Assembly (NCBI GenBank): GCA_028713795.1
Contig: JAQTNP010000001.1
Span: 1 to 28,440 of the forward strand
DNA from: Minisyncoccota bacterium
Lineage (GTDB): Bacteria > Patescibacteriota > Minisyncoccia > Minisyncoccales > PEYH01
Direction of reading: 5' to 3'
Length of the DNA: 28,440 nucleotides
Shown here: positions 1 through 28,440 of the stretch, one piece after another
Layout: the number at the start of each line of letters is the position of its first letter
Numbering within the stretch: position 1 is the first letter of the stretch
Program-made: the position numbers and the translations under genes
The notes under the pieces: model-generated
Told to the model about the DNA's origin: nothing
The model's database searches: none
The model's input: only the letters and a program-made list of their open reading frames with translations

Positions 1-914
1 CCTCCGGCTAGATATATTCCCCTGCTCATAATATCAGCAACTAATTCAGGCGGGGTTTCTTCAATGGTATTTTTTACCTCCATTACTACTTCCTTAATGG
101 ATTTCTCTATTGCCTTTCTTACGTCTTCTTCATTGATGATAACTTCTTCAGGAAGACCGGTTATTAAATTCCTCCCCCTTATTGGCATTTCCCTTTTCTC
201 CTCTGTTTTGCCTTTTTCTTTCAAAGCGCAGGCGCTTCCTAATTTCATCTTTACCTGCTCTGCCGTCCTATCTCCGATAAGTAATTTGTATTCTTCTTGA
301 GAAAAATTAATAATATCGTCATTCAATTTATCTCCAGCAATCTTCAAGCTCTTAGATAAGACAATCCCTCCTAAAGATATGACAGCGATTTCTGTTGTTC
401 CGCCTCCCATATCTACAACAAAATTACCCCCGGCTTCTTGGACTGGCAAGCGGGCTCCGATGGCAGCTGCCATCGGCTGCTCTATCAAAAACACCTTTTG
501 AGCTCCTGTACTTTTACCCGCATCTTTTACTGCTTTTTTCTCTACTTCAGTCAATCCGCAAGGAATGCCGATAATCAATCTTGGTTTTGGAAATACGGCT
601 TTTCCATTGTAAGAGGCCTGGACAAAATACTTGAGCATTTGTTCTGCCACTTCAAAATCTGAAATGACGCCATTCATTAATGGCTTGGTTGCAACAATAT
701 GGGCAGGAGTCCTGCCTACCATTTTTTTAGCTTCTTTTCCTATAGCTAAAATCTGATTGGTCTTTTGATTTACAGCAACAACAGATGGTTCCCTTATCAC
801 AATGCCTTCTCCCTTTACATATACCAAGGTATTGGCTGTGCCTAAATCAACAGCAATATCTTTACCCAATCTTCCGAATAAATTTCCAGTTAGTATTCTT
901 TTTAATCCTGCCAT
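1..914 (-). CDS. mreB: Rod shape-determining protein MreB (copy 1), 3' end runs off the window
   Basis: Not in the ORF track; translated by hand from ATG at 914, overlapping the proS stop: MAGLKRILTGNLFGRLGKDIAVDLGTANTLVYV...EPSVVA...VDMGGGTTE...ETPPELVADIMSRGIYLAGG. Actin-fold phosphate motifs are present. Confidence 0.93.
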   Translation of the reverse strand, partial: MAGLKRILTGNLFGRLGKDIAVDLGTANTLVYVKGEGIVIREPSVVAVNQKTNQILAIGKEAKKMVGRTPAHIVATKPLMNGVISDFEVAEQMLKYFVQASYNGKAVFPKPRLIIGIPCGLTEVEKKAVKDAGKSTGAQKVFLIEQPMAAAIGARLPVQEAGGNFVVDMGGGTTEIAVISLGGIVLSKSLKIAGDKLNDDIINFSQEEYKLLIGDRTAEQVKMKLGSACALKEKGKTEEKREMPIRGRNLITGLPEEVIINEEDVRKAIEKSIKEVVMEVKNTIEETPPELVADIMSRGIYLAG

Positions 915-2161
915 TTTTTTAATAGTGTTTTAATTGAACTGATGCTTACTAAACTTTCTGTCTTTTTGTCCCTATGCTTTAATCCTACCTTGTTTTTTGC
1001 CAAATTCTTCTCGCCTACTATTAATCTTATGGGCATTCCCAAAAGATCTGATTCGGCTAATTTCTGCCCTGGGCTTACCTTTATCCTGTCATCGTATAAT
1101 ACTTCAATGCCTGCTTTTTGTAAATCTTGATATATCTTATCTGCAACTTTCCTTACTTTATGATTTTCATGGTCAAAGGACAAAAGATGGACTGTAAATG
1201 GAGCTATTTCTTTTGGCCAAATAATTCCATTCTCATCATGGTTCATTTCTATCACGGTAGCCATTAATCTTCCTATCCCTATTCCATAGCAACCCATAAT
1301 CACTAATTTCTTCTGACCGTCTTTATCCAAAAAATACAGATTGAATGCCTTGGCATATTTTTCTCCCAAAGGAAATATATTTCCTATTTCTATCCCTCTC
1401 TCTAATTTTAGAAGAGACGAGCAATTAGGGCATTTGTCCCCTTCCTTCAATTTAGCTATCTCTTTGTTTCTGGCAAAAGAACATTTTGGACAATACAAGA
1501 CTGTGTCTTCTCCAGCATCAGTCAACACCTGAAATTCATGGGTGAAATCATTGGTAAAACCTAAGCCAGATGCTTCTACCATTACAGGATCTAATCCGCA
1601 TCTTTTAAATATCTTAAAATATGCGCTGGCTGCTTTTTTGTAATAATCTTGGAAATCAACCATATCTGCATGAAAGCTGTACAGATCTTTCATTAAGAAT
1701 TCTCTGGTTCTTAAAAGCCCTCCGGAAAATCTCATTTCATTTCTGAATTTTGTCTGTATCTGATAAAGATACAATGGCAAATCTCTGTATGAAGAAATAT
1801 TCTTAACAGCTAATTGAGTAATTACTTCTTCATGGGTAGGACCTAAAGCCAGCTCTTTATCGTGCCTGTCTTTCAATTTGAAGAGCGGCGGATCCATATG
1901 TTCCCATCTATCTGTCTGTTCCCAAATATTTTTAGGCTGCAAGGTTGGCAAGAATACTTCCTGGCCTCCGATAGCATTCATCTCTTCTCTAATAATATTG
2001 CAAATCTTTTTGCTGACCAAAAGCCCTAGAGGCAAAAAACTATACACTCCTGAAATTAGTTGATCAATAAAGCCGCCTCTTAATAGCAGCTTATGCGAAA
2101 TAGTATCTGCTTCTTTTGGAGCTTTTTTTTCTGTTTTGCAGAATAGAATTGATTGTTTCAT
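902..2161 (-). CDS. proS: Prolyl-tRNA synthetase, short form lacking the INS editing domain
   Basis: LRGGFIDQLISGVYSFLP, GPTHEE, motif 2 FRNEMR..GLLRTREFLMKDLYSF, GIEIGNIF, motif 3 MGCYGIGIGRL, C-terminal anticodon domain; 419 aa. Confidence 0.96.
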   Translation of the reverse strand: MKQSILFCKTEKKAPKEADTISHKLLLRGGFIDQLISGVYSFLPLGLLVSKKICNIIREEMNAIGGQEVFLPTLQPKNIWEQTDRWEHMDPPLFKLKDRHDKELALGPTHEEVITQLAVKNISSYRDLPLYLYQIQTKFRNEMRFSGGLLRTREFLMKDLYSFHADMVDFQDYYKKAASAYFKIFKRCGLDPVMVEASGLGFTNDFTHEFQVLTDAGEDTVLYCPKCSFARNKEIAKLKEGDKCPNCSSLLKLERGIEIGNIFPLGEKYAKAFNLYFLDKDGQKKLVIMGCYGIGIGRLMATVIEMNHDENGIIWPKEIAPFTVHLLSFDHENHKVRKVADKIYQDLQKAGIEVLYDDRIKVSPGQKLAESDLLGMPIRLIVGEKNLAKNKVGLKHRDKKTESLVSISSIKTLLKKWQD

Positions 2162-2162
2162 A

Positions 2163-3275
2163 TTATTTGATAAAAAACTGATATATATCCTTTATAGCAA
2201 TAACTATAGACAGTCCTATTAAAATAATAAAGCCGACAAAATTGAAAACTCTCTCAAATTTCTCCGGAGCATTCTTTTTAAATATTGCCTCATATATTAC
2301 AAAAAGCATTTTCCCTCCATCAGCAGCGGGAATTGGCAAGATATTAATTAAAGCCAAGCCAAGAGAAATTACGGCAACAAAATTCAATATTTGCCATATC
2401 CCCTGATCAATAATAGCGCCGGTAATGGCAAACATTCCTACTGGGCCAACCATTGTATTTGCCAATGGCTTTATCGTACCCTGGGAAAATGCAGAAGATA
2501 TCAATCCCCCTAAAACTCTCAAGGAATAGTCCAAGGTAGAAATTGAATGCGTTATTCCTGAAAATATTCTCTGAGCGGTTGTATTATACTTCACCTCTAA
2601 AATCTGCTGCATCCCTATCCCCAAAAACCCTTTGCCGTCTTTAAGCTCTGGGATGGCTGTAATTTCCCTAGTTTCTTTTGAGGTGATATTTTTTACAGTA
2701 AAAGTAATTTCTTCTCCAGGCCTTGAAGATATAAAGGAAGTTAATGATTCTGGAGTATTGAATCTAACATCTCCAGAAGACATAACAACATCTAATTCTT
2801 TCAAGCTGCTTTTGGAAGCAGCTGAATCTTTTGCAATTTCCTGTATTAAAGGAAAGGTCTGCTGGTCTACAAAGATCATTCTTCTATTTCCTATTGATGC
2901 AGAATAGAAGGTGAATCCCTGGGCGATAAGAATGACGTAATAAATAATAACAGCAATTAAGAGATTAGCTGCCACTCCGGCTAATAGCAATTTAGTTTTA
3001 GTCCAAGGGCCTGCAGCATAATAGCCTCTTTTTGATTTTTTCTTTGGAACCGTTTCTTCGTCTTGCAATCTCACAAATCCTCCAAAAAATAAAGCATTAA
3101 TTGAATATACGGTTTCTCCAATCTTTTTTGACCAAATCCTAGGAGGATAGCCAATACCAAATTCTTCTACTAGCATTCCTGATTTTTTAGCAGCTATAAA
3201 ATGGCCAAATTCATGGACTAAAACTAAAAAACTAAGGATAAAAAGAAAAATTAATAATGTAAAAATGAAAAACAT
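2163..3275 (-). CDS. rseP: Site-2 intramembrane metalloprotease (M50, RseP/RasP) with PDZ-like insert
   Basis: HEFGH zinc motif, EFGIGYPP, GGFVRL, C-terminal NILPIPAADGG, several TM segments. Confidence 0.92.
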   Translation of the reverse strand: MFFIFTLLIFLFILSFLVLVHEFGHFIAAKKSGMLVEEFGIGYPPRIWSKKIGETVYSINALFFGGFVRLQDEETVPKKKSKRGYYAAGPWTKTKLLLAGVAANLLIAVIIYYVILIAQGFTFYSASIGNRRMIFVDQQTFPLIQEIAKDSAASKSSLKELDVVMSSGDVRFNTPESLTSFISSRPGEEITFTVKNITSKETREITAIPELKDGKGFLGIGMQQILEVKYNTTAQRIFSGITHSISTLDYSLRVLGGLISSAFSQGTIKPLANTMVGPVGMFAITGAIIDQGIWQILNFVAVISLGLALINILPIPAADGGKMLFVIYEAIFKKNAPEKFERVFNFVGFIILIGLSIVIAIKDIYQFFIK

Positions 3276-3276
3276 A

Positions 3277-3840
3277 TTATATTTCCATTATTTCTCTGGT
3301 TTTATTATCAGCTATCTCGTCTACCTTCTTATTATACTTATCAACAATTTCCTGTATATCGTCTTTGGCTTTGAATTTGTCGTCCTCTGATATTTCCTTA
3401 TCATTAAATTTATTCTGTATCTCTTTTAATATCTCATCTCTCCATTTTCTGATTATTTCTCTTGCTCCTTCTTTTTCTCGTCCGACTTGGGCTGTTAGAT
3501 TTTTTCTGAATTCTTCGGTCAAGCTAGGCAGATTAATCCTTATCCCGTTCTGATCGACAGAAGGAGAAACTCCCAAGCTAGATTCAGAAATTGCCTTGCT
3601 GATAATATTGATCATTGACTTGTCCCATGGCTGGATATATATCTGCCTTGGTTCAGGACAAGAAATGGCAGCTGTCTGCTTTAATGGCATCATCTGCCCG
3701 TAATAGCTAACCATTAAATCTTCAACTAAAACAGGGCTAGCTTTGCCTGTTCTGATTTTCTTTAATTCCGAAAAGAAGAATTCTATTGCTTTTTCTACTT
3801 CAGGAGTTTTGCTTTCAATTATTGTTTTGTAATTTATCAT
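3277..3840 (-). CDS. frr: Ribosome recycling factor
   Basis: IRTGKASP, YYG..PL.Q.A.I, IQPWDKS, IRINLPSLTEE.RK. Confidence 0.95.
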   Translation of the reverse strand: MINYKTIIESKTPEVEKAIEFFFSELKKIRTGKASPVLVEDLMVSYYGQMMPLKQTAAISCPEPRQIYIQPWDKSMINIISKAISESSLGVSPSVDQNGIRINLPSLTEEFRKNLTAQVGREKEGAREIIRKWRDEILKEIQNKFNDKEISEDDKFKAKDDIQEIVDKYNKKVDEIADNKTREIMEI

Positions 3841-4748
3841 ATATCTAGTAAAAATAATTCTAATGTTAATCTTGTATTCAATGGGGCAGTTGTAGAAAGA
3901 TATTGATAATTCTGCAAAGAATTAATTATCTTCCTTGTATTGTCTAGTCCCCATTGAGCCTGATAATCTGATTTAATTATATAATTTTTCATCAATTGTC
4001 TGAAATATGACAGCCATATTTCAAATGTTTGATCTAAATCTACTTCCTTAGACAGCCAGGCAGCATATTCAAATCTATCATACAAATTCTGTTTTTTAGT
4101 ATTCTCTATTTCTTCAATTCTTTTTGACCATATCTGACCTGTTTCTGTTTTCTCCAATATATTGATTGCTAATCCGGGCCTTCCTAAAGAATATATTGAA
4201 ACATTTTCTGAAAAATTAATCTTTTCCCCTAAATTCTTTTCAATAACTTTTTCATCTATTAAATCGAATCTTACCTGTTGGCATCTTGAAACAATTGTCG
4301 TTAAAAGATTCTGGGGATACTCGCTGACAAGAATGAAAATCTTTTTTCCTTTCGGCTCTTCTAACTGTTTTAATAAGGCGCTCTGCGCTTCAAATGTCAT
4401 CAAGTGAGCATTATCTATTATCGCCACCTTATATCCATCATTAATGCTAGACATTGCCATTTTATCCCTCAAGCTCCTTATCTGATCTATTGAAATACTC
4501 TTCTTGCCTTCTTCGGGCTCTATCAATAAAACATCAGAGTACAAGCTATTACCTATCTGTAAACATGTCTTGCACGCATTACAAGGAGCATTCTTTTCTT
4601 TACAATGAAGATATTTTGCCAGCTCAATTGCTATTCTTTTTTTTCCGATCTGGCTTGGCCCATGAAACAAATATGCATGGCTCAGCTTATTGCTGTCAGC
4701 GCTCAGCTTAAGGAATTCCCATTGTTTTTTATGCCCTATTATTTCCAT
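3837..4748 (-). CDS. holB: DNA polymerase III delta-prime clamp-loader subunit
   Basis: SHAYLFHGPSQIGK, Cys zinc module C..PCNACKTC, ISIDQIR, ALLKQLEEP, LLTTIVSRCQ. ATGA overlap with frr. Confidence 0.88.
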   Translation of the reverse strand: MEIIGHKKQWEFLKLSADSNKLSHAYLFHGPSQIGKKRIAIELAKYLHCKEKNAPCNACKTCLQIGNSLYSDVLLIEPEEGKKSISIDQIRSLRDKMAMSSINDGYKVAIIDNAHLMTFEAQSALLKQLEEPKGKKIFILVSEYPQNLLTTIVSRCQQVRFDLIDEKVIEKNLGEKINFSENVSIYSLGRPGLAINILEKTETGQIWSKRIEEIENTKKQNLYDRFEYAAWLSKEVDLDQTFEIWLSYFRQLMKNYIIKSDYQAQWGLDNTRKIINSLQNYQYLSTTAPLNTRLTLELFLLDI

Positions 4749-4758
4749 ATTCTGGAAA

Positions 4759-5763
4759 CTATTTTTTTGTCATGATGCTCTTTTTATACACATCAAGATT
4801 TTCAAGAACAACTCCTGTTCCTTTGGCAACGCAGAACAGTGCTTCATCTGCAACAAAACAAGGAACTCCTGTCATCTTAGCCACCAATTGATCAAGATTT
4901 CTTAATAAAGCTCCGCCTCCAGACAACACCATTCCCCTATCCATGATATCAGCGGATAGTTCTGGAGGAGTTTCTCTTAAAACAACCTTGATCGACTGTA
5001 CAATCTCTTCCAAGACTCTTCCAATTGCTTCACATACTTCATTGGAATTGACTTTGATTGTTTTTGGCAATCCTAAAATCAAATCTCTTCCTTTTACTTC
5101 CATAATCCTTTCTTTCCTTTCGGGAACTGCCGTCCCTATCTTTATCTTAATCTCTTCGGCCGTCTGTTCCCCAACGGCTAGATTATGTCTTTTCTTAATA
5201 TATTCAGAAATTGCAAGATTCATTTTGTCTCCTGCCATTCTTACTGAATTTACAGTAACAATTCCTCCAAGAGAAATTACAGCTACTTCAGTTGTTCCGC
5301 CTCCCACATCAATAATCATATGGCCGGAACAACTGTTAATCGGAATTCCTGCGCCAATAGCAGCCAGTATTGGTTCCTTAGCAACAAATGCTGCTTTTCC
5401 TCCTGCCTCCATTGCCGCCTCAATTACAGCTCTTTTTTCAGTAGAAGTTATCCCGGCAGGAACAGAAATTATCAATTCAGGCTTAAAAATCTGAAACCAG
5501 GGTTTTGTCTTCTCGATAAAATACCTGAGCATTGCCAAAGTAACTCTGTAATCAGCGATGACTCCATCTTTTAATGGGCGATATACCCTGATAGTATCAG
5601 GAGTTCTTCCTGTCATTTCTTTAGCTTCTTTGCCTACGGCCAATATCTTGTTTTCGTCAACAGAAACAGCAACAACAGAAGGCTCATTCAAAACAACTCC
5701 TTTCTTGGGAATATATACCAACGAATTGCATGTTCCTAAATCTATTCCAATTTTTCTAATCAT
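4759..5763 (-). CDS. mreB: MreB/Mbl-family actin homologue (copy 2)
   Basis: GIDLGTCNS, EPSVVA, RPLKDGVIAD, IDVGGGTTE, TPPELSADI, LSGGGALL. Confidence 0.94.
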   Translation of the reverse strand: MIRKIGIDLGTCNSLVYIPKKGVVLNEPSVVAVSVDENKILAVGKEAKEMTGRTPDTIRVYRPLKDGVIADYRVTLAMLRYFIEKTKPWFQIFKPELIISVPAGITSTEKRAVIEAAMEAGGKAAFVAKEPILAAIGAGIPINSCSGHMIIDVGGGTTEVAVISLGGIVTVNSVRMAGDKMNLAISEYIKKRHNLAVGEQTAEEIKIKIGTAVPERKERIMEVKGRDLILGLPKTIKVNSNEVCEAIGRVLEEIVQSIKVVLRETPPELSADIMDRGMVLSGGGALLRNLDQLVAKMTGVPCFVADEALFCVAKGTGVVLENLDVYKKSIMTKK

Positions 5764-5774
5764 TTTTTTTAAAA

Positions 5775-7040
5775 TTAATCTTCTACTCTTTTTATATCTG
5801 CTCCCAATAATTGCAACCTTTCCTCTATCTTTTCATATCCCCTGTCTATCTGATAGATATTGCTGATTATAGTAGTTCCTTTAGCTATCAAGGCCCCAGC
5901 AATTAAAGAAGCTCCTCCCCTAATATCTGGCGAATTAACCTCTATCCCGAATAACTGAGTAGGACCATTTACTATCGCCCTATGAGGATCTGCAAAGATT
6001 ATCTGCGCCCCCATTTTATTCAACTCTTCCAGATATTTCAAGCGGTTTTCATACAAAGGATCGTGCAACAATGTTGGACCATTGGCCTGGGTTGCCAATA
6101 CTCCGAACAAAGGAAGAATATCGCTTCCTATTGAAGGATACGGCAATGACTGCACCTTTTCAATCTTTAATTCAGACCAAGGCCTGACATTGATTGTGGT
6201 TTCATCAATAATATCAAAAGGCACGCCAGAGTCCTTTAATTTCTTCAATGGCAATTCAAGATATTTCAATGGAGCATTTTTTATCACAACGTTTCCTTTT
6301 ACAGCTGCCGATAGAAGAATAAATGTTCCTGCTTCAATAGGATCATACATTACAAAATGCTTGAATCCTTTTAATTTTTCTTTTCCCTTAATCTTTAATT
6401 CATGCGTTCCAATACCTTCAATATGGGCTCCCATATCAACCAATACGTTTGCCAATTCCTTCACTTGATAATCACAGTCAGCTATTTTGACTTCCGTATC
6501 TTCTGAAAAATTAGCAAGGAAAAGCAAAATATTTTCTGTAGCAGTTACGCTTAATTCATTCAAGATAATATTTCTTGATTTTAATTTTCCGTCAAAATCA
6601 AAAGTAAAACTGTCTTCCTCTGGAACTATATCTGCTCCTGCCTGCTTCAATACATCAAGATGCGTAGATATTGGTCTGGCGCCGATAATACAGCCTCCTG
6701 GCTGCGCAAATTTTAATTTCCTGAATCTTGCTAACAAGGGGCCGACTAGAAGAACTGACCCCCTGAATTTTTTAATCAGCCCTTTGTCTAATTTTTCAGG
6801 ATCAATGTCTTTTGTATTAATCTCAATTTTTCTTTCATTCAACCATGTAATTTTAGCTCCCATTCCCTGTATTATCTCAATCATTTTCAAAATATCTTCT
6901 ATCAATGGAAGATTATCGATAACGCAGGTTTCTTCTGTTAAAAGAGTGGCAGCCAAAATGGGAAAAGCGGCATTTTTAGCTCCCCTTACCTCTATTTCCC
7001 CTTTTAATGGCTGGCCTCCGTTGATTATGAATTTAGACAT
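5775..7040 (-). CDS. murA: UDP-N-acetylglucosamine 1-carboxyvinyltransferase
   Basis: GAKNA, RGSVLL.GPL, PGGCIIGARP (active-site Cys loop), DIRGGASL. Start moved from 7082 to the ATG at 7040 (MSKFIINGG), downstream of the predicted promoter. Confidence 0.95.
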   Translation of the reverse strand: MSKFIINGGQPLKGEIEVRGAKNAAFPILAATLLTEETCVIDNLPLIEDILKMIEIIQGMGAKITWLNERKIEINTKDIDPEKLDKGLIKKFRGSVLLVGPLLARFRKLKFAQPGGCIIGARPISTHLDVLKQAGADIVPEEDSFTFDFDGKLKSRNIILNELSVTATENILLFLANFSEDTEVKIADCDYQVKELANVLVDMGAHIEGIGTHELKIKGKEKLKGFKHFVMYDPIEAGTFILLSAAVKGNVVIKNAPLKYLELPLKKLKDSGVPFDIIDETTINVRPWSELKIEKVQSLPYPSIGSDILPLFGVLATQANGPTLLHDPLYENRLKYLEELNKMGAQIIFADPHRAIVNGPTQLFGIEVNSPDIRGGASLIAGALIAKGTTIISNIYQIDRGYEKIEERLQLLGADIKRVED

Positions 7041-7053
7041 ATAAGATGTTTTA

Positions 7054-7082
7054 ATATTAAACCAAAAATCAATGATTGGCAA
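7054..7082 (-). promoter_or_regulatory. Putative sigma70 promoter of the murA operon
   Basis: Minus strand TTGCCA (7082-7077), 17 nt, TAATAT (7059-7054); predicts a very short leader without SD. Confidence 0.55.
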
Positions 7083-7084
7083 AT

Positions 7085-7128
7085 GGAAAAGAAAGAGGGT
7101 CCGAACCGCGCAAGAGCACGGCCGGACC
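7085..7128 (-). terminator. Intrinsic terminator of the NUDIX gene
   Basis: After tandem TGA TGA: GGTCCGG-CCGTGC-TCTT-GCGCGG-T-TCGGACC (13 bp, two G-U pairs, one bulge) followed by CTCTTTCTTTT. Confidence 0.75.
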
Positions 7129-7133
7129 GCTCA

Positions 7134-7622
7134 TCATTCGCCGAAGAATCGGCGAGCCCGGAACGCGAAACTGATCATCTCGCGAATCCGAGGAAACAAC
7201 TTTAATTCAGGAAGTTCCGAATCAGAGATCCAGCGGATCTCCTCAATCTCGCTTAGTGGCTTAGGATCCCCCACAGCTCTTATAAAGAAACTGAGGGCGC
7301 AATCTTGCCACTTTGCGGCGAGACGAGGAATGGCTGTATCCGCTTCCACGGATATGACATTCATCCCCGTCTCTTCAAGAACTTCCCTTCTGATCGCCAC
7401 TTCAAATGGATTGCAACCGGTCTCAGCTGCCTCCACTTGATCAGCGATCTCCAATCTTCCTCCGGGCAGTGACCAGTGGTCCTGCCCTTTGGCCCTCACC
7501 ACGAGTATGCGCCCATCTCGAAAGATGAAGGCGAATACTCCCAGGAACCACATTGGCTTCGTCTCCAATTGCTTGGAAACATCCTCCAATCTAGTCCCTG
7601 GCGCCACCCGGACTCTTTTCAT
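7134..7622 (-). CDS. NUDIX hydrolase (GC-rich), Nudix box with insertion
   Basis: ILVVR, WSLPGGRLE...RREVLEETG, EIEEIRW. Start set at ATG 7622 behind SD-like GGGGGTGG; the ORF track starts at 7655, which overlaps the predicted -10/+1 region. Confidence 0.85.
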   Translation of the reverse strand: MKRVRVAPGTRLEDVSKQLETKPMWFLGVFAFIFRDGRILVVRAKGQDHWSLPGGRLEIADQVEAAETGCNPFEVAIRREVLEETGMNVISVEADTAIPRLAAKWQDCALSFFIRAVGDPKPLSEIEEIRWISDSELPELKLFPRIREMISFAFRARRFFGE

Positions 7623-7655
7623 ATGCCACCCCCATGGCACAAGACAGCTAATCAT

Positions 7656-7684
7656 ACTATATCACAAAAATAGCTTTATGTAAA
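7656..7684 (-). promoter_or_regulatory. Putative sigma70 promoter of the NUDIX gene
   Basis: TTTACA (7684-7679), 17 nt, TATAGT (7661-7656), with extended -10 TG (GTGATATAGT). Confidence 0.65.
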
Positions 7685-7696
7685 GCATAATAAGGG

Positions 7697-7725
7697 AAAC
7701 AAAAAATTGCTCTTTTTAAAGCAAT
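7697..7725 (-). terminator. Weak intrinsic terminator after the HTH gene
   Basis: ATTGCT-TTAAAAAG-AGCAAT followed by TTTTTGTTT on the minus strand. Confidence 0.45.
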
Positions 7726-7732
7726 CTTTTGG

Positions 7733-7978
7733 CTACTTTTTTTGACATTTTTTGATAAACCTTTCAAGCTCTTTTTCTTGTATCCTATATATCCTCCTAT
7801 TAAACTGTATTGCCTTAATCTTCCCTGCCCTAATGTATTCAAGAATTGTTTCTCTTCTTAATCTCAATCTTTCTGCAGCTTCTTGGGTAGTCAAAAGAGT
7901 CATCGCTCTAATCTTTTTAACTTCACGATTTTTTTGCTCAAATAGCGGAGTACCTTTTTTTGTTTTTATTTCTGCCAT
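7733..7978 (-). CDS. Stand-alone excisionase-like (Xis/HTH_17, MerR-type) DNA-binding protein
   Basis: LLTTQEAAERLRLRRETILEYIRAGKIKAIQFNRRIYRIQEKELERFI matches the pattern LT..EAA..L......Y..I..G.L.A......YRI....L..F. Alternative start is ATG 7903. Confidence 0.8.
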   Translation of the reverse strand: MAEIKTKKGTPLFEQKNREVKKIRAMTLLTTQEAAERLRLRRETILEYIRAGKIKAIQFNRRIYRIQEKELERFIKKCQKK

Positions 7979-7991
7979 TAAAATATATTAA

Positions 7992-8196
7992 GAGGGGGCG
8001 AGGGAGAAGGAAGATCGTTTCCGAATCAGCGACCTGATCGGTTATATCAATCCCTCTCCCTCATCGTCTCAGAGCGGCATGCACTCTGACAACGATAACG
8101 GTAGGCCGTTGATCCAAGGAAGGAGTCCTGTATGCACTAACGAGTGATTGAGGGGTGGGTTCACTGATGGATCATAGCGCTACCGTGATAGTGCTA
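7992..8196 (-). ncRNA. Candidate structured RNA (sRNA or cis leader), family not recognised; strand not certain
   Basis: About 50% GC in an AT-rich intergenic region. Abutting helices 8000-8062, 8063-8096, 8097-8110, 8111-8173 (branched) and 8175-8196. G-U pairs and an A-rich internal loop favour the minus strand, and a promoter lies directly upstream. Confidence 0.6.
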
Positions 8197-8201
8197 ATTT
8201 T

Positions 8202-8230
8202 TTTGTATCTCTTAATGCACATTTAGTCAA
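8202..8230 (-). promoter_or_regulatory. Putative sigma70 promoter for the structured RNA/HTH unit
   Basis: TTGACT (8230-8225), 17 nt, TACAAA (8207-8202). Predicted +1 near 8195 coincides with the start of the first hairpin. Confidence 0.5.
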
Positions 8231-8234
8231 GACC

Positions 8235-8257
8235 AAAAAAGCGCTTTCGCGCTTTTT
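8235..8257. terminator. Bidirectional intrinsic terminator ending the alpha/rplM-rpsI transcript
   Basis: Minus strand AAAAAGCGC-GAAA-GCGCTTTTTT just after the rpsI stop; GNRA loop, with a T-tract on each strand. Confidence 0.85.
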
Positions 8258-8263
8258 CTCTCT

Positions 8264-8794
8264 CTACCTCTTTGCCCATTGCGGGGCGCGCCTTGCTCTT
8301 TTTAATCCGAATTTCTTTCTTTCTCTCTGTCTTGGATCTCTTGTAAGAAATCCAGCCCTCTTTAATCTCTTTCTAAAATCAGCGTTAAATTTGACTAAAG
8401 TCCTTGATATCCCGTGCCTTATTGCTTCTGATTGGGAATTTAATCCTCCTCCTTTTACTATTACAGTTACCCCGAATTTATCCAAAACATTCATTTTCTC
8501 CAAAGGATCCATTATCTTTTTCTGCATCAGAGTTGAAGGAAAATATTCTGCTAATGTTTTTCCATTAACGCTCACTTTTTTATCCCCCTTGGCATATATC
8601 CTTACTCTGGCGATAGAAGTTTTTCTTCTTCCTACTGCTTCAAGATATTCTCCAGATAGTTTTGCTTCGGCAATCTTAACAACAGGTTTTTCAATCTTTT
8701 TAACGGGTTTTTTAGGAGCAACCTTTTTAACAGTTTTTTTTACAGCTGTTTTTTTAGGTTTCTCTTCTGTTTTTTTTGCTGTTTTAGTAACCAT
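8264..8794 (-). CDS. rpsI: 30S ribosomal protein S9 with Lys-rich N-terminal extension
   Basis: AVGRRKTSIARV, GGGLNSQSEAIRHGISR, LTRDPR.RERKKFGLKRARRAPQWAKR. Confidence 0.97.
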   Translation of the reverse strand: MVTKTAKKTEEKPKKTAVKKTVKKVAPKKPVKKIEKPVVKIAEAKLSGEYLEAVGRRKTSIARVRIYAKGDKKVSVNGKTLAEYFPSTLMQKKIMDPLEKMNVLDKFGVTVIVKGGGLNSQSEAIRHGISRTLVKFNADFRKRLKRAGFLTRDPRQRERKKFGLKRARRAPQWAKR

Positions 8795-8796
8795 AG

Positions 8797-9153
8797 TTAT
8801 TTCTCAATTTTTAAACGTTTCATCATTCTTGCCTGAAGCTTGTTTTTTGGCAACATTCTGGAAACAGCCAAAAACAAAACTTTTTCAGGGCTTTTTTCAA
8901 AAAGTTTTTCCAAAGTAATACTTTTCATTCCTCCCGGATATCCGGAATAGTGAAAATATTTTTTGACTTTTTCTTTAGTCCCAGTAAATTTTATCTGGTC
9001 AAAATTCTTTACAATAACGTTATCCCCAGCATCCAAATGCGGCTGATAGTCAGTTTTGTGTTTCCCCTGCAAAAGCAAAGCAATCTTTGTAGCCATTCTG
9101 CCCAAAGACATTCCTTTTGCATCTATAGTATGTGTTTCTCTTTTTATCTCCAT
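8797..9153 (-). CDS. rplM: 50S ribosomal protein L13 (short)
   Basis: IDA...LGR.A..IA..LQGKHK..Y.PH.D.GD, HYSGYPGG, MLPKNKL. Confidence 0.96.
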   Translation of the reverse strand: MEIKRETHTIDAKGMSLGRMATKIALLLQGKHKTDYQPHLDAGDNVIVKNFDQIKFTGTKEKVKKYFHYSGYPGGMKSITLEKLFEKSPEKVLFLAVSRMLPKNKLQARMMKRLKIEK

Positions 9154-9154
9154 A

Positions 9155-9505
9155 TTATTTCACTAATTCAATGATTGCCATTCTGGCAGCATCTCCTCTT
9201 CTATTGGCAATCTTTAATATTCTTGTATATCCGCCTTTCCTCTCTTTATACATAGGAGCGACAACTTCCATTAATTTCTTTACGGTTTTGTAAGAAAGCT
9301 TTTGCTGCAATAATCTTTTTGTAGCCAGATCTCCTTTTTTAGCCTTAGTAATCATTTTTTCTGCAAACACAGAAAGCTCTTTAGCTTTAGCTTGAGTCGT
9401 GGTAATCCTTTCTTTCATTATCAAAGCAGTAACTAAGCTTTTAATTAAAGCTTTTCTTTGATCTGTCTCCCTATTAAATTTTCTTCCTTTTTTTCTTTTA
9501 TTCAT
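9155..9505 (-). CDS. rplQ: 50S ribosomal protein L17
   Basis: ERITTTQAKAKE, R.GGYTRILK...RRGDAA.MAIIELV. Confidence 0.97.
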   Translation of the reverse strand: MNKRKKGRKFNRETDQRKALIKSLVTALIMKERITTTQAKAKELSVFAEKMITKAKKGDLATKRLLQQKLSYKTVKKLMEVVAPMYKERKGGYTRILKIANRRGDAARMAIIELVK

Positions 9506-9508
9506 ATC

Positions 9509-10456
9509 CTACTCAGCTTTTAATTCTAATCCTAATTTCTTTAATGATTTTTTAATCTCCTTTATCCCTTTATCTCCCAGACCCTCTAATTCCAGCAGGC
9601 TGCTTTCTGATTTCTTGGCTAATCCGGCAGCTGTTTTAATGTGTCCGGCAGTTAAGGCATTTACAGTTCTAGTAGAAAGCTTCATATCTTCTACCAATAC
9701 TTCAGCAGCATCGATTTCTGGTTTTTCTTCTTCTGTTTTTTCTATCTTTTTGGGCTTGTCTGTTTCAGCTAATTCTTTGATTCCATTGTCTATTACAGAA
9801 AAATGGTCTAATAGCAATTTGTTTGCTTCCATTAAAGCATTTTCCGGCTGTATTGTTCCGTCTGTTTCGATTTCAATGAATAATTTATCAAAATCAGTTC
9901 TCTGTCCTACCCTCATATTTTCTACTCTATAGCTGACATTCCTGACTGGAGTGAATATAGCATCTAAAGATATTTCTCCTATCTCTAGTTTTTCTGACTC
10001 CCTTGCTTCTTTTGGCTCATATCCTACTCCTTTTCTGACAACTATCTCCATTTCTAATTCAGCTGTTTTACTGGTCAGAGTAGCAATTTTTTGATCTTTA
10101 TTAATCAATTCCAAATCAGTAGGTAAAACAAAATCTTTTCCTGTAACTTCTTTGGCTCCTTTTACCTTCAGGATTGCCTTAATCGGCTCTTCAGAAAAAT
10201 TCTTGAATCTTAATTTCTTTAAATTAAGGCAGATGTGGATTATATCTTCCATCACTCCGGGAATTGTTGAAAATTCATGGCTTACTCCTTTGAATTTTAC
10301 ATCAGTAATCGCCGCTCCTTTTAAAGAAGAAAGCAATACTCTTCTTAAAGGATTGCCGACTGTAAAACCATAGCCAGGGTAAAGACCCTCTATGGTGAAT
10401 TCAGCATAGTTATCTTTTTTTACAATGAGTTTTAAGGAAGATGGTAAAGGTATCAT
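9509..10456 (-). CDS. rpoA: RNA polymerase alpha subunit
   Basis: GYGFTVGNPLRRVLLSSL.GAAI, HEFSTIPGVMED, DAIFTPV, alpha-CTD LSTRTVNAL...GLGDKGIKEI. Confidence 0.97.
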   Translation of the reverse strand: MIPLPSSLKLIVKKDNYAEFTIEGLYPGYGFTVGNPLRRVLLSSLKGAAITDVKFKGVSHEFSTIPGVMEDIIHICLNLKKLRFKNFSEEPIKAILKVKGAKEVTGKDFVLPTDLELINKDQKIATLTSKTAELEMEIVVRKGVGYEPKEARESEKLEIGEISLDAIFTPVRNVSYRVENMRVGQRTDFDKLFIEIETDGTIQPENALMEANKLLLDHFSVIDNGIKELAETDKPKKIEKTEEEKPEIDAAEVLVEDMKLSTRTVNALTAGHIKTAAGLAKKSESSLLELEGLGDKGIKEIKKSLKKLGLELKAE

Positions 10457-10474
10457 GCCTTTTAAACATTTAAT

Positions 10475-11119
10475 TTATTTTGAATAAAATTCGAATATTG
10501 CCTGTATCTCTGCTGGAGGCGCGGCAATATCGACTGTTGGATATCCGATTACTTCCGCTTCTATCTTTTCAGGATCTAATTTCAGCCAAAGCGGAAGCTG
10601 AATTTTCTTTAATGTAGCTGATAATTCTTTGAAGTTTCCTTTATTTAAAGAAGATGGCCTTACTGTAATTTTATCCCCTACTTTTAAGGTAAAACTGGGG
10701 ATATCAATTGCTTTCCCGTTTACAAAGAAATGTCCATGGGAAACCAATTGCCTTGATTTGGTTCTAGAAGAACCGATTCCTAATCTGTAAATAGCATTAT
10801 CAAGCCTCATTTCCAAACTTTTAACTAAGGCCTCTTGGGCATCTCCCATCTGGCTTTTACCTCCTCTTGATTTTTCCAAGACAGCAATAACATAGTTCTT
10901 GAATTGCTTTTCAGAAAGATTATACCAATTTTTCAATCTTTGTTTCTCTTTTAATTGCCTTCCGTATTCTGAAAGCCCGCCAAGTCTCCTCTTGCCTTTT
11001 ATACCAGGAGGATATGGTTTTACAACCATAGGGCATTTGGCAGTATTGCATTTCTCTCCTTTTAAAAATAATTTCTTGCCAGCCCTTCTACAAATTTTAC
11101 ATTTAGGTCTTTTTTCCAT
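10475..11119 (-). CDS. rpsD: 30S ribosomal protein S4 (zinc-binding type)
   Basis: CKICRR...LFLKGEKC...KC, SEYG.QL.EKQ, LE.RLDN..YRLG, RQLVSHGH. Confidence 0.97.
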   Translation of the reverse strand: MEKRPKCKICRRAGKKLFLKGEKCNTAKCPMVVKPYPPGIKGKRRLGGLSEYGRQLKEKQRLKNWYNLSEKQFKNYVIAVLEKSRGGKSQMGDAQEALVKSLEMRLDNAIYRLGIGSSRTKSRQLVSHGHFFVNGKAIDIPSFTLKVGDKITVRPSSLNKGNFKELSATLKKIQLPLWLKLDPEKIEAEVIGYPTVDIAAPPAEIQAIFEFYSK

Positions 11120-11122
11120 AGA

Positions 11123-11581
11123 TTAAATTCTTCTTGGTTTTTTACGCTTGCAGCCGTTATGAGGAACAGGAGTAGCATCTATAATAGAAACAATATTTAC
11201 TCCCTGCCCTGCCAAAGCCCTTAAAGCAGATTCTCTTCCGCTTCCAATTCCTTTAATTTTCACTCCTACTTCTTCTATCCTGAATTTCTCAATTGCCTGA
11301 GTTAATACTTCGGCAGCTTTAGCTGCAGCATATGGCGTTCCCTTTTTGGTTCCTTTGAAACCAATCTTTCCAGAGCTAGCCCAACTTAAAACATTTCCAT
11401 TAGCATCGGCCAAAGTCAGGATTGTATTATTATATGTAGAAGAAATAGTAATCAGGCCTTTTTTAATCTGTTTGGCCGTTACTGAAGCCTTGCTTTCTGC
11501 CTTATGTATCTTTGACTCTACTTCTTCTGTTTCTTTCAAAGCTTCCTCTTGTGTTTGTTTTATGACTTTTTTCTTTCCCAT
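11123..11581 (-). CDS. rpsK: 30S ribosomal protein S11 with N-terminal extension
   Basis: STYNNTI, GFKGTKKGTPYAA, GIGSGRESA, TPVPHNGC. Start moved to ATG 11581; the track start (TTG 11623) lies inside rpsM. Confidence 0.95.
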   Translation of the reverse strand: MGKKKVIKQTQEEALKETEEVESKIHKAESKASVTAKQIKKGLITISSTYNNTILTLADANGNVLSWASSGKIGFKGTKKGTPYAAAKAAEVLTQAIEKFRIEEVGVKIKGIGSGRESALRALAGQGVNIVSIIDATPVPHNGCKRKKPRRI

Positions 11582-11585
11582 ATTA

Positions 11586-11975
11586 TTATGTTGGCCCTGG
11601 AGCAGCTTTTCTGCCAGATCCAACTGTTTTTCTTAAATTACCCCTGATTGTTCTAGAATTAACCCTAGTGGTCTGACCTCTTACAGGCAAACCTCTGGCA
11701 TGCCTATGACCCCTCCAGCATCCTATCTCTTTTAATCTCTTGATAGAAATCATTTTCTCTTTTCTTAAATCTCCTTCTACTTTGTAGCTCTTGTTGATTA
11801 GCTGCTGAATAATGCTTACCTCGTCATTGGTTAAATCCCCTGCCTTTTTAGCAGGATCTATTTTAGCAGTTTCCAGTATTTTTTTACTCAAGCTGTCTCC
11901 TATTCCGTAAATGTATGAAAGCGCTATTATTATTTGTTTGTTATTGGGAAGGTTTACCCCTGATATTCTAGCCAT
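11586..11975 (-). CDS. rpsM: 30S ribosomal protein S13
   Basis: MARISGVNLP, ALSYIYGIG, RH.RGLPVRGQTTRVNSRT. Confidence 0.97.
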   Translation of the reverse strand: MARISGVNLPNNKQIIIALSYIYGIGDSLSKKILETAKIDPAKKAGDLTNDEVSIIQQLINKSYKVEGDLRKEKMISIKRLKEIGCWRGHRHARGLPVRGQTTRVNSRTIRGNLRKTVGSGRKAAPGPT

Positions 11976-11981
11976 ATATGT

Positions 11982-12098
11982 CTATTTTCCTTGTCTTTGT
12001 TTATGTTTTGGATTTTCACAGATTACAAAAATGCGGCCTTTTCTTTTTACCGTTTTGCACTTCTTGCATATTTTTTTAACGGATGGTTTTACTTTCAT
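11982..12098 (-). CDS. rpmJ: 50S ribosomal protein L36 (zinc-ribbon type), 38 aa
   Basis: Below the ORF-track cutoff; translated by hand as [42 protein letters not shown] overlap with infA. Confidence 0.96.
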
Positions 12099-12316
12099 CT
12101 TTTTCTGAAGATTATTCTTCCTCTTTCGTCATTAGGCGTCGGCATTTCTACTGTTACCTTGTCTCCTGGCAGAATCTTAATCTTAAACATTCTTAATTTT
12201 CCAGCCAAATGCGCCAGCACTTCCCGGCCATCGTTTAGCCTAACTTTAAAAGTCGTGCTTGGCAAGGCTTCAGTAATGATACCGTCGCTTTTATATGTTG
12301 CTTTTTTTTCTGACAT
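12095..12316 (-). CDS. infA: Translation initiation factor IF-1
   Basis: [41 protein letters not shown]. Confidence 0.96.
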
Positions 12317-12332
12317 TAAGTATTTTATCTTA

Positions 12333-12387
12333 TATCAGATATCTCTGATAATATCAATATTCTAGCTCAGAGTCAAGAATTAGTCAA
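12333..12387 (-). promoter_or_regulatory. Two staggered sigma70 promoters plus an 18-bp palindrome upstream of infA
   Basis: TTGACT (12387-12382)-17-TAGAAT (12364-12359) and TTGACT (12376-12371)-17-TATTAT (12353-12348, extended TG). Inverted repeat TATCAGA-N4-TCTGATA at 12333-12350. Confidence 0.7.
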
Positions 12388-13630
12388 ATCTTACCTCTAT
12401 TTCTATCTGCTCGGCATCCCCGGAAGCCCTTCCGGCAAAAAACGGGCTGAAATTGACCTTTGGCTCTGTTTTCATGTCCTGATACATTTCTAAAATGTAT
12501 CTTTTGATATTACTGGCTTTCTGGTTTTTCACCACTTCTTTTATCGCTGCTAAATCTATAGAAGGGTACATTTCCAAAGAAAAGGAAATGTTGAGAGTTA
12601 TGCTTTCTGTGGCATCAACAATAGATTCTAAGGTTTTTATATTAGCGCTTCCCTCTTTAATATCCTGCTGGGCAAATTGCTGGGAAATTATAAACTTATT
12701 AATCACAGCAAGCAAATCGTCTTTTTTAACAGCCAATATATTGCCTTTTAATTTCATCTGATATATGAAAGTGCTCTTTTCCTGCCCTACTTTCACATCA
12801 ACGGGATCAGATTCTAGAATCTCTGTTCCTATTGTTTTTTCCAAAACAACATATTCTTCTCCAGCCATTGTTTTTAATTCTTTCAAACCGCTATCTTCGG
12901 CTATTAATTTCAGCTCATCCTCGGCCGCATCTAAATCATCCTGGGTTACTATCTTTACTTCTCCTGTAGAACCGCCCTCCATTTTATCTAAAGATTTTCC
13001 TGTAACACTGGAATACAACTGCTGGGGAGAATAGTTTCTCAATCCAGGTATAGAAAAGGTGCAGGGATCAATATTATAATCAGATCCTGCTTCAGCAGCA
13101 ACCACTTTTACATCAACACTCCCTCCGGCCGGAACAGTAAATCCTTTTTTGGCTAGAAACATCTTAGTCGGGCTTGAAGAAGACAAAAATCTTGTATTGG
13201 CAATCAAAGTTACTGGCTTTGTATATTTATTGGTAACCTTTATTACCCCCTCTGCTTTAGTTTCCACGCTGGAATGGGTTGTCTGGAATTCTTCAGAAAC
13301 GATAAATTCCTTTTCCAAAATTTTTGCAGGCACTGTCTTATTCTCAAAATCAATTTCTGCTAGATCCTTTTTAGCATTTAAAGATATTTCTGAATCAAAA
13401 GGTTCTGTCTGAGGATATATGGTAACCTTGGTATGGCTGGCTTTAAGCAACCTGGTTCCCAAAAACAAAAGAGTCAAAATAACAAAAAAAGAAAATATGA
13501 CTTTTGGTATCAATGTCTTTTTGTTCCTTTCCTTTTTGTGCTTTTTATAAGAAGAATCTTCAACAGATTTCTTATCCGGTTTTTCTACGTGTTTTCTTAC
13601 GGGTTTTAAATCATACAGCTTAAAAGGCAT
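12380..13630 (-). CDS. Membrane-anchored protein with baseplate J/gp47-like domain, function unknown
   Basis: Basic N-terminus, one TM helix (IPKVIFSFFVILTLLFLG), then A.G.I.V.N, F...K.FTVPAG, V.V.A.EAG.DYNI, GGST..V..VT..D. I recognise these as baseplate-J-like motifs from recall, not from a search. Start moved from TTG 13642 to ATG 13630. Confidence 0.65.
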   Translation of the reverse strand: MPFKLYDLKPVRKHVEKPDKKSVEDSSYKKHKKERNKKTLIPKVIFSFFVILTLLFLGTRLLKASHTKVTIYPQTEPFDSEISLNAKKDLAEIDFENKTVPAKILEKEFIVSEEFQTTHSSVETKAEGVIKVTNKYTKPVTLIANTRFLSSSSPTKMFLAKKGFTVPAGGSVDVKVVAAEAGSDYNIDPCTFSIPGLRNYSPQQLYSSVTGKSLDKMEGGSTGEVKIVTQDDLDAAEDELKLIAEDSGLKELKTMAGEEYVVLEKTIGTEILESDPVDVKVGQEKSTFIYQMKLKGNILAVKKDDLLAVINKFIISQQFAQQDIKEGSANIKTLESIVDATESITLNISFSLEMYPSIDLAAIKEVVKNQKASNIKRYILEMYQDMKTEPKVNFSPFFAGRASGDAEQIEIEVRFD

Positions 13631-13635
13631 ATGTA

Positions 13636-15396
13636 TTAACAATTATTTAATTTTATCTTTATGCGCCTAACTCCGACGCCAACAGCTTCTTCTTTTAATA
13701 TCTTAACACACTTTAATTCAGATATGTTATCCACATGAGGACCAGCGCATATCTCTTTTGAAAAATTACCGATAGAATATACATTTACAATCTCTGGGTA
13801 TTTCTCTTTAAAGAATGCCAAAGCTCCTGATTTGATTGCATCCTCATATTTCATTTCTTCTTTTTTCATTTCCAATCCTTCTTTAATCTTTTCATTGATT
13901 AAATTCTCAATCTTTTCTAATTCTTCTTTTTCCAGTTTTCTTTTAAAAGAAAAATCAAAACGTAATCTTTCAGGATTGATATCTGATCCCATTTGTTTTA
14001 CTTCTTCTCCTAAAATCTGCCTTAAAGCCTGATGCAAAAGATGGGTGGCGGTGTGTAGTTTTGTCATTTCTTTTCTATCCTTTTCATCTAAAACTATATC
14101 AATACCCAATCCTCCGAATTTTTTCTGGGCTCCTGCGCGAGAGATTTCTTGATGTTTCTTTTGTAAATCATCAAATTCTTTTAAATCAACATTAATATTT
14201 TTTTCTTTTGCTAATTCAATAGTCAATTCTATCGGAAAACCATATGATTCATATAGATAGAAGGCTTTTTCTGAATTAATAAAAGAAAGCTTTTCAAATT
14301 CTTTCAATCCTTTTTCCAATGTTTTCTCGAATTTAAGCTTTTCTTCGTCAATTACAGAAATTATTCTTTCTTTGCCTGCAATAATTTCTGGATAGATATC
14401 CTCATATATATCAAATATTTTTTCAAGAATTGAATTAAAATCTTTTAATCCGATATTTTTTGCATGTCTTATGGCTCTTCTTAATATTCTTCTTAATATG
14501 TATTCCCTATCATTTTTCCCGGGAAGAATTCCAGCTTCAATTAGAAACATTGCCGACTTTAGATGATCAGCAATAATTCTAAAAGAAGATTGGAAATCTT
14601 CATATTTTTTCCCGGAAACCTTTTCAATCTCTTTAATTATCCCATCAAACAGATCTGTCTCAAAAAGGATTGTCTTGCCCTGTAAGGCCATACAAAGGCG
14701 TTCTAGGCCCATTCCCGTATCAACTCCGTTCTGTTTTAAAGGAGTTAATTTCTTTCCCTTATCCTGATAGAATTCATTAAAAACAAGATTCCATATCTCT
14801 ACGTATCTTTTGCATGAACAATTAGGCAGGCATTTATCCCCTAAGGAGCAATTAATGCCTGTTAAATCATAATGGATTTCTGTTGTTGGTCCGCAAGGGC
14901 CTTCGTTTCCTGTTGGCCCCCAGAAATTATCTTCCCTTGAAAATCCAATCATCCTATCTTCAGAAATTCCCAATTCCTTCCATATTTTTATCGATTCTTC
15001 ATCTTTTTCTACATCCTTATCCCCTTTAAAATATGTAATCCATATCCTATCCTTTGGAAGTTTTAATGTATCAATTAAAAATTCATATGCGTATTGGATT
15101 GCTTCCTTTTTGAAATATTGTCCAAAAGTAAAATTACCGAGCATTTCAAAAAAAGTAAGATGGTTTACATCTCCCACATTATCAATATCAGAAGTGCGCA
15201 TGCATTTCTGGCATGTTGTAACCATATTCCCATATGGAGATTTTTCTCCCAAGAAATATGGCTTGAATTGCTGCATCCCAGCAGTAGTAAAAAGCACTGA
15301 TTCATCTGTAGGAATTAAAGAAGAGGCCTTCACTTCTTTATGCCCCTTAGATACAAAAAAATCTAAGAATGCTTTTCTCGTATCAAAAGAATTCAT
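13636..15396 (-). CDS. alaS: Alanyl-tRNA synthetase, short form (586 aa, no C-Ala domain)
   Basis: LFTTAGMQQFKP, HLTFFEMLGNF, EIWNLVF, DTGMGLERL, ADHLKS, LYESYGFP, editing motifs HTATHLLH and CAGPH; ends shortly after GVRRI. Confidence 0.96.
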   Translation of the reverse strand: MNSFDTRKAFLDFFVSKGHKEVKASSLIPTDESVLFTTAGMQQFKPYFLGEKSPYGNMVTTCQKCMRTSDIDNVGDVNHLTFFEMLGNFTFGQYFKKEAIQYAYEFLIDTLKLPKDRIWITYFKGDKDVEKDEESIKIWKELGISEDRMIGFSREDNFWGPTGNEGPCGPTTEIHYDLTGINCSLGDKCLPNCSCKRYVEIWNLVFNEFYQDKGKKLTPLKQNGVDTGMGLERLCMALQGKTILFETDLFDGIIKEIEKVSGKKYEDFQSSFRIIADHLKSAMFLIEAGILPGKNDREYILRRILRRAIRHAKNIGLKDFNSILEKIFDIYEDIYPEIIAGKERIISVIDEEKLKFEKTLEKGLKEFEKLSFINSEKAFYLYESYGFPIELTIELAKEKNINVDLKEFDDLQKKHQEISRAGAQKKFGGLGIDIVLDEKDRKEMTKLHTATHLLHQALRQILGEEVKQMGSDINPERLRFDFSFKRKLEKEELEKIENLINEKIKEGLEMKKEEMKYEDAIKSGALAFFKEKYPEIVNVYSIGNFSKEICAGPHVDNISELKCVKILKEEAVGVGVRRIKIKLNNC

Positions 15397-15414
15397 ATAT
15401 CTTAATCTTTATGT

Positions 15415-15423
15415 ATTATATCA
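15415..15423 (-). promoter_or_regulatory. Extended -10 promoter of alaS
   Basis: TGATATAAT with the -10 ending 18 nt upstream of the ATG; no recognisable -35 or SD. Confidence 0.65.
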
Positions 15424-15432
15424 CCTTTTGAT

Positions 15433-15480
15433 AAAAGAAAAAGGCCGCAGCACACACTTCTTACAGTAGCATGCACGGCC
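15433..15480 (-). terminator. Intrinsic terminator of the orphan membrane-protein gene
   Basis: GGCCGTGCATGC...GTGTGCTGCGGCC imperfect stem (G-U pairs on minus) followed by TTTTTCTTTT. Confidence 0.75.
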
Positions 15481-15508
15481 GTCTTTTTCCGAGTTGGATC
15501 TTCGCGCT

Positions 15509-15916
15509 CTAGCGACGCTTCCGATTTGTGTTACGAGCATCGGCTATCTCTTCCTTCCGCTTGTTACGCATTCCCCGATCCCAGAAAAGCAGGAATGCGC
15601 CTCCGATCACGGCAGCTAACGGAATCAGCCATCCTTCAAGGGCGGACTGATGCTTGAAGGCCAGAGATGATGCGATGTAGGCAATGGCTCCCACGTCCAT
15701 CCAGAAAGCGATAAACCAGTATTGATACTTCTTAGCTTTTGCCCAGGCAGTCAATGGCAAGATCCACACCACCAGAATTGCCAAAGCTACCAGCTGATCG
15801 ATGTGATTATGTCGATACAGCCCGTATCCGCTGATCGCGCTAGCGCAAATATAGAAAATGAATCCGAACCAGCGCGCCCTTCTCAGGTCTGCCTTCCAAT
15901 CATAGCTCTTCTTCAC
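15509..15916 (-). CDS. Orphan 4-TM membrane protein (GC-rich), function unknown
   Basis: GTG start 6 nt after SD GAGGAGG (15923-15929), four hydrophobic segments, basic C-tail, and its own terminator. Confidence 0.75.
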   Translation of the reverse strand: MKKSYDWKADLRRARWFGFIFYICASAISGYGLYRHNHIDQLVALAILVVWILPLTAWAKAKKYQYWFIAFWMDVGAIAYIASSLAFKHQSALEGWLIPLAAVIGGAFLLFWDRGMRNKRKEEIADARNTNRKRR

Positions 15917-15922
15917 GATATC

Positions 15923-15977
15923 CCTCCTCGTCTTAAGTTCTACCTATCCTTCTATCACAAAGCCATATATTATTCAA
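15923..15977 (-). promoter_or_regulatory. Putative promoter and SD of the orphan membrane-protein gene
   Basis: TTGAAT (15977-15972)-17-TAGAAG (15954-15949) with extended TG; SD GAGGAGG at 15929-15923. Confidence 0.5.
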
Positions 15978-16725
15978 TCTCAGTCAAGACCCTGCTCCCA
16001 TTCTTCGTGATTGCAATTGTATGCTCAAAATGGGCAACTAAAGAGTTGTCCATAGTGTAGTATGCAAAACCGTCTTTTCCTAATTTAATATGTTCTGTTC
16101 CCGCGCTAACCATTGGCTCAACGCATAAAACCATTCCTTCTTTTAAAACCGGCCCTGTACCCCTGGAGCCATAATTAAGGATTTCAGGGTCTTCATGCAA
16201 CTCCTTTCCTATCCCATGCCCGCATAGCTCTTTAATTACGAATAGGCCTCTTTTACTTACATATCTCTCAATAGTATTCCCAATATCCCCTATTGTATTT
16301 CCAGGCCTCATCTTTTTTATCGCTCTTTTCAATGCCTTTTTTGCAACCCTGATCAATCTTGCTTTTTCTTCATCAATCTCCCCTATCCCAATAGTAATAG
16401 CCATATCGGTGAATAGCCCCTCATATTGTATTCCCAGATCTAAAGACAGAATATCTCCATTCTGCAAGATATATTCTCCGGGTATTCCATGGACAATCAT
16501 ATCATTAGGAGAGGCACATAAAGCAGCAGGATATCTATTATGCCCTAAAAATGCAGGCTTGGCATTATTTTTTTTAATCAAATCTCTTGCTTTTAATTCC
16601 AAATCAGAAAGTTTTGTCCCAACTTTTGCTTCCAATCTTACTTCATTTAAAATTTTAGCCAGGATCTTTCCACCCCTGGCCATAATTTCTATCTGTTCTT
16701 TTGTTTTTAAGGAAATATTATTCAT
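15970..16725 (-). CDS. map: Methionine aminopeptidase type I
   Basis: S.ND.IVHGIP, GDILSLDLG, TDMAIT, GHGIG..LHEDP, EPM, AHFEHTI. Confidence 0.97.
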   Translation of the reverse strand: MNNISLKTKEQIEIMARGGKILAKILNEVRLEAKVGTKLSDLELKARDLIKKNNAKPAFLGHNRYPAALCASPNDMIVHGIPGEYILQNGDILSLDLGIQYEGLFTDMAITIGIGEIDEEKARLIRVAKKALKRAIKKMRPGNTIGDIGNTIERYVSKRGLFVIKELCGHGIGKELHEDPEILNYGSRGTGPVLKEGMVLCVEPMVSAGTEHIKLGKDGFAYYTMDNSLVAHFEHTIAITKNGSRVLTEIE

Positions 16726-17429
16726 TTTAAATCTAAGGCCTTCAAAATATTATTAAATATGACAGAGGGTGCTGGAGCAGCGCTAATTGTTTTTACAAAA
16801 TATTTGTTTTTCTTTAAATAATCAACAACAGGCATTGTCCTGTTCTTGTATTCCTGCAGCCTTACCTTTATGCTTTCGGGATCATCTAGTCCTTTTCTTT
16901 CTACCAACTTAGATCCGTCTAGAGGACAGGTTTTTAAATGCTTTGTATCATTATTGTAAAGAATAGGATGCCTCATTAATGTACAGATCATTCTATGAGA
17001 ATTTCTATACATTGTATCTTCCGGCTTTAAGGTTAAATAAATAGTTTTAATATTTTTCTTTTGATATAATTTTTCCAAAACTGGCATGACATTTTCTGCC
17101 TCATATAGGGTTCTAGGGGTTCCGGCTAAAACAATGCCTTGATTAGAGGCAGCTACTTTTTCAAATATTGATTTGCCCCAAGAAGATATTAATTCTGGGC
17201 TTATTAAAATTCCAGTCAGCCATCTTTTCTTTTCTTCTAGCAATGGATATTTCTTACCATTCAAGACCTCACACTCTCCTTTTTTGGCATTCATTACCTT
17301 GGCCTCAATTATTTTAGATGGTTCATAATAGTATAGTCCAAACTTATCAACTAAAAGAAGGGCCTGCGTTCCCTTTCCTGACCCAGGAGGACCCATAATA
17401 ATTACAACTGGTTTATTACACTTAACCAT
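16722..17429 (-). CDS. adk: Adenylate kinase (divergent)
   Basis: P-loop GPPGSGKGTQA, GTPRT..EA, LID with CPLDG, DD.E....RL..Y; position secY-adk-map. Confidence 0.88.
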   Translation of the reverse strand: MVKCNKPVVIIMGPPGSGKGTQALLLVDKFGLYYYEPSKIIEAKVMNAKKGECEVLNGKKYPLLEEKKRWLTGILISPELISSWGKSIFEKVAASNQGIVLAGTPRTLYEAENVMPVLEKLYQKKNIKTIYLTLKPEDTMYRNSHRMICTLMRHPILYNNDTKHLKTCPLDGSKLVERKGLDDPESIKVRLQEYKNRTMPVVDYLKKNKYFVKTISAAPAPSVIFNNILKALDLK

Positions 17430-17431
17430 AG

Positions 17432-18700
17432 CTATATCTTTTCGTATTCTCTCATCTGCAATTGAGAGTTGATTTGTTTAATAGTATCTAATACAACAGA
17501 TACGATAATCAAAACAGATGTTCCTCCTAACAAGAAACTAAATGAGGTAATATTAGTCAATCCTTCAATAATTGAAGGCAATACGGCAATTAAAGCTAGA
17601 AATAATGCTCCGATAAACAAAACTCTATGCAATATGAATGCAATATATTTTGCAGTTGACGGACCTGGCCTAATTCCGGGCACAAATCCTCCCATTTTCT
17701 GCAGGTTCTCAGAAATTGATTTGGGATCAAAGGTAACCATCGTATAAAAGAATGTAAAGGCAAATACAAGGGCAAAATACATAATTCCGTGGCTCCAGCC
17801 ATTGGAAAAGAAATTAGAAATATTTTGGGCTATTCCAGATCCCTTTCCGATAAAATTAGTGACCATTCCAGGAATCATTAATATGGACATAGCAAAAATG
17901 ATAGGGATAACTCCAGCGGGATTAATGTTCATTGGAAGATAGGTAGAAACTCCTCCATACATCTTGTTCCCCCTAACTCTTTTAGCATATGAAACAGGTA
18001 TATTTCTCCTGCCCTCAGTGATCAAAACAACGCCAAAGACGATTATAACAATGGCTGCTATAAAGAAAAGATAGGCGGGCAGCTGATCTCTAGTCCCTCC
18101 CCTGATAGCTTCTAGAATGCTAATTGGAAATCTTGCCACTATGCCGGCAAAGATTAATAGAGATACTCCGTTTCCAATCCCCTTTTCAGTAATTAATTCT
18201 CCCAGCCACATTAAAAACACGCTTCCAGCGGTAACAGTAATTATTGAAGTCAGCAAGGTCAGGCCGGAATCAATGGAAATAGCTCCCTGGCTTTTAAACA
18301 AAGTAAGCATTCCATATGCTTCCATGGCTGCCAATGGAATAGTGGCAATCCTAGCATACTGGTTAAATTTCTTTCTTCCCGCTTCCCCTTCTTCTTTATA
18401 CATCTTTTGCAAAGAAGGAAAAATTAAAGTCAGCAATTCAAAAATGATAATTGCGGTAATGTATGGACCCAAGCCAAGCATGGCAATGGAAATGGTAGAT
18501 AATGCTCCTCCAGATAATACATTGGCAAATCCTAATGCCTGGAATTTATTAAAAAATTCAGCCAAATAGGTAGTATCTACCCCTGGCATAGGGATGCCAG
18601 ACATAATCCTGAATACGACAAAAAGCAAAAGGATAAAAAATATCTTTTTCCTTAAGTCCTTTATCTTAAAAATTTGAGTAAATTGATTTAGAAGTGCCAT
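17432..18700 (-). CDS. secY: Preprotein translocase SecY
   Basis: LGLGPYITA.II..LL, WLGELITEKGIGNGVSLLIFAGI, AGVIPIIFA, PGIRPG, GGTS.LI.V.V. Confidence 0.98.
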   Translation of the reverse strand: MALLNQFTQIFKIKDLRKKIFFILLLFVVFRIMSGIPMPGVDTTYLAEFFNKFQALGFANVLSGGALSTISIAMLGLGPYITAIIIFELLTLIFPSLQKMYKEEGEAGRKKFNQYARIATIPLAAMEAYGMLTLFKSQGAISIDSGLTLLTSIITVTAGSVFLMWLGELITEKGIGNGVSLLIFAGIVARFPISILEAIRGGTRDQLPAYLFFIAAIVIIVFGVVLITEGRRNIPVSYAKRVRGNKMYGGVSTYLPMNINPAGVIPIIFAMSILMIPGMVTNFIGKGSGIAQNISNFFSNGWSHGIMYFALVFAFTFFYTMVTFDPKSISENLQKMGGFVPGIRPGPSTAKYIAFILHRVLFIGALFLALIAVLPSIIEGLTNITSFSFLLGGTSVLIIVSVVLDTIKQINSQLQMREYEKI

Positions 18701-18703
18701 AAA

Positions 18704-19267
18704 CTATTTTTTAGTTTTAGCTTTTTTTGGTTTTTCAACTTTCTTCTCAACTTTCTTTTCTTCTTTTTTTACTTCTGTCTTTTCTTTCTTTATTCTTTTT
18801 TTCTTTTCTTTGACTACTGGCTCTTTAATCTTTAAAGTGTTGGCCTTGCCCCCTGCTTTTTCAATCTTTTCCTTTGCTTTATTGGAATACAAGCAATCAT
18901 TAATAGTTAAATTCTTTTTAATATCTCCTTTGGCTAAAATCTTTACAACCAATACCCTTCCTAAAGGATTTTTTACAATTCCTTTTTCTATCAAATCCTT
19001 TGGAAATATATTGGCTCCTTCTTCAAACTTCTTTTCAATGGTAGACAAATCAACAATAGCCGGCTTGTAATTCAAAGAGTTAAATTTATACCCCCTTAAT
19101 TTAGGATATCTCTTTATCACGCTTCTGACAATTGGAGGAAGTTTTCTCCCGGATCTGGCATTCTGTCCCTTTAATCCTTTCCCAGAATATGTTCCCTTTA
19201 TTCCGCCCCTTCCAACTCTTTTTTTACTCTTCCTTTTTGTCTTCGGTTTTAATTGGTGGATTTGCAT
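18704..19267 (-). CDS. rplO: 50S ribosomal protein L15 with Lys/Glu-rich C-terminal tail
   Basis: KRVGRGG..G..SGKG.KGQ.ARSG, KIL.KG, S.KAKEKIEKAGG. Confidence 0.95.
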   Translation of the reverse strand: MQIHQLKPKTKRKSKKRVGRGGIKGTYSGKGLKGQNARSGRKLPPIVRSVIKRYPKLRGYKFNSLNYKPAIVDLSTIEKKFEEGANIFPKDLIEKGIVKNPLGRVLVVKILAKGDIKKNLTINDCLYSNKAKEKIEKAGGKANTLKIKEPVVKEKKKRIKKEKTEVKKEEKKVEKKVEKPKKAKTKK

Positions 19268-19748
19268 TTTTCCCTTTTACTTTTAATTGTTTTAAGGCCT
19301 TTACAGTAGCTCCGGCATTATTCAACTTATTCCTTGTTGATCCTAAAATCTTTGAGGAGATATCTTTAATCCCTGCTAATTGGCAGATTACCCTAACAGT
19401 TCCTCCTGCAACCAATCCCCTTCCTTTTCTCTGAGGTCTCAAAAGTATCTCTGCGGCTCCAAACTTAGCATATGTTTCATGAGGAATAGTATCATTTAAA
19501 ATTGGCACGTCAAACACATTCTTTCTGGCTGATTTCTCTGCTTTTTCTACTGCCTGGGCTACATCCTGTCCTTTTCCTGAGCCAACTCCGATCTTTCCCT
19601 TTCTGTTTCCTACAACCATAATAGCTCTGAATCTTAAAGTTTTTCCTCCAGAAGTAACCTTAGTTACTCTCCCAATCTCCAAAACCTCTGAGTCAAACTC
19701 TGATTTTTTCTCCTGAAATTTATTTGGTCTGTCTTTTTTTGAAAACAT
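19224..19748 (-). CDS. rpsE: 30S ribosomal protein S5
   Basis: RVTKVTSGGK..RFRA..VVGN, G.GLVAGG.VR, GIKDI.SK.LGS.N.LN. Confidence 0.97.
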   Translation of the reverse strand: MFSKKDRPNKFQEKKSEFDSEVLEIGRVTKVTSGGKTLRFRAIMVVGNRKGKIGVGSGKGQDVAQAVEKAEKSARKNVFDVPILNDTIPHETYAKFGAAEILLRPQRKGRGLVAGGTVRVICQLAGIKDISSKILGSTRNKLNNAGATVKALKQLKVKGKNANPPIKTEDKKEE

Positions 19749-19750
19749 GT

Positions 19751-20134
19751 TTAAAATTTTAATCCTGTTCTGGCTCCCTCAGCCAAGGCCTTTATCCTTC
19801 CATGATACTGGTATCCTCCTCTATCGAAAACAACCTCTGAGATTCCTTTTTCTTTGGCTAAAGATGCAATCTTTTCTCCCACCTCAAAAGACAATGCAAT
19901 CTTTCCTTTTATTTCTTTCCCTTCTTTATCCTTAACAGATTTTTTGGTTTTAATATCAAAGTCGCTTACAACTCCAATTATTTTCTTAGCAGCATCATCT
20001 ATCAGTTGAGCATAGATATGCTGATTGGATCTGAATATGCAAAGGCGAGGCCTTTTAGCATTTCCTGAAATCTTTGCCCTTATCCTTTTATGCCTTCTTA
20101 TCCTATGTTCAGTTTTTAAAAAAGTTTTTTCCAT
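19751..20134 (-). CDS. rplR: 50S ribosomal protein L18
   Basis: RPRL.IFRSN.HIYAQLIDD, VVFDRGGY.YHGRIKALAEGAR. Confidence 0.97.
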   Translation of the reverse strand: MEKTFLKTEHRIRRHKRIRAKISGNAKRPRLCIFRSNQHIYAQLIDDAAKKIIGVVSDFDIKTKKSVKDKEGKEIKGKIALSFEVGEKIASLAKEKGISEVVFDRGGYQYHGRIKALAEGARTGLKF

Positions 20135-20136
20135 AA

Positions 20137-20679
20137 TTATGCAGTAGCTGTGGCTTTCTTGCCAAGCTTTCTCCTAATTTTTTCCCCGGCATACCTGATT
20201 CCCTTTCCTTTATATGGTTCTGGAGGTCTGATCTTTCTAATTTGGGCGGCAATCTCTCCAACCATCTTTTTATCAGCTCCAGAAACTGTAATCACATTCT
20301 TTGTAACATTAAACTCTATTCCTTGCGGCTTCTCAACCTTTACGGGATGAGAAAATCCGACTTCAACAATCAAATTAGAACCTTCAATATTTGCCTTATA
20401 CCCTACTCCTTCTATCTCTAATTTCTTTTCAAATCCTGAATGAACTCCGTTAACGGCATTGGCAATCAAGGCTCTCATTGAACCCCACAAAGCAGAAGTT
20501 TCTTTTTCTAAAGAAATTGGACTTAAGACAATCTGATTGTCTTTCATTTCAATCTTTACCTCAGGCCTGGTTTTTAAAGTAATCTCTCCTTTTGGCCCCT
20601 TAACAACAACTCTTCCTTCTTCCAAGGAAACATTCACTCCTGAGGGTATATCAATTGGTTTTTTTCCTATTCTAGACAT
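20137..20679 (-). CDS. rplF: 50S ribosomal protein L6
   Basis: MSRIGKKPI, VKGPKG, GVGYKA, R.PEPYKGKGIRY. Confidence 0.98.
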   Translation of the reverse strand: MSRIGKKPIDIPSGVNVSLEEGRVVVKGPKGEITLKTRPEVKIEMKDNQIVLSPISLEKETSALWGSMRALIANAVNGVHSGFEKKLEIEGVGYKANIEGSNLIVEVGFSHPVKVEKPQGIEFNVTKNVITVSGADKKMVGEIAAQIRKIRPPEPYKGKGIRYAGEKIRRKLGKKATATA

Positions 20680-20683
20680 ATGT

Positions 20684-21073
20684 TTACCAAATCTGACAAA
20701 TTACTTCTCCTCCAAGACCTTTTTTATGCGCTTCTTTGACAGTCATTAAACCTTGCGAAGTAGAAACAATCTTTAATCCGTATCCAGCTCTTTTCAAGAT
20801 ATCATGCTTTCCTGAATATATCCTCCTAGAAGGCTTAGAAATTCTTTTTATTTCTTTAATTAAAGGTTCCTTTCCTTCATATTTTAAATTAAGCTTCAAG
20901 ATCTTATTTGTCTTTTTAAACTTTTTCTCTATCTTATCAATCAGCCCTTCTTTATTTAAAATATCGGCAATCTGATATTTAATCTTGGAATATGGCAAAT
21001 CAACTGACGGGGCTCCCACAGCTTGCGCATTCTTTATTCTTACAAACATGTCGCTTATTGGATCTGTATGCAT
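20684..21073 (-). CDS. rpsH: 30S ribosomal protein S8
   Basis: DPISDM..RIKNA, RISKPSRRIY, IVSTSQGLMT, GGEVICQIW. Confidence 0.98.
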   Translation of the reverse strand: MHTDPISDMFVRIKNAQAVGAPSVDLPYSKIKYQIADILNKEGLIDKIEKKFKKTNKILKLNLKYEGKEPLIKEIKRISKPSRRIYSGKHDILKRAGYGLKIVSTSQGLMTVKEAHKKGLGGEVICQIW

Positions 21074-21083
21074 ATTATTAAAA

Positions 21084-21269
21084 TTACCAACTGGCTTTTC
21101 TTACTCCCGGCAACAAACCTTTATTAGCTAGTTCCCTGAAGCAAATCCTGCACAAACCAAAATCCCTGATAAAAGCATGCTTTCTGCCACAGCGAAAACA
21201 TCTATTCTCTTTTCTTGAGCTGAATTTTGGTTTTCTTTTTGCTTTTGCTATTTTTGCTTCTGTTGCCAT
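21084..21269 (-). CDS. rpsZ: 30S ribosomal protein S14 type Z
   Basis: 61 aa, RCFRCGR...[16 protein letters not shown]. Confidence 0.96.
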
Positions 21270-21270
21270 A

Positions 21271-21825
21271 TTATTTTATTGGAAATCCGTAAAGTTTAAA
21301 TAGTTCTATTGCTTCTTCTTGATTTTTAGCACTGCTGACAATAGTAACTTCAAAGGGAAACATTCTTTTCACGCTTTCTGGAGAAACCTCAGGAAATACG
21401 ATGTGTTCCTTTATTCCTATCGTTAAATTGCCAGACTTGTCAATTGTTTTCTTATCTATCCCTTTAAAATCAGAGGTTCTTGGCAAAGCGATATTAATCA
21501 ATCTGGAAACAAAATCATACATTTTCTTTCCCCTCAGGGTTGTCTTGGCTCCAATCACCATTCCAGCTCTTGTCTTAAAAGAAGAAATAGAAGTCTTGGC
21601 AGTAGTGAATACTGGTTTCTGCCCAATAATCAAGGATAAATCATCGGCAAACTCTTGAGCTATTTTGTCTCTTTCTGTCTTTGATTTTGCAGCAACCAGC
21701 TTGCCAAAACCAACATTAACTACAACCTTTTTAATCTTAGGCACAGCCATTACATTCTTATACCCCATTTTCTTTACCATCTCGGGCACAATTACCTTTT
21801 TGTATAATTCTTGTAAAGTTTCCAT
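21271..21825 (-). CDS. rplE: 50S ribosomal protein L5
   Basis: [44 protein letters not shown]. Start moved to ATG 21825. Confidence 0.96.
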
Positions 21826-21830
21826 GTCTT

Positions 21831-22148
21831 TTAAAATACTTCTTTGCACTTTTTGCAAATCCTTGATTTTCTGACCTTTGAATCAATAGCATTCCTTTTA
21901 ATATTTATCCTTGTCGCTTTACCGCATTTAGGACAAACAATCATTGCCTTGCAGGCATTAATGAGTCCCTCTTTGGCAACTATCTGACCCTTTTCCCCTT
22001 CTTTCTTAGGCTTCTGGTGTTTTTTTAACATATTCACCCCTTCAACCATAATCCTTCCTTCTTTTGGAAGCACTCTTAAAACCTTGGCTTTTCTGCCTTT
22101 ATCATCTCCTGAAATTATCATTACAATGTCGTCTTTTTTGATATTCAT
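21831..22148 (-). CDS. rplX: 50S ribosomal protein L24
   Basis: IKKDD.V.IISGDDKG, VEGVN..KKH.KP. Start moved to ATG 22148. Confidence 0.95.
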   Translation of the reverse strand: MNIKKDDIVMIISGDDKGRKAKVLRVLPKEGRIMVEGVNMLKKHQKPKKEGEKGQIVAKEGLINACKAMIVCPKCGKATRINIKRNAIDSKVRKSRICKKCKEVF

Positions 22149-22152
22149 GCTT

Positions 22153-22524
22153 TTAAATGATTTCTGATGCCAAAGCAACAATTCCATCAAAACCTTTTTC
22201 CCTTATCTCTCTTGGAATAGGCCCGAAGACTCTTCCTCCTTTTGGATTTTTTGTTTGGGCATCAAGAATAATTATGGCGTTCTCATCAAATCTGATATAT
22301 GATCCGTCTTTTCTTCTAAAAGGCCTTCTCTGTCTTACAATTACAGCTCTGGTAACCTCATGATTCTTTACAATTTTTCTTGGTTCGGCTTTTTTAACTA
22401 CAACAACGATAATATCGCCCAATTGAGCTGTTCTTTTTCTGCTTCCGCCCAATACCTTAATACACTGGGCAATCTTTGCTCCGGTATTGTCGGCAACCTT
22501 TAGCATTGTTCTCAATTGAATCAT
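22153..22524 (-). CDS. rplN: 50S ribosomal protein L14
   Basis: MIQ..T.LKVADNTGAK, IRFDENA, RVFGPI.RE. Confidence 0.98.
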   Translation of the reverse strand: MIQLRTMLKVADNTGAKIAQCIKVLGGSRKRTAQLGDIIVVVVKKAEPRKIVKNHEVTRAVIVRQRRPFRRKDGSYIRFDENAIIILDAQTKNPKGGRVFGPIPREIREKGFDGIVALASEII

Positions 22525-22525
22525 A

Positions 22526-22783
22526 TTATTCTTCTGCTTTTATTTGTTGGGCTATCCTTTCTACAACTCTCCACTTTTTATCCTTTGAAATCGGTTTGCA
22601 TTCTTCAATCACTGCAGTATCTCCGATATTGCATTCATTCTTTTCATCGTGAGCTTTATATCTCATATGGGATTTGTATCTCATTTGAAGCTTTTGATGA
22701 AGTTTTACAGATTCAACCTCAACAACAATCGTCTTCTGCATTTTGTTTGATACTACTCGACCTGTTAATCTTCTTTTTGCCAT
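22526..22783 (-). CDS. rpsQ: 30S ribosomal protein S17
   Basis: G.VVS.KMQKT.VV, YKAHDE, GD...I.EC.PISK.K.W. Confidence 0.97.
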   Translation of the reverse strand: MAKRRLTGRVVSNKMQKTIVVEVESVKLHQKLQMRYKSHMRYKAHDEKNECNIGDTAVIEECKPISKDKKWRVVERIAQQIKAEE

Positions 22784-22784
22784 A

Positions 22785-22970
22785 TTATTTATTTAATTTC
22801 TTTAATGTCATAATCCTGGCTATTGTTTTCCTTATCTCTCCCATTTTCTTTACATTCTTAACCTTAGCCGAGGCCAAATCAAAATGCAATTGCCTCAACT
22901 CTTCCCTTAATTGGGTTTCCATTCTTTTCAATTCTTCAGCTGACCTTTTCTTTAATTCTTTAATTTCCAT
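22785..22970 (-). CDS. rpmC: 50S ribosomal protein L29
   Basis: L..EL..L.F, RK.IARI.T; position between rplP and rpsQ. Confidence 0.93.
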   Translation of the reverse strand: MEIKELKKRSAEELKRMETQLREELRQLHFDLASAKVKNVKKMGEIRKTIARIMTLKKLNK

Positions 22971-22971
22971 A

Positions 22972-23376
22972 TTATTCTTTGATGAATTTCATTTTAATTG
23001 GAATCTTGGCAGAGGCCTTTTTAAATGCCTCTCTTGCCATAGTCTCATCCAGGCCTGCCAATTCAAAAATTATCCTTCCCGGCTTGATCGGAAAAACATA
23101 GTGATCCACTGCACCCTTTCCTCCTCCCAATGGCGCTTCTACCCCCTTACTAGTTACCGGCTTATCAGGAAATACCCTGATCCATAATTTCCCTCCTTTT
23201 TTCAAATATCTGATAATAGCTCTTCTGGCAGCTTCAATCTGTTTTGCAGTAATCCATTTGGTCCCCATGGCTTTCAAGCCATAGGTGCCAAAAGCCAACT
23301 CAGTCCCGCGGCTTTCAACCCCCTTGCTGGTTCCTTTCTGCATCTTTCTGTATTTTACTTTCTTTGGCGCAAACAT
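22972..23376 (-). CDS. rplP: 50S ribosomal protein L16
   Basis: PKKVKYRK, QIEAARR, WIRVFPDKP, GGGKG. Confidence 0.98.
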   Translation of the reverse strand: MFAPKKVKYRKMQKGTSKGVESRGTELAFGTYGLKAMGTKWITAKQIEAARRAIIRYLKKGGKLWIRVFPDKPVTSKGVEAPLGGGKGAVDHYVFPIKPGRIIFELAGLDETMAREAFKKASAKIPIKMKFIKE

Positions 23377-23378
23377 GT

Positions 23379-24059
23379 TTATTCTTTAATATTTTCTTCT
23401 TTATCAATAAATTTATCGCCTTTGTAAATCCAGGTCTTTACACCAATAATTCCATAGCTGCAATGGGCCTGGGCAAAACCATAGTCAATATCTGCTCTTA
23501 ATGTCTGTTTTGGAAGCCTTCCTTTTTTCAACCATTCTCTACGAGAAATAGTAACGCCATTCAATCTTCCAGAAACTTCAATCTTAATTCCTTGCGCTTC
23601 TTTATATCCTATTGCTTTGGCAATACCTTCCTTTATTACTTTCCTATATGGCATTCTCTTTTCTAATCTTTGGGCAACCCATTGGGATACTAAAGACGCA
23701 TTAATCCAAGGGTTTCTGATTTCTCTGATTTCCATTTTCAAATCTCTTTTCTTTACAATAACAGGACTCAATTTATCCAATTGTTTTTCTAAAGAGGCTT
23801 TTAATTCCTCTACTCCTTTGCCTCCTCTGCCGATAATCAAACCTGGCCTGGCAGTATTAATGATTACATTGACTTTTCCTGCAGATCTTTCAATTTCAAC
23901 TTTCTCAACAGCTCCGTCTTTCAATTTATTCTCCAAAAAGGTGCGAATGATAAAGTCCTCTTCAAGATATTTTTGAAGTTCTTTTTTGGCAAACCATCTA
24001 GAATCCCAGCCTACCAAATATCCTAAACGAAAACCTTTTGGATGAACCTTATGAGACAT
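23379..24059 (-). CDS. rpsC: 30S ribosomal protein S3
   Basis: KVHP.GFRLG, TARPGLIIGRGG, GIKI.VSGRLNG, PKQTLRADIDYG, GVKTWIYKG. Confidence 0.98.
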   Translation of the reverse strand: MSHKVHPKGFRLGYLVGWDSRWFAKKELQKYLEEDFIIRTFLENKLKDGAVEKVEIERSAGKVNVIINTARPGLIIGRGGKGVEELKASLEKQLDKLSPVIVKKRDLKMEIREIRNPWINASLVSQWVAQRLEKRMPYRKVIKEGIAKAIGYKEAQGIKIEVSGRLNGVTISRREWLKKGRLPKQTLRADIDYGFAQAHCSYGIIGVKTWIYKGDKFIDKEENIKE

Positions 24060-24540
24060 TTTTCTTTGTTGTTTTCTTTTTAATTATTTTCTTTGGAACA
24101 ACTTTTTTTGTTGTTTTTCTAACAACTTTTTTCTTTTCTTCTTTCTTCTCTTCTTTTTTAACCTCAATCTTTTCTTCTTTCTTTATAATTTTCTTTTCTG
24201 TTTTTTTACCTTTTTCGTCTAAAATCACAATTATATGACTGCTTCTTTTAATAATTTCATTTGCTTGGCCTCTGGAAACTGGTCTCCATCTTTTTAATTT
24301 CGGCCCTTCATTTACAAAAATTCTGGCGATATATAAATTATCTGGGTTTAATTGAAAATTATTCTTGGCATTAGCAACTGCCGACTTAATCAATTTAGCA
24401 ATCGGCCTGGCAGATCTATTATCAACAAAAGACAATTCATCCAAAGCTCTTTGGACCATTTTCCCCCTTACCACGTCAGCAACTAATCTTACTTTCCTCG
24501 GGGCTACTCTTAAATTGCTTAATTTTGCTTTTACTTCCAT
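24049..24540 (-). CDS. rplV: 50S ribosomal protein L22 with long Lys-rich C-terminal tail
   Basis: APRKVRLVAD.VRG, KSAVANA, VNEGP.LKR.RP..RG, SSHI.V.L. Confidence 0.97.
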   Translation of the reverse strand: MEVKAKLSNLRVAPRKVRLVADVVRGKMVQRALDELSFVDNRSARPIAKLIKSAVANAKNNFQLNPDNLYIARIFVNEGPKLKRWRPVSRGQANEIIKRSSHIIVILDEKGKKTEKKIIKKEEKIEVKKEEKKEEKKKVVRKTTKKVVPKKIIKKKTTKKNVS

Positions 24541-24541
24541 A

Positions 24542-24865
24542 TTATTTCTTTGTTTCTGGTGCCGGAGCAGCTGCCTTCGCCTCTGCTTTTCCCTCTATCT
24601 CTCTTTGCATCTTGCCCCCATGTCTGGCAAATCTTGTTGTTGGGGCAAACTCTCCTAATTTATGCCCTATCATATCTTCAGATACTTTTACATTAATGAA
24701 CGTCTTTCCGTTGTAAACGCTGAATGTAAATCCAATCATTTCTGGAGAAAGAGTTGAACGCCTAGCCCAAGTCTTAATCGGATTAGCATCATCTGGCTTT
24801 CCTTTTTGTACTTTCTTTAAAAGGTTTGGATCAATGAATGGACCTTTTTTTAGTGATCTTGCCAT
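24542..24865 (-). CDS. rpsS: 30S ribosomal protein S19 with C-terminal extension
   Basis: [27 protein letters not shown]. Confidence 0.98.
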
Positions 24866-24869
24866 ATGT

Positions 24870-25661
24870 TTATCTTTTTCTTGGTCTTCCTTTAATGATA
24901 AATTTATTGGTATATTTTCTCTTTCTTGTTTTTACGCCTAAGGCTGGTTTTCCCCATCTTGTCTTTGGCCCGGAGAAACCAATACCAGTTCTCCCTTCTC
25001 CGCCTCCATGCGGATGGTCAGATGTATTCATTGCCAATCCTCTAACTCTTGGCCTTCTTCTTTTTAATCTTGGGCTTCCTGCTTTTCCAATTATTGTAAA
25101 TCTGTGTTCTGGATGAGATACAGCCCCTATTGTTGCAAAGCATTGGGCATTAATCTTTCTTACTTCTTTTGAAGGCATCTGTAAATGAACATATTTGTCT
25201 TCAAGGGTAAGTATTCTCGCAGAGCTTCCAGCAGACCTTATCAGTTTCCCCGAGCTAGCCGGTTCCATCTCTACATTGTGCACTTCTGTTCCAACAGGAA
25301 TATTCTTAACCCTCATCCTGTTTCCCGGCCTTATCTCTGCTGATTCGGCAGTAATAATGGTATCTCCAATTTTAACATTATCTGGTGCCAATATGTATGC
25401 TTTTGTCTTGTCAGTATAATTAATCAAGGCAAGATATGCAGTCCTATTTGGATCATATTCTAGGGCAACAATTTTTCCAGGAATATTCAATTTCTCCTGT
25501 CCAAAATTGATAATGCGATAATTTCTTTTCACTCCGCCTCCTCTGTGTCTGACAGTAATTTTGCCAGAATTATTCCTTCCAGCCCTTTCCCTAATAGAAA
25601 CTAAAAGACTCCTTTCTGGTTTCTTTTTGGTTAATATTTTTTTAATCTTTTTCTTTTTCAT
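24870..25661 (-). CDS. rplB: 50S ribosomal protein L2
   Basis: [36 protein letters not shown]. Start moved to ATG 25661. Confidence 0.97.
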
Positions 25662-25662
25662 G

Positions 25663-26058
25663 TTATCTTGGCAGAATCTCAATCTTCTGGCCTGCCTTTA
25701 ATGACACAATGGCTTTTTTGTATCCTGATTTTTGTCCTTTAATTCTTCCTTTTCTCCTTTCTTTTGGCCTGACATTAATGATATTTACGTTGGTAACATT
25801 TACCCTGTATATCTCTTCAATTGATTTCTTTATCTCATTCTTGTTGGAATTATCAAAAACTTTAAATACAAACTGATTCTTTCCTTCCAAAAATCCTGCT
25901 TTTTCTGTAATGTGTGGAGATTTTACAGATCTCCAACCCTGTTTGATAAAGTCAGATTTAATCGGTTTTAATTTTTTCTCTTCAACCTTAACAACAGGTT
26001 TTTCCTTTACAACCTCTTTCTCTGCTTTCTTTTCAGTTTTTCTAAACAATGCGCTCAT
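25663..26058 (-). CDS. rplW: 50S ribosomal protein L23 with N-terminal extension
   Basis: P.ITEKA, NK.EIK..IE.IY.V.V..VN, KKAIV.LK.G..I. Confidence 0.95.
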   Translation of the reverse strand: MSALFRKTEKKAEKEVVKEKPVVKVEEKKLKPIKSDFIKQGWRSVKSPHITEKAGFLEGKNQFVFKVFDNSNKNEIKKSIEEIYRVNVTNVNIINVRPKERRKGRIKGQKSGYKKAIVSLKAGQKIEILPR

Positions 26059-26696
26059 TTTTTAATAATTAACTTTTCTAATTCTTTAATGCTTTCTTTT
26101 AAAAATACCAAATTAGTATATTTCACCACATCAGCGGCATTTAAATCTTTTGCTGTTAAAACATCTATCTTTTTAATATTTCTAAATGCTAATTTAATTG
26201 ATTTGTCATTTGAAGGCATTACTATTAACGTGCTTCCCGTTTTTTTTGCCGCCTTCAATATTGTATTAATAGCTTTAGAGGCCTCTTTTGTTTTTCCGTC
26301 TTTAATTTCTAATTTATCTAAAATCAATACTTCGTTATCCTTTAGTTTGCCTGATAAGACAGCAAATAATGCTGCTTTCTTAATTTTTGGAGAAAGATTC
26401 TTTTTGTAATTCTTGTCATTTCTCGGTCCAAATGTGACTCCTCCGTGCCTCCACAAAGGAGACCTATTAGAACCATGCCTGGCTCTTCCTGTTCCTTTCT
26501 GCTTCCAGGGCTTCCTTCCTCCCCCGCTTACTTCAGATCTGTCCTTTGTATGAGCAATATTCTGCCTTTTATTAGATAAAATTCCGTAAACAACCTGCCT
26601 TATCAAATCAACATTAACATCCCTTCCAAATATTTCTTTTGGCATTTGAGTCTTTGCAGTTTCTTTTCCCTCTGAATTGTATGTATCTGCTAACAT
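26055..26696 (-). CDS. rplD: 50S ribosomal protein L4
   Basis: TKDRSEVSGGGRKPWKQKGTGRARHGS.RSP.WR.GG..FGP. Confidence 0.98.
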   Translation of the reverse strand: MLADTYNSEGKETAKTQMPKEIFGRDVNVDLIRQVVYGILSNKRQNIAHTKDRSEVSGGGRKPWKQKGTGRARHGSNRSPLWRHGGVTFGPRNDKNYKKNLSPKIKKAALFAVLSGKLKDNEVLILDKLEIKDGKTKEASKAINTILKAAKKTGSTLIVMPSNDKSIKLAFRNIKKIDVLTAKDLNAADVVKYTNLVFLKESIKELEKLIIKK

Positions 26697-26697
26697 A

Positions 26698-27282
26698 TTA
26701 TTTCTTAATCTCTAAGAGTATCCCTTTTCTGCCAGGAATCGCTCCTTTGATTGCAATTATATTTTTTTCATTATCCAATTCAACAATCCTTGCTGTCTTT
26801 ACAGTGCATTGCCCTCCCCCCATCCTTCCAGGCATTTTCTTTCCCTTGATTACGTGAGAAGGAAATGATGCTCCAACAGAACCAATTGTTCTTTCTTCAT
26901 GCTTGGCTCCGTGACTTTTCTTTCTTCCATGAAATCCCCATCTTTTTACTCCCCCTTGAAATCCTTTTCCTTTTGCTTTTCCCGTAACTTTTACAATATC
27001 TCCCAAAGCAAAGGAAGAAATATTTATTTCATCTCCGACCTTGGATTCTAAAGTAATATTCTTAAACTCTCTTAAATATCTGTATGGCTTATCCTGCAAT
27101 GGTTTTTTAATGTTCTTTGTTTTTTTCTCAAAGCCAATCTGAACTGCATCATATCCATCTTTTTCTTTTGTCTTCACCTGCGTTATAAAGCATGGACCAG
27201 CTTCAATTAGGGTTACAGGAGTAATCCTGTCCTCTTTCCAGATCTGCGTCATTCCTATTTTTTTTCCTAATATGATTGGCAT
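26698..27282 (-). CDS. rplC: 50S ribosomal protein L3
   Basis: GKKIGMTQ, DGYDAVQIG, KGKGFQG..KRW, GKKMPGRMG. Start moved from TTG 27291 to ATG 27282. Confidence 0.97.
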   Translation of the reverse strand: MPIILGKKIGMTQIWKEDRITPVTLIEAGPCFITQVKTKEKDGYDAVQIGFEKKTKNIKKPLQDKPYRYLREFKNITLESKVGDEINISSFALGDIVKVTGKAKGKGFQGGVKRWGFHGRKKSHGAKHEERTIGSVGASFPSHVIKGKKMPGRMGGGQCTVKTARIVELDNEKNIIAIKGAIPGRKGILLEIKK

Positions 27283-27290
27283 TTTTTTCA

Positions 27291-27323
27291 AGCAAACACC
27301 GGGATTTCCAGCCCGGTATTGCT
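27291..27323 (-). promoter_or_regulatory. Stable hairpin in the rpsJ-rplC spacer
   Basis: Minus strand AGCAA-TACCGGG-CTGGAAAT-CCCGGTG-T-TTGCT (12 bp), 8 nt upstream of the rplC ATG; no U-tract. Confidence 0.5.
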
Positions 27324-27377
27324 AACATCTAACAATAAAGCTGGCTGTTTTCTATTAATTATCTTGGCATAAGTTAA

Positions 27378-27716
27378 TTACATTTTTATCTGCACGTCTA
27401 CCCCGCTAGACAATGTCAAATTGGTAAGCGCCTCTATCAGTTTTTGGTTGGGATTCAATATATCTATCAGTCTTTTATGAACCCTTACCTCAAACTGTTC
27501 TCTAGCGTCTTTATGAACAAAGCTTGAGCGATTCACGGTATAACGATGGATTTCTGTTGGTAAAGGAACTGGTCCTGATACTTCTGCTCCATGTCTTAAT
27601 ACCGTATCTATTATCTGTTTTGAGCTTTTATCCAGCACTTTGAAATCGTAAGCTCTAAGCTTTATCCTTATCCTTGGCTTTACAGCTTCTGTTTCTTTCT
27701 TTTTTGACACTGCCAT
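27378..27716 (-). CDS. rpsJ: 30S ribosomal protein S10
   Basis: IRIKLRAYD, GPVPLPT, SSFVHKDAREQFE.R.HKRLIDI. Confidence 0.98.
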   Translation of the reverse strand: MAVSKKKETEAVKPRIRIKLRAYDFKVLDKSSKQIIDTVLRHGAEVSGPVPLPTEIHRYTVNRSSFVHKDAREQFEVRVHKRLIDILNPNQKLIEALTNLTLSSGVDVQIKM

Positions 27717-27732
27717 TTTATTAAGTTAAAAC

Positions 27733-27751
27733 AAGGCAAATTTATTGCCTT
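27733..27751 (-). terminator. Possible weak terminator/hairpin after tuf
   Basis: AAGGCAA-N5-TTGCCTT, followed on the minus strand by GTTTT. Confidence 0.35.
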
Positions 27752-28440
27752 ATTTTAATATCTTTGTAATGACTCCTGAAGCAACTGTTTTGCCTCCTTC
27801 TCTGATGGCGAACCTTTGTTTCTCTTCTATAGCCATTGGAACAATCAATTTCATTGTTAAGCTGATAGTATCTCCTGGCATGACCATTTCTGTCCCAGCT
27901 GGCAAAATCACATCTCCTGTAATATCTGCTGTTCTGATAAAGAATTGCGGCTTATACCCAGAAAAGAATGGGGTATGTCTTCCGCCTTCTTCTTTTGTCA
28001 AAATATATGTTTCAGCTTCAAATTCGGTATGAGGGGTAATGCTTCCTGATTTAGCCAAGACCTGGCCTCTTTCTACATCTTCTTTTTTAAAGCCTCTTAA
28101 CAATACTCCGACATTATCTCCTGCCATTGCCTGATCAAGAATCTTATTAAACATTTCAAGACTGACAGCTGTTGTCTTGACTGTTGGCTTTATACCAACA
28201 ACCTCAACCTCTTCTCCGGCTTTTAAAGCCCCTCTTTCAATTCTGCCGGTAGCAACTGTTCCTCTTCCTTCAATTGAGAAAACATCTTCAACAGCCATTA
28301 AGAATGGCTTGTCTGTCTCTCTTTCTGGAGAAGGAATATATTCATCTAAGGCCTTTACCAATTCCATGATTGGCTTGGTTGCCTCATCGTCTTTTGATTT
28401 TGTATCCAATGCCTTTAAGGCAGATCCTCTGATAATGGAA
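27750..28440 (-). CDS. tuf: Elongation factor Tu, 5' part outside the window
   Basis: [10 protein letters not shown]...[20 protein letters not shown]...GGRHTPF..GY.PQFF.RTAD.TG...[10 protein letters not shown]. The frame stays open to the window edge, so the track start at 28409 is internal. Confidence 0.98.

Follow-up and report, generated by a model that had tools for sequence, protein, structure and literature searches.

RoxS/RsaE (Rfam RF01820) and S. aureus RNAIII, with its UCCC hairpin loops, are base-pairing small RNAs of Gram-positive bacteria that use C-rich loops. The pairs OxyS-OxyR, GcvB-GcvA and SgrS-SgrR are examples of small-RNA genes that are kept beside a regulator gene. To our knowledge, the catalogue of regulatory RNAs from the CPR/Patescibacteria, whose genomes are tiny, is nearly empty. 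The raiA, OLE, ROOL, GOLLD and HEARO RNAs are orphan structured RNAs that come from GC-rich intergenic regions of AT-rich genomes (PMC8632094).

The locus described here lies in a 28,440-nucleotide stretch of contig JAQTNP010000001.1 (assembly GCA_028713795.1), called the window below, and all coordinates are positions in this stretch. The genome to which it belongs comprises 535 kb and is 92% complete. An earlier note on this DNA had proposed a multi-helix RNA with its own promoter upstream of a Xis-like HTH gene, and had left the choice between a new small RNA, a cis-regulatory leader and a palindromic mobile element. The best explanation for the data now at hand is a lineage-restricted, fast-evolving small-RNA gene that would lie directly upstream of a conserved HTH_17 gene within a single CPR family (g1, g4 and g6 among the genera searched). 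A literature search found no report of CPR small RNAs at the rpsI-HTH_17 locus. Strain variants, taken in part from DNA sequencing runs, are designated L052, X4, X6 and X8; relatives are designated G001 and L099-L106, and genera g1, g3, g4, g6 and g8.

A GC-rich, non-coding element that folds better than chance

On the minus strand, the element follows rpsI (ribosomal protein S9; 8264-8794; Pfam Ribosomal_S9, E 1.6e-42), the ORF that closes an rpoA-rplQ-rplM-rpsI block. An inverted repeat behind rpsI (8232-8258, minus strand), with a GCGC-GAAA-GCGC stem and then a U run, forms an intrinsic terminator that is identical in close relatives. Beyond the element, on the same strand, lies a gene for an 81-aa HTH_17 (excisionase/MerR-like) protein (7733-7978; Pfam HTH_17, E 1e-13; PDB 4J2N Gp37, E 1.8e-4). 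Downstream of the HTH gene, a GC-rich Nudix cassette (7134-7655, minus strand), identified by its ORF and by Pfam, is given as context only; its slot is occupied by a Cu-oxidase_4 gene in relatives and by a divergent cassette allele in strain L052. Many GC-rich, foreign-looking cassettes with a perfect AAGGAGGUGAUC are present in the genome, and Shine-Dalgarno sequences occur in excess before the genes of GC-rich cassettes, which account for 51 of the 138 GGAGG-plus-start sites.

Positions 8001-8200 contain 50% GC compared with a genome mean of 36%, which bears out the GC-rich island described in the earlier note. The longest ORF inside the element has 31 aa. Translation of this sole candidate, a GTG frame without a Shine-Dalgarno sequence, was rejected as an explanation: the frame undergoes non-synonymous changes among strains and is missing in relatives. 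When the element was compared with its own 535-kb genome by BLASTN, only the self-match was returned. The minus strand of 7985-8235 folds with -87.1 kcal/mol (z -5.54), a value that none of 200 shuffles equalled, and the 200-nt core of this strand reaches z -5.7; the corresponding values for the plus strand of 7985-8235 are -86.2 kcal/mol and z -3.12. This DNA is GC-rich, single-copy and non-coding, and it folds far better than chance.

The predicted small RNA of ~200 nt would extend over 7996-8195 on the minus strand, a prediction that draws on its fold (z -5.5 to -5.7), its strain substitutions, none of which breaks a pair, and its lack of an Rfam match. Three domains are predicted, all on this strand. 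P1 (8098-8186) is closed in the minimum-energy fold by a long-range stem between 8180-8186 and 8098-8104 (ACGGUAG/CUACCGU) and continues with a second stem between 8168-8174 and 8110-8116, above which the apical part is variable. Near the top of P1, a C/U-rich motif, CCCCUCAAUC (8146-8155), is mostly unpaired in the predicted fold, with three of its ten bases (8150-8152) in a weak 3-bp inner stem; it is a candidate seed for base pairing. P2 (8063-8096) is a hairpin of 14 bp, and P3 (8000-8062) is a hairpin whose 5' strand is GA-rich and whose 3' strand is CU-rich, with a small hairpin predicted at its apex. P3 and P2 are helices A and B as they had been described before, and the closing stem of helix D, between 8168-8174 and 8110-8116 with a variable interior, also stood. 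However, hairpins C (8097-8110) and E (8175-8196) of that description compete with the long-range stem, which the minimum-energy fold favours and whose counterpart in relatives is the covarying stem that closes P1.

The promoter proposed earlier is present directly behind the rpsI terminator on the minus strand. It consists of a -35 box, TTGACT (8225-8230), a 17-nt spacer and a weak -10-like box, TACAAA (8202-8207), both boxes being read from the sequence. The first hexamer is conserved in relatives: TTGACT or TTGACA recurs in L099-L104, G001, g4 and g8 ahead of a variable spacer, and the -10 site in relatives is TAATTA, TAATTG or TAATAT at the same place. Among strains, six substitutions fall in the 17-nt spacer and the hexamers are unchanged. 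A consensus promoter scan does not list TTGACT-17-TACAAA because the second hexamer lacks a T at position 6. From the position of this promoter, we infer that transcription would start near 8195. The RNA may end after P3 or may be partly read through into the HTH gene. No terminator was found after P3 in the window copy; in relatives, both a promoter and a terminator are present.

Searches for described RNA classes agreed with the earlier judgement that the element fits none of them. Rfam 15 gave no match at the gathering score in the window and no match to the loci of relatives. When matches with E up to 10 were admitted for 7900-8300, only chance-level hits of snoRNA- and miRNA-like noise were obtained (E 1.6-7.4). 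ARAGORN predicted no tRNA or tmRNA in the window. RNase P RNA and tmRNA are encoded on other contigs of the same genome (C26 and C34, respectively).

6S RNA and SRP RNA resemble the element in size range, GC-richness and single copy number, but three separate domains are predicted here, not a rod with a central bubble, and Rfam detects neither RNA in the own genome. 6S RNA was rejected on this architecture (three independent domains instead of one long irregular hairpin with a large central bubble) and on the absence of an RF00013 match in the genome. SRP RNA was rejected because neither Ffh/FtsY nor any SRP RNA signal was found in 26 genomes of the family. RF00169 and RF01854 are matched in none of the 26 family genomes and not at the locus, which also has no helix-8-like motif. 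The SRP54 M domain (PF02978) is absent from the own genome and was detected in one of the 26 family genomes, at a contig end in a 50% complete bin, and the GTPase domain (PF00448) was detected in none of the 26.

Strand and conservation of the predicted stems

The earlier note had favoured the minus strand on account of G-U pairs. In the window copy alone this argument is weak, with four such pairs on the minus strand and three on the plus strand; the case for the minus strand comes from strain variants and relatives. Changes at 8054 (P3) and 8075 (P2) in strains L052, X4 and X8 convert G-U pairs to A-U pairs on the minus strand. Strain X6 carries five substitutions and a 9-nt deletion, all within the P1 interior, the only part that they alter; two of the substitutions preserve pairs as G-U, and two convert adjacent A.C and C.A mismatches to G-C pairs. 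Across three strains, none of seven substitutions breaks a minus-strand pair, and P2 and P3 are unchanged except for the conversions of G-U to A-U. Five paired positions are variable, and at each of them the two alleles pair on the minus strand only. Greater stability on the sense strand is also found for G001, g4 and g8, as for the own copy. These strain- and species-level substitutions show that the predicted stems are kept in a way that fits the rpsI-sense strand.

The same observations bear on the possibility of an antisense small RNA on the plus strand, which would start near 7996 from TTGTTT-18-TATATT and end at the hairpin 8175-8196 and its T7 run. A terminator-like site does lie there (8175-8205, plus strand), and the plus-strand fold is good in itself (-86.2 kcal/mol, z -3.1). 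However, this terminator is missing in relatives, where the rpsI-sense strand is the more stable one, and in g4 the sense strand accommodates 16 of 16 one-sided changes. Together with the five positions whose alleles pair on the minus strand only, these findings make a plus-strand RNA most improbable.

A non-coding, GC-rich spacer of 285-845 nt separates rpsI and the HTH_17 gene in every relative examined whose rpsI is at least 68% identical. The order rpsI, non-coding spacer, HTH_17 gene holds for L099-L106, G001 and L052. The 285-nt spacer of the window is the shortest allele (others have 337-845 nt), and the alleles of L104 and L106 are long (~700-800 nt). Compared with G001, L099 and L103, the proteins flanking the spacer are 96-100% identical. 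In the spacer RNAs of these three relatives, TTGACT, a 13-mer (ACGGTAGCGCTAT) and a 12-mer (GAGGGAGAGGGA) occur in the same order as in the window, and the succession of promoter, P1, P2 and P3 agrees. The 13-mer, in P1, is common to G001 and L103; the 12-mer, in P3, is common to G001. Relatives have in addition a 5' hairpin, P0, which the window copy lacks, and their P1 is closed by a conserved GGUAGCGC/GCGCUAC stem. The P1 loop contains CUCCCUCAUC in G001, CUCCCUCAAC in the predicted matching loop of L103 and GCCUCUUUAA in L099, where the predicted C-rich part is GCCUCUUU. The modelled folds thus share a layout of promoter, P1 with a C/U-rich CUCCCUCA-type loop, P2 and a GA/CU hairpin P3, and they place a conserved C-rich motif in a predicted exposed position among homologues.

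Relatives with compensatory changes were found. Between G001 and L099, six of 88 pairs are compensatory and the P1 closing stem covaries, a pattern that comes from few independent lineages. Their consensus fold has -94.8 kcal/mol on the sense strand compared with -69 kcal/mol on the antisense strand. The indels between these two RNAs are not multiples of three, which argues for a non-coding reading. In g4, the RNA that precedes the HTH gene comprises 90 pairs, among which 16 one-sided changes are all kept and none is broken. In g6, a structured RNA with a terminator directly precedes the HTH gene, and in g8, a comparable cassette is found at the rpsI 3' end in two of five species. The RNAs of g8, g4 and g6 resemble that of g1 only in short strings (such as CAAGGGC...GCCCUUG) and in the order of parts, namely promoter, 5' hairpin, GC-rich domain, GA/CU hairpin and terminator.

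Profile methods do not link the window copy to these RNAs. A covariance model of the own copy and strain L052 (R1), run on 60 loci, scores G001 at 10.8 bits (E 0.77) with misaligned helices. A second covariance model, built from P1 and P2 of G001, L099 and L100 (R2), places L103 correctly, though with a score of just 12.6 bits, and misses the window element, g4 and g6. With an nhmmer profile of G001, L099 and L103, the window copy has an E value of 3.3, and L104, L106 and g4 are likewise unlinked. The homology of the window copy therefore rests on synteny, the 13-mer, the 12-mer and helix order, and these comparisons mark it as a short and highly diverged allele of a locus that evolves fast.

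Such divergence might also mean that the RNA gene is real in relatives and that the window copy is a decaying or neutral remnant. The copy lacks P0 and a terminator, has a weak -10 box and an unalignable interior, and is the shortest allele (285-nt spacer versus 337-845 nt); in addition, profile searches leave it unlinked, its promoter fails the scan, and its P1 interior varies among strains, including the 9-nt deletion. Against decay, a GC content of 50% is maintained in a 36% GC genome, each of the seven strain substitutions leaves pairing intact or strengthens it, changes of G-U to A-U are the only ones in P2 and P3 over three strains, and the fold z-score is at least that of relatives. We therefore regard a remnant as unlikely.

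The palindromic, non-autonomous mobile element that the earlier note raised as an alternative, which would be of the MITE or REP type, fares worse, as does a structured insertion element. An 8-bp inverted repeat, ATTAAGAG/CTCTTAAT, does lie on both sides, and the g8 cassette is restricted to two of the five species. However, a repeat of this length is expected by chance in 400 nt, and no target-site or direct-repeat duplication was seen. The genome, at 92% completeness, contains a single copy of the element, and similar DNA was not found in 100 relatives, against which BLASTN returned A-rich noise only. It also keeps the same syntenic position throughout the clade. A mobile element is scarcely credible under these circumstances.

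Relation of the element to the HTH_17 gene

The link to the Xis-like HTH gene is real, as the adjacency of RNA and HTH_17 gene is conserved in g1, g4 and g6. The protein has a Lys-rich N-terminal tail, and full-length orthologues occur in family f1 only among 301 genomes of the order. In genus g3, the HTH gene is present without any RNA, so the RNA is dispensable for this gene.

Two explanations would tie the DNA more closely to the protein. In one, the element would form the long, structured 5' region of a transcript that continues into the HTH gene (and perhaps the Nudix gene), in which P3, or an alternative pairing of the C-rich P1 loop with the GA-rich P3 strand, tunes read-through or translation of the HTH gene. 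The conserved adjacency is consistent with such a cis-acting leader, as is the fact that no terminator separates P3 from the start codon of the HTH gene in the window, G001 and L099. Furthermore, complementarity exists between the P1 loop and 6-7 nt on the 5' strand of P3 in the own copy, G001, L103 and L099, but such low-complexity matches of CU with GA should arise by chance. The HTH gene also has signals of its own. In the window, a -10 box, TAATAT (7985-7990, minus strand; read from the sequence), lies 6 nt before its ATG, and a TATAAT-like box lies 5-6 nt before the ATG in G001, L099, L103, L104, L106, g4 and g6. The HTH promoters of L104 and L106 have in addition a full -35 box, TTGACC, 16-17 nt before TACAAT. 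The RNAs of L103, g4 and g6 finish in canonical terminators of their own, ahead of the HTH promoter, and the g3 gene stands under a plain promoter. With the -10 box 6 nt before the ATG, the HTH mRNA is probably leaderless, and a gene with its own promoter makes a stand-alone small RNA likelier than a leader. The leader put forward in the earlier note is thus disfavoured, and we consider it improbable.

In the other explanation, the DNA itself would be the functional site, as a recombination or operator region for the Xis-like HTH_17 protein with incidental hairpins. The resemblance of the adjoining protein to an excisionase suggests this reading, but there is no integrase nearby (the sole integrase of the genome is on contig C3), and repeated binding motifs were not found. 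Moreover, strand asymmetry of the G-U type points to selection on RNA. A DNA-level site is hardly believable for these reasons.

The small-RNA reading of the earlier note is upheld to the extent that a promoter-like site is followed, on the minus strand, by a structured non-coding element. That this element is a real, stand-alone gene for a structured minus-strand RNA is, in our judgement, moderately probable. The neighbouring HTH_17 protein might regulate this small RNA or act as its partner.

Possible function and comparison with described RNAs

If the element is a stand-alone small RNA, it may act in trans, with its exposed C/U-rich loop pairing to purine-rich (GAGGG-like) stretches near start codons, a mode likened to that of the C-rich-loop small RNAs of Gram-positive bacteria. 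We hold this base-pairing mechanism to be doubtful. In a duplex scan of the P1 loop against 471 start regions, no region stood out clearly: the best value was -17.6 kcal/mol, with a mean of -6.2 and an sd of 3.1. The 16S tail of the host has no CCUCC, and Shine-Dalgarno use seems rare in its native genes; this rarity weakens a simple model of Shine-Dalgarno masking.

A more elaborate proposal, which we consider very unlikely, makes the RNA and the HTH_17 gene together a rapidly evolving module that controls acquired genes by means of RNA. Selective pairing of the CUCCCUC-type loop, and of the CU-rich P3 strand, with the Shine-Dalgarno sites of cassettes might then allow the small RNA to silence or license horizontally acquired genes, and the hypervariable P1 tip would track them.

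The RNA locus is fixed in position, and its sequence and size (~200 to 800 nt) vary while GC-richness and fold persist. If transcription is confirmed, the locus would represent a small-RNA family that is specific to this lineage and has a defined partner gene, and a natural case in which the turnover of a structured RNA outpaces that of its flanks. The lack of Ffh/FtsY in the family, the 16S tail without CCUCC and the excess of Shine-Dalgarno sequences before cassettes would be of broader import if they hold.

Among described systems, RoxS/RsaE and RNAIII are stand-alone genes with a sigma-70-type promoter and an unpaired C/U-rich motif that is able to pair with purine-rich ribosome-binding regions, and similar features are predicted for the RNA described here, with CCCCUCAAUC as the motif. 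In contrast to these RNAs, the window RNA, which matches them neither by covariance model nor by sequence, is larger, has several domains and evolves far faster; its copy here has no terminator and no target outlier, and its host differs in its 16S tail and in its rare use of Shine-Dalgarno sequences in native genes. As with OxyS-OxyR, GcvB-GcvA and SgrS-SgrR, the putative small-RNA gene adjoins the gene of a small DNA-binding protein and the two have separate predicted promoters. However, the genes are tandem rather than divergent, no operator was found, the partner is an 81-aa HTH_17/Xis-like protein rather than one of the LysR type, and genus g3 retains the protein without the RNA.

The element differs from raiA, OLE, ROOL, GOLLD and HEARO in that it does not match their Rfam models, in that RNAs of the window type are so far confined to one CPR family, and in that the primary sequence of the spacer RNA is barely conserved within the genus. 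It resembles them in being rich in GC and free of ORFs within an AT-rich genome, and in its many predicted helices and putative promoter, and the L104 and L106 alleles, at ~700-800 nt, fall within the size range of these orphan RNAs.

The window locus and its predicted fold

On the minus strand of the window, rpoA, rplQ, rplM and rpsI (8794-8264) lie in that order, followed by the rpsI terminator (8258-8232), the island (7996-8195), an HTH_17 gene of 81 amino acids (7978-7733), a GC-rich Nudix gene (7655-7134) and murA. The GC content is 50% at 8001-8200 compared with 36% in the genome, and no ORF longer than 31 amino acids was found in the island. When 7985-8235 was folded and compared with dinucleotide shuffles, a comparison that the earlier note had named as a possible refutation, the minus strand yielded -87.1 kcal/mol (z -5.54), with none of 200 shuffles as good; the plus strand yielded -86.2 kcal/mol (z -3.12). 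Helices A (8000-8062, domain P3) and B (8063-8096, domain P2) of that note were recovered as described. Its small hairpins C (8097-8110) and E (8175-8196) are absent from the minimum-energy fold, in which a long-range stem (8180-8186/8098-8104) instead closes the D domain within P1 (8098-8186). The proposed promoter, TTGACT-17-TACAAA, is present in the sequence, but was not accepted by a consensus promoter scan, which also reported a terminator-like hairpin followed by seven T residues on the plus strand at 8175-8205.

The locus in relatives and strains

Relatives were chosen by S9 homologues at 68-99% identity and their contigs were then examined. The order rpsI, non-coding spacer, HTH_17 is conserved, with spacers of 285 nt in the window, 337 nt in L099-L102, 358 nt in G001 and L053, 433 nt in L103, 834 nt in L104 and 845 nt in L106, none of which matches Rfam. 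The G001 and L099 spacers can be aligned end to end at 74% identity (flanking proteins are ~90% identical), and indels that are not multiples of three indicate that they are non-coding. Compensatory changes, another check named at the outset, were found between relatives at this same position: RNAalifold (G001, L099 and L100) yields 88 pairs, six of which are changed on both sides with pairing kept, and a consensus energy of -94.8 kcal/mol for the sense strand versus -69 for the antisense strand.

The common layout comprises a promoter (TTGACT or TTGACA), an AT-rich 5' hairpin (P0), P1 with closing stem GGUAGCGC/GCGCUAC, P2, and P3, whose 5' strand is rich in GA and whose 3' strand is rich in CU; to this, L103 adds one more hairpin and a canonical terminator. 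In P1a, a G-C pair of G001 and L103 is A-U in L099, and in P1b the same lineage comparison exhibits an A-U to G-C change. The P1 apical loop reads CUCCCUCAUC in G001, CUCCCUCAAC in L103 and GCCUCUUUAA in L099. The ORF-free stretches of ~840 nt between rpsI and the HTH gene in L104 (2014-2847) and L106 (1745-2589), with 47-48% GC and no Rfam match, may be an expanded form of this RNA or several RNAs.

Of these alleles, that of the window genome is the shortest and diverges most. The proteins flanking it are 96% identical to those of L099, and the island interior cannot be aligned. The own copy shares with the relatives the terminator and TTGACTAAA, the 13-mer ACGGTAGCGCTAT that forms the 5' strand of P1a, and the 12-mer GAGGGAGAGGGA at the base of P3; its P1 loop is CCCCUCAAUC, and P0 is missing. 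A covariance model built from the own copy (R1) found G001 at only 10.8 bits with helices misaligned. A second model built from G001 and L099 (R2) found L103 weakly, in the right place, and did not match the window's element; nhmmer likewise gave no link between the own copy and the relatives. We consider it quite probable that the own copy is an orthologous allele that has been rearranged or replaced, albeit one without a statistical match to the relatives.

Strains of the same organism permit a finer comparison. A metagenome contig (L052) and contigs from two DNA runs (X4 and X8) share two differences from the window, at 8054 (P3) and 8075 (P2), each a G-U to A-U change in the minus-strand fold. 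A third haplotype, from DNA run X6, carries five substitutions (8113, 8126, 8154, 8160 and 8167) and lacks 9 nt at 8128, and all of these changes fall within P1; it also has two promoter-spacer substitutions (8217 and 8220) and none in 7700-8112. Its changes at 8113 and 8160 convert A-U to G-U in the window's fold; when the variant is refolded, the outer stems are kept, and 8160 and 8126 convert adjacent A.C and C.A mismatches of a GAACCC/GGACUC helix to G-C. No minus-strand pair is broken by the strain substitutions (0/7), and wherever a paired position varies (five in all), only the minus strand lets both alleles pair, which agrees with the strand preference proposed earlier. We estimate the chance of this outcome under neutral transitions at ~1 in 30, which is suggestive but not decisive. 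The predicted promoter carries six strain substitutions in its 17-nt spacer and none in its hexamers. The element is conserved, structured and sense-strand; its -35 box is conserved, its promoter spacer variable.

Similar arrangements occur in other genera of the family, whose RNAs (g4, g6 and g8) resemble that of the window's genus (g1) in the order of their parts and may be homologous to it. In g4, rpsI is followed by a glycosylase gene, then an RNA of 310-420 nt (TTGACA-17-TAATAT, terminator) and HTH_17; between two species, all 16 one-sided stem differences keep the sense-strand pair and none breaks it. In g6 (G006), the DNA just upstream of the HTH gene is structured and has a terminator at its end. 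Two of five g8 species (L026 and L033) carry, between the rpsI stop codon and a shared bidirectional terminator, a ~290-nt cassette of promoter, structured RNA and terminator within the first 330 nt after rpsI, with a long P3-like GA/CU-rich hairpin, no Rfam match and no HTH gene. The sense strand is more stable than the antisense strand in the own copy, G001, g4 and g8. Full-length HTH orthologues were found in this family only, among 301 genomes of the order.

The HTH_17 gene and the proposed action of the RNA

The earlier note allowed for either a small RNA or a cis-regulatory leader. In the window no U tract follows P3, so read-through into the HTH gene is possible. However, the HTH gene has its own -10 box across lineages: TATAAT lies 6 nt before the ATG in L103, G001, L099 and g4 (L030 and L034) and 5 nt before it in G006, L104 and L106 have TTGACC, a 16-17 nt spacer, TACAAT, 6 nt and ATG, and the window has TAATAT (7990-7985, minus strand) and ATTTTA (6 nt) before the ATG. 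A -10 box with an ATG ~7 nt on is the usual layout of leaderless mRNAs, and the HTH_17 mRNA would probably be of this kind. Moreover, in g3 the HTH gene directly follows the rpsI terminator with promoter TTGATC-17-TATAAT and no structured RNA. The RNA is thus not required to express the HTH gene, which makes the leader the less likely reading; most likely the minus strand encodes a small RNA that stands alone.

Behind the HTH gene, L052 is identical to the window through that gene and diverges sharply once the Nudix gene (7134-7655) begins, and other relatives carry a Cu-oxidase_4 (YfiH-like) gene in place of Nudix; on this comparison the cassette is exchangeable.

The predicted small RNA would bind purine-rich sequences through its exposed C/U-rich P1 loop. 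When this loop was scanned for duplexes with 471 crude start regions, no outlier emerged that could be named as a target. In every lineage the loop can also pair with 6-7 nt on the 5' side of P3, as chance would predict for CU-rich and GA-rich partners. Several features of the host appear unusual for this mode of action. GGAGG-type motifs occur at only ~2-7% of crude gene starts, the 16S gene ends in ...GGUCGUAGACUAAAUCAUUCUUU without CCUCC (none within 140 nt), and perfect AAGGAGGUGAUC sites lie upstream of GC-rich cassette genes. These features prompt the speculative reading that the RNA and HTH_17 might form a control module for acquired genes carrying Shine-Dalgarno sites.

At the 16S 3' end (contig C4, 11281-11340), AGACUAAAUCAUUCUUU follows helix 45 in place of GGAUCACCUCCUUA. 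In this AT-rich genome, where Shine-Dalgarno sites are otherwise rare, perfect AAGGAGG(UGAUC) sites occur in dozens of GC-rich (52-67%) islands, which are small cassettes of promoter, SD, ORF and terminator (for example C4:5323-5527, C6:21080-21354, C7:5988-6176, C19:2093-2628 and C14:8926-9226; in the window, 7134-7655 and 15436-15851). GGAGG-plus-start sites lie upstream of ORFs with at least 48% GC in 51 of 138 cases. Other GC-rich stretches are ORF-free and strongly folding, and are candidate small RNAs (C6:15219-15364, C16:15186-15445 and C9:4133-4237); the first, which includes UUGCCUCCGAG, combines a promoter-like TTGACA-17-TAAGAT with a closing stem that has a U run. One GC-rich sequence (CCCTGATGGGTTACCC...GTTGGTGCACCATATCAG...) occurs in three copies (C3:24069-24247, C14:1693-1849 and C14:2883-3021) and represents a repeat or else a fragment of a gene.

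Comparison with repeats and known RNA classes

The alternative of a palindromic mobile element is unlikely, because the element is single-copy in its own genome and BLASTN against 100 relatives found nothing similar.

The earlier exclusion of tRNA, tmRNA, RNase P, SRP and 6S RNAs was upheld. ARAGORN found no tRNA or tmRNA in the window, and the RNase P RNA and tmRNA genes lie on other contigs. Since neither SRP RNA nor 6S RNA was found anywhere in the genome, the island was tested as a divergent SRP RNA, using the genome and 25 others of its family (20 of the 26 at least 90% complete). This candidate was rejected: RF00169, RF01854 and the SRP54-type GTPase domain (Ffh/FtsY; PF00448) were each found in 0/26 genomes, and the Ffh M domain, absent from the window's genome, exceeds the cut-off in a single bin that is 50% complete. 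The SRP pathway is apparently missing from this family. A 6S RNA does not match the three-domain fold. No match in the window reached the Rfam 15 gathering score, and matches up to E 10 were all noise, so this search did not remove the proposed novelty. Set against these known classes, the window locus is a real, undescribed and lineage-restricted structured RNA locus.
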